A stretch of 64,000 nucleotides of DNA, taken from Acidimicrobiia bacterium. GTDB taxonomy: Bacteria > Actinomycetota > Acidimicrobiia > Spongiisociales > ZC4RG35. Positions 1-64,000 of this stretch are shown piece by piece. The DNA is taken from positions 214,903 through 278,902 of the forward strand of contig OZ244213.1 of the NCBI GenBank assembly GCA_965216905.1. The letters run 5' to 3'. Made by a program: the position numbers and the translations under genes. Every line of letters starts with the position of its first letter. Position 1 is the stretch's first letter. Under the pieces are notes generated by a model. That model worked only from the letters and a program-made list of their open reading frames with translations. It made no database searches and was not told the origin of the DNA.

Positions 1-162
1 ATCGTGTTGTTCGTTCCGGCAGTGGCTCCGGTGTTCGACCTCGTGACACCCGACCTCGGTACCACGGCCCTCATCCTGGCTGCCGGAGCGATCCCGGCCG
101 GGCTCCTGGCCGTCTGGTTGCGAAGCCGCCCAGGGCGATCAGACCCGGTCACCGTCCGGTGA
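1..162 (+). CDS. 3' end of a membrane protein gene, possibly the C-terminus of a P-type cation-transporting ATPase (partial)
   Basis: Frame 1 is open from base 1 to TGA at 160-162: IVLFVPAVAPVFDLVTPDLGTTALILAAGAIPAGLLAVWLRSR, two hydrophobic segments. Family assignment is a weak guess. Confidence 0.4.
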   Translation: MVLFVPAVAPVFDLVTPDLGTTALILAAGAIPAGLLAVWLRSRPGRSDPVTVR

Positions 163-639
163 GTCGACCGCGACATAGTTGCTTCGGAAGTAACCCAGCG
201 CCGACCCGTGTCCGGTCTCCCGGAGCCGTGCCACCCGTCCCACCAGGATGCGATGGTCTCCGGCGTCGTGCACCGCATCCAGTTCACACTCGAACACCGC
301 GAGTGCTCCCGTCAGCACCGGCATGCCGTTGTATCCCGCCTCCCAGGCCACTCCTTCGAAGCGATCCTCCACCGGCGCTGCGAAGCGACGCGAGAGGTCG
401 ACCTGGTGGGCAGCGAGCACGTTGACGACGTAGCCGTGTCCGGCCGCGAAAGCGGGATTCGTCTCCGACCCGTTGCCAAGGCAGAAGAGAACCAGCGGCG
501 GGTCGAGCGACACCGTGCTGAATGAGTTGACCGTCAACCCCACAGGCTCATGGCCCACACCCAGCGTGGTCACGACGGTCACACCGGTTGGGAAGTGGCC
601 GGCGACGGCCCGAAACACCGCTGGATCGATTCCTGGCAT
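139..639 (-). CDS. Flavin reductase family protein (DIM6/NTAB-like)
   Basis: FRAVAGHFPTGVTVVT, GLTVNSFSTVSLDPPLVL and AGDHRILVGRV are typical flavin reductase motifs. Confidence 0.92.
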   Translation of the reverse strand: MPGIDPAVFRAVAGHFPTGVTVVTTLGVGHEPVGLTVNSFSTVSLDPPLVLFCLGNGSETNPAFAAGHGYVVNVLAAHQVDLSRRFAAPVEDRFEGVAWEAGYNGMPVLTGALAVFECELDAVHDAGDHRILVGRVARLRETGHGSALGYFRSNYVAVDSPDGDRV

Positions 640-734
640 GGGGTGAGGCTCCCTGGAACGGGTCCCCGATCCTAGAAGCGCGCCCGACCATGGACTGGTT
701 CCGGATGGCTCCCCTTCGGTACCCTCGCCGTCTC

Positions 735-2399
735 ATGGCAGCACCAGCTCGTACCGGACGGCACATCTTGGTCGCAGTGGCATGGCCCTACGCGTCCGGT
801 TCTCGACACCTCGGCCACCTGGCAGGTGCATACCTGCCCGCCGACATCTTCGCCCGCTATCACCGGCTGGCCGGGAACGAGGTCCTGATGGTGTCCGGCT
901 CGGATGTCCACGGCACACCGATCACGGTGCGAGCCGAGCAGGAAGGCGTGAGCCCACAAGAGATCGTCGACCGTTACCACGGCGAGTTCGTCGAGGCGTG
1001 GGAACGACTCGGGATCTCCTGGGATCTCTATACCTCGACCGGGACCGACACCCACCACGCGGTCACGCAGGACATGTTCCGACGGCTGGCCGAACAGGGA
1101 TTCATCGACACCCGGCGAACCGAACAACTCTTCGATCCGGAGGCCAACCGCTTCCTGCCCGACCGATACGTGGAAGGAACCTGCCCTCACTGTGGGTTCT
1201 CGGCGGCACGGGGCGACCAGTGCGACAACTGTGGCCGACAGCTCGACCCGACCGACCTCATCGACCCGACGAGCAGGTTCACGGGCGCCACGCCGCTCGT
1301 TCGTGAGACCGAGCACTACTTCTTCCTGCTGTCCAAGTTCGGAGATCGGCTGCTCGAATGGCTTCGATCGCGGAAGGGATGGCGCCGGCACGTCTTGAAC
1401 ATGGCGGTCGGTTTCACCGAGGAAGGACTCCAAGATCGCGCCATCACCCGTGACCTCGACTGGGGGGTGGCCCTGCCCGAACCGTACGACACGATCGGAG
1501 AGGGAAAACGCATCTATGTGTGGTTCGACGCGGTGATCGGATACCTGTCGGCCTCCAAGGAATGGGCCGAGCGGTCCGGCGATCCCGGGGCGTGGAAGGC
1601 CTGGTGGGAGAACCCCGACGCCGAGAGCTACTACTTCATCGGCAAGGACAACGTCGTCTTCCACGCGGTGATCTGGCCGTGTCAGCTGATGGGGTACGGA
1701 GGACTGCAACTCCCGACGGACGTGCCGGCCAACCAGTTCGTCACCTTCAAGGGAGACAAGGCATCGGCGAGCCGCGGTGTCGGCCGGTCGATCGGCTGGT
1801 ACGCCGAGCGGCTCGAACCGGACGCACTCCGCTTTGCGCTGACGTCGGTGCTCCCCGAGCAGAACGACACCGACCTCACCGACGGGTTGATCATCGAACG
1901 GGTCAACAGCGAGCTGGTCGCAACGTGGGGAAACCTCGTCAACCGGGTGCTTTCCCTGACCGCCAAGAACTTCGATGGATCGGTGCCGGAGCCGGCCGGC
2001 ACGACCCCTGCGGACCAGGAGCTGTTGGCGCACGTCGATGGTGCGCTCACGGCCACGTCGGCCCATCTGGAGGCTCGCGAGCTTCGGGCCGGTCTTCGGA
2101 CCGCAATGGAGGCGGCGGCCGCCACGAACGCCTACCTCAACGCCGAAGAGCCCTGGAAGACGGTGAAGGTCGATCACGAACGAGCGGCCACCGTGCTGTG
2201 GACGGCGATCCAGGCAGTCTCCGGCATTCGGGTGGGTCTCGCTCCCTACCTGCCCTTCACGACCCGAACACTGGGAACGATGCTCGGACTCGATCCGGTT
2301 CCGTCGGCGTGGGAACGTCCCGAGGTGCCGGCGGGGACCGTCTTCGGAACGATCACACCACTGTTCTCCAAGCTGGAACCGGACGTCCTCGACGACTGA
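735..2399 (+). CDS. metG: Methionine--tRNA ligase (short form, no C-terminal tRNA-binding domain)
   Basis: AWPYASGSRHLGH (HIGH), CPHC/CDNC zinc knuckle, YVWFDAVIGY, GKDNVVFH. Start moved to ATG 735. Confidence 0.97.
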   Translation: MAAPARTGRHILVAVAWPYASGSRHLGHLAGAYLPADIFARYHRLAGNEVLMVSGSDVHGTPITVRAEQEGVSPQEIVDRYHGEFVEAWERLGISWDLYTSTGTDTHHAVTQDMFRRLAEQGFIDTRRTEQLFDPEANRFLPDRYVEGTCPHCGFSAARGDQCDNCGRQLDPTDLIDPTSRFTGATPLVRETEHYFFLLSKFGDRLLEWLRSRKGWRRHVLNMAVGFTEEGLQDRAITRDLDWGVALPEPYDTIGEGKRIYVWFDAVIGYLSASKEWAERSGDPGAWKAWWENPDAESYYFIGKDNVVFHAVIWPCQLMGYGGLQLPTDVPANQFVTFKGDKASASRGVGRSIGWYAERLEPDALRFALTSVLPEQNDTDLTDGLIIERVNSELVATWGNLVNRVLSLTAKNFDGSVPEPAGTTPADQELLAHVDGALTATSAHLEARELRAGLRTAMEAAAATNAYLNAEEPWKTVKVDHERAATVLWTAIQAVSGIRVGLAPYLPFTTRTLGTMLGLDPVPSAWERPEVPAGTVFGTITPLFSKLEPDVLDD

Positions 2400-2458
2400 G
2401 CGCCTCCGGGATCAGCGAGGGTCCTCCCTGATTCCCATCGGCCCGCCCATGTGGCATC

Positions 2459-2722
2459 GTGTTGGCCATGTCGCCCCGAGGCCCCCTCCCTGTGCGAGCC
2501 GCCACCGTCCTGGCCGGCACCGTGCTGATGGCGGTGGGGGTGGTGGGCCTGTTCCTGCCGATCCTTCCGGGCTGGTTGCTGATCATCCCCGGATTGGCGC
2601 TGCTCGGGCGGGAGTTCACCTGGGCGGAACGACTGCTCGCCGCCATCCGATCGAGGTTCGAGAGCACCCGATCATCGCTCGCCCAACGCCGCCCCCCCGC
2701 CGAGGAACGCGACGCCGCCTGA
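2459..2722 (+). CDS. PGPGW-domain-like small membrane protein
   Basis: GVVGLFLPILPGWLLIIPGLALLGREFTWAERLL matches the actinobacterial PGPGW family pattern. Confidence 0.75.
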   Translation: MLAMSPRGPLPVRAATVLAGTVLMAVGVVGLFLPILPGWLLIIPGLALLGREFTWAERLLAAIRSRFESTRSSLAQRRPPAEERDAA

Positions 2723-2778
2723 GGGCCAACTCGGCGGCGGTTGGTGTTGTGTCGGAGCGGCGACGCCGTCGACCAGGG

Positions 2779-3717
2779 TCATGAGTGCTTCGGTTCCTCG
2801 GGGGCGGCACGGTCGACCACCCACTCGGCGACGAGGTCGAGGGTGACCGGGTCGACCGGGCGGCGGACCTGCTTTCTGTAGGTTCGGACCGAGGCGGGGC
2901 CGGCGTCGATCCGGAGCAGGTGGGTCAGGTCCCTGGGCCGGTGACTGGTGAAGTCACCGTCGACCAGGTTGGCCATCCTTTCGAGATCGTCCGGATCGAC
3001 CTGGACGTCCTTGTCGCCGGTGATGGCCAGCATCGGCACGGTCATGCCGTCGACGGCGGTGGTCGGGTCGTAGGCCATGAACTCGCGAAACCACTTGGCG
3101 TTCACCTTGACCATCTGAAGACGCATCACGTCCTGGGTCGAGGCCTTGATCTCGTCGAGGCGCTTCCGCTGGGTCTTCGCCAGATCCAAACGGAGGACCT
3201 TCGTCAGGATCTTGACGGGCCCTGGCAGGCTGTCGCCGATCTGGGCCATCTGCCAGACAAGGATGTCCTCGCCATTCCGAGCGGCGCCCGCCAGGAGGAC
3301 CACGCCGGCGATCGACGGATCGGTGACGGCCATCTCACCGGCGATGAGGGCTCCTTCGCTGTGGCCGACGACGAACGTTCGGTCAGCGGCGACCTCCGCT
3401 CGGGCCCGCAACGCGGCCAGGGCCGCCAGGCCATCGTCGACGTTGTCGTGGAAGCCGGTGGCTTGGTACTCGCCGCCACTGTCGCCGACGCCGCGTTTGT
3501 CGTAGCGGAGCGACGAGACGCCGGTTACCGCCAGCCGTTCGGCCACCTGAGCCATGACGTCGATGGGCATCCGCTTCATGTTCGAGTCGCGGTCGATCGG
3601 GCCGGAACCGCTGATCAGCACCGCGGAGGGGCCAGGCCGCCCGGCGTCGGCCACGGTGAGCGTGCCGACGAGCGTGTGACCGGCTGAGGCGAACGAGATG
3701 ATTTCGGTGTGTGCCAT
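2779..3717 (-). CDS. Alpha/beta hydrolase (esterase/peptidase-like)
   Basis: GSGPIDRD, LRYDKRGVGDS, nucleophile elbow GHSEG, GDKDVQV, THLLR. RBS GAGGAG-like upstream of ATG 3717. Confidence 0.9.
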   Translation of the reverse strand: MAHTEIISFASAGHTLVGTLTVADAGRPGPSAVLISGSGPIDRDSNMKRMPIDVMAQVAERLAVTGVSSLRYDKRGVGDSGGEYQATGFHDNVDDGLAALAALRARAEVAADRTFVVGHSEGALIAGEMAVTDPSIAGVVLLAGAARNGEDILVWQMAQIGDSLPGPVKILTKVLRLDLAKTQRKRLDEIKASTQDVMRLQMVKVNAKWFREFMAYDPTTAVDGMTVPMLAITGDKDVQVDPDDLERMANLVDGDFTSHRPRDLTHLLRIDAGPASVRTYRKQVRRPVDPVTLDLVAEWVVDRAAPEEPKHS

Positions 3718-3765
3718 GGCGACCCTCCTCGGGAGGCTGCAACTGGCCTCGTTCGTACCGATCGT

Positions 3766-3797
3766 TCTCAATACTGCGAATATTATCAATGATGAGA
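3766..3797. promoter_or_regulatory. Possible operator in the divergent hydrolase/regulator promoter
   Basis: AT-rich stretch bounded by the inverted pair TCTCA...TGAGA in otherwise ~70% GC DNA. Confidence 0.3.
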
Positions 3798-3811
3798 CTA
3801 ATCTGCAACCC

Positions 3812-4342
3812 GTGACATCACGAGACCTTCTCCTCCATCCCGTCCGCCTCCGCATCGTCCAGGCGCTCGTTGGCCGGCCGCTGACGCCGCTGGCTCTGAA
3901 GGAGCAACTCGGCGACGTGGCCCAGGCGACGCTCTATCGCCACATCAAAGAGCTTCACGACAGTGGGTTCATCGACGTGATCGACGAGCGGCAGGTACGC
4001 GGCGGATCAGAGCGCACCTACGCGGTGGTCGAATCGGCGGTCCACCTGGGCCCGGACGAGCTGGCCGACTCCACACGCGACGACCACGTCCGCTACTTCC
4101 TCACGTTCCTCGGCACCCTCATCGCCGACTTCTGCACCTACCTCGAGTCGAATGACCCGGACCTGGCGGTCGACGGCGTCGGATATCAGCAGACCCCGCT
4201 GTGGCTGAGCGATGAGGAGTTCGCAGACTTCGCCGAGGAGGTGAGCAGGGTCATTCGGGCGCGCCTCGGGAACAGTCCGGAACCGGGACGTCGGCGCCGG
4301 CTGTTCACCACCGTCGTCATGCCCGACCGGAGGCACGACTGA
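3812..4342 (+). CDS. ArsR-like helix-turn-helix transcriptional regulator
   Basis: LLLHPVRLRIVQAL...VAQATLYRHIKELHDSG...RGGSERTY; divergent from the hydrolase. Start GTG 3812 inferred. Confidence 0.85.
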   Translation: MTSRDLLLHPVRLRIVQALVGRPLTPLALKEQLGDVAQATLYRHIKELHDSGFIDVIDERQVRGGSERTYAVVESAVHLGPDELADSTRDDHVRYFLTFLGTLIADFCTYLESNDPDLAVDGVGYQQTPLWLSDEEFADFAEEVSRVIRARLGNSPEPGRRRRLFTTVVMPDRRHD

Positions 4343-4405
4343 CATCGGTCGAGGCGCCCTGGCGCTATCGAGGAAGCGCGTCGGGCGCCCTTGACGAAGT
4401 GCGAC

Positions 4406-4822
4406 TCAAGAGGGTGAGTAGACCCCCATGTCCCGAGCCTTCTCGGTCTGCCAGAAGATGTCGGCGATCTCATCGATCAGATCGACCAGTTTCTGGCCGT
4501 CGGCCGGGTCGACCGACTTCTTGGCGACGCCGGCCTGATGGATGGCTCTCCAGAACAGATCGTCGAGGTTCGAGAACTGCTCACGATGGTCAGCGGTGAA
4601 GAAGTCCGCCCACAGCACCATCAGGTGGTGTTTGGCGAGCTCGGCCCGTTCCTCCTTGACGGCGATGGCCCGGGCACGGAACACCTCGTCGTCGGAGTCC
4701 TGGTACTTCTGAGCCGACTTCATCACCGACAGCGCCTCGATCTTGGCCTGGGCGGGGTCGTAGACGCCGCAGAAAAGGTCGCAGTGGGCGTGTGCCTTGG
4801 TGGATGGACGAAACAGTCCCAT
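4406..4822 (-). CDS. sodN: Nickel superoxide dismutase precursor
   Basis: 12-residue leader, then Ni-hook HCDLFCGVYDPAQA; KEERAELAKHHLMVLWADFF; divergent from an S26 maturase. Confidence 0.93.
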   Translation of the reverse strand: MGLFRPSTKAHAHCDLFCGVYDPAQAKIEALSVMKSAQKYQDSDDEVFRARAIAVKEERAELAKHHLMVLWADFFTADHREQFSNLDDLFWRAIHQAGVAKKSVDPADGQKLVDLIDEIADIFWQTEKARDMGVYSPS

Positions 4823-4890
4823 CGGATCACCTCTCCTCGTTGGTTCCCGGTCGACGATACTCGTCGGTACACCCCACCCCTACCCGGAGC

Positions 4891-5199
4891 ATGCGACTTC
4901 CAATCCGCCGTTTCGAAGTGGTCGACCGCTCGATGACGCCCACGCTGCAGCCCGGCGACTACCTGATCGGCTGGGCGGGGGGCCGCCGCCGGCCCGGCCA
5001 GATCGTCGTGTTCCAACACCCGCACCGGCCGGGATTCTGGTTGGTGAAACGCGTCGAAACCGTCGACGGTGATCGGATGTCGGTCCGGTCGGATGCGCCC
5101 CACCTGACGACCGCGGACTCGCGAACCTTCGGCTCGGTGCCGGTCGGCGGCTCCTACCGGGTGGCCATCCGGTATCACCGGTCGAAATCACCGCCATGA
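4891..5199 (+). CDS. sodX: Nickel-SOD maturation protease (S26 family)
   Basis: SMTPTLQPGD, LVKRV and VRSDA S26 motifs; adjacent to sodN. Confidence 0.88.
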   Translation: MRLPIRRFEVVDRSMTPTLQPGDYLIGWAGGRRRPGQIVVFQHPHRPGFWLVKRVETVDGDRMSVRSDAPHLTTADSRTFGSVPVGGSYRVAIRYHRSKSPP

Positions 5200-5280
5200 T
5201 CAAACCGATTCCACAATGCGGGACGATTCCATGATGCGGTATTCTCGCCGTCGACCATCTCCACCACCGAGGAGCCCCTG

Positions 5281-7038
5281 ATGAGCGTTCCCACTGACAT
5301 CGACATCGCCCGGAGCGCCAGCCTCCTCCCGATCTCGGAGGTCGCCGCCCGGATCGGACTGGAGCCGGACGAACTCATCCCGTACGGCTCGACCAAGGCC
5401 AAGGTGCACCTCGACACCCTCAAGCGGGTGGGGGGCCGGCCTCGGGGCAAGTATGTCGATGTCACCGCCATCACGCCCACCCCACTCGGCGAGGGCAAGA
5501 CGACGACCACGGTCGGATTGACCCAGGGCCTGGGCGCGCTCGGCAAGGAGGCGATCGCCTGTATACGTCAGCCGTCGATGGGTCCGACGTTCGGGATCAA
5601 GGGTGGAGCTGCCGGCGGCGGCTACAGCCAGGTGGTTCCGATGGACGAGTTCAACCTCCACCTCACCGGCGACATCCATGCGATCTCCGCCGCGCACAAC
5701 CTGGTGGCCGCCGCCATCGATGCCCGCTGGTACCACGAGTCTCGAATGTCCGACGCCCAACTCACCGAACTCGGGTTGGAGCGACTGGGTATCGACGTCT
5801 TCGCGCTCCAATGGAACCGCGTCGTCGACATCAACGACCGAGCTCTGCGGAATGTGATCGTCGGGCTGGGCGGCAAGGCGGAGGGACGGCCCCGGGAGAC
5901 CGGATTCGACATCACCGTCGCCTCCGAGCTCATGGCCATCCTGGCGCTGGTGGACGGCGACTCGTACTCATCGGCGTTGCGCAACCTCCGAGAGCGGGTG
6001 GCCCGGGTGGTGATCGGCAACAGCAAGAAGGGCACGCCGATCACGCTGGAGGATCTCGGCGTTGCCGGTGCCGTGACCGTGCTGATGAAAGACGCCCTCC
6101 ATCCCACCATCATGCAGACCCTCGAAGGCCAGGCCGCGTTCGTCCATGCCGGCCCGTTCGCCAACATCGCCCACGGCAACTCGTCCATCCTCGCCGATCG
6201 CATCGCCCTCCACCTCGGTGACTACGTCATCACCGAATCCGGCTTCGGGGCGGACATGGGCATGGAGAAGTTCATGGACATCAAGTGCCGGACCTCCGGC
6301 CTGGCGCCCGACTGTGTGGTCCTCGTCGCCACCGTCCGCGCCCTCAAGACCCACGGTGGTGGACCCAAGGTGGTGCTGGGCCGCCCGCTCGACAAGGCCT
6401 ACACCGAGGAGAACCTGGCACTCCTCCAAGCCGGCATGGACAACATGTTGGCCCACATCAAGAACGCCAAACGCTTTGGCGTGCCGGTGGTCGTGGCGAT
6501 CAACTCCTTCCCCACCGATACCTGGGCGGAGATCAACGCCATCAAGGAGGCCGCCACCGCGGCCGGGGCGTCGGCGGCCGTGCTCGCCGAACACTGGGCC
6601 AAAGGCGGCGAAGGCGCCACCGAACTCGCGGCGGCGGTCGTAGAGGCATGCGAGCAGCCCAACGAGTTCGCCTACCTGTACCCCCTCAACATGGCGATCA
6701 AGCAGAAGATCGAGATCATCGCCAAAGACATCTACGGCGCGGCCGATGTCGAGTACTCCCCCCTCGCCGAACGGCAGATCGCCGGCTACGAACAAGCGGG
6801 ATTCGGCTACCTCCCGATCTGCATGGCGAAGACCCACCTCTCGATCAGCCACGACGCCGCGCTGAAGGGCGCCCCCTCGGGCTTCATCGTGCCGGTCCGG
6901 GAAGTGCGGGCCTCGGCCGGCGCAGGATTCATCTATCCGCTGCTGGGCGAGATGCGCACGATGCCGGGTCTGGGGTCGACGCCCGCCTACATGAAGGTCG
7001 ACATCGACGACGACGGAAACGTGGTCGGGCTGTTCTGA
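5281..7038 (+). CDS. fhs: Formate--tetrahydrofolate ligase
   Basis: [51 protein letters not shown]. Confidence 0.97.
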
Positions 7039-7132
7039 AGACATCTGCGGGTACAGCTGCGAGGATGGAACGAGCCGTCGGCGACGGCGAAGAGAACGGC
7101 CGGGAGCCGGCCGAGGAGAGGAGGTGATGAAG

Positions 7133-9025
7133 ATGCGCAAGCCACGCTTGACCGAGCCGCTGGTGCGGGAGAACGGAGTACTCCGGCCCGCCGGCTGGGA
7201 CGAAGCCATCGAACGGGCAGCAACCGGACTGGGATCGGTCCGCGCCGAACACGGACCGACCGCGCTCGGAATGTTCAGCTGCTCGAAGGCCACCAACGAG
7301 ACGAACTATCTGGCCCAGAAGTTCGCACGAGTGGTCCTCGGGATGAACAACATCGACTCGTGTAACCGCACCTGACACGCTCCCAGTGTCACCGGTCTGG
7401 TGATGACGCTCGGAGCAGGAGGCGGGACGAGTTCCTATGAGGAGATCGAGAACACCGATGTGATCCTCCTCTGGGGGTCCAACGCGCGCAACGCGCATCC
7501 CATCTTCTTCCACCATCTGTTGAAGGGGGTCCACAACGGCGCCCGGATGTATGCCGTCGACCCTCGACGCTCGGAATCGGCCCGCTGGGCAGACGTCTGG
7601 CTGGGCATCGAGGTCGGCTCCGACATCGCCCTGGCCAACGCCATGGCGAAGGTCATCATCGACGAAGGGCTCCAGCGCACCGACTTCATCGATCGAGCCA
7701 CCACCGGCTTCGACGAGTACGCAGCGACCGTGGCCGAGTACACCCTCGACCGCGCCACGCGCATCACCGGCATCCCCGGCGACGTCATCGCCGAGATGGC
7801 GATCGCCTACGCCACCGCCGAGACCGCCCAGATCTGCTGGACGCTGGGGATCACCGAACACCACAACGCCACCGACAACGTCTTGGCCCTCATCTCGCTG
7901 GCACTGCTGACCGGCCACGTCGGGCGGTTCGGCTCCGGTCTCGTCCCGATCCGCGGCCAGAACAACGTCCAGGGCGGCGGCGACATGGGGGCATTGCCGA
8001 ACAAGCTCCCCGGCTTCCAAGACATCGAGGACGACACGCACCGTGGCAAGTTCGAAGCCGAGTACGGGGTGGAGCTCCCCGCCAAGTCCGGATGGCACCT
8101 GTCCGAGATGTTCGAGGCGATGGAGGCCGGCAGGCTGCGCGGCCTGTACGTGATCGGGGAGAACCCGGCCCAGTCCGAAGCCGACTCCGGCCAGACCGTC
8201 GAGCGGCTCGACAACCTCGACTTCCTGGTCGTACAGGACATCTTTCTCACCCGCACCGCCCAGATGGCCGACGTGGTCTTGCCCGCCGCCGCCGACTGGT
8301 GTGAGGCCGAAGGAACGGTCACCTCGTCGGAACGCCGTGTGCAGCGGGTGCGGAAGGCGCTGGACCCGCCCGGCCAGGCGCGCACCGACATCGAGATCAT
8401 GTCGATGCTCGCTGCGGCGATGGGCCACAACTGGGGACGTCCCGCCGCCCAGGAGGTGTGGGACGAGCTGCGCAGCCTCTCCCCTCCCCACGCCGGTATG
8501 AGCTACCGCCGTCTCGAAGACCTGGGCGGGCTCCAGTGGCCCTGCCCGGACGACGAGCACCCCGGCAGCCAGTTCCTCCACGGTCGCTTGTGGTCCGATG
8601 ACGTGGGCCGGCCCGCCCCCTTCGTCCCGGTGGAGTGGGTCCCGCCGGTCGACACGCTCACCGACGAGTACCCGCTGCGGATGACCACCGGGCGGCACCT
8701 CGACGGGTACAACACCGGTGTCCAATCCGGAGGTTTCGACTCTCCGATCAGACTCGGATGCACGATCGACGTCTCGCCGGAGGACGCAGAGCGGCTGGCG
8801 GTGAAGCCCGGCGACATCGTCGAGGTCGTCTCCCGGCGCGGCTCGATCGAGGCACCGGTGCGGGTCGATCCGGGTCTGCGGCCCGGGCTCACCTTCATGG
8901 CGCTCCACTACCCCGACGACGTCGACATCAACACGCTGACCGTCGACGCGTGGGATCCGCGCTCGGGCACTTCCGAGTTCAAGGCGACGGCGATCCGGAT
9001 CGTCAAACGGTCGGCCGTCTCGTGA
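7133..9025 (+). CDS. fdhF: Selenocysteine-containing formate dehydrogenase catalytic (Mo/W-bisPGD) subunit
   Basis: ORFs 7124-7375 and 7400-9025 are in the same frame, joined by TGA 7373-7375 in NIDSCNRT-U-HAPSVTGL, the FDH active-site Sec/Cys position. Also RGQNNVQG and a C-terminal molybdopterin dinucleotide domain. SD GGAGG favours ATG 7133. Confidence 0.92.
7379..7416 (+). promoter_or_regulatory. Bacterial SECIS-like hairpin
   Basis: GCUCC/GGAGC, AGUGUC/GACGCU and ACC/GGU stems close an apical GGUCU loop; GGUCUG lies at the same distance from UGA as in the E. coli fdhF SECIS. Confidence 0.8.
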
Positions 9026-9038
9026 AGGGGGACGGTGC

Positions 9039-10778
9039 ATGGACCTGAAGCTGATCGGTGCCGAGGCCAGCGAACAAGAGCAGGCGGTCATCGCCGCCAC
9101 CGCTGCTGCGGCGGAGGTCACCGAAGGCGGGGACAGGGTCGTCCGCACCCACAGGACCAGCTTGCGGCATCGATTGCTCCCGGTGCTGGCGGCCGTGCAA
9201 TCGGAGATCGGATACATCACGCCGGGGGCGGTCGACGAGATCGCAGCCCGGCTGCATGTCCCGCCCGCCGAGATCTACTCCGTGGCGACGTTCTATGCAC
9301 TGCTGGCGACCGAACCACGGCCGAACCGGGTCGCCCACGTCTGTGACGACACCGCCTGCCGGAGTGTTGGCGGAGCCGCCATCCTCTCCGCGCTCACCCA
9401 TCGCGATGATGTGATCCCGTCGCCCTGCCTCGGCCAGTGCGACCGGCGCCCGGCCGCGTTCATCCAGCGGGCCGGAGAACCGGATCTGGTACTGGGTGGC
9501 ACCGACGCCGCCGGTGTGCGGTCCGCCCTCGACCACGACCTCGAACAGCTCCCCCTGCTCACGACGATCTCGGCCGGTCCTCTGCTGAAACGGATCGGCA
9601 AGATCGACCCGGACTCGCTGGACGAGTACCGGTCGGCCGGCGGGTACCGGGCACTCGCCACCGCCCTCGAGATAGGCCCGGAGCGGGTCATCGCCGAGGT
9701 CAAGGCGGCGGGTCTGAAGGGCCGGGGTGGCGCGGCGTTCCCGACCGGGATCAAATGGGAGGGTGTCGCCGATCAGCCCGACGGGCCCAAGTACCTCGTC
9801 TGCAACGCCGACGAGTCGGAACCCGGCACCTTCAAGGACCGCGTCCTGATGGAAGGCGACCCCTACGCCCTCATCGAGGCAATGACCATCGCCGGCCTCA
9901 CGATCGGCGCCGAGAAGGGCTACTGCTACGTCCGGGGCGAGTATCCCGTCGCCACCGGTCGCCTCCACCACGCCCTCGGCCAGGCACGGTCGGCCGGGCT
10001 CTTGGGAGCGGATGTGGCCGGCTCCGGGCGGGCGTTCGAGATCGAGATCGTCCGCGGGCAGGGGGCGTACATCTGTGGAGAAGAGACGGCGCTCTTCAAC
10101 TCGATCGAGGGATTCCGTGGCGAACCGCGCCAGAAGCCTCCGTTCCCCACGACCCACGGGCTCTTTGGCCGGCCCACAGTCATCAACAACGTCGAGACGT
10201 TGGTCAACGTCCTTCCGATCCTCACCGGTGGTGTAGACGACTACCGGGCCGTCGGGACGGCCGACTCCACCGGCACGCGGTTGTTCTGTCTCTCCGGCGA
10301 CATCGCCTCGCCGGGTGTCTACGAGGTTCCGATGGGCTCGACCCTGGGCGGGCTGATCGAAGCTGCCGGAGGTCCCGTCGGCACACCATCGTTCGTCATG
10401 CTCGGAGGGGCCGCCGGCTCGCTGGTCGGCACCGACCGGTTCGACCTCCCCCTCACCTTCGAGGATGCCCGCGCTGCCGGCGTTTCGCTCGGATCCGGGG
10501 TGGTGATGCTCTTCTCGGATCAGGTCGACATGGTGGACATCGTCCGTCGGATCGCCCGCTTCTTCCGCGACGAGTCGTGCGGTCAGTGCGTCCCGTGCCG
10601 GGTGGGGACCGTCCGGGTCGAGGAAGCGGTCGCCCGTTCGAACGGCTCGATCGAGGCCTCCCTCATCCGTGACATGGACATCGCCATGAAGGACGCCTCG
10701 ATCTGCGGGCTCGGCCACACCGCCGCATCGGTCGTCCGCTCCGCCATCGATCTCGGCATCTTCGGCGAGCCACGATGA
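9039..10778 (+). CDS. Fused NuoE/NuoF-like NAD(H)-binding diaphorase subunit of the FDH
   Basis: N-terminal [2Fe-2S] CDDTAC...CLGQC; GRGGAAFPTG, CNADESEPGTFKDR, YICGEETAL, ESCGQCVPCR. Confidence 0.92.
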   Translation: MDLKLIGAEASEQEQAVIAATAAAAEVTEGGDRVVRTHRTSLRHRLLPVLAAVQSEIGYITPGAVDEIAARLHVPPAEIYSVATFYALLATEPRPNRVAHVCDDTACRSVGGAAILSALTHRDDVIPSPCLGQCDRRPAAFIQRAGEPDLVLGGTDAAGVRSALDHDLEQLPLLTTISAGPLLKRIGKIDPDSLDEYRSAGGYRALATALEIGPERVIAEVKAAGLKGRGGAAFPTGIKWEGVADQPDGPKYLVCNADESEPGTFKDRVLMEGDPYALIEAMTIAGLTIGAEKGYCYVRGEYPVATGRLHHALGQARSAGLLGADVAGSGRAFEIEIVRGQGAYICGEETALFNSIEGFRGEPRQKPPFPTTHGLFGRPTVINNVETLVNVLPILTGGVDDYRAVGTADSTGTRLFCLSGDIASPGVYEVPMGSTLGGLIEAAGGPVGTPSFVMLGGAAGSLVGTDRFDLPLTFEDARAAGVSLGSGVVMLFSDQVDMVDIVRRIARFFRDESCGQCVPCRVGTVRVEEAVARSNGSIEASLIRDMDIAMKDASICGLGHTAASVVRSAIDLGIFGEPR

Positions 10779-11788
10779 CCAGACCCGCCCGCACTCAAAC
10801 GCACGCCTACTCGGACCGGGATCGCGCCCCGGTGGAACGCACCGTGACCGTGACGCTCGACGGTCGCCCGGTCGAGGTGGAGGCCGGGGCGACGATCCTC
10901 GACGCATGCCGAGCGGTCGGCGCCGACCAGCCGACGCTCTGCTACTCGGACGTGCTGACACCGGTCAACGTGTGCCGGGTCTGCGTGGTGGAGGTCGAGG
11001 GTTCCCGCACCCTGGTCCCGTCGTGTTCGCGCCCGGCCGAGGACGGCATGGTCATCTCGACCGACTCCGAGCGTGTCCGCCACTCTCGCAAGCTGGTGTT
11101 CGAGTTCCTCGCCTCCTCGGTCGACCTGACGCTCGCCGACGACGAGACCCGACGATGGATGGATGAGTACGGATGTGACGCCGGACGCTTCGGTCCGCCC
11201 GCTCCATCGACCCAAGACCGGGACCGGCGGCATGCCGGCCATCACCCCCCTCCGGACGGCCGCACCGCCGAGACGGTGGCACAACCGACCAAGGTCGACA
11301 ACACCCTCTACGTCCGCGACTACTCACGCTGTGTCCTGTGTTACAAGTGCGTCGAGGCGTGCGGTGAGGATGCGCAGAACACCTTCGCCATCGCGGTGGC
11401 GGGTCGTGGCTTCGACGCCCGGATCTCGACCGAGTTCGACACCGGGCTCACCGAGTCGGCTTGCGTCTTCTGCGGCAACTGCATCGGCGTATGCCCGACC
11501 GGAGCCCTGATGTTCCGCTCCGAGCACGAGCTGCGGCAGGCCGAGATGTGGGACGAAGACGCCCAGCAGGTCACGCGAACGATCTGCTCATACTGTGGGG
11601 TGGGCTGCAACCTGGAGCTGCACGTCCAGGACAACCGGATCGTCAAGGTCACCTCGCCGCAAGACCACTCGGTCACCGCCGGCCACCTGTGCATCAAGGG
11701 CCGCTTCGGATACGAGTACGTCCAGGAGCTGGGCGACCTCTCCCAGACCCCCATCGACGACGTCCTGCAACGCGCCCGCCAGACCTGA
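10775..11788 (+). CDS. Fe-S subunit of the FDH ([2Fe-2S], 2x[4Fe-4S] and molybdopterin-oxidoreductase Fe4S4 domain)
   Basis: PTLC...CRVCVVE...SC; CVLCYKCVEAC; CVFCGNCIGVCP; C-terminal CSYCGVGC...LCIKGRFG. Confidence 0.9.
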   Translation: MTRPARTQTHAYSDRDRAPVERTVTVTLDGRPVEVEAGATILDACRAVGADQPTLCYSDVLTPVNVCRVCVVEVEGSRTLVPSCSRPAEDGMVISTDSERVRHSRKLVFEFLASSVDLTLADDETRRWMDEYGCDAGRFGPPAPSTQDRDRRHAGHHPPPDGRTAETVAQPTKVDNTLYVRDYSRCVLCYKCVEACGEDAQNTFAIAVAGRGFDARISTEFDTGLTESACVFCGNCIGVCPTGALMFRSEHELRQAEMWDEDAQQVTRTICSYCGVGCNLELHVQDNRIVKVTSPQDHSVTAGHLCIKGRFGYEYVQELGDLSQTPIDDVLQRARQT

Positions 11789-11806
11789 CGACGCCACCCT
11801 CGGTCT

Positions 11807-11995
11807 TGCACAGTGTGCAGGACCGACCGCTCCGCAGCCGTCCGCGCACAATGTGCAGGACCGACCGGGCGCGTGCACAGTGTGCAGGACCGACCGCTCC
11901 GCAGCCGTTCGCGCACAGTGTGCGAATTGTTGGTGGTCGGGTCGTGCACAGTGTGCAGGATCAACCGCCTCGCAGCCGTTCGCGCACAATGTGCA
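11807..11995. repeat. Array of palindromic REP-like repeats (3 units, 6 GCACARTGTGC cores)
   Basis: Cores start at 11808, 11846, 11875, 11913, 11946 and 11984; spacings 38/29/38/33/38. Confidence 0.85.
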
Positions 11996-12029
11996 GAAGC
12001 GGGGTCGGGGTGGTCGCTAGCGTTGATCG

Positions 12030-13304
12030 GTGCCCTTCCGACGGTCCGTCCCCGGGGCGGAGCGACCCACCCACCATCGCGACTTCCGGCTGCTGCTGGC
12101 CGGGCTGGTCGTAGACACGGCCGGCAATGCCACGTTCCGTGTGGTGTTGCCGTTCGCCGTGCTCGACGTGCTGGGCATCTCCTTCGACCGGCCGGGGGCG
12201 CTGACCGAGGCCGCCGGCGTGCTGGGGCTGGTGGTGGGAGCGCAGACGGTCGGTGTGGTGGCGCTGATGCTGGTCGGCGGGGTGGTGGCCGACCGGGTGT
12301 CGCGGTCGGTCGTCCTCACCTGGTCGAACGCCGTGGCGTCGGTGATCGACGCCGTCCTCGCCTGGTCGGTCATCTCCGGGTGGGCGACGATCCCCCTGAT
12401 GATCGTGCTGGCCTTCCTGGGAGGGGGGTCCGCCGCCATGTCGTCCCCAGCGGCCATGGCCATCGTCCCGGAGACGGTTCCGGCCCGTCTCCTTCAGGAG
12501 GCCAATGCGCTGTCCTCGTCGGCCCGGAGCGTCGTGCGAGTGCTCTCGCTGGTCCTCGGCGGCGGTCTGGCGATCGCGATCGGGCCGGGCTGGGGCATCG
12601 CCTTCAACGCACTCACCTTCGCGGTGGTTGCCTTCCTGTTCTCGGCCATCACCGCCAGGCCGCTCGCCCGACAACCGTCGCGAGTCATCGACGATCTGCG
12701 GGAGGGATGGCAGATATTCGTCGAACGGCGCTGGGCCTGGGTGGTGGTGCTCTCCTTCCTCGTGCAGAACGCCGCCTTCTCGGGAACGCTGCTCGTGTTG
12801 GGTCCCCTCATCGCCAAGACCACCTTCGGTGAAGAGTGGTGGGGCTGGGTCCTCGCATCGGAGTCGATCGGCTTGCTGGTCGTCGCCTTCGTCCTCAGCC
12901 GCAGCAGTCACCGGGCGCGTTTGTCGAACGGGATGATCGGCGCCGCCCTCACCGCCCCGTTCATGGCGGTGCTGGGCGTCCAGGCACCGATCATCGGCGT
13001 CGTGCTGACAGCCGGGGTGATCATGGGGATCGGGATCGGATACTTCGACGTCGCCTGGAATGTCAGCCTCCAGCACCACATGCCCGAAGAGGCGCTGTCG
13101 CGGGTGTACTCGGTCGACGCGCTCGGCTCGCTGGCTGCCGTTCCGATCGGCCAGATGGCGGTGGGAGCCATCGCTGCGGTCGCCGGTGTCACGACGACGA
13201 TCTACGCCCTGGCGGGGCTGGTACTCGTGTTGTCGCTGGTGGTCCTGGCCGTTCCGGAGGTCCGGCATCTGCCGCCGGCGGCGTCGAAACAGGCCGGCGG
13301 ATAG
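12030..13304 (+). CDS. MFS transporter (DHA3/H+ antiporter-like)
   Basis: About 12 hydrophobic segments; GGVVADRVSR motif A; LSRVYSVD. Confidence 0.9.
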   Translation: MPFRRSVPGAERPTHHRDFRLLLAGLVVDTAGNATFRVVLPFAVLDVLGISFDRPGALTEAAGVLGLVVGAQTVGVVALMLVGGVVADRVSRSVVLTWSNAVASVIDAVLAWSVISGWATIPLMIVLAFLGGGSAAMSSPAAMAIVPETVPARLLQEANALSSSARSVVRVLSLVLGGGLAIAIGPGWGIAFNALTFAVVAFLFSAITARPLARQPSRVIDDLREGWQIFVERRWAWVVVLSFLVQNAAFSGTLLVLGPLIAKTTFGEEWWGWVLASESIGLLVVAFVLSRSSHRARLSNGMIGAALTAPFMAVLGVQAPIIGVVLTAGVIMGIGIGYFDVAWNVSLQHHMPEEALSRVYSVDALGSLAAVPIGQMAVGAIAAVAGVTTTIYALAGLVLVLSLVVLAVPEVRHLPPAASKQAGG

Positions 13305-13314
13305 GCTGGGCTCG

Positions 13315-13683
13315 GTGGGTTCACATCCGGCCAATCTGGCGGTACGCCTCGCCCTCGAGCTGGCGGCACTCGCCGCCCTGGGCTGGTGGGGGTGGAATCT
13401 CGGGAGCGGCGCCACCCGAATCGTGTTCGCCGTCGCCCTGCCGATGGTGGCGGCCGCCGTGTGGGGCATCTTCAACGTACCCGGCGATCCCAGTCGCTCC
13501 GGGCAGGCCCCGATCGTCGTTCCGGGAGTCGTCCGGCTGATACTCGAGTTGGTCGTGCTGGCGGCCGGTGCCTGGGCATGGTCGCAGGTCGCCGGCCCCC
13601 TCCCGGCCCGCCTCTTCGCCGCGATCGTGGCCGTCCACTATGCGGCGTCCTACGACCGCATTCGCTGGCTGCTCGACCGGTGA
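13315..13683 (+). CDS. YrdB/DUF2568-like membrane protein
   Basis: NLAVRLALELAALAALGWWG...WGIF...RLILELVV pattern. Start GTG 13315 inferred. Confidence 0.75.
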   Translation: MGSHPANLAVRLALELAALAALGWWGWNLGSGATRIVFAVALPMVAAAVWGIFNVPGDPSRSGQAPIVVPGVVRLILELVVLAAGAWAWSQVAGPLPARLFAAIVAVHYAASYDRIRWLLDR

Positions 13684-13735
13684 CGATCGGCGGCCGACCT
13701 CGGCGTCGTCTCGAGCGCACCGGTACCGTGAAGCC

Positions 13736-14644
13736 GTGATCCGCTTCATCGATGCCGACCAGGTCCACGAGGCGCTTCCGTGGACGGCATTGGTCGAGGC
13801 GCTCCGGGTCGGCCATCTGGGCCAGCGACCACAGACCGGTCGGCTCTTCATGGAGCACGAAGGCGACGGGCTGCTCATCCTTCCCGGATGGACAGGCGCC
13901 GGGTCGATCGGCATCAAGCTGGTCACCATCTTTCCGGAGAACCGCACTCGCGGGCTGGCTTCGGTGCAGGCGATCTATACGGTGTTCGACGGGACGGATG
14001 GGAGGCCGCTGGCGGTTCTGGATGGCACGGCCCTGACGTACCGAAAGACCGCGGCGGACTCGGCCCTCGGGTCGATGTTGCTGGCGAGACGCGACGCCCG
14101 AACGATGACGATCGTCGGAGCGGGCGGGCTCGCTCCGTATCTGGTGGCCGCTCATCGGGCAGTCCACCCCACGATCGACCGGGTGTTGGTGTGGAACCGA
14201 ACGCCGGCGGGTGCCGAACGGCTGGCCGAGTCGATCGGGGCCGGCGAGGCGGTCGAGGACCTCGAGACCGCCATCCGTCGAGCCGACATCGTCTCGTGCG
14301 CCACCATGTCGGAGGAGCCTCTGGTTCAAGGTGCCTGGCTCTCACCGGGCGTCCATGTCGACCTCGTCGGCGCATATCAACCCCACATGCGCGAGTCGGA
14401 CGACGAGGTCATGCGTCGCGGCCGGATCTTCGTCGACAACCCCGAGACCACCACCGATGAGGCCGGTGATCTCCTCTCCCCCATCGCCTCGGGTGCCATC
14501 ACCGCCGACGACGTGATCGGCGACTTGTTCGACCTGTGCAAGGGCGACGTCGACGGCCGGACGACGGACGTCGACATCACGGTCTTCAAGAATGGTGGTG
14601 GTGCGCATCTCGACCTGATGACCGCCTCGTTCCTCCTGGCATGA
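13736..14644 (+). CDS. Ornithine cyclodeaminase/mu-crystallin family protein
   Basis: GIKLVTIFPEN, LDGTALTYRKTAADS, IVGAGGLA, HVDLVGAY, FKNGG. Confidence 0.92.
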   Translation: MIRFIDADQVHEALPWTALVEALRVGHLGQRPQTGRLFMEHEGDGLLILPGWTGAGSIGIKLVTIFPENRTRGLASVQAIYTVFDGTDGRPLAVLDGTALTYRKTAADSALGSMLLARRDARTMTIVGAGGLAPYLVAAHRAVHPTIDRVLVWNRTPAGAERLAESIGAGEAVEDLETAIRRADIVSCATMSEEPLVQGAWLSPGVHVDLVGAYQPHMRESDDEVMRRGRIFVDNPETTTDEAGDLLSPIASGAITADDVIGDLFDLCKGDVDGRTTDVDITVFKNGGGAHLDLMTASFLLA

Positions 14645-16608
14645 CCCGGTTCCCCCACGTCTTCCGGCCGCTCGCACTCCGCCACAAGACGCTGAAGCAC
14701 CGGATCACCTTCGGCGCCCACACCGCCAACATGGCCGAAGACGGTCTCCCCGGAGATCGCCACATCGCGTACTACCGGGAGCGGGCCGTCGGTGGCGCGG
14801 CGATGATCGTGGTCGAGCCCATACCCACCCACGCCACCGGCGTGCTGACCCGAGGCAACTTCACACACTCCGACGATGGCGTCATTCCGGCATTTCGCCG
14901 GCTCACCGAATCCGTGCGCGATGCGGCCGACGACATCGTCCTGATCCACCAGCTCTATCACGTCGGACAGCACGGAGACGCCGACAACTCATTCGCTCCC
15001 AACTGGTCGCCGTCCGGTCTTCCTTCCTATCACGATGCCGACGGCAGTCACGCCATGACGGAAGCCGAGATCGAAGAGCTGATCGGGGGATTCGTCGAGG
15101 CGGCCCGCCGTGCCCGGGACTCGGGTTTCGACGGCGTGGAACTGTTCGCCGCCTACCACGCGGTGATCGACCAGTTCTGGACGCCGTGGTCGAACCGGCG
15201 TGACGATCGGTGGGGAGGAAGCCTCGACAACCGAGTGCGGTTCTCCTCGCGGATCATCGACGGCATACGCCAACGCTGCGGCGACGAGTTCATCGTCGGG
15301 CTGGCCGTCAACGTCGACGAGGAAGCCGAGGCCGGCCTCTCGCTCGATGCGTTGTGCGAAATCGTCGCCTGGCACGATGAGCGTGCGCTGATCGACTATG
15401 TCACCTGCGGGACGGGGAGCTACTTCGACTTCTACAAGCTGATGCCGACCTCGCTCTACCCGGCACGGCTCGGAGAGCGATACGCAGCAGCCCTCAAGGC
15501 CACGGTGTCGCATGCCCGCGTCCAAGCCGAGAGCCACATCAGAACCCCGGCCGATGCGGAAGCGGTTCTGGAGGCCGGAAACGCCGACCTGGTCAGCATC
15601 GTGCGGGGCCAGATCGCCGACCCGCATCTCGTCCACAAAGCCGCCACCGGGCGGCCCGGCGAGATCCGACCGTGCATCTCGTGCAACCAGATGTGCTGGG
15701 GCCGGCGCTCCCGCGACTACTGGATCTCCTGCCTGGTCAACCCGTCGGCCGGCCGCGAATTCCAGTGGGGTGGCGACCGTTTCTCTCCGGCTCCGACCCG
15801 CAAACGAATCGCGGTGGTGGGGGCGGGACCCGCCGGCCTGGAGGTCGCCCGAGTCGCCGCCGAACGTGGCCATACGGTGACGCTGTTCGAAGAGCGGGCA
15901 ACGATCGGTGGCCAGTGGCGCCTGGCCGGTTCCCAGCCATCCCGCGCACAGATACTCGACCACCTGGACTGGTACGAACGCCGCTTGCGGGATCTCGGTG
16001 TGAAACTCCTGGTCGACAACACTGCCACCGTCTCGGACCTCGAGCGCTACGACGAGGTGGTGCTGGCGACTGGTTCGGTTCCTCCTCGCACCGGGTTCCA
16101 GCGCTCCCGCCCGACCGTCCAACGCCTACCCGGCATCGAATCGGGATCTGCCTACGACATCCGCGACGTGCTCGCCGACTCCGCTGCGCCGAGCGGTCGG
16201 GTCCTGGTCGTGGACGATCTCGGCGACTGGCGCGGGTTGGGCACCGCACTGGCGATGACCGAGGACGGACTCGACGTCACGATCATCACCGGGGCTCCGG
16301 TGATCGGTGGAGGCCTGTTTCACAGTGCCGCGGACGTCCCCCTCCGTCGACGTTTTGCCCGGGCCGGTGGGGTGATGCGCCCGAGGATGGCCATCACGTC
16401 GTGGCAGCCGGGCGCCGCCACCCTGGTCCACCTCGACACGGGATCGGCCTCGACCGAGCCCTTCGACACGCTGGTGATCGCCGAGACCGCGACACCGCGA
16501 CTCGACGTCCCGGCCGGTCCGGGGCATCACGAGATCGGAGATCGGGTGGCGCCTCGGCGGGCCTCATTGGCCTTCTACGAAGGACGGAAGCTCGCCCTCG
16601 AGCTCTGA
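14641..16608 (+). CDS. NADH:flavin oxidoreductase (Old Yellow Enzyme TIM barrel plus Fe-S and FAD domains; TMADH/DgcA-like)
   Basis: YYRERAVGGAAMIV, GFDGVELFAAY, CISCNQMC...CLVNP, VVGAGPAGLE. ATGA overlap with the OCD-family gene. Confidence 0.88.
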   Translation: MTRFPHVFRPLALRHKTLKHRITFGAHTANMAEDGLPGDRHIAYYRERAVGGAAMIVVEPIPTHATGVLTRGNFTHSDDGVIPAFRRLTESVRDAADDIVLIHQLYHVGQHGDADNSFAPNWSPSGLPSYHDADGSHAMTEAEIEELIGGFVEAARRARDSGFDGVELFAAYHAVIDQFWTPWSNRRDDRWGGSLDNRVRFSSRIIDGIRQRCGDEFIVGLAVNVDEEAEAGLSLDALCEIVAWHDERALIDYVTCGTGSYFDFYKLMPTSLYPARLGERYAAALKATVSHARVQAESHIRTPADAEAVLEAGNADLVSIVRGQIADPHLVHKAATGRPGEIRPCISCNQMCWGRRSRDYWISCLVNPSAGREFQWGGDRFSPAPTRKRIAVVGAGPAGLEVARVAAERGHTVTLFEERATIGGQWRLAGSQPSRAQILDHLDWYERRLRDLGVKLLVDNTATVSDLERYDEVVLATGSVPPRTGFQRSRPTVQRLPGIESGSAYDIRDVLADSAAPSGRVLVVDDLGDWRGLGTALAMTEDGLDVTIITGAPVIGGGLFHSAADVPLRRRFARAGGVMRPRMAITSWQPGAATLVHLDTGSASTEPFDTLVIAETATPRLDVPAGPGHHEIGDRVAPRRASLAFYEGRKLALEL

Positions 16609-16703
16609 CCGAGGTCACATTCGCCGTCGCGCCATCACCACACCTGCGTAACGCTCCGTTCTGAGGAGTCCCTCCGGGGCGGCCCCTGCCAGAATCGACG
16701 CTC

Positions 16704-18455
16704 GTGTTCTCCGCCCGCTTCGACGACCTGCGGCCCCGTCGGCGCCGATCCTTCCGACTCCTCGACCCGGTCACCGAGATCGTCGCGGCCGGCCCGACAG
16801 CCGTCGGACCCGCCATCGAAGCCGCCGAGCGAGCCGTGGCCGCCGGGCACTGGGTGGCGGGGTGGGTCTCCTACGAAGCGAGCGGCGGGCTCGACCCCTC
16901 CCTCGTCGGCGTGAACCCCACCGGCACGGCGTTCGAGTCGCTGCCCCTCGTCTGGTTCGGCGTCTTCGAGCGCCGGGCACGGACCGATGAGGTCGACGGC
17001 ACCTACCGGCTCGGCGAATGGACACCGAGCATCGGACCCGCTGAACACCGCGCCGCAGTCGGTCGCATCCGCGAGCGAATCCGGATGGGCGACACCTATC
17101 AGGTCAATCACACCTTCCGCATGCACGCCCCGTTCGAGGGCGAGATCGATGCGCTGTATCGGGACCTGAGCCGGGCGCAGAGCTGCGGGTATGGAGCAAT
17201 GATCGACGCCGGGCGGTGGGCCATCGCCTCCGCCTCCCCGGAGCTGTTCTTCGAGTGGCGACACGAGCGGCTCGTCTCGCGGCCGATGAAGGGAACGACC
17301 CGCCGCGGACTCGACCTGGCCACCGACGAGGAGTGCCGGCATTGGCTCCAGACATCGGAGAAGAACCAGGCGGAGAACCTGATGATCGTCGACATGGTCC
17401 GTAACGACATGGGCCGGGTGGCCCGGACGGGGTCGGTCTCCGTCCCGGACATCTTCACCACCGAGAAGTACGACACGGTATGGCAACTCACCTCCACCGT
17501 GACGTCCCGAACCAAGCCGCACACCACCTTGCTCGACGTGTTCTCCGCTCTGTTTCCGTGCGCGTCGATCACGGGTGCTCCCAAAGTGGCGACCATGGCG
17601 ATCATCGCCGAACTCGAGCCCGATCCACGCGGGGTCTACTGCGGAGCGATCGGTTTCGGAGGACCGGGCACCGCCGGGCCGGAATGGAACTTCAACGTGG
17701 GCATCCGCACGGTGGCCGTCGACCGGACGACGGCCACCGCCTGGTATGGCACCGGCGGTGGTGTGACCTACGACTCGACGGCCGAGGGGGAGTACGACGA
17801 GGCCCTGCTCAAGGCCGCCGTGCTCCACCGGCGGGGTGCCGACTTCCAGCTGCTGGAGACGATGCGCTGGACGCCGTCCGACGGTTTCCGCAACCACGAG
17901 CGACACCTCCGGCGCCTCACCGACTCCGCCTGGTACTTCGACATCCCCCTCGACCCGGCCGAGGCGCGCACGGCCCTGCTGCGGGCGGTCTCACGCCGTA
18001 CGTCACCCACCAGGGTCCGCCTCACGGTGGATCGAACCGGCTGGGTCGACGTCACCATCGCCGACGCCCCGGCGGCGGCGACGCGACCCGTCACGCTCGT
18101 CATCGACACCGTCCCGGTTCATGCCGAAGACCCGTTTCTCCATCACAAGACCACGAACCGCTCCGTATACGACGCGGCCGCCGCCCGCCATCCGGACGCC
18201 GACGATGTCCTGCTGATCAACGATCGAGGCGACGTCACCGAGACCACCATCGCCAGCGCGGCCTTCCGCATCGACGGCGAGTGGAGAACACCTCCCACCG
18301 CCTCAGGGTGCCTGGGAGGTGTGGAGCGGGCGGCCGGTCTGGAGGCCGGGAGGCTGGTCGAGCGGCGAGTCACCGCCGACGAGGCGCGAGCCGCCGAACA
18401 CGTGGTCCGTCTGAACTCCCTCCGCGGCTGGGAACCCTGCGTCATCGGATTCTGA
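16704..18455 (+). CDS. pabB: Aminodeoxychorismate synthase component I fused to an aminotransferase class IV (PabC-like) domain
   Basis: GDTYQVN, SASPELF, RPMKGT, KNQAENLMIVDMVRND, GAPKVA, RGVYCGAIG; C-terminal LLETMR...HKTTNR...LNSLRG. Confidence 0.88.
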   Translation: MFSARFDDLRPRRRRSFRLLDPVTEIVAAGPTAVGPAIEAAERAVAAGHWVAGWVSYEASGGLDPSLVGVNPTGTAFESLPLVWFGVFERRARTDEVDGTYRLGEWTPSIGPAEHRAAVGRIRERIRMGDTYQVNHTFRMHAPFEGEIDALYRDLSRAQSCGYGAMIDAGRWAIASASPELFFEWRHERLVSRPMKGTTRRGLDLATDEECRHWLQTSEKNQAENLMIVDMVRNDMGRVARTGSVSVPDIFTTEKYDTVWQLTSTVTSRTKPHTTLLDVFSALFPCASITGAPKVATMAIIAELEPDPRGVYCGAIGFGGPGTAGPEWNFNVGIRTVAVDRTTATAWYGTGGGVTYDSTAEGEYDEALLKAAVLHRRGADFQLLETMRWTPSDGFRNHERHLRRLTDSAWYFDIPLDPAEARTALLRAVSRRTSPTRVRLTVDRTGWVDVTIADAPAAATRPVTLVIDTVPVHAEDPFLHHKTTNRSVYDAAAARHPDADDVLLINDRGDVTETTIASAAFRIDGEWRTPPTASGCLGGVERAAGLEAGRLVERRVTADEARAAEHVVRLNSLRGWEPCVIGF

Positions 18456-18539
18456 CGTATCAGCGCTGCGTTCCGGTGCTCTGTTCCCCGTCGGATGGAC
18501 AGGTCGCCGTCCGACATCCACAGACCGAAGGGGGTACAC

Positions 18540-19031
18540 ATGTTGACGACCTTTGATCCCGACAAGGGACCGCTGTTCCAAGGTGAGTTCACCGACGTTT
18601 CGGTGATCGACCCGGCGATCCCGGGCCACCGGCCCAACCTGGTCCTCGACCGGACCAAGGACTACCGAGTCCACCTCGAGTGGCGCATCCGCGGCTTCGA
18701 CGTGCCGCTCTACCTGGCGGCGCTGGCCAACAACTGGCAGGTGGCGGTGTATGCCGAGTCGATGGGTCCCGGCCCGGAGCGGCGAATCGCCGTCGACACG
18801 GTCGCCGTGGCCGATGGCACGAACAGCGTCGGCGGCGCCGGCGAACCCCGGGTGGCATGGGAGGCCGACCTCGATGTGTCGGCCAACTCGCTCCCGGAGG
18901 ACACCGGCGGCAACTCCGGCGTCTACAAGCTGGTCGCCACCGTGTTCCTGAACTCGACGCTGGGTTCGCCCGGCTTCGACATCGCCGGGTTCGCCGAGGG
19001 CCCGATCATCCGTATCGAAGATCCTCGCTGA
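18540..19031 (+). CDS. Hypothetical protein (predicted beta-rich)
   Basis: Clean 163-aa ORF with GC3-biased codons, RBS GAAGGGGG and a downstream hairpin; no recognised motif. Confidence 0.7.
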   Translation: MLTTFDPDKGPLFQGEFTDVSVIDPAIPGHRPNLVLDRTKDYRVHLEWRIRGFDVPLYLAALANNWQVAVYAESMGPGPERRIAVDTVAVADGTNSVGGAGEPRVAWEADLDVSANSLPEDTGGNSGVYKLVATVFLNSTLGSPGFDIAGFAEGPIIRIEDPR

Positions 19032-19046
19032 CCTCGTCGAAACCCA

Positions 19047-19078
19047 GTGAGCGGCCGCCGATTCCGGCGGCCGCTCAC
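19047..19078. terminator. 14-bp perfect hairpin between convergent genes
   Basis: GTGAGCGGCCGCCG-ATTC-CGGCGGCCGCTCAC, overlapping the typA stop. Confidence 0.7.
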
Positions 19079-20910
19079 GCGCGCGACCGTTTGGCTGCCA
19101 GCTTGCGATCGGACTCCGAGAGGTGGCGCTTGCGGATCCGAATCGACGCCGGCGTCACCTCCACGAGCTCATCGGCCGCAATCCACTCGATGGCGGCCTC
19201 CAGTGTCATCTGACGCGGCGGCGTGAGCTTGATGGCGTCATCGGAGCCCGCCGCCCGGATGTTGGTCAGTTGTTTCGCCTTGGAAGGATTGGCGATCATC
19301 TCCTCGGGTCGGGAGTTCTCACCGATCACCATTCCCTCGTAGACGTCCTCGCCGGCTCCGATGAACAGCTCCGTGCGCTTCTGGAGGTTGTCGAGCGCGA
19401 ACCCGTTCGACACCCCCGCCCGGTCGGAAACCACCGCGCCACCATGGCGAGTCGGAAGCTCCCCCACCCACGGAGCCCAGCCGTCGTGGTGCTGGTGGAT
19501 GAGGGCGGTCCCGCGGGAGGCGGTCATCAGCAGCGACCGGAACCCGATCAGCCCTCGGGCGGGCGCCACCAGAGTGACGATGGTGCGCCCGCGATCTCCC
19601 GGTCGGAGATCGACCACGCTTCCCTTGCGGGGCGCGACCGCCTGGGTGACCGTCCCGACGTACTCGTCCGGCACGTCGACCACGGCTCGTTCCAGCGGCT
19701 CGTGCGGGTGCCCATCGATCTCGCGAATGATCACCTCCGGCCGGCTCACCTGCAGCTCGAAGCCCTCGCGGCGCATGGTCTCGATGAGTACCGCGAGCTG
19801 CAACTCTCCCCGTCCGGCCACCTCGATCACCTCCGGGGAGGCGGTCGGACCGATCCGTATCGAAACGTTGCCCAGCACCTCGCGATCGAGCCGGTCTTTG
19901 ATCTGCCTGGACGTGAGATACCGTCCTTCCCGACCGGCCAGCGGCGACGTGTTCACCCCGAAGGTCATCCGCAGGACGGGTTCGTCCACGGTCAGCCTGG
20001 GAAGCGGCCGCGGATCGGTCGGGTCGGCCAGGGTGTCACCGATCTCCACCTCCGGAAACCCTGCGACGACGAACAGGTCTCCGGCGAACCGTTCCCCCAC
20101 ATCCCTTCGCGAGAGTCCGTCGAACCCCATCAGCCCCGTCAGTTTCCGCCGGATCGGCGGCTCGTCTTCTCCGGTGTGACACAACGCCACCTGATCGGCC
20201 GCTCGCAGGGTTCCGTTGACCACGCGACCGATCGCCAAACGCCCGAGGTAGTCGGAAGCGGCGAGATTGGTGACGATCGCCTGGAGGGGAGCGGACGGAT
20301 CACCGCCGGGTTCCGGGAGGGCCTCGACCACCGCGTCGAGCAGCGGGGCCAGATCGGCGTCCTCTCCCGGCATGCCGATCCCCGACGTCGACCGTCCCTG
20401 GCGGGCGACCGCCGACACGACCGGGAACTCGATGTCGGAGTCGTCGGCACCGAGATCGAAGAACAACTCGTACACCTCGTCGAGCACGGCCTCGGGGCGG
20501 GCGTCCGACCGATCGACCTTGTTGATCACCACCACGGCCGGGAGGCCGCGCGCCAGTGCCTTCGACAGGACGTAGCGAGTCTGGGGCAGCGGACCTTCAG
20601 CGGCGTCGACGAGCAGCAGGATCCCGTCGACCATCTCGAGAGCGCGCTCCACCTCCCCACCGAAGTCGGCATGACCGGGTGTATCGACCAGGTTGATCCG
20701 CACGCCCTTCCACGTGACCGACGCCGCCTTGGCGAAGATCGTGATGCCACGTTCCCGCTCTTGGTCGTTGGAGTCGAGGATGCGATCGACCGGCGCCTCG
20801 TGGGCCGCGAAGACACCCGTCTGGCGCAGCATGGCGTCGACGAGCGTCGTCTTTCCATGGTCGACGTGCGCGACGATGGCGACGTTCCGGAAGGAAGGGG
20901 TGCCGGACAT
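19075..20910 (-). CDS. typA: Translational GTPase TypA/BipA
   Basis: [51 protein letters not shown]. Confidence 0.96.
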
Positions 20911-20957
20911 GGCAGGCGGCATGGTAATCCACCTGACCAGACGTTCGATCCGCCGAC

Positions 20958-21482
20958 TCAGCCGCCGGTGACGCCGTCGATCTGCTCGCGCAAGATGTCC
21001 AGGTGGCCGAGATGCCGGGCCGTCTCCTCGATCATGTGGACGAGGACGAACCGGAGCGTGAACGGCCGATTCGATGAGGCGGAGACGTCGTCGAGCGCCG
21101 CACCGTCGGTGATCTCCCGACTTCGCGCGCAGGCCGATTGGTACTCCGCGACCAGGTCGGCGAGTCGATCGTCGCGAGCGGTGCGGAACTCCCAGTCGGG
21201 ATCGGATTCCCAATCGACCGAGGACCATGGCTCTCCGAGTCCCCGACCGGCGAATCGATCCACGAACCACGATTCCTCCACCAGGGTCAGATGCTTCAGG
21301 ATGCCTGAGATCGTGGTCGGAGACGCCACGAGGCTCCGGCGTGCCTGTTCATCGTCGAGACCGTCCACCTTGTGGACGATCCCCGCCCGGTACCAATCCA
21401 ACAGCTCGACGAGCAACACACGTTCGTCCGCCATTCGGACGGTCGGGAACGGACGATTCCGGGGTGGCGGACGGTTGGTCAT
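20958..21482 (-). CDS. DinB/DUF664 family protein
   Basis: [16 protein letters not shown] and [22 protein letters not shown]. Start uncertain (21509, 21482 or 21434). Confidence 0.9.
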
Positions 21483-21511
21483 GGAGAGCGCTCTCGATCG
21501 GGCGGCCAACC

Positions 21512-23041
21512 CTATTCCGCAACGCCGCCTTCAGAGGTCCGCTTTCCGACATACTCCGCCAGCTCCGCCGCTACGCCGTCGTCCAGAGGCGGCAGCTCGT
21601 AGTCGGACAACACCCGGCGCACGATCGCGGCGGCCCTTTGTTCGGTGGTGACGGCTCCACCACGGTCCCATGCCTCGAAGTTCTGCCAGTCGGAGACGAG
21701 AGGCGAGTAGAACGCCGACTCGTATCGCTCGAGCGTATGTGGCGAGCCGAAGAAGTGGCCACCCGGTCCCACCTCGGCGATGGCGTCCACGGCCAGCTCG
21801 GCGGCATCGACCTTCAGCGGCTCGAACAGAGAGGACATCATCTGCAGCATCTCGACATCGACGACGAACTTCTCGAAGGACGCCACGAGGCCTCCCTCCA
21901 TCCACCCCGCACCGTGCATCACCAGGTTGGCGCCACCCATCACCGCACCCCACAGCGACATCTGGGATTCGTAAGCGGCCTGCGCGTCCACCGCATTGGC
22001 GGCGTTGGCATTCGACGACCGGTACGGCACCCCGTAACGGCGCGCGAGCTGGCCGCCGGCCATGGCTGCTCGCGCATACTCGGGTGTCCCGAAGGCGGGC
22101 GAGCCCGACCGCATGTCGACGTTGGACGTGAAGCCGCCGTAGACGACCGGTGCTCCGGGCCGCACCATCTGCGTGAACGCCAGACCGGCCAGCGCCTCGG
22201 CGTTCTGCTGGGCCAGCGCCCCGGCCAGGGAGGCCGGCGCCATCGCTCCCGACAAGGTGAACGGCGTGATCACCACCACCTGGTTCATGGTCGCCATCTC
22301 GATGAGTCCTTCGACCATCGGACCGTCGAGTCGGAGCGGCGAAGACGTGTTGACGATGGTGAACACCGACGGTTCCAGCAGGAGTTGGTCGACCGAGACA
22401 CCACGCCCGATGCGAACGATCTCGAGCGCATCGAGGATCCGACTCCGTCCGAGGGCGTAGGCGTGAAACGCCTTGTCGGTGAGGGTCACAAAGGCCGCGA
22501 GCGCGTCCAGATGTCGGGTAGCCGGCGGCAGGTCGGTCGGCTCCACCGGGTAACCGCCGAACAGGTGGACGATGTTGAACGATTGGCCGAGCCGGAGGAA
22601 GTTCTCGTAGTCGGCCATGTTTCCCGGCCGTCGACCACCGTCGAGGTCAGAGCTGTTGGGAGCACTGGCCACCGAGCAGAAGGCGACGTGATGGCCCCCG
22701 ACCACCACATCGTGATCCGGGTTCCTGGCGTGGAGCCGAAAGCTGCTCGGCGCCTTCGTAACCCACTCCATGACCAGGTCCGGGTCGAAGCGAACCCGTT
22801 CGCCGTCGACTTCGGCTCCGGACCTGCGGAGGATCGCCAACGCCTCGGGATGAAGGAAGTCCATGCCGACTTCTCGGAGCACTCGGAGCGATGCGTCGTG
22901 GACGGCTTGGACTTGTTCCGCGTCGAGGACTTCGATCGGTCGGTATGGGTTGATGACCCTGCGCCACTCCGGCTGGGCAATCCCCGAGGCGTTGCTCCGG
23001 GCCGCCCGGCGCTGCCGCCTCGCCGAGCGGTCACGTCCCAT
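21512..23041 (-). CDS. Trimethylamine methyltransferase (MttB) family protein, non-pyrrolysine
   Basis: SPLRLDG, TPFTLSGAMAPASLAGALAQQNAE, GSPAFGTPEY, HGAGWMEGGL; no in-frame amber codon. Confidence 0.92.
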   Translation of the reverse strand: MGRDRSARRQRRAARSNASGIAQPEWRRVINPYRPIEVLDAEQVQAVHDASLRVLREVGMDFLHPEALAILRRSGAEVDGERVRFDPDLVMEWVTKAPSSFRLHARNPDHDVVVGGHHVAFCSVASAPNSSDLDGGRRPGNMADYENFLRLGQSFNIVHLFGGYPVEPTDLPPATRHLDALAAFVTLTDKAFHAYALGRSRILDALEIVRIGRGVSVDQLLLEPSVFTIVNTSSPLRLDGPMVEGLIEMATMNQVVVITPFTLSGAMAPASLAGALAQQNAEALAGLAFTQMVRPGAPVVYGGFTSNVDMRSGSPAFGTPEYARAAMAGGQLARRYGVPYRSSNANAANAVDAQAAYESQMSLWGAVMGGANLVMHGAGWMEGGLVASFEKFVVDVEMLQMMSSLFEPLKVDAAELAVDAIAEVGPGGHFFGSPHTLERYESAFYSPLVSDWQNFEAWDRGGAVTTEQRAAAIVRRVLSDYELPPLDDGVAAELAEYVGKRTSEGGVAE

Positions 23042-23050
23042 GGACGCGCC

Positions 23051-25522
23051 TCATGACCGAAGGCAGTCCATGTCCGGGTCGAACACCGGATGAGCGGTGA
23101 CCACCGCCCGTTGCCGGGCGCCGAACCACACCACGTCGACGTCAGTACCTTCGGCCGTGAGATCCGCAGGGAGATAGCCGAAGGCGATCTGTCGACCGAT
23201 CGAGTACGAATGGTTGGAACTGGTCACGTACCCGACACATCGGCCGGCGGCGACAACGGGCTCGCCACCCATGGCCACGGCCTCCGCGTCCTCGAACACC
23301 AGACACGACCATCGCTTGTCGGGTTCGTTCGCGACCAACTCCCGGCACGCGTCGGAGCCGATGAACGGCCCCTTGTCCAACCGGACCGTCCAACCGAGCC
23401 CACTCTCGTAGGCGCTGTATTCGGTATGGACGTCGGTTCCCCATGCCGGGTAGCCCTTCTCGAGACGGAGCGAGTCGAACGCCCCTTGACCGACGGGCCG
23501 GATCCCCAGATCCTGGCCGGCCTCCCAGAGGGCGTCCCAAACACTCAGGGCGGCGTCGACGGGAACGTGCAGCTCCCAGCCCAGCTCCCCCACGTACGAG
23601 ATGCGGAGGGCCAGCACATGCGCCATCCCGATGTCGATCCACCGACCGGTGAAAAACGGAAACGCGTCGTTGGAGACGTCCGCCGAGGTGACCCGCTGCA
23701 GAACCCTGCGGGCGTTGGGACCCCACAGACCCAGGCAGGTCATCGATGCGGACACGTCCGTCACGGTGACCCGGTCGGAGCTGCGCACGTGCCCACTCAC
23801 CCAATCGAGATCCATCGGGCGAGTCCCTTCCCCCACGAACATCCACACGCGATCCTCGTCCACTCGCATGACGGCCAGGTCACGGCGCACGCCGCCCCTG
23901 TGGTCGAGCCAGGTCGTGTACACGATGCGTCCGACGCCACGATCCACCCGATTCGCACAGAGGTGCTCGGCGAAGACGCCGGCGTCGCGGCCCCGCAGCT
24001 CGATGATCGAAAGGCCGTCGAGATCGAACAGCCCCACCTTCTCCCGAGTGATCAGATGCTCGGCACCCTGGATCGGCGACCAGTGCTCGGCCGCCCAGCC
24101 CTCGCGCGACGGGATCCGCTCGGCATACCGTTCGATCAGGTCACGGTTGGTCTCGTACCAGTTGGGCAGCTCGATCCCTGCGAACACCGTGAACTCGGCC
24201 TCCAGGTCGCGATGCCGGCTGTCGAATGGCGTTCTCCGAACGTTGCGGGGCGTGGTTGGCGGCTGTCGCGGGTGGAGGATCTCGTACACCTCCCGATAGT
24301 TGCGATCACAGACCGCCCGGATGAACGCCGGTGTGGTCTGATACCCGGCGAATCGCGCCACGTGGACACTACGGGGATCCCACTCGGGAGCACCCTCCAC
24401 CATCCACTCGGTGAGCAGCTTGGCCACCCCGGCAGCGTGCGTCAGCCACGAGGCGACCGCCACCCACAGCCCGGCAGGCCCGGCGGGCCCGATGATCGGC
24501 ATGCCGTCGACGCTGAAGGCGAACATCCCGTTCATCCGCTCTGGGAACCCGCTCGGATCGAGCCCCCGGAACATGGGGAAGAGACGCTGGGCCGCGTCCC
24601 AAGCGGCACCTCCGAAGTCCCCTGGCGTGAAGTCGTGAATGGCGGACCGACCCACGTCGTGCGGCGACACCCGACGCGGGGTATGGAGGTAGCTCCCGAT
24701 TCCGTAGCGATTCCAGTGCTGCCGGAAGTACAACGCCGAGTCGAGATCCCTCACCGACGGAAACGTGGCCTCGTGGGACGGTTCGGCCGGGTCGAATCCG
24801 CCCATCTCGGGCAGAGGTCCGGTCACGACGTATTGGTGCTCGTAGGCCTGGAGCGGAAGCGGCACCCCGACCCGATCCGCCAGCACCGGCCCCCAGATGT
24901 TCGTGCAGAGCACCACCGTCTCGGCCTCGATGCGGGGCTGCTCGGGATCGTCGGTGAGAACGGCACTGACTCGCCCGTTGGTCACCTCGAGGTCCACCAC
25001 CTCGACGCCTCCTCGGAACTCGACCGCACCGTTGCGCGCCGCCTCGCGCTGGATGGCACCGTTGAGGTGCGGGGACGCCACCAGTTGGCCGGCGGGGACG
25101 AAGATCGAACCCTCCATCGCCGACGGGTCCAGCATGGGCACCCGCTCCGCTGTCTCGGTCGCATCGAGCAGATGCGCTTCGGCGCCGAAGCTCTTCGCCT
25201 CACCGGCCAAACGGATGAGATCACGCATCCGTCGCTCCGTCACGGCGACATCGACGGTGCCGACCTCGTTCACGGTGATGCGATCGTCCGCGTAATCGGC
25301 GAGAGAGGAGAACCGTCCGGCACCGTAGAGGGCCATCTGGGTGAGGAGCTTGTTGTGGCTCAAGGCAACCACGCCGCCGGGTGCATGCGAGGTCGAGCCA
25401 TCGTTGTGAACGACCGGTCCCTTGTCGACGACGAGCACATCTCGCCATCCCTGCTCGGCGAGATGGAGCGCAACCGAGGAACCGACGATGCCGGATCCGA
25501 CGATGACCACTTTGAATCCCAT
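23051..25522 (-). CDS. GcvT-family FAD-dependent oxidoreductase (dimethylglycine dehydrogenase/oxidase-like)
   Basis: VIVGSGIVGSS, GSTSHAPG, FAFSVDGMPIIG, then a THF-binding domain with ISYVGELGWELH and SLRLEKGY. Confidence 0.92.
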   Translation of the reverse strand: MGFKVVIVGSGIVGSSVALHLAEQGWRDVLVVDKGPVVHNDGSTSHAPGGVVALSHNKLLTQMALYGAGRFSSLADYADDRITVNEVGTVDVAVTERRMRDLIRLAGEAKSFGAEAHLLDATETAERVPMLDPSAMEGSIFVPAGQLVASPHLNGAIQREAARNGAVEFRGGVEVVDLEVTNGRVSAVLTDDPEQPRIEAETVVLCTNIWGPVLADRVGVPLPLQAYEHQYVVTGPLPEMGGFDPAEPSHEATFPSVRDLDSALYFRQHWNRYGIGSYLHTPRRVSPHDVGRSAIHDFTPGDFGGAAWDAAQRLFPMFRGLDPSGFPERMNGMFAFSVDGMPIIGPAGPAGLWVAVASWLTHAAGVAKLLTEWMVEGAPEWDPRSVHVARFAGYQTTPAFIRAVCDRNYREVYEILHPRQPPTTPRNVRRTPFDSRHRDLEAEFTVFAGIELPNWYETNRDLIERYAERIPSREGWAAEHWSPIQGAEHLITREKVGLFDLDGLSIIELRGRDAGVFAEHLCANRVDRGVGRIVYTTWLDHRGGVRRDLAVMRVDEDRVWMFVGEGTRPMDLDWVSGHVRSSDRVTVTDVSASMTCLGLWGPNARRVLQRVTSADVSNDAFPFFTGRWIDIGMAHVLALRISYVGELGWELHVPVDAALSVWDALWEAGQDLGIRPVGQGAFDSLRLEKGYPAWGTDVHTEYSAYESGLGWTVRLDKGPFIGSDACRELVANEPDKRWSCLVFEDAEAVAMGGEPVVAAGRCVGYVTSSNHSYSIGRQIAFGYLPADLTAEGTDVDVVWFGARQRAVVTAHPVFDPDMDCLRS

Positions 25523-25634
25523 GACGCCCCTCGGTACCGACTGCGGCGCGCATCGTAGAGGAACTCCGACTTCACCGTCCTCGGAAGCGGGCAGCCCAGC
25601 CCGGCCGGTCACGCCGGGTCGTATGATCCGGCGG

Positions 25635-27806
25635 ATGCGGCTGGTGTCCAACGGCGTGGCGATCGACATCGACGACGGCGACACGGTGCTCATCACCCAG
25701 CTGAGGGCCGGGCAGTTCCCTCCCGGATCCCTGTGCCTCACCGGAGACTGCGGCAACTGCCTCGCCACCGTCGACGGAATGCCCTATACCCGCACCTGCC
25801 AGACCCCGGCCCGTCCGGGGATGGTCGTCGTCTCACATGCCGCCGACCGGGAGCCACCGCTCCCGTCGCGAACCGTCGGCACGGAACCGACGGTTCGACA
25901 CCGTCACGAACGACTGGTCGTGATCGGCGGCGACCCGGCCGCTCCGAGGAAGAAGAGGCGGGCAGTGCGGTTCGATCCGGCAACCGGAGACCGCGTCGTC
26001 GGCGTCTACCCGGGGCGGCGAGTCGTCACCGTCGAGGATGATGTCGTCAACGTCATCGACGCCGAGCGAGTCGTTGTGGCAACGGAGCGGATGGACATCC
26101 ACCCCGTGTGCCCGGGCAGTCGGCTCTCCGGGATTCTCACCCCGTCGGCGGCGCGATCGCTGGCAGCGACCGATGTGGATCTCGGTCGAGTGGTGGCGGT
26201 GGGCGACCCGGTGGAAGGGTTCGAGGATCGCCGGGTCGACGGCCGGCTCGTCCGGTTCGAAGGCCGCGGACGAGTCGAGGCGGTGGTCGTGGTCGGAGAC
26301 GACGGGACGGAGACCGTGCATCCGTGCGACACCGTCGTCGTCAACCTTGGCACCGTATCCCGGGACATGTTCGGGCGCATGGGCGCACCCGAGGTGGAGA
26401 CGGTCGGAACGATGACCGAGCCGGACGAGGTGCCCGCCCTCCCCGATCAAGGGGTGGTGTGTCCCTGCTCGGACGTCTCCATGTCCGACCTGGCCGGCGT
26501 CGCCGATCGCGGGTTCGTCGAGCTCGAGTTGCTCAAGCGGGCAACCCTGGCGGGCACCGGAACCTGTCAAGGACGGGCCTGCCTCCCCTATCTCCGATCG
26601 TTTGTCGCTCAGCGCACCGCAGCTCCCCGACCGGCACCGTTCACTGCACGTCCGGTGGGCGTCCAGCCGACGATGGGCGAGATCGCGGCCGGATGGCACC
26701 CCCCGGCCTTTCGGAGGACGACGATCGACCCGGCGCATCGAGCGGCCGGTGCCGTGATGGATCGGTTCGGCGGTTGGTGGCGACCGTGGCACTACGGCGA
26801 CGTGACGGCCGAGTACTGGGCCGTGAGAGAAGCCGTCTCGATCGGCGACGTCTCCACGTTGGGCAAGCTGGTCGTGGCCGGACCCGATACCGAGTCGTTC
26901 CTCGATCGCATCTACCCGGTCCCGGTGTCCGACCTGTCCGATGGGCGCTCGCGCTATGTGCTCGTCCTCGATGAGGCCGGGTACGTGATCGACGACGGTT
27001 TGGTGTGTCGGGACGAAGACCGGTTCTATCTGACGTTCACCACCGGCGGCGCTTCCGCTGCGGAGGCGTGGCTCCGCGACTGGGCAGACACCTGGGAGGC
27101 CGACGTCCGCATCCTCGACCGAACGGCATCGCTGGGTGCCATCAACGTCACCGGACCCCTGGCAACCGACCTGCTCGAACGCATGGGTGCGACCGACCTG
27201 CCGCGCTTCATGCGGCACGATCGAGGCGAGATCGCCGACGTGCCATGCCGAGTGCTGCGGCTCTCGTTCACCGGCGAAGTCTCATACGAGCTCCATCATC
27301 CGGTGGATCGATCGGCCGAACTGTGGAAGGCGCTCATCGAGACCGGGAGGGATTTGGGCATCAAGCCGCATGGGCTCGACGCACTCTTCACGCTCCGCCT
27401 CGAGAAGGGCCACATCCTCATCGGAATGGACACCGAGCCCGATTCGACGCCGAAGCGGTTGGGCATGGAGTGGGCCGCGGAGGTCGACCCCGACCGATCG
27501 GCCGGACGCGACTACGTCGGACGGGAGGGAGTGGTCCGCACCTCGGCCATCCCACCAGATCGAACGCTCGTCGGTCTCGCCATGGACGGCCGGCCGCCGC
27601 CGGAGGGCTCGATCATCCGACTCGGCGGGTCGGTGGCCGGTCATGTGACGTCCTCCCGATGGTCGCCCGTCCTGGGTCATACGGTGATGCTCGGCTGGGT
27701 GCGGACCGACCGTGCGACGCCGAGCGTGGTGGAGGTCGACGACGATGAGGCGCTGATCGTCGATACACCCTTCTTCGACCCGTCCGGGGAGCGAGCCCGT
27801 GTCTGA
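25635..27806 (+). CDS. Sarcosine oxidase alpha-like subunit (compact; [2Fe-2S], BFD-like cluster and GcvT domain)
   Basis: LCLTGDCGNC...TC; CPCSDV...GTGTCQGRAC; MDRFGGWWRPWHY, DVSTLGK, SFTGEVSYELH, LRLEKGH. Start 25623 or 25635. Confidence 0.85.
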   Translation: MRLVSNGVAIDIDDGDTVLITQLRAGQFPPGSLCLTGDCGNCLATVDGMPYTRTCQTPARPGMVVVSHAADREPPLPSRTVGTEPTVRHRHERLVVIGGDPAAPRKKRRAVRFDPATGDRVVGVYPGRRVVTVEDDVVNVIDAERVVVATERMDIHPVCPGSRLSGILTPSAARSLAATDVDLGRVVAVGDPVEGFEDRRVDGRLVRFEGRGRVEAVVVVGDDGTETVHPCDTVVVNLGTVSRDMFGRMGAPEVETVGTMTEPDEVPALPDQGVVCPCSDVSMSDLAGVADRGFVELELLKRATLAGTGTCQGRACLPYLRSFVAQRTAAPRPAPFTARPVGVQPTMGEIAAGWHPPAFRRTTIDPAHRAAGAVMDRFGGWWRPWHYGDVTAEYWAVREAVSIGDVSTLGKLVVAGPDTESFLDRIYPVPVSDLSDGRSRYVLVLDEAGYVIDDGLVCRDEDRFYLTFTTGGASAAEAWLRDWADTWEADVRILDRTASLGAINVTGPLATDLLERMGATDLPRFMRHDRGEIADVPCRVLRLSFTGEVSYELHHPVDRSAELWKALIETGRDLGIKPHGLDALFTLRLEKGHILIGMDTEPDSTPKRLGMEWAAEVDPDRSAGRDYVGREGVVRTSAIPPDRTLVGLAMDGRPPPEGSIIRLGGSVAGHVTSSRWSPVLGHTVMLGWVRTDRATPSVVEVDDDEALIVDTPFFDPSGERARV

Positions 27807-28185
27807 GATCGTGCACTGCGTCCGACTGGCCGCCCGAGCAGACGCGCTCGACCGGCTCGACGCGCCCGATGGGTCGGTCCTCCGCCTGGCTCCCGACGAA
27901 GCGCTCGTGCTGGACGTCTCGATCGACGAAATCGGTATCGACGATCCCGATGCGATCGTGGTTTCGGAGACCGGATACGTGGGGATCCGGTCGGACGTCG
28001 ACACCGTGAGCCGATTCCTCGGTGCGGGAGCCGATTTCGTGCTGGTCGACCGCGATCCCGGGCTCACCCAGGGAATGGTGGCGGAACTCCCCATCAAGAT
28101 CTGGCGTGTTGAGGACCGGTGCCTGGTGATGGCGCCGACCCCCTTCGCCGACGAGCTGGCCGAACGTTTCGGAGCGATGACGTGA
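27799..28185 (+). CDS. Sarcosine oxidase gamma-like subunit
   Basis: VLRLAPDEALV pattern; size and position overlapping both neighbours. Confidence 0.65.
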   Translation: MSEIVHCVRLAARADALDRLDAPDGSVLRLAPDEALVLDVSIDEIGIDDPDAIVVSETGYVGIRSDVDTVSRFLGAGADFVLVDRDPGLTQGMVAELPIKIWRVEDRCLVMAPTPFADELAERFGAMT

Positions 28186-29393
28186 ACGAGTTCGTGGAAC
28201 GTCAGATCGATCTTCGCTGGAACGAGCCGCGGTCGACGTACGACGTCGTCATCATCGGCGGCGGGGGCCACGGGCTGGCCATCGCCTACTACTTGGCGAC
28301 CCGTCACCGGATCACGAACGTGGCGGTGCTGGAACGCGGCTACATCGGCTCCGGGAACTCGGGCCGCAACACCACCATCATTCGCGCCAACTACGGCATT
28401 CCCGAATCGGTGGCGTTCTACCAGCGGAGCCTGGAGCTGTACGCCGGTCTCGAGTTCGAAATGGACCGCTGGCTCATGCACGCCGAGAAAGGTCTCCTGT
28501 GGCTGGCGCATACCGAAATGGGATGCAGGACCGAACGGGCGCGAGCCATGATGAACACGGCATGCGGGTCGGTCACCCATTACGTGGAGCCGGCTGAGGT
28601 TGCCGCGATCTGTCCTCAGATCGACCTCTCCGGAGGCGGCCGCTACCCGGTGATGGGCGGCTCGTATCACCCGCATGCGGCGACTGCCCGTCACGACCGA
28701 GTCGTGTGGGCGTTCGCCGAGGGTGCGATGCGCGAGGGGGTTCACGTTCACCAACGCACCCCGGTGACCGGCCTCGTCGTCGACACCGATCGAGTGGTCG
28801 GTGTGCAGACACCCCACGGACCGATCGGGGCGGGAACCGTCGTGAGCGCAGTGGGAGGTCAGGTCTCCCAAATCGGCGCGATAGCCGGTGTCCGGCTCCC
28901 CATCCGGACGCATCCACTCCAGGCGTTCGTCACGAATCACTATCAGCGAACCTTCGACGGCATCGTCGCCTCGGCGGAGTTGACCTTCTACGTCTCGCAG
29001 ACGGCCCGGGGCGAGATGTTGCTCGGGGCGGAGATCGACAGACAACCCGGCTACGACTACCGATCCACCTACGAGTACTTGCGAAACACCAGCGGCAAAG
29101 CGCTGACACTGCTTCCGTTTCTGCGGGACCTGCGAATCCTGCGCCAGTGGGCAGGAGTGTGTGACATGACCCCGGATTCGTCACCGATCCTCGGAGAGAC
29201 GGGAGTCGAAGGCTTCCTCGTTTCGACCGGATGGGGCACGTGGGGGTTCAAGGCGATCCCGGCGGCAGGTGAACAGATGGCCGAGCTGATCGCCACCGGG
29301 GAACCGCCCGACCTCATCGCCCCCTTCGGACTCGGCCGGTTCGCCGGTGATCGGCTGCTGGCCGACGCCGGTTCGACGGGGACCCAGCACTGA
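28182..29393 (+). CDS. soxB: Sarcosine oxidase beta subunit family
   Basis: YDVVIIGGGGHGLAIAYYLA, GNSGRNTTIIRANY, ARHDRVVW, GWGTWGFKAIP. Confidence 0.92.
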   Translation: MNEFVERQIDLRWNEPRSTYDVVIIGGGGHGLAIAYYLATRHRITNVAVLERGYIGSGNSGRNTTIIRANYGIPESVAFYQRSLELYAGLEFEMDRWLMHAEKGLLWLAHTEMGCRTERARAMMNTACGSVTHYVEPAEVAAICPQIDLSGGGRYPVMGGSYHPHAATARHDRVVWAFAEGAMREGVHVHQRTPVTGLVVDTDRVVGVQTPHGPIGAGTVVSAVGGQVSQIGAIAGVRLPIRTHPLQAFVTNHYQRTFDGIVASAELTFYVSQTARGEMLLGAEIDRQPGYDYRSTYEYLRNTSGKALTLLPFLRDLRILRQWAGVCDMTPDSSPILGETGVEGFLVSTGWGTWGFKAIPAAGEQMAELIATGEPPDLIAPFGLGRFAGDRLLADAGSTGTQH

Positions 29394-29614
29394 TGGCACT
29401 GATGCTCGACTGTCCGAACTGTGGCCGGCGGAGCGTGGAGGAGTTCGTCTACGGCGAGGTCCCCGACCGGGAGTGGGACGACATCGGCCGCGCCTTCATG
29501 AAGATCAACCTCCCCGAACCAACGGTCGAACGGTGGTTCCACGCCTTCGGCTGCCGCCGCTGGCTCACCCTCACCCGAGACCGCTCCGGCGCCACCCCAC
29601 CACCAGGAACCTGA
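29393..29614 (+). CDS. soxD: Sarcosine oxidase delta subunit
   Basis: CPNCGRRSVEEFVYG...ERWFHAFGCRRW zinc-binding motif. Confidence 0.9.
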   Translation: MALMLDCPNCGRRSVEEFVYGEVPDREWDDIGRAFMKINLPEPTVERWFHAFGCRRWLTLTRDRSGATPPPGT

Positions 29615-29625
29615 CCCAGCCAGGC

Positions 29626-29676
29626 TTTTTATCACCCAGAAGGGTGCCAAAACACCCTGTTGAGGTCGCGAGAACG
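29626..29676 (-). repeat. 51-nt REP/MITE-like element, copy 1
   Basis: Reverse complement is CGTTCTCGCGACCTCAA...GGTGATAAAAA, sharing 17 5' and 11 3' bases with the copy at 33923-33973. Confidence 0.75.
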
Positions 29677-29750
29677 GCGCCTGGGGGCGTCGGTTGGTCG
29701 AAGACGCGCCGGCCACGGGCGTGGCACCACGCATCATCCCCCGTTCTGTT

Positions 29751-29828
29751 GATCCGATCGGTACGTTTTCCGTACCGATCGGGTCATAAAAAGGAGGGAT
29801 CGGGGCCCGTGCCGTGGGCCCCGATCCC
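29751..29828. terminator. Tandem hairpins between convergent soxD and the substrate-binding protein gene
   Basis: GATCCGATCGGTACG/CGTACCGATCGGGTC (29751-29785) and GGGATCGGGGCCC/GGGCCCCGATCCC (29796-29828); the second is followed by a T-tract on the minus strand. Confidence 0.75.
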
Positions 29829-29864
29829 GGTTGGTGGTGGTCGGTGGTCAGTGTGGGCGGATGG

Positions 29865-30875
29865 TCAGCCCAGCCACGCCGACCAGACGTCCTTGTGGTT
29901 CTCGATCCACTCGGCGGCGACATCGGCCGGATCGCGTCCGTCGATCTCCACGCCGGGCAGCATCGACAGCTGATCGTCGGTGGTGATCTGGAACTTCTCG
30001 AGGAACGCATACACGGCCGGGTCCTTTTCGGCCAGCTGTGCCGACGCGGCCTTGATGATCACGTCCTCGGGATAGTCACAGTCGATGGCGGCGGTGTCTG
30101 CGTAGCAGTCCTCGGAGTACTCAGGCAGCGTCACGTTCACCAGGTCGTACTTGGCGACCGCGGCGGTGGGCGTCCACCAGTACAGAACGATCGGCTCCTC
30201 GGCGCTCACCGCACCGTCGACCTCGGCAACGGTGGCCGGCTCCGAACCGGAGAACTGGACCTCGAAGGGCAGCCCGAGGTTCTCGATGATCGCCTCGTCA
30301 TACTGCGAGTACGACGGATCGGTCCCGAGGAAGCGGCCGTTGGGGGCAGTCTCGGCGGTGGCGAACAGCTCGGCCTTGGCCGGATCGGCGAAGCCCTCCC
30401 AGGTCGCCAGCTCGGGGTGCTCGTCGATCACGTAGGACGGGACGAACCAGCCGATCTTGCCAACCGCTCCCAGCTCCCCGATATCGACGACCGAGCCGTC
30501 ATCGAACAGCGCCTGCTCGTCCTCGGTGATACCCGACGGCCAGATCTCCAGCACCGCGTCCAGCGAGCCGTCCGCCAGCCCCGTGAACATGGTGTTCTCG
30601 TCGATTTCGACGATCTCGACGGGGTTGCCCATTTCGGTCTCGATGATCTGCTTGGCCACCTCGGCATTGAGGGCAGAGGCCGTCCACGGATTGACGACCA
30701 AACTGATCGCCTCTCCACCGGAAGCGGGCGCCTCCGGCTCGTCTTCGGCGGCAGGTTCCACGGTCTCGGTGTCGGACAGGGTTTCCTCCGAGGCCGCATC
30801 GTCGGCTCCACCGCAGGCCACCAGGACCAGCATCAAGCCGAGCAGCAGCGCAAGAGTTCTCGTGTTTCTCGTCAT
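29865..30875 (-). CDS. Glycine betaine/choline-type ABC transporter substrate-binding lipoprotein
   Basis: Lipobox LVAC; PWTASALNA, LEIWPSG, GWFVPSY, LYWWTP aromatic-cage motifs (OpuAC/ProX). Confidence 0.9.
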   Translation of the reverse strand: MTRNTRTLALLLGLMLVLVACGGADDAASEETLSDTETVEPAAEDEPEAPASGGEAISLVVNPWTASALNAEVAKQIIETEMGNPVEIVEIDENTMFTGLADGSLDAVLEIWPSGITEDEQALFDDGSVVDIGELGAVGKIGWFVPSYVIDEHPELATWEGFADPAKAELFATAETAPNGRFLGTDPSYSQYDEAIIENLGLPFEVQFSGSEPATVAEVDGAVSAEEPIVLYWWTPTAAVAKYDLVNVTLPEYSEDCYADTAAIDCDYPEDVIIKAASAQLAEKDPAVYAFLEKFQITTDDQLSMLPGVEIDGRDPADVAAEWIENHKDVWSAWLG

Positions 30876-30936
30876 CTGTGTCTCCTCGAACCCCTCCCGA
30901 CGGTCGCGGGAGGGTTAGCGCCGGTACATTACCGAC

Positions 30937-31971
30937 ATGCAGCCGTCGACTCCGTCCCCGGACGGTCCTTGCCTGACCGTGGAGAACGTGTGGAAGGTGT
31001 TCGGTTCCCGTGCCGATGAAGCCCTCCGGATGGCGGACGACGGGGCCAGCCGGGACGACATCCTGCAGCGGACCGGTACCACCGTCGCCGTTCGGGACGT
31101 GTCATTTGATGTCCATCCGGGTGAGACGTTCGTCGTCATGGGACTCTCCGGTAGCGGGAAGTCGACCCTCGTTCGCTGCGTCGCCAGGCTCGGTGATCCC
31201 ACCCGGGGTCGAGTGACCCTCGACGGCGACGACCTGACGGCGATGAGCGGAGACCAACTCCGGGCGGTTCGTCGGGCCAAGCTGTCGATGGTCTTCCAAC
31301 ACTTCGGACTCTTCCCACACCGGCGGGTCATCGACAACGTGGCCTATGGCCTCGAGGTGGCCGGCGTCGACAAGGCCACACGGCATGAGCGGGCGCTCGA
31401 GGTGCTCGACGTCGTCGGCTTGAGCGGCTGGGACCGGCACTACCCACAGGAACTCTCCGGGGGTATGCAACAAAGGGTGGGTCTGGCGAGGGCGCTCGCC
31501 GTCGACCCGGAAGTCCTCTTCTTCGACGAGCCCTTTTCGGCCTTGGATCCGCTCATCCGCCGCGAGATGCAGGACGAGCTCATTCGGCTTCAGTCCGAAC
31601 TCCAGCGCACGATCGTGTTCATCACCCACGACTTTGCGGAAGCGATCAAGCTCGGTGACCGAATCGCCATCATGAAAGACGGCGCACTCGACCAGGTCGG
31701 CTCCGCCGCACAGCTGGTCACGCACCCCGAGACCGACTACGTCCGTGAGTTCACCGAGGACATCCCCAAGGCCAAGGTGTTGCTGGCCACCGACGTGATG
31801 ACTCCGGCCGCCAGCGACGGCTGGGAGCGAACGGTCGGCACCGACGCCACGGTCGAGGACATCCTGCCGGCCCTCCTCGCAGCACCCGACCCGGTTGGGG
31901 TTCTCGACGACCAGGGCCGGCCGGTCGGGTCGATCGATCGCGCCGCCGTGGCTCGCGTCCTGGCACCGTGA
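30937..31971 (+). CDS. Betaine/proline ABC transporter ATP-binding protein (ProV/OpuAA-like)
   Basis: [46 protein letters not shown]. Confidence 0.94.
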
Positions 31972-33881
31972 CGGCGACCACCGCCCGCGCTCCCGCCGAC
32001 ACCACCGTCCTGGTTCGTGCCGCTCCGTGGCTCGCGCTGATCGCAGGTATCGGCGTTCTCCAACTGGCGTTCTCCGGACGCGTCGAGTTCCCGGCCATCC
32101 TCGACAAGACCTTCTCGGAGCCGATCGACGCATTCGAGGCCTGGGCCCAGGCCAACCGATCCAGCCACCCGCTGTTCACCGCCTTCTTCACACCGATCTC
32201 GCGAGCCATCGAGTGGAGTCTCGCCACTGTCGAGTCCTTCCTCGTCGCCCTCCCCTGGTACACGCTGCCGCTGTTCGTGCTGTTGGTGGTGCTTCGCGCC
32301 CGGCGGTGGCAACCGGCGCTGGTGGCGTTCGGCGCCATGCTCTACCCCGGCCTGTTCGGGATGTGGGAGGTCACGCTGGAGACCATGGCCGTGATGGCCA
32401 ATGCAGTACTGCTGTGCGTCATCATCGGCGTCCCCCTGGGGATTTGGGCGGCGTTCCGGCCCAGGGTGGAACGAGCGCTCCGGCCGGTCCTCGATGCGAT
32501 GCAGACGATCCCGGCGTTCGTCTACTTCATCCCGATGGTCCTGTTCTTCGGGATTCGACGAGTCCCGGCGACGGTGGCGACGGTGATCTACGCCCTCCCG
32601 CCCTTGGTGCGTCTGACCACCCTGGGGATCCGTCGCGTCCCCAGCCAGACGGTGGAGGCGTCATCGATGTTCGGTGCAAGCCGCCGGCAGACCTTGCTGA
32701 AGGTGCAGTTCCCGATGGCCATCCCGTCCATCATGACCGGACTGAATCAGACGATCATGATGGCTCTCGGGATCGTGGTGCTGGCCGCACTGGTCGGTGC
32801 CGGCGGGCTCGGCCAGGACATCCTCGGAGCGATGGCTCAGCGGAGGACCGGGCGAGGACTGGCGATCGGCCTGGCGATCGTGGCCGTGGCCATGGTCCTC
32901 GACCGACTCGGTCGCTCGATCGTCGAGTACGACCGCACGAATCCCATTCCCCGACACATCGTCATCGGTGCGACGGCCGGCCTGGTCGCAGCCACGATGG
33001 CCGGCCTCGCCGCCGGATGGACCGAGTTCCCGGCCCTCTTCTCCCCTGCCACCTTCGACCCCATCGACCAGGGTGTGGTGTGGATCCGGGACAACCTCCG
33101 GTGGCTGACCACCGGGTTCAACGACTTCGTGATCGGTCAGGTCATCGTGCCGGCCACCGATCTGCTGACGGAGACCGTGGCGTGGCCGGTCACCGTCTTC
33201 GTCACCGGGTGGATGTGTTGGCGGGTGGCGGGCTGGAAGATGGCGGCATGGGCGATGGCGGCCGTGACCCTGGTCGGCCTGATCGGAGTCTGGGAGCTCA
33301 CGCTGGAGACGCTCGTCCAGGTCGTCGTCGGCGTGGTTCTGTCGGTGGCGATCGCAGTACCGGTCGGCGTCTGGGCGGGACGCCGCCGCCGAGTCGAGGT
33401 GGCGCTCGGGCCGATCCTCGATGCGCTGCAGACCATCCCCTCGCTCGTGTACATCATCCCGGTGGTCGTCTTCTTCACCATCGGCGCCGTTCCCGGAATC
33501 ATCGCCTCGGTTCTCTATGCGATCGTCCCGGGCATCCGCCTGACCGCACTGGGGATCAAGGAGGTTCCCGAGGAGACCGTGGAGGCCTCTCAGACCTTCG
33601 GTGCCACACCTCGCCAGACGATGTTCGGCGTCCGGCTTCCCCTGGCGGCACCCACGATTCTGGCCGGTGTCAACCAGATCATCATGATGGTGCTGGCGAT
33701 GGTCATCATCGCCGGGTTGGTGGGCGCAGGTGGGCTCGGATTCCATATCGTCGAGGCGCTCAAGCGCCGCGAGACCGGTCAGGGGTTCGAGGCCGGGCTC
33801 GCCATCCTGGTGATGGCGATCATCCTCGACCGCCTCACCCAGGCGTTCGCCCACCGGATGCAGCCGCCCACCGGTCACTGA
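31968..33881 (+). CDS. Betaine ABC transporter permease with two fused ProW domains
   Basis: LDAMQTIPAFVY...EASSMFGAS...GLNQTIMMAL and LDALQTIPSLVY...EASQTFGAT...GVNQIIMMVL. Confidence 0.92.
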   Translation: MTATTARAPADTTVLVRAAPWLALIAGIGVLQLAFSGRVEFPAILDKTFSEPIDAFEAWAQANRSSHPLFTAFFTPISRAIEWSLATVESFLVALPWYTLPLFVLLVVLRARRWQPALVAFGAMLYPGLFGMWEVTLETMAVMANAVLLCVIIGVPLGIWAAFRPRVERALRPVLDAMQTIPAFVYFIPMVLFFGIRRVPATVATVIYALPPLVRLTTLGIRRVPSQTVEASSMFGASRRQTLLKVQFPMAIPSIMTGLNQTIMMALGIVVLAALVGAGGLGQDILGAMAQRRTGRGLAIGLAIVAVAMVLDRLGRSIVEYDRTNPIPRHIVIGATAGLVAATMAGLAAGWTEFPALFSPATFDPIDQGVVWIRDNLRWLTTGFNDFVIGQVIVPATDLLTETVAWPVTVFVTGWMCWRVAGWKMAAWAMAAVTLVGLIGVWELTLETLVQVVVGVVLSVAIAVPVGVWAGRRRRVEVALGPILDALQTIPSLVYIIPVVVFFTIGAVPGIIASVLYAIVPGIRLTALGIKEVPEETVEASQTFGATPRQTMFGVRLPLAAPTILAGVNQIIMMVLAMVIIAGLVGAGGLGFHIVEALKRRETGQGFEAGLAILVMAIILDRLTQAFAHRMQPPTGH

Positions 33882-33922
33882 CCTTCCCCGGGAGCCCACC
33901 TTCTCGACGGAGGCCGTTTCCT

Positions 33923-33973
33923 CGTTCTCGCGACCTCAAAGGGACCGAGAGAGGCCGTTTGAGGTGATAAAAA
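33923..33973 (+). repeat. 51-nt REP/MITE-like element, copy 2
   Basis: CGTTCTCGCGACCTCAAAGGGACCGAGAGAGGCCGTTTGAGGTGATAAAAA with internal ACCTCAAA/TTTGAGGT stem. Confidence 0.75.
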
Positions 33974-33980
33974 CGATGGC

Positions 33981-34850
33981 TCAGGGCAGGTACCGCTGCT
34001 CGGCTTCCTTCAGCTCTCCGGCGTTCTGAAGGCGGAAGATTTCTTTGACGGGGACGATCTCGTCCTCGACCGGTGCCAGCGAGCGGTTTCGATGGATGGT
34101 GGTGGCCGTGTCTTGCATTGCCCGGATCGACGAGCGAAGGAGGTGGTTCGCCCAGATCACCAGGCTGACGCCGGCCTCCTCGAAGACCTCTGTCGGGGTC
34201 GACCAGTAGGTGGTGGGAACGACGACCACCGGGACATCGCGATCCCAACGCCCCATGAACTCGACGATCTGAGAGGCATCGGAGATCTTGGAGTGCATGA
34301 GGATTGCATCGGCTCCGGCCTCGGCGTAGGCCGTGGCGCGACGAACCGCTTCGTCCATCCCCCAGCCGGCGATCAACGCCTCCACTCGGGCGACGACGTT
34401 GAAGTCGGGGTCCGACTGGCTGTCCTTCGCCGCGCGAATCTTCCCGGCGAACTCCTCGACGTCGGCGAGCTGCTGAGCCTCGCCGTCGATGAACGAGTTC
34501 GTCTTCGGGAACAGCTTGTCCTCGATGCACATCGCCGCGATCGAGCGCTGCTCCAGCTTCTGGACCAGCCGCCGAACGTTGTTGAAGTTCCCATATCCCG
34601 TGTCGGCATCCACCATGATCGGGATCCGCGAGGCGTCGGACATGAACTCGAGCACTTCGAGGATCTGGGTCCAGCTCGCCTCGTTGTTGTCCCGCACGCC
34701 GAGGGCCGCGGACATGGCGAGACCACTGGCCCAGATACCGTCGAACCCCGCCTCTTCGACGATCTTGGCGCTGAGGCCGTTGTGGGCTTCGAGGATGAAC
34801 TCCAGCCGGTCCGAGGCCAGCATCTCCCGGAAGCGGGTCGACTTGTTCAC
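33981..34850 (-). CDS. pepM: Phosphoenolpyruvate mutase
   Basis: [27 protein letters not shown] and the diagnostic [10 protein letters not shown] (EDKx5NS). GTG 34850 with AGGAG RBS. Confidence 0.95.
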
Positions 34851-34860
34851 GGGTGCTCCT

Positions 34861-35826
34861 TCAGCTGAGGACGATGAAATTCTCGGCGGTGGCGGTTGCG
34901 TCCGGCAGGTCGGCCGGCGCCTCTTCGATGCCGCGCACGATGAGTGCGCCAATCTCTCGTTGAGAGTCGATCGTGGCCGCTCCGATGTGGGGTGTCAGGA
35001 TCACGTTCTCGAGGTCGGCGAGTGGGGAGATGTTGCCGTCTCCCTCCTCGGCATGGACGTCGAGCGCCGCGCCGGCGAGATGACCGCTCAACAGCGCCTC
35101 GCGCAGTGCGAGTTCGTCGACCACGCCTCCCCGGGCCATGTTGACGAGGAACGCTCCCGGCTTCATATGCGCCAGTTCGCCGGGACCGATCAGCATCCGG
35201 GTCGATTCCTGGAGCGGCACGTGAACGCACACGTAATCGCTCTCGGCGAGCACTTCGTCGATTCCGGTGAGACGGATGCCGGCTTCGGTCAGTCGTTGCC
35301 GGGCATCGGCGGTGGGGTGCTCCACACACCCGAGCACCTCCATGTCCCACGCGACTCCGAGTCGACCGGTCCGGGTGCCGATGTTGCCGGCACCGACCAC
35401 GCCGAGGACCCGGCCGGTGAGGAGACGCCCGCGTGCTTGTCGCTTGACCCAGTTGCCGCGTCTCCATTCGCCGTCGGCCCACCGGACCTGCCGGGAGAGG
35501 TTGAGCATGTGGGCAAAGGCCAGCTCGGCCACCGCCTTCGCTCCGGGACCCGGAACCCGAACGAAGCGCACCTTCATGGTGCCGAGGGCGTCCAGGTCGA
35601 TGTTGTCGTATCCGGACCCCGCCCGGATGATCGTGTGGAGCTGGGTCCCGGCCGCGAGCACTCGTTCGGTGATCTGGACACCGCTCCGGAACACCAGCGC
35701 CTCACAACCCGCGATGGCCTCCACCAGCGATGCTTCGTCCGCTCCGAATCGCTGGACGACCTGATGGCGCTCGGCCAGGTCTGCGATGGCTTCGGGGGCG
35801 ATGGCGCTGGCGAGGAGGATCTTCAT
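34861..35826 (-). CDS. D-isomer-specific 2-hydroxyacid dehydrogenase (candidate phosphonopyruvate reductase)
   Basis: [19 protein letters not shown], catalytic VNMARG / DVHAEEG / TPHIGAAT; no ACT domain; 10 bp from pepM. Confidence 0.88.
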
Positions 35827-36611
35827 GCGGTCTCTTTCGGGTCTTTGGAACAGTGAAACACGTGCTCGTCATCCGTCAGGCCAAACATGATCCGCGCCGC
35901 CGGATCGATGTCGGTGGCCGGGAACACCCGCACGCCGAAGCCGTGGGACCGGAGCCGGTCGACAACGTCGCCTCCGTAGTCCCGGCGATGGTCCGCCTCC
36001 CCGAACGCCGCCCTTCGCTCGTCGGGATCGGTGATGGACGGGTCCTCCCGGGTCACACCGTCGAGGCGACAGGGAAAGTTGAGCACCGCCCATCCCCCCG
36101 GACGCAACACCCGGTACAGCTCCGCCATGGCTGCGTGATCGTCGTCGAGGTGTTCGAGGACATGGATGCTCAGCGCGGCGTCGAAGCTCTCCGACGGGAA
36201 TGGCATGTCGGTGACATCGAGCCGCATCGTGGGGAGATCGCGACGACGGATGTCGATTCCGACCCAGTCGATGGAGGGAATCGCCGCCAACGCCCTCCCG
36301 GGACCGATCGCCGGCGCCACGTGGAGCAGCCGGATCGGCCCATCCCAGAGATTCGTGTGCTGTTGGAGGTGGAGCCACACGCGCCGGTGGCGGGCTTTGG
36401 CGTTGCAGCGCGGGCAGTAGCCGTTCTGACGGGTTCTGAGCGATCCACCCTGATGGGTGAAGGCGGCCACCCCGGTGTCACACACCAGGCAGCGGTACCG
36501 GCTTCCTCTTCGGATCAATCCCCGGCCCGCGAGCAGTGCCGACTTGGCGACCCAGCGAAGATCTGAACGCCACTCGCTCCGGCGCCCCGCGCGAGGGCTG
36601 GGCCGTCTCAC
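35823..36611 (-). CDS. Class I SAM-dependent methyltransferase with N-terminal Cys (zinc-ribbon) motif
   Basis: CLVC...CPRCNAKARHR, LLHVAP, LDVTDMPFPSESFD, HVLEHL, LYRVLRPGG; ATGA overlap with the dehydrogenase. Start uncertain (up to 36755). Confidence 0.85.
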   Translation of the reverse strand: MRRPSPRAGRRSEWRSDLRWVAKSALLAGRGLIRRGSRYRCLVCDTGVAAFTHQGGSLRTRQNGYCPRCNAKARHRRVWLHLQQHTNLWDGPIRLLHVAPAIGPGRALAAIPSIDWVGIDIRRRDLPTMRLDVTDMPFPSESFDAALSIHVLEHLDDDHAAMAELYRVLRPGGWAVLNFPCRLDGVTREDPSITDPDERRAAFGEADHRRDYGGDVVDRLRSHGFGVRVFPATDIDPAARIMFGLTDDEHVFHCSKDPKETA

Positions 36612-36656
36612 ACCGGTCTGCACACGCACGCACCAAGATTCATGAACGGAACTCCC

Positions 36657-36704
36657 ACCCCATTTGGCACCCCATCTGGCACCCCATTCGGCACCCCACT
36701 CGGC
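36657..36704. repeat. Four tandem 12-nt repeats (consensus ACCCCATTYGGC)
   Basis: ACCCCATTTGGC ACCCCATCTGGC ACCCCATTCGGC ACCCCACTCGGC. Confidence 0.85.
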
Positions 36705-36835
36705 CATCCTCCGCTCCCAGACTCTATCGCCGCCTGCCTGGCTCGTGGGATGCAATCTGGAATCGTCGAGGTCGAGCCGGGTGGGGACGTCGGGGATCGA
36801 CCCGGCACAACCCGACGGAGCGGTAGCCTCACTCG

Positions 36836-38548
36836 ATGCGTCGATACGACTTCGTCATCGTGGGCGGAGGATCCGCGGGCTCGGCGCTCGCCAATCGCCT
36901 CAGCGCCGACCGTGCCAATCGGGTGCTGGTGCTGGAGGCGGGACGACCCGACTACCGGTGGGACGTCTTCATCCACATGCCGGCGGCACTGGCGTTTCCG
37001 ATCGGCAGTCGCTTCTACGACTGGCGGTACACCACCGAGCCGGAGCCATGGATGGATGGGCGTCGTGTGTACCACGCCCGCGGCAAGGTGCTCGGCGGTT
37101 CATCGAGCATCAATGGGATGATCTTCCAGCGAGGGAACCCGCTGGATTACGAACGCTGGGCAGCAGATCCCGGGATGGAGTCATGGGACTATGCCCATTG
37201 CCTTCCCTACTTCCGGCGCATGGAGACCTGCCTCGCGGCCCTTCCCGACGACCCCGTCGACACCCCGTTCCGTGGCACGGAAGGCCCCCTGGTGCTCGAG
37301 CGGGGTGACGCTCGAGGAGAACTGTATGAGGCGTTCTTCGAAGCGGTTCAGCAGGCGGGTTACCCGTTGACGGCAGACGTCAACGGCCATCGGCAGGAGG
37401 GGTTCGCCGCGTTCGATCGGAACGTCCATCGCGGCCGGCGTCTGAGCGCCGCCCGGGCCTACCTCCACCCGGCCATGGACCGACCGAATCTGGAGGTCGT
37501 GACCCGGGCAATGGTCACGCGGGTCCGGTTCGACGGCAATCGAGCGGTCGGTGTCGAGTACCGCCGGGGTGGCCGCATGCAACGGGTGGGGGCCGGCCAG
37601 GTGATCCTGTGCGGAGGCGCCTTCAACACGCCGCAACTCCTTCAGTTGTCCGGTGTGGGCGACGCAGACCTGCTCCGATCCTTGGGAATCGACGTCGTCG
37701 CCGACGTCCCCGGCGTGGGTGAGCACCTCCAGGACCACCTCGAGGTCTACGTTCAGCACTCGGCGATCCGTCCGGTTTCGATCCAGCCGTGGATGGCGAT
37801 GTGGCGCCGGCCGCTCGTCGGGCTCCTGTGGCTTTTCCGCAGGGGACCGGGAGCCACCAATCACTTCGAGGCCGGCGGATTCGTTCGCTCCAACGACGAA
37901 GTTGCCTACCCCAACCTCATGTTCCACTTCCTGCCGATCGCCATCCGCTACGACGGAACGGCACCCACCGCCGGACACGGATATCAGGTGCACATCGGAC
38001 CCATGTACTCCGACGCCCGCGGGTCGGTCCGAATCCGTTCCGACGACCCGCGCCAGAAGCCGGCCATCCGGTTCAATTACCTGTCCACCGACCAGGACCG
38101 GCGCGAGTGGGTGGAGTCGGTGCGGATCGCCCGCACGATCCTCTCCCAGCCCGCCTTCGACGGCATCGACGGCGGTGAGATCTCGCCCGGTCCGTCGGTC
38201 GTGTCGGATGCCGACATCCTCGAGTGGGTGGCGCGGGATGCCGAGACCGCCCTCCACCCTTCTTGCACTGCCCGCATGGGCATCGACGAGCTGTCGGTCG
38301 TGAATCCCAAAACCATGGAGGTCCACGGTGTCGACGGTCTCTGTGTCGTGGACGCGTCGGCGATGCCGTACGTCACCAACGGAAACATCTATGCCCCGGT
38401 GATGATGCTGGCGGAGAAGGCTGCCGACCTGATTCTCGGCAACACCCCGCTCAATCCGATGACACTCCCGTTCCACCGGCACGCGGGACCCGGTTCAGCC
38501 CGACCAAGCCCGCAGAAAGACGGCCACCGCCGCCAGCCAGATCACTGA
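36836..38548 (+). CDS. betA: Choline dehydrogenase (GMC oxidoreductase)
   Basis: [72 protein letters not shown]. Confidence 0.94.
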
Positions 38549-38668
38549 CCCGGCCACCACCAACCCGTCTCCGGAGCGGATACCCGCGACCAGATACAGG
38601 ACACCGCTGATGGCAAAGCCGGTCCAGGCGATCAGTTCCAGGCGGCGGATCCGCTCCAGGTCACGCAT
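38495..38668 (-). CDS. Small two-TM membrane protein
   Basis: [57 protein letters not shown]; follows the methyltransferase gene. Confidence 0.6.
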
Positions 38669-38681
38669 GGGCGGAGGCCCC

Positions 38682-39722
38682 TCACCGCCGGCGCCGCCGG
38701 GCCGGACGGACCCGCTGCTGATGCGCTCCCAACCGCTGCTCGATCTCGGTGCGATCGGGCCGGGCACCGACCCCGACTCCGTCGTCGAGGGCTTGCCGGA
38801 CGGCTGCGATGTGATCGGGCGTCGAGCCGCAGCACGTCCCGATGATGCGTGCACCGGCCCGAGCCGCCAACTCGACGTATGACGCCATGTCGCCGGGGCC
38901 GACCGGATACACCAGACGATCTACGTCGTACACGGGGATGCCGCAGTTGGACTTGGTGATGGTGATGGCGCCGGGATCGGTCGCGGTGATGTCGAATACC
39001 GCCGCCACGCCGTCGCCGGGTCCGATTCCACAGTTGGCGCCGACGGCCACCGGCGGGCCGCTCCGGCCTTTGAACCACTCTCCGAGTTGGGCGGCGCTGA
39101 TGCCCATCATCGTGCTCCCGGCAGTGTCGAAGCTCAGCGTGGCAGTGACGGGTGTCTCGAATCCGGCCGCCGCCTCCATGGCGGCGTTCAGCTCCTCGAA
39201 CGACGACAGCGTCTCGACCCACAGCACGTCGGCTCCGGCCTCGACACAGGCCGCCATCTGCTCGGCGAAGACCTCGACCCCGCGCTCATGGCTGAGGGTG
39301 CCGAGCGGATCGAACAACTCACCGGTGGGCCCGATACTGGCAGCCACCGCCACCGGGCGGTCGGCGTCGTCGGCCGCGGCGCGAGCGATCGCCACGGCGG
39401 CCGCATTCAGCTCGGCCACCTTGTCCTCCACTGCGTGCAACTCGAGGCGGAGGGCGTTTCCCCCGAACGTGTTGGTGAGGATGATGTCCGATCCGGCCCC
39501 GATGAAACTCCGGTGCACCTTCTCGATCAGCTCGGGCTCCGCCAGGTTGAGCAGCTCCGGACATCCGCCACCCTCCAGGCCGAGGTCGAACAGCGTCGTT
39601 CCCATGGCGCCGTCGGCGACGAGGATCCGTTCGGTCCCGAGCAACTCCTCGAATCGGTTCACCATGTCCGCATCCTCCGTTCCTGCCATCGACGAATGCG
39701 GGCCAATCGGGCGGCCGGACAT
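38682..39722 (-). CDS. Homocysteine S-methyltransferase domain protein (betaine-homocysteine methyltransferase / split MetH Hcy-binding module)
   Basis: LVADGAMGT, GSDIILTNTFG, Zn ligands GANCG and GTCCG. Start 39722, 39689 or 39665. Confidence 0.9.
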   Translation of the reverse strand: MSGRPIGPHSSMAGTEDADMVNRFEELLGTERILVADGAMGTTLFDLGLEGGGCPELLNLAEPELIEKVHRSFIGAGSDIILTNTFGGNALRLELHAVEDKVAELNAAAVAIARAAADDADRPVAVAASIGPTGELFDPLGTLSHERGVEVFAEQMAACVEAGADVLWVETLSSFEELNAAMEAAAGFETPVTATLSFDTAGSTMMGISAAQLGEWFKGRSGPPVAVGANCGIGPGDGVAAVFDITATDPGAITITKSNCGIPVYDVDRLVYPVGPGDMASYVELAARAGARIIGTCCGSTPDHIAAVRQALDDGVGVGARPDRTEIEQRLGAHQQRVRPARRRRR

Positions 39723-39771
39723 CCTGCCGTCGGACGTCGGAGCGGCGCAACCGGAGAGCGGTGCGAAGACC

Positions 39772-39826
39772 GCGCTTTAGCGGTATTTCTTGAGCGCCCG
39801 CAAGCTGTCGATCAAATCGGCGCACC
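39772..39826 (-). ncRNA. SAM-II-class riboswitch
   Basis: Minus strand reads GGUGCGCCGAUUUGAUCGACAGCUUGCGGGCGCUCAAGAAAUACCGCUAAAGCGC: P1 GCGCC/GGGCGC plus the conserved GAUUUGA, UUGC, AAAU and GCUAAA blocks, upstream of a methionine-synthesis gene. Confidence 0.8.
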
Positions 39827-39871
39827 CGCCATCGTAGTGGCGGGTACGCCGGAAGCGACTGCTTCCGACCG

Positions 39872-41071
39872 CTACACCTCCGAGGATCGGATGGCGTCAC
39901 GCCAACCGAGCTTGGTACCGAACTGGAGCAGACCCCCGGTGTACGCCCGCCCGGCGAATCGCACGAGGGCGAGGATGGCGGCCACGGTGCCGGCGATGGC
40001 AATGGCCATCTCCCACCAGGGCATGGCTCCGAAGGCTGCCCGGACCGGCGCAGCAAAGGGTGCCGTGGGAGGAAGCATCGACGTGACCCGGGCGAGAACG
40101 CTCGACGGATCGTCCAGCACCTGGATGCTGATGAAGAACCCGGCGATCGACATCACCGTGAACGGCGAGGCCACGCTCTGGGCGTCATCCAAGCGGCTCA
40201 CCAATGCCCCGGCCGCACCCATCCCCACGGCGTAGAGGGCGAAGCCGAGAACGAACCAGATCATCAGCATCGGAAGCGACGCAACCGGAACGGCCGGCAA
40301 CTCGATCGCGCCGGTGAGCCGGACGGCGGCCAGCGCGATTCCGATCGTTCCGAGGAACTGGCCGAGGCCCAAGAGGCCGATCCCCAAGATCTTGCCCGCC
40401 AGCAACTGCCACGGTTCGACCGCCGCCAACAACACCTCGACCACTCGATTCGTCTTCTCCTCGGTCACGCCGGTCAGTGTCCACGTCCCGTAGGTGAGGA
40501 TGGCCATGTACATCAGCACCAACCCGCCGAATGCGACGAAGACCCGGGCGTCGGTTTCTGCCGAGTCGCGGCCGTCCAGCGACCGGACGTCGAGCACGTC
40601 CTCGGACAGGACGGTGGCCGCCCGAGCCGCCTCACCGGTGAGGGCATCCAGGCGAACGGCCGCGGCCGAACGTTGCAGAAGCCCTTCCAGGCTGGAGGAT
40701 CCCGCCCCGGTTCCCGCCGGGGTGATCATCGCGGAGCCCTCGACGAGGACGGCGTCGACCGTTCCCTCGTCGAGCGCCGACTCGGCGGCGGCGACCGATT
40801 CGAACCGCACGGTGTCGATCTCCACACCGCCATCGCCCTCGTCCACATCCCGGTTCCCGAGCGACAGCGCCGAATCGACGATCGCTTCGTTGGCACTTCC
40901 CACCAGACCGACCGTGTACGTGGCCGTGCGCCGAGCAATCACCGTGGGAAGGGCGATGGCGGCGAGCAACAGCACCAGCGTCAGGACTGCCGAGATGACG
41001 AATGCCTTGGAGCGCAGCCGCTCCCTGATCTCACGGACCGTGATCAACCACAATGTCTCGACGCTCGTCAT
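39872..41071 (-). CDS. ABC-2 type transporter permease
   Basis: REIRERLRSK, VTEEKTNRVVEVLL, LLAGKILGI, PPTAPF. Confidence 0.9.
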   Translation of the reverse strand: MTSVETLWLITVREIRERLRSKAFVISAVLTLVLLLAAIALPTVIARRTATYTVGLVGSANEAIVDSALSLGNRDVDEGDGGVEIDTVRFESVAAAESALDEGTVDAVLVEGSAMITPAGTGAGSSSLEGLLQRSAAAVRLDALTGEAARAATVLSEDVLDVRSLDGRDSAETDARVFVAFGGLVLMYMAILTYGTWTLTGVTEEKTNRVVEVLLAAVEPWQLLAGKILGIGLLGLGQFLGTIGIALAAVRLTGAIELPAVPVASLPMLMIWFVLGFALYAVGMGAAGALVSRLDDAQSVASPFTVMSIAGFFISIQVLDDPSSVLARVTSMLPPTAPFAAPVRAAFGAMPWWEMAIAIAGTVAAILALVRFAGRAYTGGLLQFGTKLGWRDAIRSSEV

Positions 41072-41955
41072 GCGACGGCCTCCTTGAACAGGTCGGACAG
41101 CGATGGGGTCGTATATGTGAGGTGCCGGATGGAGGCCGACACCACCGGGTCGGAGACGATGCTCCCGATCGGCGCTCCCGATGGGACGACCAGCCGGTGC
41201 CGGTAGCCATCGAAGCTGGCGCTGACCACGTCCTCGAAATAGCCGAGAACCTCGGACCCGGCGGCCTCGACCTCGATCTCGACGATTCGGTTCGGTGCTC
41301 GATCCTTCAGATCCCGGACCTCGCCGGACAGCACCACCGAGCCTCGGTTGATGACGGCCACGTCCTGACAGAGATCCTCGACCAGATCGAGCTGGTGTGA
41401 GCTGAAGACGACGGCGGCACCTGCGGCCGTCCGATCACGCAAGACGTTGGCCATGGTCTCGACGCCGATCGGGTCGAGACCGTTGAACGGTTCGTCCAGG
41501 ACCAGCAGCTCCGGGTCGTGGATCAGGGCGGCGGCCAGTTGAACACGCTGCTGATTTCCATGTGACAGCGCATCGAGGATGTCTCCCGATCGATCGCCCA
41601 GTCCCAGCTCGTCGAGCAGCTCTCGGGAGGCGGCGGCAGCAGCCGCTTGCGGCATTCCGTGCAAACGGCCGAGATAGGCCAACTGATCGCCGATCTTCAT
41701 CTTGGGATACAGGCCGCGCTGCTCCGGCATGTAGCCGAATCGCAACCGCTGCGCTCGGGAGATGGGTGCCCCATCCCAGGTCACCTGCCCACCGTCCGGC
41801 CGCAGGAGACCGAAGACCGCCCGCATCGCCGTGGTCTTGCCGGCGCCGTTCGGGCCGAGGAACCCGAGAATGCGACCGCGCTCGACCCCAAAACTGCAGC
41901 CGTCAAGCGCGACGACTTCGCCGTAGCGTTTCGACAAATCCGAGATCTCCAACAC
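41068..41955 (-). CDS. ABC transporter ATP-binding protein
   Basis: GPNGAGKTT, LSHGNQQRVQL, LDEPFNGLDP. Start GTG 41955. Confidence 0.93.
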   Translation of the reverse strand: MLEISDLSKRYGEVVALDGCSFGVERGRILGFLGPNGAGKTTAMRAVFGLLRPDGGQVTWDGAPISRAQRLRFGYMPEQRGLYPKMKIGDQLAYLGRLHGMPQAAAAAASRELLDELGLGDRSGDILDALSHGNQQRVQLAAALIHDPELLVLDEPFNGLDPIGVETMANVLRDRTAAGAAVVFSSHQLDLVEDLCQDVAVINRGSVVLSGEVRDLKDRAPNRIVEIEVEAAGSEVLGYFEDVVSASFDGYRHRLVVPSGAPIGSIVSDPVVSASIRHLTYTTPSLSDLFKEAVA

Positions 41956-42089
41956 GCTTGCTCCTCTTCGCCGGTTCCTGCCGACACCGTATGGGGTTTC
42001 GGTTTGGGGGGCCTCCGCCGCCGGACGGATACCGATATCGCTCCTCCGGGGGATGGCGATTCGGCGACCGTCCCATAGGATCGACTGCC

Positions 42090-43325
42090 ATGGAGCCAGC
42101 CATGGACCCAGCCGCGCGCCGCGCACTGACCAGAGACACCCAGATGGCTGCAGCGATGTTCGTCCTCGCAGTCCTCGGTCTCGTCGTCACCTACGACGCG
42201 CTCGAAGCCCAGGACAAGCTGGCCGACGTGCCGCAAAACACCACGTCGATCGCCCTCCTGGGAATCCTCCTGGCACCGCTGGCCGTCCGGCGGCTGCGCC
42301 CGGCCGCCGTCGTGGTGTTCGTCACCGTGTTGTTCGGGCTGATCCGGATCCTCGACGTTCCCGAAGGCACGATGTCTTCGGTGGCGCTCTTCCTGGCGAT
42401 CTACACCGCCGGTGCGTGGATCGAGGACCATCGGGTCCGCGCCTGGTCTCGCGGCTTTGCCATCGCCTTCTCGACCGGCGTCCTCCTCTGGTCGATCTTG
42501 ACGAAGGGCGAGTTCGTCAACGTCGACGTTGCCCTCGCCACCATCTTCTCGGTGGCAATCAACGCGGCATTCTTCATCGCCGCCTGGATGCTGGGCGACT
42601 TGGCGCGTACTCGACGCGAGAACGAGCGGGAGTTGGCACATCGAGCCGATCAACTGGCGGCCGAGCGCGAGGAGCGGGCACGCCGAGCGGTGGTCGACGA
42701 ACGGGTGCGGATCGCCCGGGAGCTCCACGATGTCGTCGCCCACCACGTGTCGGTGATGGGCGTCCAGGCAGGGGCGGCCAGACGGGTGTTGGGGACGGAT
42801 CCGGATCGGGCTGCCACGGTGCTGGCATCGATCGAGGAATCCGGGCGTCAGGCGGTGGGCGAGCTGCACAAACTCGTCAGCTTCCTCCGATCGGGCGACG
42901 AGGTCGAACATGGCCGTCCCCAGCCACGTCTCGACGATCTCGACCGGCTGTTCGAACAGACACGGACCGCCGGTGTTGCCGTCGACCTGCGCGTCGTGGG
43001 GCGACCGCGACCGGTTCCGGCTTCGGTGGAGTTGAGCGCGTACCGAATCGTCCAAGAAGCGCTCACCAACGCGCTCAAACACGCCGGGCCGGTGCCCGCC
43101 ACCGTGGTCCTGACGTACACGCAGGGCTCGCTCGACGTCGAGGTGGTGAATCGGCGGGGCTCGGTCGATTCCGATCCGGGCGGCGGCCGGGGGCTGGTCG
43201 GCATGCGCGAACGGGCCGCAATGGTGGGTGGGACGTTCCAGTCCGGTACCACCACCGACGGCGGGTATCGGGTCAGTGCCTCGCTCCCGACCGGCACCGC
43301 CTTCGACGAGCAGGTCGGACGATGA
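42090..43325 (+). CDS. Membrane sensor histidine kinase (HisKA_3, NarX/DesK-like)
   Basis: ERVRIARELHDVVAHHVS, YRIVQEALTNALKHA, GRGLVGMRER. Confidence 0.93.
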   Translation: MEPAMDPAARRALTRDTQMAAAMFVLAVLGLVVTYDALEAQDKLADVPQNTTSIALLGILLAPLAVRRLRPAAVVVFVTVLFGLIRILDVPEGTMSSVALFLAIYTAGAWIEDHRVRAWSRGFAIAFSTGVLLWSILTKGEFVNVDVALATIFSVAINAAFFIAAWMLGDLARTRRENERELAHRADQLAAEREERARRAVVDERVRIARELHDVVAHHVSVMGVQAGAARRVLGTDPDRAATVLASIEESGRQAVGELHKLVSFLRSGDEVEHGRPQPRLDDLDRLFEQTRTAGVAVDLRVVGRPRPVPASVELSAYRIVQEALTNALKHAGPVPATVVLTYTQGSLDVEVVNRRGSVDSDPGGGRGLVGMRERAAMVGGTFQSGTTTDGGYRVSASLPTGTAFDEQVGR

Positions 43326-43978
43326 TCCGCATCGTGCTGGCCGACGACCAGCAACTGGTGCGCGGAGGGTTTCGGATGATCATCGACGCCGAACCCGACA
43401 TGACCGTCGTCGCCGAAGCCGAGGACGGTCGGGCGGCGGTCCGGCTCGCCAAGACGGAACGGCCCGACATCGTGCTCATGGACATCCAGATGCCGGACAT
43501 GGACGGACTGGAGGCAACCGCTCGAATCACCGCGATCGACGGGACCGCGCCGCGGGTGCTGATCCTCACCACGTTCGAGCATGATGACTACGTGTTCACC
43601 TCACTCCGAAACGGAGCGAGCGGTTTCCTTCTCAAGAATGCTCCTCCCGAACAGCTGGTGGAGGCGATCCGCGTCGTCGCCGCCGGCGAGTCGCTGTTGG
43701 CGCCTTCGGTCACGCGCCGGATCGTGGAGGAGTTCGCCCGCCGCCCGGCGCCGCCGGCCAACGCCCGCCAGCTGGAACGGCTCACGGAGCGCGAACTGGA
43801 AGTCCTCGTCCTGGTGGCCCGAGGACTCACCAACGCCCAGATCGCCGAGGAGCTCTTCGTCGGCGAAGCCACCGTCAAGACCCACGTGTCGAGCGTGTTG
43901 ACCAAACTCGATCTGCGAGGGCGGGTTCAGGCAGTCGTCTACGCCTACGAGAACGGATTGATTCAGCCCGGCGGATGA
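43322..43978 (+). CDS. NarL/LuxR-family response regulator
   Basis: IRIVLADDQ, VLMDIQMP, GFLLKN, LTERELEVL, TVKTHVSSVLTKL. Confidence 0.95.
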   Translation: MIRIVLADDQQLVRGGFRMIIDAEPDMTVVAEAEDGRAAVRLAKTERPDIVLMDIQMPDMDGLEATARITAIDGTAPRVLILTTFEHDDYVFTSLRNGASGFLLKNAPPEQLVEAIRVVAAGESLLAPSVTRRIVEEFARRPAPPANARQLERLTERELEVLVLVARGLTNAQIAEELFVGEATVKTHVSSVLTKLDLRGRVQAVVYAYENGLIQPGG

Positions 43979-44147
43979 CCCGCCGGGTCGGATGAGTGAC
44001 CGGGGTCGGTGGGCCCACCGTGGCGAAACCACCGATCCCGATCGCGACCGCCAACGTTCGACACCCGGTGCGTCGGGACCGCCTGATCCAACGTCCGTCT
44101 ACCGAGCTGCAGGTTTTGCTGTGCCCACGACGGGTACGACCTGAGGA

Positions 44148-45386
44148 ATGAAACACCGACACATACCCGCCCGCCCGGTCGGGCACGCCCATCTGGTCTT
44201 TCGAAGCGAGGAGGAGCTGGACCTCGTAGACGACCCGCTCGCCCGAGACCTCTCGGCGGCCGCATCCATCGGTCGATGCATATTCGTGGCATCCGATGAG
44301 GGAGCCACGATCGAGCGATTGGTGACCTCGGACGGCCGGACGTACACCGAGCACACCGACACACCGATCGCCGACTTCCTCGATCTGCCCGACGGTGCCG
44401 ACGGCGAGATGGACGTCGAAGGACTTGCAATCGACGGGGGCTATCTCTGGATCGTCGGATCACACAGCCTCAAACGTGACCAACCCGACCCGGCCGAGGA
44501 CGATCTCGATTCTGCCCTGTCCAACCTGAGCGACATCGACCGCGACCCCAACCGATGGTTTCTCGGATGTGTCCCGCTCGCCGACCGAGGCGACGGTCTC
44601 TTCGAGATGGTGAAGAAGGTGAAGTCGGAGTCGGGGACCCGCCGTGCGAGAAAGCTGCCGATGGGGTCCGACGGCTCGAACCAACTCTCGGACGCGGCGG
44701 CGAAAGACCCCCACTTCGGCCCGTTTCTCGATGTCCCGTCGAAGGAGAACGGGTTCGACATCGAAGGGCTGGCAGTGGCCGGCGACCGGGTCTTCGTGGG
44801 ATTGCGGGGACCGGTTCTCCGCGGCTGGGCGATCATTCTCGAGCTCTGTGTGAAGGCGAAGAAGAAGCGCCATCTCAAGCTCCGCAAGGTCGATGACGGA
44901 CGCTATCGGAAGCACTTCGTCGATCTGGAGGGGCTGGGCATTCGTGACCTGCTCCTCCACGGAGAGGACCTACTCATCCTGGCGGGACCGACGATGGATC
45001 TCGACGGGCCGACCAGGTTGTATCGGTGGTCGCGGCCTCTCGAGACGAAGACGACCAGCGTCACTGCCAGAGCAGTGCTCGATCTCGTGGCCGACCTCCC
45101 GTTCGGGCACGGCCACGATCACGCCGAGGCGCTCTCCATCGTCGGGGAGGACGGACACCTCCTCGTCGCCTACGACTCACCGGCGCCTGCCCGTCTCTCC
45201 GAGGACGGCACCGCGCTCACCGCCGACCTCTTCGACCTCGGCAACATGTCGACGGGTTCGCTGGACACCCGGCATGCGGGGGGTGGCTGGTACGACGTTC
45301 ATCTGTGGGGGCTCGTCGTCGATCGCGTCAAGGGAGCCGAGCGAGCCCGAGCGCGCGCCGAGGAGATCGAGTCCTTCCAGGACTGA
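44148..45386 (+). CDS. DUF3616-like protein (predicted beta-propeller)
   Basis: EMDVEGLA, GSHSLKR, SKENGFDIEGLA, GLRGPVLRGWA, LEGLGIRDL, DHAEAL patterns. Confidence 0.75.
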   Translation: MKHRHIPARPVGHAHLVFRSEEELDLVDDPLARDLSAAASIGRCIFVASDEGATIERLVTSDGRTYTEHTDTPIADFLDLPDGADGEMDVEGLAIDGGYLWIVGSHSLKRDQPDPAEDDLDSALSNLSDIDRDPNRWFLGCVPLADRGDGLFEMVKKVKSESGTRRARKLPMGSDGSNQLSDAAAKDPHFGPFLDVPSKENGFDIEGLAVAGDRVFVGLRGPVLRGWAIILELCVKAKKKRHLKLRKVDDGRYRKHFVDLEGLGIRDLLLHGEDLLILAGPTMDLDGPTRLYRWSRPLETKTTSVTARAVLDLVADLPFGHGHDHAEALSIVGEDGHLLVAYDSPAPARLSEDGTALTADLFDLGNMSTGSLDTRHAGGGWYDVHLWGLVVDRVKGAERARARAEEIESFQD

Positions 45387-45407
45387 GATACCGGGCGGTC
45401 CGACCGG

Positions 45408-45692
45408 TCAGCCTCTGACTTCGACCCCGTTCCAGAACGCAACGTGGTCCTTGATCTCGGCGGCCTTGGGTTTGGGATCGCGATACGTCCAGGCGGCGGC
45501 CGGGTTCGTCTCTCCGTCGACGGTGAGGTCGAAGTAGCTGGCCGTGCCTTTCCAGGGGCACACCGTCGTTCGGTCGACAGGTACCAGTACCTCTGGCTTC
45601 ACCGAATCCATCGGGAAGTAGTGATTCCCCTCCACCATCACGGTGTCGTCGCTCGATGCGATCACGGTGCCGTTCCATGTCGCCGTCGCCAT
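45408..45692 (-). CDS. DUF427 family protein
   Basis: VEGNHYFP, TVCPWKGTASY, AAWTYRDPK, HVAFW. Confidence 0.9.
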   Translation of the reverse strand: MATATWNGTVIASSDDTVMVEGNHYFPMDSVKPEVLVPVDRTTVCPWKGTASYFDLTVDGETNPAAAWTYRDPKPKAAEIKDHVAFWNGVEVRG

Positions 45693-45924
45693 GCTCCTCC
45701 TTCGGGTCGATACTCTGCCAACAACCATCCGACGTCGGTCGGGATTCCGTACTCCCCCCGTTGATCTCGCCCGGCGATTTGGCGTCACGACCACCTGCCT
45801 TCCGCTACATTCCGCGATACGGGACGATCCCGCATGATGGAATTGGACGCCACGCCCGGATTGGACCGGACGGCCGACCATTTCCGATCGCCGACGACGC
45901 ACACCAGCCAACGCCGGGACGACG

Positions 45925-47964
45925 ATGGCAGCAGACCCGCTCCTGCAACCGCTCCAGCTCCGCCACCTCACGCTCCGCAACCGGATCATGAGCTCGGCCC
46001 ACGAACCGGCGTACGCCGACGACGGTCATCCAGGACCCCGATACCAGGCGTACCACGAGGAGAAGGCCCGAGGTGGCCTGGCGCTCACCATGATCGGCGG
46101 CTCCACCAACGTTGCGCCGGACTCGCCGTCGGTGTTCGGACAGCTCTACGCCGGCGACGACTCGATCATCCCCCACTACCAGCGACTGTCGGACCGGGTT
46201 CACGCTCATGGAGCGGCGGTCATGTGCCAGCTGACCCACATGGGTCGACGGACGGTCTGGGACGACGGACACTGGCTGCCCACGATTGCTCCATCGTCGG
46301 TTCGGGAGCAAGCCCACCGGAGCTTCCCCAAGGAGATGGAGGAAGCCGACATCCGCCGAGTGGTGGCGTCCTTCGCCGATGCCGCCGCCCGCTGCAAGGA
46401 GGGAGGTCTCGACGGCGTGGAGCTGATCGCATACGGCCACCTCATCGACCAGTTCTGGACACCGCTGGTGAACCGTCGAAGCGATCGGTATGGAGGCAGT
46501 CTCGAGAACCGGATGCGGTTCAGCATGGAGGTCCTCGAAGCGGTGCGAGACCGGGTCGGGGACGACTACATCGTCGGTATCCGGATGTCGGGCACCGAGG
46601 ACACCGACGGAGGGCTCACGCTGGACGATTGCCGGGCGATCGCCCAGGGTCTCGTCGCCACCGGGATGCTCGACTTCGTGAACATCATCAAGGGGTACAT
46701 CGCCTCGGATGAAGCCATCTCGAAGGTCATCCCGGTCTATGGCACACCGTTGGGAGCTCATCTCCCGGTGGCCGCCGCCATCAAGGAAGTCGTCGACGTG
46801 CCGGTGTTCCACGCCGCCCGGATCACCGACCTTCCGACGGCACGACATGCCATCGAGGCCGGTCTGATCGACATGGTCGGCATGACCCGCGCCCACATGG
46901 CGGATCCGCACATCGTCGCCAAACTCGAACGTGGCGAACCGGAGCGAATCCGCCCCTGCGTCGGTGCCTCCTACTGCATCAACCGGCTCTACCTGGGGCT
47001 CGACGCGCTGTGCGTCCACAACCCTGCGACCGGGAGGGAGATGACCATTCCCCACACCCTGGAGTCCGCCACCGAGTCGAAGCGAGTCGTCGTGGTCGGT
47101 GGCGGTCCCGCCGGTCTGGAGGCCGCCCGCGCCGCCGCCGAACGAGGCCACGACGTCACGCTGTTGGAGGCGGCCGACCGGCTCGGCGGGCAGGTGTTGT
47201 TGGCGGCCCGAGCCACCTCCCGCCGTCAGGAGCTGATCGGCATCGTCGATTGGCTGGCCTCGGAGGTGACGACGCTCGGTGTCGACGTGCGACTGAACAG
47301 CCTCGCGGACGGCAACGACGTCCGGGCGCTCGAACCCGAAGCCGTCTTCGTCGCGACCGGCGGCTGGCCGCGGGTGCCCGAGATGGAGGCCGGCGAAGAC
47401 CTGGTGGTCTCGACCTGGGATGTGATCGCCGGTCAGGTTCCCGTCGGTGGCAGTGTGCTGCTCTACGACGATCACGGAAACGAGCAGGCAATGTCCTGTG
47501 CGGAACGGCTGATCGATCTCGGCGTCGAGCTGGAGATCGCCACCCCGGACCGCCTCATCGGCCACGAGGTGAACGGCACCGCCTACCCCGCCTATCTTCG
47601 CCGGTTCTACGAGGCCGGCATCGTCCAGACGCCGGACCACCATCTCCGGTCGGTGGAGCGTCGCGCCGGAAGGCTGGTCGCCCTCCTCCGCAACGACTAC
47701 ACCCGTCAGGACACGGAGCGCAAGGTCGACCATGTCGTCGTGCAGCACGGTACCGACCCGATCGACGACGTCTTCCACCAACTGGTCGACGATTCCGTCA
47801 ACCTCGGGGAGATCGACATCGACGCGCTCATCGACGGGCGGCCACAAGAGCTCGTCCGCAATCCCGGTGGCTCGTTCCGTCTGTTCCGGATCGGCGATGC
47901 GGTCGCCGCCCGGAACATCCACGCAGCCATCTACGACGCTCGACGGCTGTGCCGAGACCTCTGA
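45925..47964 (+). CDS. NADH:flavin oxidoreductase, StcD/HpbA-like (putative N-methylproline demethylase family)
   Basis: LRNRIMSSAHEPAY, YHEEKARGGLALTMIGG, THMGRRT, RPCVGASYC...CVHNPATGRE, VVGGGPAGLE. Confidence 0.85.
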   Translation: MAADPLLQPLQLRHLTLRNRIMSSAHEPAYADDGHPGPRYQAYHEEKARGGLALTMIGGSTNVAPDSPSVFGQLYAGDDSIIPHYQRLSDRVHAHGAAVMCQLTHMGRRTVWDDGHWLPTIAPSSVREQAHRSFPKEMEEADIRRVVASFADAAARCKEGGLDGVELIAYGHLIDQFWTPLVNRRSDRYGGSLENRMRFSMEVLEAVRDRVGDDYIVGIRMSGTEDTDGGLTLDDCRAIAQGLVATGMLDFVNIIKGYIASDEAISKVIPVYGTPLGAHLPVAAAIKEVVDVPVFHAARITDLPTARHAIEAGLIDMVGMTRAHMADPHIVAKLERGEPERIRPCVGASYCINRLYLGLDALCVHNPATGREMTIPHTLESATESKRVVVVGGGPAGLEAARAAAERGHDVTLLEAADRLGGQVLLAARATSRRQELIGIVDWLASEVTTLGVDVRLNSLADGNDVRALEPEAVFVATGGWPRVPEMEAGEDLVVSTWDVIAGQVPVGGSVLLYDDHGNEQAMSCAERLIDLGVELEIATPDRLIGHEVNGTAYPAYLRRFYEAGIVQTPDHHLRSVERRAGRLVALLRNDYTRQDTERKVDHVVVQHGTDPIDDVFHQLVDDSVNLGEIDIDALIDGRPQELVRNPGGSFRLFRIGDAVAARNIHAAIYDARRLCRDL

Positions 47965-48041
47965 CCATCCGGCGGCGTCGAGCCGGAGCACCGCCCGCGC
48001 CGTCCTCTCGTGCTCTGGAGCGCCGCGCCACCGCTCGTGAG

Positions 48042-49274
48042 GTGTTGCTGGCGCGCAGCGTCTTCACGGGTCTGGCCCTGATGATGACCGGCTACGGCGT
48101 GTCATCGACCCTCGTCGGGATCCAAGCGACGGTCGAGGGGTTCCCCACCCAGGTGATCGGCCTGCTGTCTGCCGCGTACTACGTCGGGTTGGCACCTGGA
48201 ACGCTGGTCACGTCCCGGATGGTCGGTCGAGTCGGACATGTTCGGGCCTTTGCGGCACTTGCGTCGGTCGCCGCGATCGTACCGCTCGGCCACGCGCTGG
48301 TCGTCGACCCGGCCTCGTGGATCTCCTTCAAGTTCGTCACCGGATTCTGCCTGGCCGGAATGACCGTGGTCGCCGAGAGCTGGTTGAACTCCATCTCCAC
48401 CAACGCCACGCGGGGACGCCTGCTGGCCATCTACCTCGTCGTCGGCAACGTGGGCTTTGGAGGTGGTCAAGCGATCCTGACCATCGAAGATCGCCCACAA
48501 CAGGGGTTCATCGTTGCGGCGGCACTCTTCTCCCTGGCGGTGGTCCCACTCACGTTGAGCGTCGCTCCGGCACCGGCCGACACCTACTCCCGAGGTGCGC
48601 TCCCCTTTCGGCGGCTGATCCAGGATGTCCCCTTGGCAGTGGTGGCCATCATCGTCGCGGGCGCCGCCACCGGATCGGTGCTCGGCCTCGGCGCCGTCTA
48701 CGGAACCCTCGCCGGCATGCGGGTGCCGGAAGTCGCTGCCTTGATGGGGGCGGCCATGGTGGGCGGCTTCGTGCTGCAGCTCCCACTTGGAACCCTCTCC
48801 GATCGCTTCCCCCGGAGACGAGTGATCCTGACCACCACCATCGTCGCCGGCATCCTCGCCCTGGGAGGCGCGGTCGTCGAGCAGGGCTCGACCGGGACGA
48901 TCGTCGCGATGGGAGCGTTCACCGCGGTGAGCTTCCCGATGTACTCGATGGCGGTGAGCCACATGAACGACCAGATCGAACATGCCCTCCTCCTGCCGGC
49001 GGCCGCGGCGATGCTCCTCTTCTACGGTTTGGGCTCGATCCTCGGGCCGCTGGTGGCGTCGACCATCATCGAATCGGTGGGGCCGGTCGGCTTCTGGTGG
49101 ACGCTGGCGACCGCCCATCTCAGCCTGGCTCCCTACGTCCTCTACCGGTTGGCGATCCGGACGGGCCTGCCCCTCCCCCAGCGTCCCTCCATCTCGTACC
49201 CGACCTACGCGACTCCCTTCCTCTCCGGAGGCAACGGGTTGGAGGAATCCACCAGCGAACGGGATGCGTCCTAG
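48042..49274 (+). CDS. MFS transporter (YcaD-like)
   Basis: VGHVRAFAALAS, VVAESWLN, RGRLLAIY, LGTLSDRFPRR. Confidence 0.88.
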   Translation: MLLARSVFTGLALMMTGYGVSSTLVGIQATVEGFPTQVIGLLSAAYYVGLAPGTLVTSRMVGRVGHVRAFAALASVAAIVPLGHALVVDPASWISFKFVTGFCLAGMTVVAESWLNSISTNATRGRLLAIYLVVGNVGFGGGQAILTIEDRPQQGFIVAAALFSLAVVPLTLSVAPAPADTYSRGALPFRRLIQDVPLAVVAIIVAGAATGSVLGLGAVYGTLAGMRVPEVAALMGAAMVGGFVLQLPLGTLSDRFPRRRVILTTTIVAGILALGGAVVEQGSTGTIVAMGAFTAVSFPMYSMAVSHMNDQIEHALLLPAAAAMLLFYGLGSILGPLVASTIIESVGPVGFWWTLATAHLSLAPYVLYRLAIRTGLPLPQRPSISYPTYATPFLSGGNGLEESTSERDAS

Positions 49275-50542
49275 ACGGGCTTGGGCAGCGCCAGGCTGAA
49301 CACCGTCTCCTCGTGCTCGCGCCGGTAGGAGAGGTCGCCTCCCATGAGTTCCGCCAGGGTGCGAGCAACCCACAGACCGAGGCCCACCGAATTGGGCTGC
49401 GTCGGCGACTCATGGGCGGAGTGGAAGGCGTCGAAGATCCGGTCGACCGCTTCGTCCGGCACCCCAGGGCCGTTGTCGCGTACCTCGAGGACGGCTCGGT
49501 CGACTTCGCTCATGATGCGGATCCGGACCGTTCGGCCACCGTATCGAACGGCATTGGTGATGAGGTTGCGAATGATCTGACGAACCCGGGTGGCGTCCCC
49601 GATACCCACGGCGTGACCTTCGGGGAGGACTCTCAGGCCGGGCGCCTCCGAGATCCGACCTGCCACCAGATTGACCTGTTGTCGCAGATCGAGCGGTTGA
49701 GGGTCGAGCCGGATCTTCCCGATGTCCGATCTGGCCGCGACCAGCAGGTCATCCACCATGTGGGCAACCTCCCGACTCTGCTCGACGATGAGGTCCACCA
49801 TGTCGCGGGCTTCGGCTGCACTGAAGGCGTGCCATCGCCCCTCGAGCTCCGACGCAAAGCCGACGACGGCGGTCAGCGGAGTGCGGAGTTCGTGCGAGAT
49901 CGAGGCCACGAATCGGTCCTTCGAGTGGACCAGAGCTTGGAGCGCCTCTTGGGTCTCGAGCCGAGCCCAGTGGGCCGCCACCATGGCGGCGGCAGTGGAC
50001 ACCAACTCGACATCGGCGTTGTGGAACCTCCGGCGATCGTCGCTCATCCGACACCCCAGAAGGCCGAGCAACCGATCATGCACGAAGACGGGAGCGTGCA
50101 GCTCCCGACCCCGAGACGTGGGGCGATCGTGGACCGGCGTATCCGTCGCCAGCTCTTCGAACTCGGCGACCAATCCGTCGGGGCTTTCGATGTCGCCGGC
50201 GATGGCCACCACCCTCGGGGAGTCGCCGTCCCGGCGGACGATCCAAGCACCCTCGAGCTCGACAGCACCGGTCAACGCCACCAAGGCCTCCTTCTCCGGC
50301 GTGGCCGTCGCCTGCATCAGCAGCGCTTGGGCGCACAGACTCAGCGCTTGGTGGCGATCGGCATGCCGACGGCTCTCATCAGAGCTGAGGCGCAGTGCCC
50401 GCTCGAGCCGATACCGCTCCCGATCGGATTGCTCGTATGTCGCGCCGAGGACCTCCAGCAGTGCTTTCCATTGCTCCCCATCGGGAGCGACATGCGGCTC
50501 GATCCCGAGCCGTCGCAGCTGGCGTCCCAGGCTCTTGTGCAT
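49271..50542 (-). CDS. Soluble GAF-containing sensor histidine kinase
   Basis: MHKSLGRQLRR N-terminus; SISHELRTPLT, QIIRNLITNA, DNGPGV, GLGL. Confidence 0.9.
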   Translation of the reverse strand: MHKSLGRQLRRLGIEPHVAPDGEQWKALLEVLGATYEQSDRERYRLERALRLSSDESRRHADRHQALSLCAQALLMQATATPEKEALVALTGAVELEGAWIVRRDGDSPRVVAIAGDIESPDGLVAEFEELATDTPVHDRPTSRGRELHAPVFVHDRLLGLLGCRMSDDRRRFHNADVELVSTAAAMVAAHWARLETQEALQALVHSKDRFVASISHELRTPLTAVVGFASELEGRWHAFSAAEARDMVDLIVEQSREVAHMVDDLLVAARSDIGKIRLDPQPLDLRQQVNLVAGRISEAPGLRVLPEGHAVGIGDATRVRQIIRNLITNAVRYGGRTVRIRIMSEVDRAVLEVRDNGPGVPDEAVDRIFDAFHSAHESPTQPNSVGLGLWVARTLAELMGGDLSYRREHEETVFSLALPKPV

Positions 50543-51672
50543 CAGGACTCGGAGAGGACCGTGATCGTCATCGTCTGATTGTGGAGATCGCAGGTACCGA
50601 CACCGTTCGGGGACAGCTCTCCGAACGAGTAGAAGCCCACCTGCGTCGATCCCGGCGGAAGCACCGCCAGGGACGCCTCCACCTCGTCGTCGACGCGGTC
50701 GCCGAGCACCAGCTTGCGTCCGACACAACTCACTGCCAAAGCGAGGACTTCTCGGTCGTGTGACTGAAGCCGCGCCGACAGCGCAGCTCCTTCCGCCCCC
50801 TCGACCAGCCGATCGAAGTTCGCCTGCATCAGCTGCGCCCACGCGCCCTCCTCCACGTCGCCTGCAAACGTCACGCTCCCCGTGGCGCGATCCACACCGA
50901 GCAGCGTTCGGACGACCTGATCGCTCGGATCCTCGTTCCATACGGCGAGCGGGAACAACAAGCCGGCGCCCGGAAGGTCGGATGCAAGCTCGCCGAGATA
51001 GCGCTCGTAGAGGTCGAGCGCCGGTTCACCGTCGAGTTCGAATACGACGTTGCCCGCGGCTCGGGTCACCTTTCGTTGCGGGCCGAAGATGTCCCAGCCG
51101 CCCTTCAGGCCGTAGCCGATGTTGATGGAGGAGCCCGCAAAGCCGACCGCGTGCACGACCCCCACGGTGGGTACACCGTCTGAGAGGACCCAGGTTCGTT
51201 CGAATTTGCCGAGGTCGGCGGCCAGTCCACCCGTCACCACGACAGAACTGCCGAGCACCGAGGAGATTCCGCGCGCCAGCTCGGAGCCGTTTACGCTGAG
51301 GCCCTCCGAGAGGATGAACACGCCGGCCAGATCGGGACGAGCGAGTTCGGTCGCGATGGTCTGCCCGGCCTCGCGGGACTCGGACGGATCACCCAGCGCC
51401 GTCACGACGGACTGGAGTGTGGTGGACTCGAAGGCGGTCACCGATACGACGATCGAGTGGTCGTCGACCTCACCGTCACGCACCTCTCCGGCCGTTGAGC
51501 ATCCCATAACCACCGAGTTCGGATACATGGCCGAGACCTCGGCCAGCGGCTCCGGATCGTCGTAGTAGTCGGCCGCCGCGAACACCAGTACCAGGGTGTT
51601 CGGGCTGTCCAGGGCAGGAAAGGCATCGGACCACCCGGACTGACGCGTGTAGGTGAGGGTCGATGACTTCAT
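50542..51672 (-). CDS. FIST N-/C-domain signal transduction protein
   Basis: GCSTAGE, GLSVNGSEL, TGGLAAD, VVFELDGEPAL, SCVGRKLVL, GFYSFGELSP. Confidence 0.92.
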   Translation of the reverse strand: MKSSTLTYTRQSGWSDAFPALDSPNTLVLVFAAADYYDDPEPLAEVSAMYPNSVVMGCSTAGEVRDGEVDDHSIVVSVTAFESTTLQSVVTALGDPSESREAGQTIATELARPDLAGVFILSEGLSVNGSELARGISSVLGSSVVVTGGLAADLGKFERTWVLSDGVPTVGVVHAVGFAGSSINIGYGLKGGWDIFGPQRKVTRAAGNVVFELDGEPALDLYERYLGELASDLPGAGLLFPLAVWNEDPSDQVVRTLLGVDRATGSVTFAGDVEEGAWAQLMQANFDRLVEGAEGAALSARLQSHDREVLALAVSCVGRKLVLGDRVDDEVEASLAVLPPGSTQVGFYSFGELSPNGVGTCDLHNQTMTITVLSES

Positions 51673-51869
51673 TGCGCGATGGCTCCTGGGGAACGGGTAC
51701 AAGGCCCGTCGGCGAGGGATCCCCGGCCTGAAGGCGTGGCCGGGACTCGTCCACGCCCATCCACCTGTCTCTGCCGAGCATCCGAAAGCCGGCCGATCCG
51801 CATAGGGTGGCATCCTCCACCGGTCCGCGACCACGTCGGCGAGGACCAATCCGAACTCCTCTCCTTGTG

Positions 51870-53075
51870 ATGCGTCTCCCTCGATTTCAATCTGAACGGT
51901 CGCGGTTCACGCAGTGGCGCACCGGACAAAGTCTCCGCAAGCGGATCGCCCTCCCCTTCTTGCTGGCCTCGACCCTCTTGGCTGCATGCGCACCGGCCAC
52001 CTCGGAGACGGCTTCGACGACCAGCCTCCCGTCGGTCACCTCAACCCAACCATCGGCCGCCACCGTTCCCCGAGCGGTCGAGATCCATCCGACCGCCGGC
52101 TCGTCACCGCTGCGCCCTCAACCGGCCGACGTGCCATATCCGGCCGACACGTGGCCGGTCGGTCCGTGGCCGGACGAGGTGGACCGGGAGACGATCGAGG
52201 ACGCCATCGCCGAGGCGATGGGCGACGGCATCGGGCCCAGAGTGCGGGCCGTGATCATCGTGCATCGGGGCGCGATCGTTCACGAGTCATACGGTGCCGA
52301 AGACGGCCGCGACACGGTGTTCCCGAGCTTCTCGGTCGCGAAGAGCATCGCCGCCCTGGCGGTCGGCATCGCCGTCGGTGACGGTCTGCTCGACCCGGCC
52401 GCGCCCGCTCCGGTGGCGGAGTGGCAGGCACCGGGCGACCACCGTGCCACGATCACCCTCGACGACCTCCTGCGGATGACCAGCGGCCTCCGGTGGCGTG
52501 AGCAGGATCAGCGAGGCGTCGACCTGCTCGCACTCCTCGCCGCCGAAGATACGGCCGCATACACCGCAACCAGGCCGCTGGAATCGACACCCGGGACCGT
52601 CTTCACCTACAGCACCGGGACCAGCAGCATCGTCGCTCGCCTTCTGGGAGAGGTGGTGGGCGGCAATGTCGAGGAGTTCCTCCGGTCTCGCCTGTTCGGA
52701 CCGATCGGCGCCGACGTCGAACTGCGGCTCGATGACGCCGGAACCTGGCTGGCCGGGCTGGCGGCCGACACCACCGCCCGAGGATATGCGCGGCTGGGGC
52801 TGCTGGTCCTCCGCGACGGGGTGTGGGACGGAGCCCAGATCCTGCCCGAAGGATGGGTCGATCGACTGCGAACACCGACGCCGGTGGAGCCCACCTACGG
52901 TGCTCATTGGCGGCTCGACCCCGACCGGCCAGGGGTTCTGTTCGCGCGCGGGCTTCGGGGTCAGATCATCGCGGTGGATCCGGGGGCGGACCTGGTGGTG
53001 GTCCAGACGGCAACCGACCGGGCCACGTCCGAGCGATTGAACGAGCTGATCCTCGGCGCATTCACCGCTCGGTGA
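51870..53075 (+). CDS. Serine hydrolase (beta-lactamase class C-like) lipoprotein
   Basis: Lipobox LLAAC; SxxK (SVAK), LLRMTSGL, FTYSTG, ARGLRGQ. Start uncertain. Confidence 0.85.
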   Translation: MRLPRFQSERSRFTQWRTGQSLRKRIALPFLLASTLLAACAPATSETASTTSLPSVTSTQPSAATVPRAVEIHPTAGSSPLRPQPADVPYPADTWPVGPWPDEVDRETIEDAIAEAMGDGIGPRVRAVIIVHRGAIVHESYGAEDGRDTVFPSFSVAKSIAALAVGIAVGDGLLDPAAPAPVAEWQAPGDHRATITLDDLLRMTSGLRWREQDQRGVDLLALLAAEDTAAYTATRPLESTPGTVFTYSTGTSSIVARLLGEVVGGNVEEFLRSRLFGPIGADVELRLDDAGTWLAGLAADTTARGYARLGLLVLRDGVWDGAQILPEGWVDRLRTPTPVEPTYGAHWRLDPDRPGVLFARGLRGQIIAVDPGADLVVVQTATDRATSERLNELILGAFTAR

Positions 53076-53652
53076 GCGGGCGCCTCGTCTCCTTCCGAGG
53101 ACTCCCCGCTGGTCGACGGCGTCCCCGAACCGTGCCACCGAGCACGCGGTAGGACGTGAGGAGGAGCACGACCGATACGAGCGCGACGGCGGTCAGCCGG
53201 TACCAGCCCGACGCGGCATCGGATCCGGCGGCCGCAGCGTGCATCGATGCCGCAAAGAAGGCGCCGAAGCTCGAGAGGTGGATGGCCCGCCACAGGCGCT
53301 TCGACAAGCGTCGCATCAGGAGCGACGTGACCTCCACCGCCACGAGGGCGTACATGGCCGCGACGCCCCAGGCCACCGCCTGTGGGCGCCACTCCGACTG
53401 CATCGGTATCAGGATCTCGCCGAGCCCGAACTGCACCGTCGAGTCGGCGATCAGAGCAGCGAGGTGCCCGGCGGTCATCAACACCGACATCGCGCCCAGC
53501 CAGCGATGCATGGCCAGCAGCCATGGGGGCCGGCGCAGTGAACCCATCACTCGCGTGGACAGCATCAGCCCCCAGGCCACCGACGCCGTCAACATGATCC
53601 ATGCGACCATGCCCGACGAGCGAGCCAGGTACCACCAGACCTGCGAGTTCAT
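53062..53652 (-). CDS. Ferric reductase-like transmembrane (heme b) protein
   Basis: WWYLARSSG, MHRWLG, GHLAAL, WRAIHLSSF, MHAA: four His in TM helices. Confidence 0.88.
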   Translation of the reverse strand: MNSQVWWYLARSSGMVAWIMLTASVAWGLMLSTRVMGSLRRPPWLLAMHRWLGAMSVLMTAGHLAALIADSTVQFGLGEILIPMQSEWRPQAVAWGVAAMYALVAVEVTSLLMRRLSKRLWRAIHLSSFGAFFAASMHAAAAGSDAASGWYRLTAVALVSVVLLLTSYRVLGGTVRGRRRPAGSPRKETRRPLTER

Positions 53653-54515
53653 GCCGCTCCGACCAGCCCGCGCGAAGCCAGGACGACGCCCGACGTGGAT
53701 TCGACGATGGCTCGATGGCCCAGCGCCTCCACCGCTCGCACGGCACGATCCGCGCTGGCCGCGATGCCGACCTTCGCCGCCACCTCCGCCAGCCATGCGC
53801 GCTCGGCGACCACGGTCACCGAGGACACATCGGTCGACCGGATCCGGCCCGTCCGCGGACAGACGTGGTGCCGGCTGTCGTCCGCAACGCCGCGCCAGCG
53901 GCGATGATGCGCGGTGCTCGTCGCCACTCCCCCGCCGCCGGCCAGTTCCATCACTGCCACGTGGTCCCGCGACCGATCGAGCACGGAGCGCTCAACCGCC
54001 ACCGTCCACGACCCGTTCGGACCTTCTCCGACCGCGCGGAGGTCACCACCGATGTTCACGAGCGCTCCGCTTGCGCCGCCTTCGACCAGTTCCTCGGCGA
54101 TCAGGTCGGCGGCGAGGCCCTTTCCGATGCCGCCGGGATCGAACACTGCACCGGGCGGAAGTCGCACGGTGCGTGCCCCGACATCGACGTGAATGTCAAG
54201 ACATCCCGGCGCGGGCTGCGCCATGGACTCGGCGTGACACGATCCCCCGCCCACCGGCAGCCGGGCCATCGCCACACCGACCGTCGGGTCGAAGGTACCT
54301 CCGGTGCGCCGCCAACCTCTGACCGAGCGGTCGACGAGTAGCAGGGTGCTGTGGTCGACCGGAACGGGGAGGCCGGCGGATCGATTCAGCCGGGAGATGT
54401 CGGAGCTGGGCATGAAGCGCGACCAGCAGCGCTCGAGGTGATCGAGACGGTCCGCCGCCTGCCGGAGAAGATCCTTCGGTCCACCGACGACGACCACGTG
54501 ACCGGTCGATGCCAT
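53649..54515 (-). CDS. apbE: FAD:protein FMN transferase
   Basis: WSRFMPSSDISRLN, FDPTV, DPGGIGKG, VNIGGDLR, GVATST, HHVCPRTG. Confidence 0.9.
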   Translation of the reverse strand: MASTGHVVVVGGPKDLLRQAADRLDHLERCWSRFMPSSDISRLNRSAGLPVPVDHSTLLLVDRSVRGWRRTGGTFDPTVGVAMARLPVGGGSCHAESMAQPAPGCLDIHVDVGARTVRLPPGAVFDPGGIGKGLAADLIAEELVEGGASGALVNIGGDLRAVGEGPNGSWTVAVERSVLDRSRDHVAVMELAGGGGVATSTAHHRRWRGVADDSRHHVCPRTGRIRSTDVSSVTVVAERAWLAEVAAKVGIAASADRAVRAVEALGHRAIVESTSGVVLASRGLVGAA

Positions 54516-54534
54516 GCCGGCGATCGGTCCACGA

Positions 54535-54861
54535 TCAACCGCTGCCACGAGTCACCGTATCGGGTTGGCGTGCGGGCGACGGCACCGGAGCGGAGGCGAC
54601 CTTCGGTGCGGCATGCGTCACGGCGACGGAGCGTTGGATGTCGGCGACGATGAGCGGCCGGACGACCACGATCTCGGCATCCTGTCCGAGCGGTGCCCCG
54701 CCGGACGACGTCGCCGACGGGTCCGAGGTCATGCCCAACCCGGCGGTCATCCCGAACACCAGCGTGAGGCCGAGCCCGGCGACGCCGATTCGGGAGGTGG
54801 CCGCCGGGCTCGACGAGTCGGTACGCATTGCCGGAGGCCGTCGAACGGGCCGGTCAGTCAT
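54535..54861 (-). CDS. Small single-TM protein ending in DTVTRGSG
   Basis: ATGACTGA overlap with the upstream gene; one hydrophobic segment; Pro/Ala-rich linker. Confidence 0.65.
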   Translation of the reverse strand: MTDRPVRRPPAMRTDSSSPAATSRIGVAGLGLTLVFGMTAGLGMTSDPSATSSGGAPLGQDAEIVVVRPLIVADIQRSVAVTHAAPKVASAPVPSPARQPDTVTRGSG

Positions 54862-55501
54862 CCTCTCGCTCTTCGTGATCGTCGTCGTCGGAATCATCGT
54901 CGCGATCGTCGTTCTCATCGCGGTCGTCATCGTGGTCGTCGTCGTGGTCATCGTCCTCGTCACGATCGTCGTCGTCCTCGTCGTCGTGGTCGGTACTGGA
55001 CGTCGCGGTGGCGACCGAGGTCGACGTCCCGTCCGGGATCGTCGTGACGCTCGGGTCCGGCGTCGATGTTCCCGTCGTCGGGGTGCTCGTCGTAGCTGCG
55101 GACGACCGTTCCACTACGTCGACGGCGACCGCATCGTCGACGACCTGGGCCGAGAAGATCAGGTGTCGACTTCCGGACCTGAGTTCGACCTCCACGCCGT
55201 CGGACCCGTCGCGCTCGACCGCATCCCAGCCTTCGGCATCCACCGAGACGAGCGAGAGCATTTCCCCGTTCCGTTCCAAGGTCACCACGCCGACGTCGGG
55301 AATCTGATACCCGACGGCCTCGGAATCCGCGCCGAAGGAGGGCGACGGCGAGACAGAGGTGCTGAGATCCACCACCGCCGAGACATCACCGACCGGGGGT
55401 GTGGACTCCAGGATCCCGAGGTTGGCGGCATACGCCACCGTCCCGGCAAGCGCCACCGAGACGATGGACAGTGCGGTCATCAAGGCGGTCTTGTGCTTCA
55501 C
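54854..55501 (-). CDS. Secreted protein with Thr/Ser linker and Asp/His-rich C-terminal tail
   Basis: Signal peptide MKHKTALMTALSIVSVALAG; tail DHDDEDDDDRDEDDDHDDDHDDD...HEEREDD. Confidence 0.75.
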   Translation of the reverse strand: MKHKTALMTALSIVSVALAGTVAYAANLGILESTPPVGDVSAVVDLSTSVSPSPSFGADSEAVGYQIPDVGVVTLERNGEMLSLVSVDAEGWDAVERDGSDGVEVELRSGSRHLIFSAQVVDDAVAVDVVERSSAATTSTPTTGTSTPDPSVTTIPDGTSTSVATATSSTDHDDEDDDDRDEDDDHDDDHDDDRDENDDRDDDSDDDDHEEREDD

Positions 55502-55573
55502 GTTGAACTCTCCCTGGGCTGAGGACCTGCGGACAACGTACGGCTCCGAACCTCAGCCGGGCGCGAGGGCTAC

Positions 55574-55595
55574 GCAAAGGTTTGGTAAAGATCGG
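55574..55595. promoter_or_regulatory. Possible OmpR-type direct-repeat site in the divergent promoter
   Basis: GCAAAGG and GTAAAGA spaced 11 bp apart, upstream of an OmpR-family pair. Confidence 0.3.
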
Positions 55596-55618
55596 AAAGC
55601 GAAGCGACCACGAATGGC

Positions 55619-56299
55619 ATGCTGGGGGCGATGCGACTCCTCGTCGTCGAAGATGATCGGTCCATAGCCGACCCCCTCACCGATGGGCTACGCCGGCACG
55701 GATTCGACGTGCACTGGGTGGGCACCGGGGCAGACGCCCTCAACGCCACCATCCCCGATCTGGTGGTACTCGACCTCGGGCTCCCCGACCTCGACGGCCA
55801 GGTGGTGTGCCGGCGGCTGCGAGCCGAGAGCGACGTCCCGATCATCGTCGTGACCGCCAGATCGGATGAGATCGACCGTGTCACGTTGCTGGAACTCGGC
55901 GCCGACGACTACGTGGTCAAGCCATTCGGCTTCGCCGAGCTCGTCGCCAGGATCAGAGCGGTCCTGCGAAGAGCCGGATCGAGCGAAGCGGCCGCCGATC
56001 CGACCGGCCCGATCGAAGCTGGCCGCGTCCGAGTCGATCGGCGGACACGACAGGTCACCAGCGACGCGATCGAGGTGCCGCTCACTCCCAAGGAGTACGA
56101 CCTGCTGGTGGCGCTCGCCGAGGATCACGGGGCGGTCATCACCCGCGCCCAGCTCTTGGCGACCGTCTGGGACGACGATGGGTGGAGTTCCGGCAAGACG
56201 CTCGACGTCCACGTTGCATCCCTCCGTCGAAAACTCGGCGACCCGGGCCTGATCGAGACGATCCGCGGAGTGGGATACCGCCTGGCGGCCGACCCATGA
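55619..56299 (+). CDS. OmpR-family response regulator
   Basis: LLVVEDD, VLDLGLPD, GADDYVVKPF, LTPKEYDLL, IETIRGVGYR. Confidence 0.95.
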   Translation: MLGAMRLLVVEDDRSIADPLTDGLRRHGFDVHWVGTGADALNATIPDLVVLDLGLPDLDGQVVCRRLRAESDVPIIVVTARSDEIDRVTLLELGADDYVVKPFGFAELVARIRAVLRRAGSSEAAADPTGPIEAGRVRVDRRTRQVTSDAIEVPLTPKEYDLLVALAEDHGAVITRAQLLATVWDDDGWSSGKTLDVHVASLRRKLGDPGLIETIRGVGYRLAADP

Positions 56300-57651
56300 C
56301 CCGCCGGCTCATCGTCTCCTACCTCTTGATCACCGTCTTCACGTTGCTGGTCCTGGAGATCCCGCTGGGGCGGTTCATCGCCCGCTTCGAGCTTGCCCGG
56401 ATCGAGACCGGATTCGAACGGAACGCCAGCGTCCTGGCCACGATCTACGAGGACGCGCTCGACCGGAACGAGCCCTACGACCCTCGGCACGCAGCCGAGT
56501 ACGCCGCCGACGCCGGCGTCCGGGTCGTGATCGTGGACGATACCGGCACCTCCATCATCGACACCGACGAACCCGCCAACCAGGACTTCTCGAACCGTCC
56601 CGAGATCGAGGCCGCGCTCGCCGGCGAACGTGTCGCCGACACGCGAGATTCGGTGACGTTGGGGCGGCCGCTGTCGTATGTGGCAGTGCCGGTGGCCTCC
56701 GGTGGTGAGGTGCATGGGGCGGTACGGATCACTTTCAATCCCAAGGACCTCGCCAACCGCATCGAGAACCATTGGCGCCGGCTGATCGCCGTGGGGGCCG
56801 TCGTGCTGGCCGCCGTGGCCGCGGTCGGGTGGATCATCGCCCGGTCGGTCACCAAACCGCTCCGAGCGATGCAGGAGGCGGCCGTCTCGATGGGAGGAGG
56901 CGACCTCTCGCGCCGGATCGACTCCACCGACGCACCACCCGAGGTGGCCGCCCTCGCCGATGGCTTCAACACGATGGCGGCTCGCCTCGACGCCCTCCTC
57001 GCCCGCCAGCGCCGTTTCGTCTCCGATGCCTCCCACGAGCTGCGCACCCCGCTGACGGCGCTCCGACTCCGTCTCGAGAACGTGATGGATGAGGCAAACG
57101 AAGGCCAACTGGCAGACCTCGAGGCGGCACTGGCGGAGACCGACCGGCTATCGGAACTCGTCAGCCACCTCCTCACCATCGCCCGGGCCGAGGATGGCAC
57201 CGTCGAACTCGAACCGACCGACCTGATCACGACGGCGCGAGATCGGGTCGGCCTGTGGGAGGCCGTCGCCGAGGAGGCCCAGGTGGAGCTGCGCTTCGAG
57301 TCCGCATCCGTGTCGGCAACGGTTCACACCGTTCCCGGCTCGATCGATCAGATCGTCGACAATCTCGTCTCGAACGCCATCGGCGCCTCCGGACCGGACG
57401 GCAAGGTGCTTGTGTCGGTGGCCTCCGACTCCGATCACGCGCAGCTCATCGTCGAAGACACCGGTGCCGGCATGCCTGCCGACGACCGGGCTCGTGCCTT
57501 TGACCGATTCTGGCGCGCCGACCATCACAGCCCCGGGACCGGGCTCGGCCTGGCGATCGTGCGGGAGCTGGCGGAAGCCGGGGGTGGGACCGCGGACCTG
57601 GGCGAGTCTTCTTCCGGTGGCATTCGCGCCACCGTCACCTTTCCCTACTGA
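56296..57651 (+). CDS. HAMP-domain sensor histidine kinase
   Basis: Two TM segments, DASHELRTPLT, DNLVSNA, DTGAGM, GTGLGL. Confidence 0.94.
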   Translation: MTRRLIVSYLLITVFTLLVLEIPLGRFIARFELARIETGFERNASVLATIYEDALDRNEPYDPRHAAEYAADAGVRVVIVDDTGTSIIDTDEPANQDFSNRPEIEAALAGERVADTRDSVTLGRPLSYVAVPVASGGEVHGAVRITFNPKDLANRIENHWRRLIAVGAVVLAAVAAVGWIIARSVTKPLRAMQEAAVSMGGGDLSRRIDSTDAPPEVAALADGFNTMAARLDALLARQRRFVSDASHELRTPLTALRLRLENVMDEANEGQLADLEAALAETDRLSELVSHLLTIARAEDGTVELEPTDLITTARDRVGLWEAVAEEAQVELRFESASVSATVHTVPGSIDQIVDNLVSNAIGASGPDGKVLVSVASDSDHAQLIVEDTGAGMPADDRARAFDRFWRADHHSPGTGLGLAIVRELAEAGGGTADLGESSSGGIRATVTFPY

Positions 57652-57670
57652 CTCTTAGACTTTGGGGACG

Positions 57671-57697
57671 TGTCACATCCTGGTGCGCGGTCTCGTC
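57671..57697 (+). promoter_or_regulatory. ECF41 (SigJ-like) sigma factor promoter
   Basis: TGTCACA-N16-CGTC, an exact match to the ECF41 consensus, 23 nt before the ATG of an NAD(P)-binding oxidoreductase. Confidence 0.72.
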
Positions 57698-57720
57698 GAT
57701 GGTCCAACAGGAAGGAGAAC

Positions 57721-58473
57721 ATGCGGATACTCATCACGGGTGGCACCGGCACGCTTGGCAGGAGGGTGGCTCCGCAATTGCTTCAGGCCGGCCATGACGT
57801 GGTCGTCGGAACTCGGACTCCGTCGCGACCAGATCATCGGGCGCTCGAACTCGCTTCCGGAGACGGCCTGGACGGGGCCCTGGAAGGTGTCGATGCCGTG
57901 ATCCACTTGGCGACCGACGCCCGAGCCGCCCAACGCCTCGACGTGGTCGGGACATCGAACCTGTTGGAGGCGATGGCGGGTCGGCGTGCATTCCTCGTCT
58001 ACGTGTCCATCGTCGGCATCGACGACCACCCCTTTCCCTACTACCGGGCGAAGGCGCAGGCGGAGCAGCTCATCGAACGGTCGAGCGTTCCTTGGACGAT
58101 CCTGCGGGCGACGCAGTTTCACGATCTGATCGGCCGTTTCGTCGACCCGTTCGCCCGGCTTCCCGTGATGCTGGCGCCTTCGTCGACGCCGATCCAGCCC
58201 ATCGATCCCGAAGTGGTTGCCTCCCGGCTCGTGGAGCTGACCGAGTCGGGCCCCGCTGGCAGGGTGCCCGACATGGGCGGTCCGGACGTGCTCGACTTCG
58301 CAACGATGGCGACCGCGTATCTGCGTCGACGCGGCCTGCGCCGTCTCGTCATCCCGGTGCCGTTCCCGGGTGCGGCGGCAGCCGCCTTCCGAGGTGGCTC
58401 CGTCCTCTGCGATCACCACGACCGGTCCGGCCGGACCTGGTACGAGTGGCTCGAGGAGGAAGTGCAGCCATGA
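57721..58473 (+). CDS. Atypical SDR / NAD(P)H-binding (NmrA/epimerase-like) protein
   Basis: MRILITGGTGTLG, VYVSIVG, YYRAK, LRATQFH; RBS GAAGGAG. Confidence 0.9.
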   Translation: MRILITGGTGTLGRRVAPQLLQAGHDVVVGTRTPSRPDHRALELASGDGLDGALEGVDAVIHLATDARAAQRLDVVGTSNLLEAMAGRRAFLVYVSIVGIDDHPFPYYRAKAQAEQLIERSSVPWTILRATQFHDLIGRFVDPFARLPVMLAPSSTPIQPIDPEVVASRLVELTESGPAGRVPDMGGPDVLDFATMATAYLRRRGLRRLVIPVPFPGAAAAAFRGGSVLCDHHDRSGRTWYEWLEEEVQP

Positions 58474-58494
58474 CACCCCTGCGGGGGATGGTGC

Positions 58495-59709
58495 TCAGGG
58501 CTCGTCGCGCAGCGTGAGGTGACGCCGGTCGAGCTCGGCGACCGAGCCAACTCCGAGCAACTGCATCGTGCGACGGATGCCGGCTCCGAGGAGCTCGATG
58601 CACTTGTCCACGCCTCGTTCGCCACCGGCCATCAAGCCGTAGAGGTATGCCCGGCCGATGAATGCCGCCGTGGCACCCTGAGCGATGGCCGCCACCACGT
58701 CGGCACCATCCATGATTCCCCCATCGACGTACACCTCCGCGCGGTCGCCCACCGCGTCGACCACCGAGGGAAGCAACTCGAATGTGGTCGGCGCCCGGTC
58801 CAGCTGGCGGCCGCCGTGATTGGAGACGATCACGGCATCGGCACCCCGAGCGATGGCCGTCTCGGCGTCGGCGATCGACTGAATGCCCTTGATGACGAGT
58901 GGCCCCGACCAGTGCTCCCGGATCCAATCGAGGTCCGACCAGTTCAGGGTGGGGTCGAACACCGTTCCGATCATCTCGGCCACGGTCCCGTCGAAAGAAC
59001 GGAAGGTCGCAAACTCCAGCGGTTCGGTCGTCAACAGGTTGAACCACCAGGCCGGATGCAACGCCATGTCCCCCACCGTCTTGAGACTGAGTGAGGGCGG
59101 GATGGTCAGGCCATTGCGGACGTCGCGGAGTCTCGCTCCGGCGACCGCGGTATCGACGGTCAGGATGACGGCCGAGTAATCAGCCGCACTGGCCCGCTCC
59201 AACAGTTCGGCGTTGAATCCACGGTCCTTCAGGACGTAGAGCTGGAACCATCGGTTCAATCCGGGCGCGGCGGCCGCGAGATCCTCCGGTGTGGTGGTGC
59301 CGAGCGTGGAGAGGGCATAGGCGATTCCGGCCCGCTCGGCCGCTCGCCCCACCGCCGGCTCACCCTCGTGCTGCATCATGCGGGTGAAGCCAGTGGGCGC
59401 CAGGGCGAACGGGAGGTCCGACGTCCGGCCCAGCAAGGTCGTCGAGGTATCCACCTCGACACTCTGGAGCACTCGTACCTCGCGCCACTCGACCCGCCGG
59501 TACGCCTCGCGGGATCGTCGGAGCGCGATCTCCTCGTCGGCTCCGCCATCGGTGTAGTCGAACGGCGCCCGGGGTGTCCGGCGCCGGGCGATCTCCTGGA
59601 GATCCCAGACGGACGCCGCCGTCTCCACGCGGGAAGACGCTCCGAATCGCGGTCGTCGAAAACCGATCAGCGGCTTGACATCCCTCCACCGTGGGACCCG
59701 GCGATCCAA
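58495..59709 (-). CDS. lldD: FMN-dependent alpha-hydroxy acid oxidase / L-lactate dehydrogenase
   Basis: FDYTDGGA, APTGF, WFQLY, KGIQ, VSNHGGRQLD, DGGI, GRAYLYGL. Confidence 0.9.
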   Translation of the reverse strand: MDRRVPRWRDVKPLIGFRRPRFGASSRVETAASVWDLQEIARRRTPRAPFDYTDGGADEEIALRRSREAYRRVEWREVRVLQSVEVDTSTTLLGRTSDLPFALAPTGFTRMMQHEGEPAVGRAAERAGIAYALSTLGTTTPEDLAAAAPGLNRWFQLYVLKDRGFNAELLERASAADYSAVILTVDTAVAGARLRDVRNGLTIPPSLSLKTVGDMALHPAWWFNLLTTEPLEFATFRSFDGTVAEMIGTVFDPTLNWSDLDWIREHWSGPLVIKGIQSIADAETAIARGADAVIVSNHGGRQLDRAPTTFELLPSVVDAVGDRAEVYVDGGIMDGADVVAAIAQGATAAFIGRAYLYGLMAGGERGVDKCIELLGAGIRRTMQLLGVGSVAELDRRHLTLRDEP

Positions 59710-59739
59710 CTCTCCTCCTCGAGCTGCGGCGAGCCCAGC

Positions 59740-60297
59740 CTAGGAAGACACCAGCCTCGGAAAGGCCTCGACGGCAAGATGAACCCATGGGGCCAGCGTC
59801 GGGTCGCCGGTGTCCACCATCGTTGCCAGATCCTCGGCCGCCACCCATCTCCAGTCCATGACCTCGGCGGGATCTGGGCTCGGGTCGGTGTCGGTCAGCG
59901 ACTCGAACACGTGGTCGAACTCGTGCTCGACCAATCCCGACACCGGATCCCCGGCCCGGTACACGAACGAACCGATCGGCTCCGGCCGGCACTCGATCCC
60001 CAACTCCTCCAGCGTCCGCCGCTCGACCGCACGGACGAGCGGCTCGCCGGGACGCGGATGAGAGCAACAGGCATTGGCCCACACGCCGCCGAAGTGATAC
60101 TTGGCCACGGCTCGCCGCTGGAGCAGCACCTCACCGGCGGAGTTGCGAATGAAGAGCGAGAAGGCACGGTGGAGGTGGCCCGGTTCCCGATGCGCTTCGG
60201 TCTTCCCCATCACACCGACCTCGAGTCCGTCGCGGTCGACCAGTACGACCTGTTCCGTCAGCCGGCTCGACTCGGGCGTCGAGGTCACGCCGTCCAT
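59740..60297 (-). CDS. idi: Isopentenyl-diphosphate delta-isomerase (type 1)
   Basis: KTEAH, HRAFS, WANACCSHP, RRTLEELG, EHEFDHV. Confidence 0.94.
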   Translation of the reverse strand: MDGVTSTPESSRLTEQVVLVDRDGLEVGVMGKTEAHREPGHLHRAFSLFIRNSAGEVLLQRRAVAKYHFGGVWANACCSHPRPGEPLVRAVERRTLEELGIECRPEPIGSFVYRAGDPVSGLVEHEFDHVFESLTDTDPSPDPAEVMDWRWVAAEDLATMVDTGDPTLAPWVHLAVEAFPRLVSS

Positions 60298-60563
60298 CCG
60301 AGCACCGTGTCCCCGACCCACGCCACCCACGCCCAGAGCAGTGCCGTTGCGACCGGGACCGCAAGGACCCTGAGGGGAACGTGCTTCCAGCGGAGTTGGA
60401 GCACGAACCCGACCACCCACACGGCCAGCATTGCCGCCCACGCCCAAATCGGGAACACCAGTCCACTGACCAGGAGCACGAATCCGACCGCCAGGTGCGC
60501 AACGACGCCGACCGCCACCAGTGCCAGCCGTCCGGGACTCATCCTGGGCTGCGGTGATGTCAC
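60285..60563 (-). CDS. Small membrane protein
   Basis: Three hydrophobic segments; overlaps the idi start, so likely co-transcribed. Confidence 0.6.
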   Translation of the reverse strand: MTSPQPRMSPGRLALVAVGVVAHLAVGFVLLVSGLVFPIWAWAAMLAVWVVGFVLQLRWKHVPLRVLAVPVATALLWAWVAWVGDTVLGWTA

Positions 60564-60655
60564 CGCCCGGAGGCTACCTCCCCGCCGAGGGGACGGCCTC
60601 GCGCCGGGGTCTGGTCGCGTATGCTCAGATCACGCCAACTGGGAGCTTGGGAGCC

Positions 60656-62620
60656 GTGCGTTCGAAGCGAAGCCTCATCATCCTTGCCATCGTCCTCGTC
60701 GGGGCGCTCGCCGCTCCCGGCACGGCCGCCGGTCCGGAGCGGGCCGAGTATCCGACCGAGAAGTTCGTCGTCGACGGAGAGCTCAACCCGCCGGACTCGC
60801 CCAACCCCTACTTGGCTTTTCTGGCCCCGGGCCAACGCGCCGACTACGCATCCTGGACCGCCTACCTCAATGCGGCCGGCAAGGTCAGGGCCAGCCGCGA
60901 GGCTCCGGGAGCACCGCGTCGGGGCATCAAAGTCCGCGAGGTCGAGGGCTCCGCAATCGGGGAGAACGACACGCAAGCCGATGCCGAGTTCATCGACGGG
61001 TTCGGTACGGAGAACGGAGAGCGACCCGCCGCCGAGATCGCCGGCTCGGCTCCGGAGTTCGAGGGCGACACCCTGTCCGCGGCAGCCGGAGAGCCGAATG
61101 GCAGTCTGGGAGACGCCAACGTCGTCCCGCTCGAGGTGGGGGATGTCGCCACCGGAAGCGGCGTGATCGGCGACGAAGCAGCGCCTATGGGTCCCCCGGA
61201 CTTCGACTTCTTCTTGATCCCGGGGGTGTCGGCCGGTGACACGATCATCGTCGACATCGACACACCCGACCCGTTCGGCGACCTCGACCCGTTCGTGGCG
61301 ATCTGGAACCCGGCCCTCGCCCCGTTCGAGATCGCGGCCAACGACGACGACGGTTCCAGCTTCGACAGCTTCCTCAGCTTCGATGCACCCGTGGACGGCG
61401 ACTACTACGTCTCGGTCGGCGGCTTCGGTGCGTTCGTACCGGTGGATCCCACCGACCCGGCGAGCCCGAGCGTCACCGGGGAGACAGGAAGCGAAGGCGA
61501 CTACGACATCACCCTCGAGCTACGACGCGGCAACATCGACTTCTACGCGTTCGAAGCAGAGGCCGGCGACATCGTCGGGGCCACGGTCTTCGATGCCGCC
61601 ACAAGGCTCGAACTGTATGCCGGCGATGGCACCTTGCTGATGGGATCCGGCCAGGATGCGACGCCGATCCATCCCGCCGTATCGCCGCTTCCCGGAGGCG
61701 GGAACGCCTCCCTGTCATTCGTGCTCGAGGAGGCGGGAACGTACGCGTTATCGGTGTCGGCCGTCGGCGAATACCTGGTCGATCTCCGGGTCTTCCGGCC
61801 GGCCAAGGAACTGACCGGCAGGGCTGTCCAGAAGCTGTACCTCGACTTCGATGGTGCATCGCTGGACCCGGGCATCTTCTTCGGCTTGGAAACCGGCATC
61901 GAAGCACAGCTCTCGCCGCTGTCCGCCTTCCTGAGTCGCTGGGGTCTCACCGCCGCCGACGAGGACGCGGTAATCGATGCGATCGTCGCCTCGGTGGAGG
62001 AGAGCCTCGGCACGGACCCGGCGGTCTTCGGATCCAACGGGAGTCTCGACGCCGGCGACGGAGGTGGATCCTTCCACGTGGAGATCCTCAACAGCCGGGA
62101 TCATGGCGACCTGTGGGGCCAGCCATACGTGAGTCGAGTGATCGTCGGTGGCACCATCCCCGAACTTCAGATCCCGACCGTTGGGATCGCCCAGTCGATC
62201 GACGTCGGCGATTTCGAGAGCGAAGAGACCGCGGTGGTCCTGCTCGACCTCATGAGCGGGATCCCCAGCGACGACCTCTTCGTTCCCGAGGTGAGTCTCA
62301 ACACGTACCCCACCGACCCGAGCAGTTCGATGATCGAATTGATCGGAACGGCGGTGGGGAACATCGTCGCTCATGAGGCGGGCCATTTCTCGGCCAACTG
62401 GCACACCGACCAGTTCAACCCCTTCCCCAACATCATGGACCAGGGCGGAAACTTCCCCGGAACCATCGGTGTCGGCCCCGATGGCATCTTCGGTTCCGCG
62501 GATGACATCGACGTCGACTTCGGCGAGGACTTCTTCGTTCCCAACGAAGGGTTCGTCGGGCTCGAGGACACGCTCGAGAGCATCGCCTTCGGAATGTCGA
62601 CCGGTCGTCAGGCCCGCTGA
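60656..62620 (+). CDS. Secreted zinc metalloprotease-like protein with pre-peptidase C-terminal (PPC-like) domains
   Basis: Signal peptide; repeated DFDFF/IDFYAF...GD beta-sandwich domains with NDDDG; C-terminal HEAGHFSANWH plus NIMD Met-turn. Confidence 0.75.
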   Translation: MRSKRSLIILAIVLVGALAAPGTAAGPERAEYPTEKFVVDGELNPPDSPNPYLAFLAPGQRADYASWTAYLNAAGKVRASREAPGAPRRGIKVREVEGSAIGENDTQADAEFIDGFGTENGERPAAEIAGSAPEFEGDTLSAAAGEPNGSLGDANVVPLEVGDVATGSGVIGDEAAPMGPPDFDFFLIPGVSAGDTIIVDIDTPDPFGDLDPFVAIWNPALAPFEIAANDDDGSSFDSFLSFDAPVDGDYYVSVGGFGAFVPVDPTDPASPSVTGETGSEGDYDITLELRRGNIDFYAFEAEAGDIVGATVFDAATRLELYAGDGTLLMGSGQDATPIHPAVSPLPGGGNASLSFVLEEAGTYALSVSAVGEYLVDLRVFRPAKELTGRAVQKLYLDFDGASLDPGIFFGLETGIEAQLSPLSAFLSRWGLTAADEDAVIDAIVASVEESLGTDPAVFGSNGSLDAGDGGGSFHVEILNSRDHGDLWGQPYVSRVIVGGTIPELQIPTVGIAQSIDVGDFESEETAVVLLDLMSGIPSDDLFVPEVSLNTYPTDPSSSMIELIGTAVGNIVAHEAGHFSANWHTDQFNPFPNIMDQGGNFPGTIGVGPDGIFGSADDIDVDFGEDFFVPNEGFVGLEDTLESIAFGMSTGRQAR

Positions 62621-62760
62621 TCACCGCGGCGCCGGTTCCGCCCTCGGGAGCCGGCGTCGACCGGGTCGACCTACATTTGGAGATATGCAGTCGGCCGCCG
62701 GTATCAGCCGAGCCTCTCGGTGAGTCTGTAGCGTGAAGGACCTTGGCGGAGAGGAGCGGC

Positions 62761-64000
62761 GTGAGCGGGTTCCACAACTTCGACCTGCAAATCACCGGCC
62801 TCCCGGACGGCAGTTTTCGGGCCGACGTCCTCAGCTCCTCGGCGGGTGAGGCGAAGGCGATCTTCTCGAATCCGTTCGACACGTTCGAGATCGAGAATCT
62901 CGCTCTGCACGTGAACGGCCTGCGCCGTCGCGGAGCCGATGCCCGGCGCCGGATCGAGACCCCATCCGACCGACGAGCACGTGAGGTCGGCCGTCGACTG
63001 TTCGAAGCCGTCTTCAGCGGGCCCGTTGGGGAGCGGTGGGCGGTCAGTCTCAATCGCGCCGATGCAACCGACTCCAAGGTGCGGCTCCGGATCAGACTCG
63101 AAGACGCCGCCGATCTGGTCGACGTGCCTTGGGAGTTCCTCTACTCACCGGCGCGCAACGGATACGTCGTCCATGACCCGGCGACGAGCCTGACCCGCTA
63201 CGTCTCGGTCAACCGGGCCCGCAAGCGTTTGGCCGTCGAGGGCCCACTCCGAGTCATGGTGATCATCTCCGACCCGTCCGACCTCGATGCATCCGAGCGG
63301 CTCGACGTCGAAGCGGAGTGGCACCATCTGCAGGAAGCGGTTGCATCCCAGCCCCAGATCGAACTGATCAGGCTGCCGAGGGCCAGCCTCACCGAGATCG
63401 CTACGGCCGTGCAGTTCCAGGGTCCGTTTCACGGCGTCCACTTCATCGGCCATGGCGTCTTCGACCAGGACCACCAAGACAGCCTGGTGGTGCTCGAGAA
63501 TGCCGACGGGGCGGTCGAGATGCGAACCGGCTCGGAGTTCGCCACCGTGCTGGCCCAATCGCGGGCACTGCGTTTCGTGGTTCTCAACTCGTGCGAAGGG
63601 GCACGCACCTCTCGGGAGGATCCGTTCGCCGGCGCTGCCCACAGCCTGATCGCGTCGGCCGGCATTCCGGCGGTCGTAGCTATGCAGTTCACCATCACCG
63701 ACGCGGCCGCGGCCGAGTTCGCCCGAGGCTTCTACACCACGCTGGCCGCCGGGAAGACGATCGACGATGCGGTGGCGATCGGACGGTTCCGGATCTTCAC
63801 GAGTGGGCTTCATCCCGAGTGGGGAACGCCGGTGCTGTATCTCCGCAGCGAAGACGGGAGACTGTTCGACGTCCTGGCCGCGCCCGAGGATGGTTCCGTG
63901 GAGACCTTCCGACCGGTCGGCGACTCGACGGTCGCCACCAAGGACGAACAGACCCGTCAACCCTCGGAGCCTCCTGATGTCGATGACGCCGCCGCTCCCG
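62761..64000 (+). CDS. CHAT-domain (caspase-like) protein, truncated at the window edge
   Basis: Frame open from GTG 62761 (RBS GAGGAG) to the end, so absent from the ORF track: VPWEFLY, VHFIGHG (His), VVLNSCEG (Cys), VVAMQFTITD, EWGTPVLYLR. Confidence 0.9.
   Translation, partial: MSGFHNFDLQITGLPDGSFRADVLSSSAGEAKAIFSNPFDTFEIENLALHVNGLRRRGADARRRIETPSDRRAREVGRRLFEAVFSGPVGERWAVSLNRADATDSKVRLRIRLEDAADLVDVPWEFLYSPARNGYVVHDPATSLTRYVSVNRARKRLAVEGPLRVMVIISDPSDLDASERLDVEAEWHHLQEAVASQPQIELIRLPRASLTEIATAVQFQGPFHGVHFIGHGVFDQDHQDSLVVLENADGAVEMRTGSEFATVLAQSRALRFVVLNSCEGARTSREDPFAGAAHSLIASAGIPAVVAMQFTITDAAAAEFARGFYTTLAAGKTIDDAVAIGRFRIFTSGLHPEWGTPVLYLRSEDGRLFDVLAAPEDGSVETFRPVGDSTVATKDEQTRQPSEPPDVDDAAAP

Follow-up and report, generated by a model that had tools for sequence, protein, structure and literature searches.

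The window, a 64,000-nucleotide stretch of the genome of an Acidimicrobiia bacterium, contains at 33981-36611 on its minus strand three close-packed genes (MT-DH-PepM) for a zinc-ribbon methyltransferase, a 2-hydroxyacid dehydrogenase, and a PEP mutase. In a reading that we hold to be probable at moderate confidence, these genes form a relocated starter operon of the phosphonolactate type, which would feed methylated phosphonolactate to a surface polysaccharide. The features involved are the following.

33981..34850, minus strand: PepM (PEP mutase), 289 aa from GTG 34850; the ORF spans 33981-34952 and is open to 34952.
34861..35826, minus strand: DH, a short D-2-hydroxyacid dehydrogenase of the phosphoglycerate dehydrogenase (PGDH) type, 321 aa, start ATG 35826.
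35823..36611, minus strand: MT, a zinc-ribbon class I SAM methyltransferase, 262 aa from GTG 36611; the ORF spans 35823-36755.
33882..36835, no strand: a 2.95-kb segment without counterpart in family relatives, which have betB instead; it contains the three genes.
36656..36704, no strand: a 12-nt tandem repeat in about four copies, CACCCCATTYGG on the plus strand (TRF score 70-72).

The tight coupling of the three minus-strand genes in the original prediction is borne out by the ORFs, by the ATGA overlap between the MT stop and the DH start (ATG 35826), and by the mere 10 bp that separate the DH stop (34861) from the PepM start (34850). Judging from this layout, MT-DH-PepM is one co-translated operon. 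The likely start of PepM, GTG 34850, is preceded by GAAGGAG. For MT, the likely start is GTG 36611, as the resulting 262 aa fit the approximately 250-aa homologues; an alternative start is ATG 36707. The tandem repeat CACCCCATTYGG, in the divergent region shared with betA and 45-93 nt ahead of the MT start, is a possible candidate operator. The promoter and terminator scan and the Rfam search found no element attached to the operon.

PepM scores 393.6 bits against the TIGR02320 equivalog (cut-off 319.55) and matches PF13714 with E 8.6e-60; its scores against the sister families, phosphonopyruvate hydrolase, methylisocitrate lyase, and CPEP mutase, are each below the respective family's own cut-off. 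The EDKx5NS active-site signature noticed earlier in this protein is confirmed at 34494-34523 (residues 109-119 of the 289-aa protein). By these matches PepM, which is encoded by a single gene copy in the genome, is a bona fide PEP mutase. It very likely converts PEP to phosphonopyruvate, because it is about 68% identical over a full-length alignment to the characterized Mytilus PepM (1M1B, E 1.2e-126). A catabolic role was rejected: PepM is above the equivalog cut-off and below that of phosphonopyruvate hydrolase, and the genome has no C-P lyase.

The genome is a complete single contig of 3.48 Mb, 98.8% complete by estimate. Throughout it, no protein exceeds the cut-off for phosphonopyruvate decarboxylase (Ppd; best score 27.9 bits vs 312.5) or for the AEP transaminase PhnW (20.8 bits vs 400.8), and no PhnJ was found. 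The original prediction had reported neither Ppd nor a nucleotidyltransferase in the window and had proposed a search for ppd and other phosphonate genes. The absence of Ppd extends to the whole genome, as do the absences of PhnW and PhnJ. In other genomes a nucleotidyltransferase domain is fused to PepM; the window itself contains no homologue of that domain. That the trio is a fragment of a standard 2-aminoethylphosphonate (AEP) pathway, with ppd and phnW located elsewhere in the genome, has virtually no probability: the presence of PepM, and nothing else, speaks for it, whereas no Ppd or PhnW above cut-off is encoded in this nearly complete single contig, and this explanation was rejected.

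DH contains both 2-Hacid_dh domains (PF00389 and PF02826), and it matches phosphoglycerate dehydrogenases best in both NCBIfam and the PDB (e.g., 1wwk, E 3.6e-56). The GxGxxG motif (GVVGAGNIG) and the Arg (NMARGG), Glu (DVHAEEG), and His (TPHIG) residues can be read off the translation. In a phylogenetic tree that takes SerA-like paralogues of the same genome as outgroup, the MT/PepM-linked dehydrogenases form a clade (support 100/99) that includes the window's DH; five housekeeping paralogues from this genome fall outside it. The DH of the window is nested there among Acidimicrobiia loci with the gene order FemAB-ATPgrasp-MT-TK-DH-PepM. A metagenome scan with DH yielded two in-clade loci only and no closer relative of the trio, which lacks the TK gene. 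DH is likely a VlpB-like phosphonopyruvate reductase producing phosphonolactate; purified VlpB has been used as a phosphonopyruvate reductase (PMC11867202). Reduction to phosphonolactate is the likely driving step of the pathway, because no Ppd, PhnW, or PhnJ is encoded in the complete genome. The VlpB-like pull to phosphonolactate suggested at the outset appears to be the best reading of a PepM paired with a PGDH-like dehydrogenase in a genome without decarboxylase.

In MT, four family-invariant Cys residues (CxxC...CPRC, with codons within 36405-36491) are followed by a Methyltransf_11-type domain, which scores 56.7 bits (cut-off 21.2) with only the second half of the profile covered. All 51 of the 51 family-invariant residues are kept, and the best of 799 homologues is 59% identical. 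Motif I is non-canonical (LLHVAP) and departs from the glycine-rich E/DxGxGxG pattern; in this stretch the family consensus is LLHVAPKYSLARR and the window's MT has LLHVAPAIGPGR. The AF2 model (pLDDT 86) has a class I methyltransferase fold, and its Foldseek matches, RebM, AtmM, PMT, and similar proteins, have probability 1.0 and are generic (TM ~0.5). The Foldseek and PDB profile searches returned generic class I methyltransferases only, with no hint of the substrate. Because motif I is non-canonical and the fold match is generic, both SAM binding and use and the substrate of MT are best regarded as putative.

The MT clade comprises 61 sequences with 100/100 support and includes the window's MT, which forms a long branch (0.79) with no close relative. 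PepM is encoded within 10 kb of MT for 37 clade members; of 12 further genomes, 10 have PepM at another location. PepM is thereby present in 47 of the 49 MT-clade genomes tested (the two without it being MAGs L041 and L045), and in none of the 12 genomes whose methyltransferases fall outside the clade. A functional tie of MT to the phosphonate genes is supported by this distribution, because the clade is almost confined to PepM-containing genomes. The proposal that phosphonolactate or its carrier is methylated gains from the clade as far as the phosphonate-pathway link of MT is concerned; the methylated atom is a guess. At least one related cassette (L118) has no MT, so MT is an optional part of the system.

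The same clade provides the broader genomic context. Sixty non-redundant MT-clade loci from at least eight phyla, all in MAGs and uncharacterized, share several partners: DH of the same clade, an ATP-grasp protein, FemAB-like transferases, and a dTMP-kinase-like (TK) or NDK-like (c13) protein. ATP-grasp is present in 46 loci, TK or c13 in 50 (never both), PepM in 36, DH in 32, and a FemAB-like protein in 30; the same partners occur in none of the 21 loci outside the MT clade. The N-terminal domain of c13 is NDK-like in its fold and contains an invariant His, and c13 is fused to MT in Gemmatimonadota. In eight related loci, PepM is fused to an NTP_transf_3 domain. Neighboring genes include deacetylase-like genes and the Wzx/Wzy/GT4 polysaccharide genes, the latter in many of the 60 loci. 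This widespread gene set seems to decorate bacterial surface polysaccharides, and such neighborhoods favor the second option of the original prediction, a surface modification. The statement that no described cluster corresponds to these genes has to be divided: the branch point formed by PepM and a 2-hydroxyacid dehydrogenase is already catalogued (PMC8942020), and we found no paper describing the set with MT, kinase, and ATP-grasp.

The recurrent neighbors also bear on the fate of phosphonolactate. It could be an intermediate only, which enzymes encoded elsewhere convert to another phosphonate, such as a dihydroxypropylphosphonate-like compound or a phosphonolipid head group. VlpC-E indeed process phosphonolactate further in valinophos biosynthesis (PMC8942020), and the kinase-like partners, TK and the NDK-like c13, could phosphorylate an intermediate. 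However, no genes for such a conversion accompany the trio or turn up repeatedly among the 60 related loci, whose recurrent neighbors are glycan-assembly rather than lipid genes, and we regard this outcome as quite unlikely.

In the window, PepM and the linked DH are adjacent; the trio itself is not embedded in a Wzx/Wzy/glycosyltransferase locus. The dTMP-kinase-like gene usual for the operon is missing beside the trio, and neither the ATP-grasp (U420) gene nor a dTMP-kinase-like or NDK-like gene is present in the window. The usual partners are found 1.7 Mb from the trio, in a sulfotransferase-rich polysaccharide island at C1:1.9486-1.974 Mb, where the ATP-grasp, NDK-like, and FemAB-like proteins and the dTMP-kinase-like domain fall within C1:1.949-1.957 Mb. 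The island encodes c13, ATP-grasp, GT4s, an NTP_transf_5 and thymidylate-kinase-like protein, a FemAB-like protein, Wzy, and Wzx, with the ATP-grasp U420 (E 5e-165) and c13 (E 3e-78) at C1:1.9486-1.9512 Mb. With a dTMP-kinase-like protein as the query, tblastn gave no match in the genome; profile and Pfam searches detected in the island a weak TK-like domain (30 bits in Pfam, E 2.6e-10 against the TK profile), and an island protein has weak matches to PF14907 and thymidylate kinase. Hence the trio, described before as a minimal operon, is not self-contained and looks like a detached and relocated part of a larger conserved gene set. Since these partners are encoded in a polysaccharide island of the same genome, polysaccharide decoration is the most likely end product.

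In another scenario, the product of the trio would be a small molecule that is secreted free, e.g., O-methyl phosphonolactate, and acts as an antimetabolite or signal independently of any glycan. The trio stands alone in a 2.95-kb insert without a transferase, ligase, or glycan gene; the best fold matches of MT are small-molecule methyltransferases, and the spent medium of the valinophos producer yielded phosphonolactate (PMC8942020). Nevertheless, this scenario is unlikely: the MT and DH clades occur almost only beside ATP-grasp, kinase-like, and FemAB-like genes, in many cases within polysaccharide loci, the partner genes are retained in this genome, and the trio comes without an exporter or resistance gene.

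The relocation itself can be followed by comparison with family relatives. In G003 and G010 the gene order is opuAC-opuAA-opuAB-betB-betA; DNA similarity to these relatives ends at the permease stop and picks up again at the betA start. No remnant of betB was found within the 33882..36835 segment in this comparison, and we read the 2.95-kb segment as an insertion or replacement that took the place of betB, with the betaine transporter on one side and betA on the other. The 3' junction has a 51-nt element, which forms no repeat family in its own genome and offers no clue to the insertion mechanism.

As a consequence of its position, the trio adjoins betaine and choline genes (the opuA transporter and betA), with a homocysteine methyltransferase also nearby, and the original prediction had suggested that betaine methyl groups might feed MT. 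A metabolic tie of this kind is very improbable and was rejected, since the adjacency is not conserved: it is seen in this genome alone and arose through replacement of betB, which relatives retain, and no betaine gene is a recurrent neighbor in the 80 related MT loci. Moreover, the same methyl pool serves any SAM-dependent enzyme. The betaine link is thus most probably incidental, the trio being an insertion.

The insertion also raises the question of whether the cassette is a horizontal-transfer orphan, silent or without a working downstream pathway, with its kinase gene lost and its partners distant. The distribution is patchy (an MT orthologue is present in 4 of 40 family or order relatives), betB was replaced, the operon has no TK gene, and the MT branch is long. 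All the same, this explanation is highly unlikely: the three ORFs are intact and their translational coupling is kept, as are all invariant residues of MT; PepM retains its high identity to a characterized enzyme, and the GC content equals the genome average.

Based on these comparisons, the following pathway can be proposed for the relocated operon. PepM, identified from its sequence, would turn PEP into phosphonopyruvate. DH would reduce phosphonopyruvate to 2-hydroxy-3-phosphonopropanoate (phosphonolactate), pulling the unfavorable mutase equilibrium in the manner of VlpB in the valinophos pathway; the family, the clade, and the operon coupling point to this step, as does the lack of any decarboxylase. 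MT may then methylate the C3 phosphonate unit, with the 2-OH or a phosphonate oxygen as a guess for the target. The distant island would supply the partners, presumably kinase-like enzymes for activation and the ATP-grasp enzyme for attachment, and the end product would be a methylated phosphonolactate decoration on a surface polysaccharide. The cassette probably reached its present site by replacing betB. A more ambitious proposal, which we offer only tentatively, is that such loci specify an undescribed and widespread class of polysaccharides carrying a C3 phosphonate (phosphonolactate, methylated here), with activation by a nucleotide-kinase-like protein rather than a cytidylyltransferase and attachment by a dedicated ATP-grasp enzyme; MT-DH-PepM would then be a portable starter kit, mobile on its own and feeding a distant glycan locus.

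Phosphonates make up a notable share of the environmental phosphorus pool, and in surveys PepM neighborhoods are mostly classed by the decarboxylase route. If the proposals are true, a second, reductase-driven route supplies cell-surface polymers in Acidimicrobiia, Planctomycetota, Gemmatimonadota, Chloroflexota, and several other phyla, with unfamiliar activation enzymes and an accessory methylation step. This would mean new phosphonoglycan chemistry and new enzyme functions, namely a phosphonate-linked zinc-ribbon methyltransferase and NDK-like or dTMP-kinase-like proteins possibly acting on a phosphonate. With a closed genome and a cassette of three genes only, the trio is a convenient minimal set for heterologous expression.

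Known systems resemble the proposed one in parts. Two phosphonate-tailoring methyltransferases, DhpI of the dehydrophos pathway and FzmB of the fosfazinomycin pathway, belong to the class I SAM enzymes; they transfer the methyl group to an oxygen of the phosphonate or to the carboxylate in a small phosphonate. Unlike the window's MT, they have no N-terminal zinc ribbon, and they are absent from the MT profile matches at E <= 0.01 and from the top 50 Foldseek matches. In the Campylobacter jejuni capsule, MeOPN (O-methyl phosphoramidate) is formed by kinase/nucleotidyltransferase activation, transfer to a capsule sugar, and SAM-dependent methylation. The shared logic of a small phosphorus group that is activated, transferred, and methylated is an analogy only: MeOPN lacks a C-P bond, and the enzymes that make it are not related to those of the trio.

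AEP-type phosphonoglycans, of which Rice et al. are said to have given an account in 2019, reportedly arise via PepM-Ppd-PhnW and cytidylyltransferase activation, e.g., in Bacteroides fragilis polysaccharide B. There, as proposed here, a PepM-made phosphonate is placed on a surface polysaccharide, and the eight relatives' loci with the PepM-NTP_transf_3 fusion add to the likeness. In contrast, the phosphonate predicted here is a C3 hydroxy acid rather than the C2 AEP, Ppd and PhnW are absent, and most relatives pair a dTMP-kinase-like or NDK-like protein with an ATP-grasp ligase instead of LicC/LicD. In GCF 540 (Li and Horsman 2022), Ppm is flanked by a thymidylate kinase and a PF14907 nucleotidyltransferase; this family was left unclassified, in one sentence and with no function. 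Compared by description only, it resembles our case in the dTMP-kinase-like gene beside PepM in related loci and in the island protein with its weak PF14907 and thymidylate-kinase matches.

The closest parallel to the first steps is provided by valinophos (VlpA, a PepM, and VlpB from Streptomyces durhamensis), where PepM is likewise paired with a PGDH-type D-2-hydroxyacid dehydrogenase without a decarboxylase (PMC8942020, PMC11867202). Phosphonolactate is the predicted first stable phosphonate in both cases. The systems differ further on: the trio, a three-gene insert bounded by opuAB and betA, adjoins no VlpC-, VlpD-, or VlpE-like genes and has no valine-ester logic, and it includes a dedicated zinc-ribbon methyltransferase. 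DH is likened to VlpB by family and context. The relatives of the trio are found in polysaccharide loci rather than in natural-product clusters.

Three minus-strand genes at 33981-36611 make up the cassette:

33981-34952 (ORF; best start GTG 34850), minus strand: PEP mutase (PepM), 289 aa, with a GAAGGAG Shine-Dalgarno sequence before the start
34861-35826, minus strand: phosphoglycerate-dehydrogenase-like 2-hydroxyacid dehydrogenase (DH), 321 aa
35823-36755 (ORF; GTG 36611 start), minus strand: zinc-ribbon methyltransferase (MT), 262 aa, in line with its ~250-aa homologues

The MT stop and the DH start share an ATGA overlap, and the DH stop is followed, after a 10-bp gap, by the PepM start. 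An upstream MT start, ATG 36707 (294 aa), is the choice of a public gene caller and a possible alternative; GTG 36611 fits the homologues better. PepM scores 393.6 bits against an NCBIfam equivalog cut-off of 319.55 and stays below the NCBIfam cut-offs for phosphonopyruvate hydrolase, methylisocitrate lyase, and CPEP mutase. Its active site shows the EDKx5NS signature, and its alignment to the Mytilus enzyme 1M1B (E 1.2e-126) runs from end to end. Both D-2-hydroxyacid dehydrogenase domains are found in DH, whose nearest relatives are short phosphoglycerate dehydrogenases (1wwk, E 3.6e-56). In MT, four invariant cysteines (CxxC...CPRC) precede a Methyltransf_11-type domain; its AF2 model (pLDDT 86) has a class I methyltransferase fold, and motif I is non-canonical. 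Because the ORF layout, spacing, and gene identities are all confirmed, the original prediction described this region accurately.

Reduction of phosphonopyruvate by a phosphoglycerate-dehydrogenase-like enzyme is a published branch point, catalogued by Li and Horsman 2022 (PMC8942020), and purified VlpB served as a phosphonopyruvate reductase (PMC11867202). The genome, a single 3.48-Mb contig (C1) that is 98.8% complete, encodes one PepM. The search for ppd and other phosphonate genes, proposed earlier as a check, was extended to the whole genome and found no phosphonopyruvate decarboxylase (Ppd; top score 27.9 bits vs. a cut-off of 312.5), no AEP transaminase PhnW, and no C-P lyase PhnJ. With Ppd and PhnW both absent, the chance that the trio is a fragment of an AEP pathway is negligible. 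In the phylogenetic tree, DH falls inside a 100/99 clade of dehydrogenases that neighbor PepM or MT in other genomes, and a long stem separates this clade from all five paralogs in the same genome. Thus, the missing genes, the published branch point, and the tree placement together argue strongly for reduction of phosphonopyruvate to phosphonolactate by DH as the best-supported chemistry.

The MT family yielded 799 matches, the top relative being only 59% identical. We fetched 80 loci from species-representative genomes, all of the related loci being MAG-derived, and mapped PepM, DH, and other neighbors. In a tree of 81 methyltransferases, the window MT belongs to a 100/100 clade of 61 sequences, 37 of which have PepM within 10 kb. 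Ten of the 12 clade genomes without a nearby PepM encode a bona fide PepM elsewhere, and PepM occurs in none of the 12 genomes whose MT falls outside the clade. By these counts the clade nearly serves as a marker of PepM genomes, which supports the proposed link of the methyltransferase to phosphonates; the converse fails. An example is provided by a metagenomic cassette (L118:2747-7913) with the order GT4-ATPgrasp-(1.3 kb unknown)-TK-DH-PepM, where TK is a dTMP-kinase-like protein. This cassette is complete in ATP-grasp, TK, DH, and PepM, yet no zinc-ribbon MT is detectable in it, so that MT reads as an optional tailoring enzyme.

The check for conserved synteny revealed a recurrent set of partners.

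Partners in 60 non-redundant MT-clade loci
U420, ATP-grasp protein of ~420 aa: 46/60
TK (dTMP-kinase-like P-loop protein) or c13 (unnamed, ~430 aa): 50/60, both together in no locus
PepM: 36/60
DH: 32/60
FemAB/Acetyltransf_6-like protein: 30/60

All are absent from the 21 loci outside the clade used for comparison. Further recurrent neighbors are Wzy, Wzx, GT4 glycosyltransferases, a deacetylase-like protein, and a UPF0489 protein; the polysaccharide genes among them agree with the suggestion of a surface modification. Two layouts are recurrent. The type A layout is FemAB-ATPgrasp-MT-TK-(UPF0489)-DH-PepM-FemAB with frequent 4-bp overlaps, and it occurs in Acidimicrobiia, Planctomycetota, Chloroflexota, and Geobacteraceae. 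In the type B layout, DH adjoins a PepM::NTP_transf_3 fusion, and ATPgrasp-c13-MT lies about 4-6 kb off. This fusion, with a MobA-like nucleotidyltransferase domain at the PepM C-terminus, is found in eight loci (L054:2625-4472, L042, L053, L055, L056, L058, L063, and L085), all of the c13 type. In several Gemmatimonadota, c13 and MT are fused in frame (L042:7252-9375, L054:8717-10798, L058:8684-10732, and L065:1944-4160). The top 50 PDB matches to the N-terminal domain of the c13 AF2 model (pLDDT 82) are all nucleoside diphosphate kinases (NDKs; probability about 1, target TM 0.5-0.6, E about 1e-3), and the invariant His of c13 lies within a VHCGET motif resembling the NDK HGSD motif. Given this fold and motif and their mutual exclusion, TK and c13 are different nucleotide-kinase-like proteins that substitute for each other; the replacement suggests that a phosph(on)ate group receives a phosphoryl group within the pathway. 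In three loci (L012:9005-9931, L032, and L039) the cassette slot beside DH and MT is occupied by a PepM-like protein that diverges from the window PepM (39-42% identity) and has EDNLFPKRNS in place of EDKx5NS; motif-based surveys would miss such proteins.

PepM and DH of the trio are nearest to those of the type A loci of Acidimicrobiia (PepM up to 82% identical, DH 64-66%). The TK gene that separates MT from DH in those loci is missing from the window, where MT and DH overlap, and tblastn found no TK homolog anywhere in the genome. Profile searches placed the other partners together in an island of ~26 kb (C1:1948558-1974027; L103, L104) inside a ribosomal-protein gene region, flanked by map and rpsM-rpoA.

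Contents of the island at C1:1.9486-1.974 Mb
c13 (E 3e-78)
ATP-grasp protein (E 5e-165)
FemAB-like protein (E 3.5e-63)
PF14907 + thymidylate-kinase protein (weak matches to both)
GT4 glycosyltransferases, three sulfotransferases, and an APH-like kinase
Wzy, Wzx, and a putative Wzz-like chain-length protein (named by position only)

With the trio in the window and its partners in the island, this organism apparently has its phosphonate system in two separate parts. The three coupled genes do not make up a complete minimal pathway by themselves; their usual partners are encoded elsewhere on the contig. That the cassette is a silent orphan is improbable.

In the scheme we propose, PepM, whose enzyme identity is established, would convert PEP to phosphonopyruvate, DH most probably reduces it to phosphonolactate, and MT, tied to the pathway by its clade, would methylate the C3 phosphonate unit. 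The favored position is the 2-OH or a phosphonate oxygen; a free carboxylate would have to remain for the ATP-grasp partner. As gene association suggests, kinase-like proteins may then activate the unit, and ATP-grasp, perhaps also FemAB-like, enzymes may attach it to a sulfated polysaccharide made by Wzx/Wzy. A free methylated phosphonolactate as the product is unlikely, and a role of phosphonolactate as an intermediate on the way to a different phosphonate or to a lipid head group is less likely still.

An MT ortholog is present in only four of 40 relatives from the family or order. In the family relatives G003 and G010 the gene order is opuAC-opuAA-opuAB-betB-betA, with betB between opuAB and betA (L115:10523-11998, L117:4107-5585; compared with window 33882-36835). 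In the window, the trio takes the place of betB and lies on the opposite strand. At the DNA level, similarity to the relatives ends at the permease stop and returns at the betA start, and no betB remnant is left between these genes. The genome keeps betA and lacks a close betB, the best paralog being 47% identical (C1:869908-871329); GC content of the insert equals that of the genome. The betaine-gene neighborhood is thus a product of insertion, and none of the related loci shares it. Nothing found here supports a supply of methyl groups from betaine to the pathway, and a tie of the trio to the betaine genes is very improbable. Between the permease stop and that of PepM, a 51-nt element (33923-33973) lies exactly in the junction; its only other copy in the genome is an inverted partner at 29626-29676. 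A 12-nt unit (CACCCCATTYGG), repeated in tandem about four times at 36656-36704 in the 224-bp divergent MT-betA region, is a possible operator site; it would encode a repeated EWGA peptide if MT began at ATG 36707. At 39760-39833 on the minus strand, a weak SAM-II match (SAM_alpha, RF00521) lies upstream of the homocysteine methyltransferase gene; its 24.3 bits fall short of the gathering score, which is 36.

The original prediction did not recognize the gene set as a described cluster. The PepM-reductase branch point is published (PMC8942020), but our literature search found no paper on the full combination, in which the reductase route occurs together with an ATP-grasp ligase, with either dTMP-kinase-like or NDK-like proteins, with a zinc-ribbon MT as an option, and with a polysaccharide locus. 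New here are the MT-bearing, TK-less, three-gene form of the cassette, its separation from the glycan island, and its insertion in place of betB. The nearest published match is GCF 540, an unclassified "Ppm + thymidylate kinase + PF14907" family given one sentence in PMC8942020. By enzyme type, the predicted early chemistry matches that of VlpA/VlpB in valinophos, and the proposed destination of the product resembles that of AEP-type phosphonoglycans.

Follow-up and report, generated by a model that had tools for sequence, protein, structure and literature searches.

ApbE-dependent flavinylation is a major route for bacterial electron export, and most characterised ApbEs are extracytosolic proteins carrying a signal peptide or a lipobox. 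Cytosolic ApbEs, such as that of Klebsiella, are also known. The catalytic triad of the enzyme is Ser241-His257-Asp285 in V. cholerae numbering (PMC12052999). In Actinobacteria, MsrQ-like flavinylation systems have been described in which apbE adjoins a gene for a di-haem membrane protein of the PF01794 family (Meheust et al. 2021, eLife, PMC8238504). Note that a signal peptide or lipobox was required in the ApbE, FMN_bind, DUF2271 or DUF3570 protein of each cluster in that study. In two large surveys, which disregarded clusters lacking a signal peptide, 4% of ApbE genomes ended up with no substrate.

We analysed a 64,000-nucleotide stretch of DNA from an Acidimicrobiia bacterium (hereafter, the window), in which an initial annotation had pointed out an apbE operon and proposed a non-canonical flavinylation site at the C-terminus of a small protein encoded upstream of apbE.

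Organization of the apbE operon

The minus strand of the window holds four translationally coupled genes, encoding an acidic protein, a small one-helix protein, ApbE and a di-haem MsrQ-like cytochrome. Divergent from them on the plus strand are the genes for an OmpR-family response regulator (55619..56299; Pfam Response_reg and Trans_reg_C) and a sensor histidine kinase (56296..57651; Cache-like, HAMP, HisKA and HATPase_c by Pfam). ORFs and Pfam matches bore out this layout, which the initial annotation had described, and such a regulator and kinase pair is likewise divergent or adjacent in many related loci. The acidic protein, secreted or anchored and 215 aa long, is encoded at 54854..55501 (minus strand; ORF and translation). 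The small gene (54535..54861, minus strand), encoding the 108-aa protein proposed as ApbE substrate, has its real start at ATG 54861 with an 8-nt overlap with the stop of the acidic gene (ATGACTGA), and its stop at 54535-54537, the protein ending in PARQPDTVTRGSG. apbE (53649..54548, minus strand; 299 aa; FAD:protein FMN transferase family, Pfam PF02424, E 4.5e-42) starts at GTG 54548, overlapping the small gene by 14 nt. The gene for the MsrQ-like/ferric-reductase-like di-haem b membrane protein (53062..53652, minus strand; 196 aa; Pfam PF01794) likely starts at ATG 53652, with an ATGA (4-nt) overlap with the apbE stop. Third-codon-position GC backed all frames, including that of the small ORF (0.84).

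The ApbE covered 253 of the 266 positions of the PF02424 profile with 144.8 bits (cut-off 25.6), and matched solved ApbE/FmnB structures at E 1e-13 to 2e-9. The catalytic Ser (A-T-S) and His (H-H) were invariant in its clade, and the equivalent of Asp285 was an invariant Glu (A-E), which, judged from the alignment, is a conservative change; activity of the enzyme is inferred. The window ApbE reads HHVCP where its relatives have HH[LI]IDP. Neither a signal peptide nor a lipobox was found in this protein or in 18 aligned relatives. Its N-terminus, MAAVDRGPIAGMASTGH, leads directly into the first conserved strand, and the clade consensus, MAAExxFRAMGS, also lacks a hydrophobic leader.

The cytochrome matched PF01794 with 33.9 bits (cut-off 28) and has five predicted helices; Pfam detected no NAD/FAD domain in it. 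Four His residues, arranged as H-x13-H and H-x12-H pairs, were invariant in 55 homologues. A di-haem b type is thereby predicted, with haem binding inferred. Homologues were restricted to ApbE-bearing genomes (61/61). The acidic protein consists of an N-terminal hydrophobic signal or anchor segment (..ANLGIL), a Thr/Ser/Pro linker, a 7-strand domain at residues ~61-133 (AlphaFold2 pLDDT ~95, all beta) and an Asp/Glu/His-rich tail ending in EDD. It matched no Pfam or NCBIfam family, and a PDB fold search with the beta domain gave no match at E<0.1. The domain was found in 10 other related loci and in 1568 representative clusters, often as 2-4 tandem copies. The Streptomyces counterpart of the acidic protein is Met-rich.

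The small protein, which matched no Pfam or NCBIfam family, has an Arg-rich N-terminus (VRRPPAMR), one hydrophobic helix (residues 25-43, IGVAGLGLTLVFGMTAGLG; 54733..54789, minus strand; hydropathy scan) and a Pro/Ala/Ser/Thr tail of ~65 residues. Translation confirmed that the tail terminates in DTVTRGSG (54538..54561, minus strand), the end for which the initial annotation had claimed motif-like spacing with a Ser at the acceptor position. This Ser107 (54541-54543, minus strand) is the proposed FMN acceptor. Compared with the canonical D-x-x-[S/T]-G-A-[S/T], positions -6, -3 and 0 fit, and positions -2 and -1 are Arg and Gly. On sequence grounds, the terminal peptide is not a canonical flavinylation motif, though it resembles one in spacing and chemistry. 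As the initial annotation had also held, a scan of all four operon proteins found no [ST]GA[ST], and Pfam gave no FMN_bind match at E<=0.1 in any of them. Apart from the TGG-FDP motif of ApbE itself, the only [ST]-x-[GA]-S-type site in the operon is at the small protein's C-terminus.

Summed over 56 family members of the small protein, the net charge was +261 in the 15 residues before the helix and -17 after it, which by the positive-inside rule places the N-terminus inside and the tail outside. Three members have a lipobox, also placing the tail outside. The small proteins contain Arg pairs and Gly/Ala/Ser-rich hydrophobic segments, but the Tat consensus S/T-R-R-x-F-L-K is not met. An HMM built from their anchors had hits (E 2.5e-7 to 1e-4) only among the FMN_bind subunits of canonical clusters, and matched none of the 4057 ORFs of the window's own genome. 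The module shared with the FMN-binding subunits of canonical actinobacterial MsrQ-like systems comprises RRHPAxRxR (RRH[AP]A..R), a helix and an S/T/P-rich linker, of which the window has a diverged copy (VRRPPAMR, then a 12-residue insert). The small protein thus looks like such a subunit stripped of its globular domain, and this homology lends support to the earlier picture of a tethered arm beside the membrane cytochrome.

The terminal motif upstream of apbE

We examined the 80 related apbE loci whose upstream sequence was long enough, using a screen that required [ST] at position -3, [GAS] at -1 and S at 0, with 0-1 residue after it. An anchored ORF with one hydrophobic segment, ending in [ST]-x-[GAS]-S, was found at the apbE start in 56 of the 80 loci, and four further loci carried the motif on manual reading, one of them as a variant. 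As background, the core motif stood at the C-terminus of 60 of 2679 ORFs of related loci (~2%), and the full motif at that of 3 of 4057 likely-coding ORFs in the window's own genome. The terminal motif therefore occurs upstream of apbE far above chance, and its conservation in Actinobacteria, on which the initial annotation had made its proposal depend, was met. The counterparts of the small protein in related loci were predicted to be disordered and membrane-anchored.

Among the 56 motif ORFs, position -3 was S/T and position 0 was S throughout, both as required by the screen, and position -1, limited by the screen to G/A/S, was G in 35, A in 12 and S in 9, that is, mostly Gly and not the canonical Ala. 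Position -2 was H, R, G or S rather than the canonical Gly. Position -5 was T/S in 47 (T in 33), whereas the 'strictly conserved' Asp at -6, present in the window, was shared by only five relatives. A few members are fully canonical at the same site, ending in HTVTGAS, NSNSGAS or TPTTGAS directly before the stop, and a Cys-loop variant ends in PSGATVQC. Streptomyces and Nocardia versions have a second, internal copy of the motif (PVTRSSGSGC) far from apbE, and the linkers between the copies diverge.

A second, unbiased sample comprised one genome per species across the class. Of its 91 long-type apbE copies, 40 had a motif ORF upstream and ~8 more had near variants; about half of the class's apbE copies of this type have no motif ORF directly upstream. 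In the same sample, 24 of 47 genomes without FMN_bind had at least one motif ORF. The ApbEs beside small proteins were 41-52% identical to that of the window, and the FMN_bind-associated ApbEs of the same class 24-34% over partial lengths, which is consistent with co-variation of enzyme and substrate.

Candidate substrates and rival explanations

The window's complete genome encodes exactly one ApbE. A six-frame search of this genome gave no FMN_bind match at E<=1, and neither DUF2271 nor NqrB/RnfD was found above cut-off (DUF3570 was outside the search). The canonical motif was seen in this genome only in GltB-like, FtsH-like and unrelated ORFs, and in none of 84 loci did a canonical motif adjoin apbE. 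A canonical substrate elsewhere, which would have refuted the earlier proposal, was thus not found within the families searched. Class-wide, of 121 genomes, 65 had ApbE and only 15 had FMN_bind; 50 of the 65 ApbE genomes of Acidimicrobiia lacked an FMN_bind domain, a substrate gap much larger than the 4% of the surveys.

On balance we favour, with some reservation, the reading that the operon is a stripped-down MsrQ-like transmembrane electron-transfer module whose small protein is a domain-less covalent flavin carrier. Flavinylation itself, the identity of the acceptor Ser/Thr, the direction of electrons and the final acceptor are all inferred, and there is no experimental evidence of flavinylation. 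Also weighing against this reading are the non-canonical residues at -2 and -1, the scarcity of Asp at -6, the HHVCP of the window ApbE, the near-uniform AGC-TGA ending and the many apbE copies with no motif ORF directly upstream. The usual FMN-binding subunit would be replaced by a 108-aa protein made only of an anchor, a putatively disordered ~65-residue tether and, at its end, an acceptor peptide. ApbE would move FMN from FAD to the terminal Ser107 (DTVTRGS-G) via a phosphoester bond, the anchor would keep the small protein next to the di-haem cytochrome, and the flavin on the flexible tail could accept electrons from the outer haem and pass them to an acceptor outside the membrane, probably metal ions bound by the co-encoded acidic protein. 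The main reservation concerns localisation: given that ApbE has no signal and the tail is predicted to be external, the membrane would separate the enzyme from its substrate, unless the tail is modified before it is exported. Flavinylation of the tail in the cytoplasm, followed by export, would be the most economical reading of the missing signal, though it is a guess. The canonical FMN_bind clusters of the class show the same localisation paradox, so it does not single out the small-protein hypothesis.

We considered whether the small ORF is no gene at all, its motif being the translation-initiation region of apbE read out of frame, since an overlap of 11 or 14 nt with the apbE start is present in 42 of the 56 motif ORFs, and in these loci G-S is the other-frame reading of M-A-A/V. 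However, gene callers list the small ORF as a gene in relatives, and the motif is retained in the other 14 loci, in which the two genes overlap by only 4 or 1 nt or lie 1-7 nt apart and the ApbE N-terminus varies freely (MPATE, MTAGD, MHIAE, etc.), indicating that the motif does not merely arise from the way apbE begins. With the third-position GC, the anchor homology and the internal copies, these loci led us to reject the artefact, to which we attach next to no probability. AGY as well as TCN codons occur for the Ser at -3, and the codon of Thr at -5 varies synonymously; with the 14 loci, this places selection on the encoded protein. The terminal Ser is nearly always encoded by AGC followed by TGA, in non-overlapping loci as well, suggesting that a nucleotide-level constraint or shared ancestry contributes in part. 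The small protein could also be a mere membrane tether or assembly partner of the cytochrome and/or ApbE, with its C-terminus serving as an unmodified docking peptide that brings soluble ApbE to the membrane, a processing signal or a site of another Ser modification. The anchor is homologous to that of a subunit sitting beside the cytochrome, the motif deviates from the canonical G-A, ApbE itself lacks a membrane anchor, and the restriction of the motif to a free C-terminus, followed by 0-1 residue, is compatible with a docking peptide as well. This possibility, which we rate as unlikely but still the strongest of the rivals, would leave ApbE without a substrate in the complete genome; moreover, an external tail cannot dock a cytoplasmic enzyme, and several members have canonical [ST]GA[ST] at exactly the same position.

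It is also conceivable, although we give it little credence, that ApbE targets the cytochrome in an NqrB/RnfD-like manner, on the Thr/Ser of the H-x3-A-G-[TS]-D loop that follows the outer haem ligand. The loop, which by prediction lies on the outward side beside the outer haem, is near-invariant (A 52/55, G 54/55, T/S 51/55, D 53/55), and ApbE always accompanies the cytochrome in the class (61/61). On the other hand, two clade members have Glu at the T/S position, the window loop (AAAGSD) has no S/T at -3, and the cytochromes of canonical FMN_bind clusters share the G-x-D turn with Thr, Ser or Pro, so that the loop looks structural. The acidic protein is a less likely target still, having no [ST]-x-[GA]-S-type site and being confined to a subclade. 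Equally doubtful is the view that the signal-less ApbE clade flavinylates nothing and instead binds or hydrolyses FAD in the cytoplasm (Ftp-like), as a partner that supplies flavin or electrons to the inner face of the cytochrome. The missing signal peptide and the clade-wide replacement of the catalytic Asp by Glu agree with it, as does the window cytochrome, which without a NAD/FAD domain would need a cytoplasmic donor. It leaves the conserved C-terminal motif unexplained, however; two residues of the transferase triad, Ser and His, are kept, and relatives with FNR-type and Fer2 cytochrome fusions retain both ApbE and the small protein.

The flavin-carrier reading may apply beyond this locus. 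More tentatively, and with the odds slightly against it, Actinobacteria (chiefly Acidimicrobiia, sporadically Streptomyces and Nocardia) might possess disordered membrane- or lipid-anchored proteins with no functional element other than a C-terminal heptapeptide to which FMN is covalently bound, a flavin-tag of natural origin; the flavin would be loaded in the cytoplasm, before export, by a signal-less ApbE subfamily dedicated to this task, and the leashed flavin would ferry electrons from the di-haem cytochrome to extracellular metal. If true, this would explain about half of the class's orphan-ApbE genomes and provide the first flavin electron carrier to lack a flavin-binding fold altogether, meaning that a covalent flavin can function without a protein pocket. 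For protein labelling, it would also offer pairs of enzyme and tag that are natural and orthogonal (T-x-S-x-G-S-COOH and the cognate ApbE). The absent signal peptide, which the initial annotation overlooked, also poses the question of how a flavin transferase in the cytoplasm reaches a substrate destined for export.

Comparison with known systems

The terminal peptide has a man-made parallel in the flavin-tag (Tong et al. 2021, reviewed in PMC12052999), a 7-residue ApbE peptide that works best at a terminus. A terminal 7-residue peptide suffices without a folded flavin-binding domain, Ser is accepted as acceptor, the D-to-A change matters little, and ~50% flavinylation remains after G-to-A or A-to-V. 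The engineered tag is the canonical DxxSGAT, whereas the window peptide is natural, strictly C-terminal and of the form T-x-[ST]-x-[GAS]-S. FMN_red proteins (Huang et al. 2024, mSystems, PMC11334425) likewise have their site on a disordered C-terminal extension, outside an FMN_bind fold. However, they are Firmicutes proteins with canonical motifs and a globular flavoprotein domain of their own whose pocket receives the tethered flavin, and the proposed carrier in the window has no flavin-binding fold. DUF2271 and DUF3570 were also discovered as conserved neighbours of orphan apbE genes with an S/T-G-A-S/T-like site, but they are folded domains of Gram-negative bacteria (PMC8238504).

With MsrQ-like systems the locus shares the adjacency of apbE and PF01794, satisfying with its 4-nt overlap one criterion of the operational definition of Meheust et al. 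(2021). In relatives, the NAD/FAD (+Fer2) domains fused at the C-terminus, or the NuoF-like neighbour, that were described for such systems (PMC8238504) also occur, and the third subunit carries the same RRHPAxRxR and helix anchor module. Unlike those systems, the window lacks FMN_bind (PF04205), its third subunit being anchor, linker and terminal heptapeptide, and its ApbE belongs to a separate subfamily (24-34% identity to FMN_bind-associated ApbEs). The signal-peptide or lipobox criterion of that study is unmet, as ApbE has neither and the other three families are absent from the operon; a system of this type would thus have been filtered out. The papers searched held nothing comparable to the proposed domain-less terminal flavin carrier of the window. 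The earlier suggestion of a possibly undescribed system consequently does not stand for a wholly new one, but it does for a variant of the known MsrQ-like flavinylation system with a stripped subunit.

Organization and gene calls of the apbE operon

We examined the operon layout first described in the initial annotation, namely four head-to-tail genes on the minus strand at 53062-55501, and found it correct; third-codon-position GC tracked the frame of each of the four genes in turn. The first gene (54854-55501, minus strand) encodes an acidic protein of 215 aa in which a hydrophobic segment at the N-terminus is followed by a short folded region and then by a long Asp/Glu/His tail. The small-protein gene (54535-54861, minus strand) starts at ATG 54861, overlapping the stop of the acidic gene (GAGGATGACTGA), and encodes 108 aa, MTDRPVRRPPAMRTDSSSPAATSR-IGVAGLGLTLVFGMTAGLG-MTSDPS...APVPSPARQPDTVTRGSG, whose C-terminal tail peptide, the putative ApbE acceptor, is ARQPDTVTRGSG. 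A 142-aa ORF at 54535-54963 (minus strand) was rejected as the small protein because it is over-extended, its first 34 codons being the acidic tail in another frame. The Thr/Met-rich extension, MTRTMTTTTTTMTT... (window 54862-54963, minus strand), is thus the GAC/GAT-rich acidic tail read out of frame and lies outside the small protein. The apbE gene (53649-54548, minus strand; Pfam ApbE, E 4.5e-42) starts at GTG 54548, overlapping the small gene by 14 nt, and the N-terminus read from this start, MAAVDRGPIAGMASTGH, agrees with the relatives' consensus MAAExxFRAMGSDAH. The cytochrome gene (53062-53652, minus strand; Ferric_reduct, 33.9 bits against a cut-off of 28) starts at ATG 53652, where its start codon and the apbE stop overlap as ATGA. 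No family match in Pfam or NCBIfam was obtained for the acidic and small proteins.

Divergent from the operon, an OmpR-type regulator and a HAMP/HisKA kinase were identified by Pfam on the plus strand. A promoter and terminator scan of the operon found none. At its 3' end the cytochrome gene shares 14 nt (window 53062-53075) with the 3' end of a convergent beta-lactamase-family gene (51807-53075, plus strand), and no terminator-like hairpin was found at this junction. The idea that the small ORF is an N-terminal anchor of ApbE, with a programmed frameshift or an error in sequencing causing the split, was rejected, since lengths among the 120 best ApbE relatives range from 277 to 336 aa without an N-terminal extension, and dozens of assemblies show the same two-gene arrangement, with the genes overlapping by 14, 11, 4 or 1 nt or separated by 1-7 nt.

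ApbE substrates in the genome and the terminal motif

The complete, single-contig genome (3.48 Mb) was searched with profiles in six frames. ApbE was present in one copy; FMN_bind was not detected even at E<=1, and neither DUF2271 nor NqrB/RnfD was found above cut-off. The regular expression D..[ST]GA[ST] matched six of 4057 likely-coding ORFs, which were a glutamate-synthase-like (GltB-like) ORF, an FtsH-like ORF and four unrelated or spurious ones, and in 84 related loci it retrieved only P-type ATPase motifs and the like. Note that DUF3570 (PF12094), Flavodoxin_4 and FMN_red were left out of the genome profile searches, and that the motif scan covers their flavinylated forms only indirectly. 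Within this scope, no canonical FMN-binding substrate that would explain ApbE was found elsewhere, so the interpretation was not refuted on this count. Among 121 genomes sampled from the class, 65 had ApbE and 15 had FMN_bind, all 15 together with ApbE, indicating that an orphan ApbE is the rule in this class.

The closest ApbE relatives (~50% identity) came from Acidimicrobiia metagenome bins, and the layout was repeated in three inspected contigs, most clearly in the related locus L004, which has a divergent OmpR pair, a 206-aa acidic protein, a 124-aa small protein (14-nt apbE overlap) and the cytochrome. One relative has two modules in a row (L003:7795-10819); in the second, the small protein has 96 aa and ends SSGGS, ApbE is more divergent, and a NuoF-like NADH-binding protein is encoded along with the cytochrome.

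We next screened the ORF ending at the apbE start in 80 loci from one-genome-per-species contigs. In 56 of these 80 loci (with enough upstream sequence), this ORF had one hydrophobic segment and ended in [ST]-x-[GAS]-S plus 0-1 residue, as in NTSSHGS, DTSSHAS, HTVTGAS, NSNSGAS, TPTTGAS, MTRSRGS and KTSGSR. Inspection by eye added L002 (assembly frameshift), L032 (VTRTRASF) and L080 (TQTRGS), and the variants L071 and L074. Numbered from the last Ser as 0, the 56 endings had P/A at -7 in 42, T in 33 and S in 8 at -5, S/T at -3 in 56, variable residues (H, R, G, S) at -2, G in 35, A in 12 and S in 9 at -1, and S at 0 in 56; positions -3, -1 and 0 were imposed by the screen, so that only -7, -5 and -2 are independent observations. 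As background, among 2679 other ORFs from these loci the core motif was terminal in 60, and in the window's genome 3 of 4057 ORFs ended in the full motif. In a second, unbiased sample, which took in all long-type apbE copies of the 121 class genomes, a motif ORF lay upstream of 40 of 91 copies, with ~8 more near variants (VTTTKTS, TTTGPS, RSSES), and 24 of the 47 genomes without FMN_bind had at least one motif ORF. Conservation of a terminal motif upstream of actinobacterial apbE, which the initial annotation had left to be checked, was therefore confirmed in both samples.

Alternative explanations of the motif and of the acceptor

The main confounder is that the motif might arise as a by-product of the apbE start that overlaps it, or of a ribosome-binding site. 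Indeed, 33 loci overlap by 11 nt (xATGGCAGCTGA), so that x-G-S-stop is M-A-A-D/E in the other frame, and 9 loci, the window included, have a 14-nt overlap with one extra residue after Ser. However, 14 loci with a 4- or 1-nt overlap or a 1-7-nt gap keep the motif (SSTHGS, TTTRGS, SKSSGS, TTVSRAS, TTASAGS) while their ApbE N-terminus varies freely (MPATE, MSLLIG, MTAGD, MHIAE, MDTVV), indicating that the constraint comes from the small protein and not from ApbE. Codon usage argues in the same direction: both AGY and TCN are used for Ser at -3, the third base of Thr at -5 varies, and the motif codons occupy the position expected for a ribosome-binding site, yet are not purine-rich. Furthermore, in small proteins of Streptomyces and Nocardia the motif occurs a second time internally (PVTRSSGSGC), 40-50 residues upstream, and the linkers flanking this copy diverge. 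The by-product idea was thus ruled out by the non-overlapping loci, codon usage and internal second copies; one oddity remains, in that nearly all of the endings encode the last Ser as AGC and stop at TGA, also where the genes do not overlap.

We also considered that the flavin acceptor lies in the cytochrome. The cytochrome has five predicted helices, two of which hold four invariant His; the helices match NOX helices 2-6 with the C-terminus inside, and cytochromes of relatives carry FNR-type and Fer2 fusions at that end. Its homologues occur in 61 of 121 class genomes, all 61 of which also have ApbE. The rival acceptor would be the T/S in an outward, nearly invariant loop, H-x3-A-G-[T/S]-D. 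On the other hand, two clade members have Glu at this T/S position, and in cytochromes of canonical clusters this turn recurs with Thr, Ser or Pro, so the loop looks structural. The terminal Ser of the small protein remains our preferred acceptor; in the absence of flavinylation data, we regard its flavinylation by the adjacent ApbE as moderately probable.

Variant tails were also present upstream of apbE, on anchored proteins rich in Pro and Thr whose ends form a short loop flanked by Cys: CTGSQC, CKGSKCP, PSGATVQC and SPSGTVTCY in loci L128, L162, L158 and L183 (genome and contig G118:C21, G067:C255, G020:C30 and G029:C1). The tail PSGATVQC holds the canonical site SGAT. The internal Streptomyces copy, SSGSGC, likewise contains Cys.

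Components of the system and comparison with known systems

To place the small protein in the membrane, net charge was summed over 56 members; it was +261 in the 15 residues before the hydrophobic segment and -17 in the 15 after, suggesting that the N-terminus should be inside and the tail outside. A lipobox replaces the plain helix in three members (LAAC in L007; LTGC in L028 and L054). RRRHPAxRxRR directly precedes the helix in most members, the window's copy being a diverged form, and FMN_bind subunits of the class's canonical clusters share that N-terminus (..KRRHAAQKSRVAALAMSVS.., ..RRRHPAKHSRAAALALSFV..), followed by a Ser/Thr/Pro linker and a globular domain with VSGATYTS. An HMM built solely from the small-protein anchors matched four FMN_bind subunits (E 2.5e-7 to 1e-4) and none of the 4057 ORFs of the window's genome. 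As judged from these sequences, the small protein is best read as an MsrQ-like FMN-binding subunit minus its globular domain, with the anchor, the linker and a putative terminal acceptor peptide kept. A word-based homologue search with the Streptomyces small protein retrieved only two "hypothetical proteins", the annotation that Streptomyces members carry. Many tails hold one short beta-strand-like hydrophobic stretch (EIVVVRPLIV, RVVVIIKRR, QIVVVIHPG, VVVVRRHHVV; window 54640-54700, minus strand, and loci L004, L023, L029, L051, L058, L066, L070, L057, L067 and L083), mostly in loci also encoding the beta-domain acidic protein, onto which it may dock.

Of the proposed Ser-His-Asp triad, ApbE retains Ser and His, with Glu invariably replacing Asp across the clade. 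At residues ~226-232 (53850-53870, minus strand), the window's copy alone reads HHVCP, with Cys in place of a nearly invariant Asp, two positions past the catalytic His, where all aligned relatives have HH[LIV][IV]DP. ApbEs of the small-protein type are 41-52% identical to the window's, versus 24-34% over partial lengths for same-class FMN_bind-type ApbEs. The highest-scoring ApbEs of the class (~245-250 bits; L097 and L098, G119:C3 and G073:C12) directly follow an NqrB/RnfD-like gene (..FFIVTDPTTSP..), so that ApbE occurs in no fewer than three contexts within the class (Rnf/Nqr-like, FMN_bind and small-tail). A signal peptide or lipobox was absent from every ApbE of the window's clade examined, and also from ApbEs of the class's canonical FMN_bind clusters. 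Whether cytoplasmic flavinylation precedes export or the enzymes leave the cell by an unrecognized route is unresolved; Arg pairs and Gly/Ala/Ser-rich hydrophobic segments give a hint of possible Tat export, and the Tat consensus is not met.

Residues 61-133 of the acidic protein (window 55100-55339, minus strand) form a confident seven-strand beta domain in AlphaFold2 (pLDDT ~95). Foldseek of this model against the PDB gave no match at E<0.1, and no Pfam model covers the domain, for which only sub-threshold DUF1775/YcnI-like hints (19-22 bits) were obtained; a cryptic FMN_bind or PepSY-like domain was therefore rejected. A word-based homologue search retrieved only the domain itself. It is restricted to a subclade of the related loci and belongs to a large uncharacterized family that comprises 1568 representative clusters at E<=1e-3, in many of which the domain is present in 2-4 tandem copies.

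In Streptomyces iakyrus (L063:242-3593), Met-rich secreted proteins occupy matching positions beside an HMA-domain P1B ATPase and an ECF sigma factor. Streptomyces and Nocardia versions (L063, L055, L069 and L084) have the operon downstream of such an ATPase, with secreted Met/Gly/Asp-rich proteins (MEMRMWMEAMRMGMEAGMNM...) in the acidic protein's place, followed by an ECF sigma factor. Such a composition is typical of Cu(I) binders, and this neighborhood suggests a connection with copper handling. A P-type ATPase bearing a hemerythrin domain is encoded on one related contig. Taken together, the Met-rich counterparts, the P-type ATPases and the Asp/Glu/His tail point, by inference only, to extracytoplasmic metal (Fe or Cu) reduction or handling.

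A previous survey (Meheust et al. 2021, PMC8238504) retained a cluster only if its ApbE, FMN_bind, DUF2271 or DUF3570 had a predicted signal peptide or lipobox, and left 4% of genomes with an unexplained orphan apbE; clusters of the signal-less ApbE clade would have been missed. No description of domain-less ApbE substrates was found in the literature searched. The system would work like the MsrQ-like flavinylation system and like an engineered flavin-tag. However, the small protein fails the defining test of an FMN_bind substrate, and its tail fails the canonical flavinylation motif at -2 and -1. The nearest natural precedent is some FMN_red proteins with a flavinylated disordered C-terminal extension (PMC11334425), which, unlike the small protein, retain a flavin pocket.
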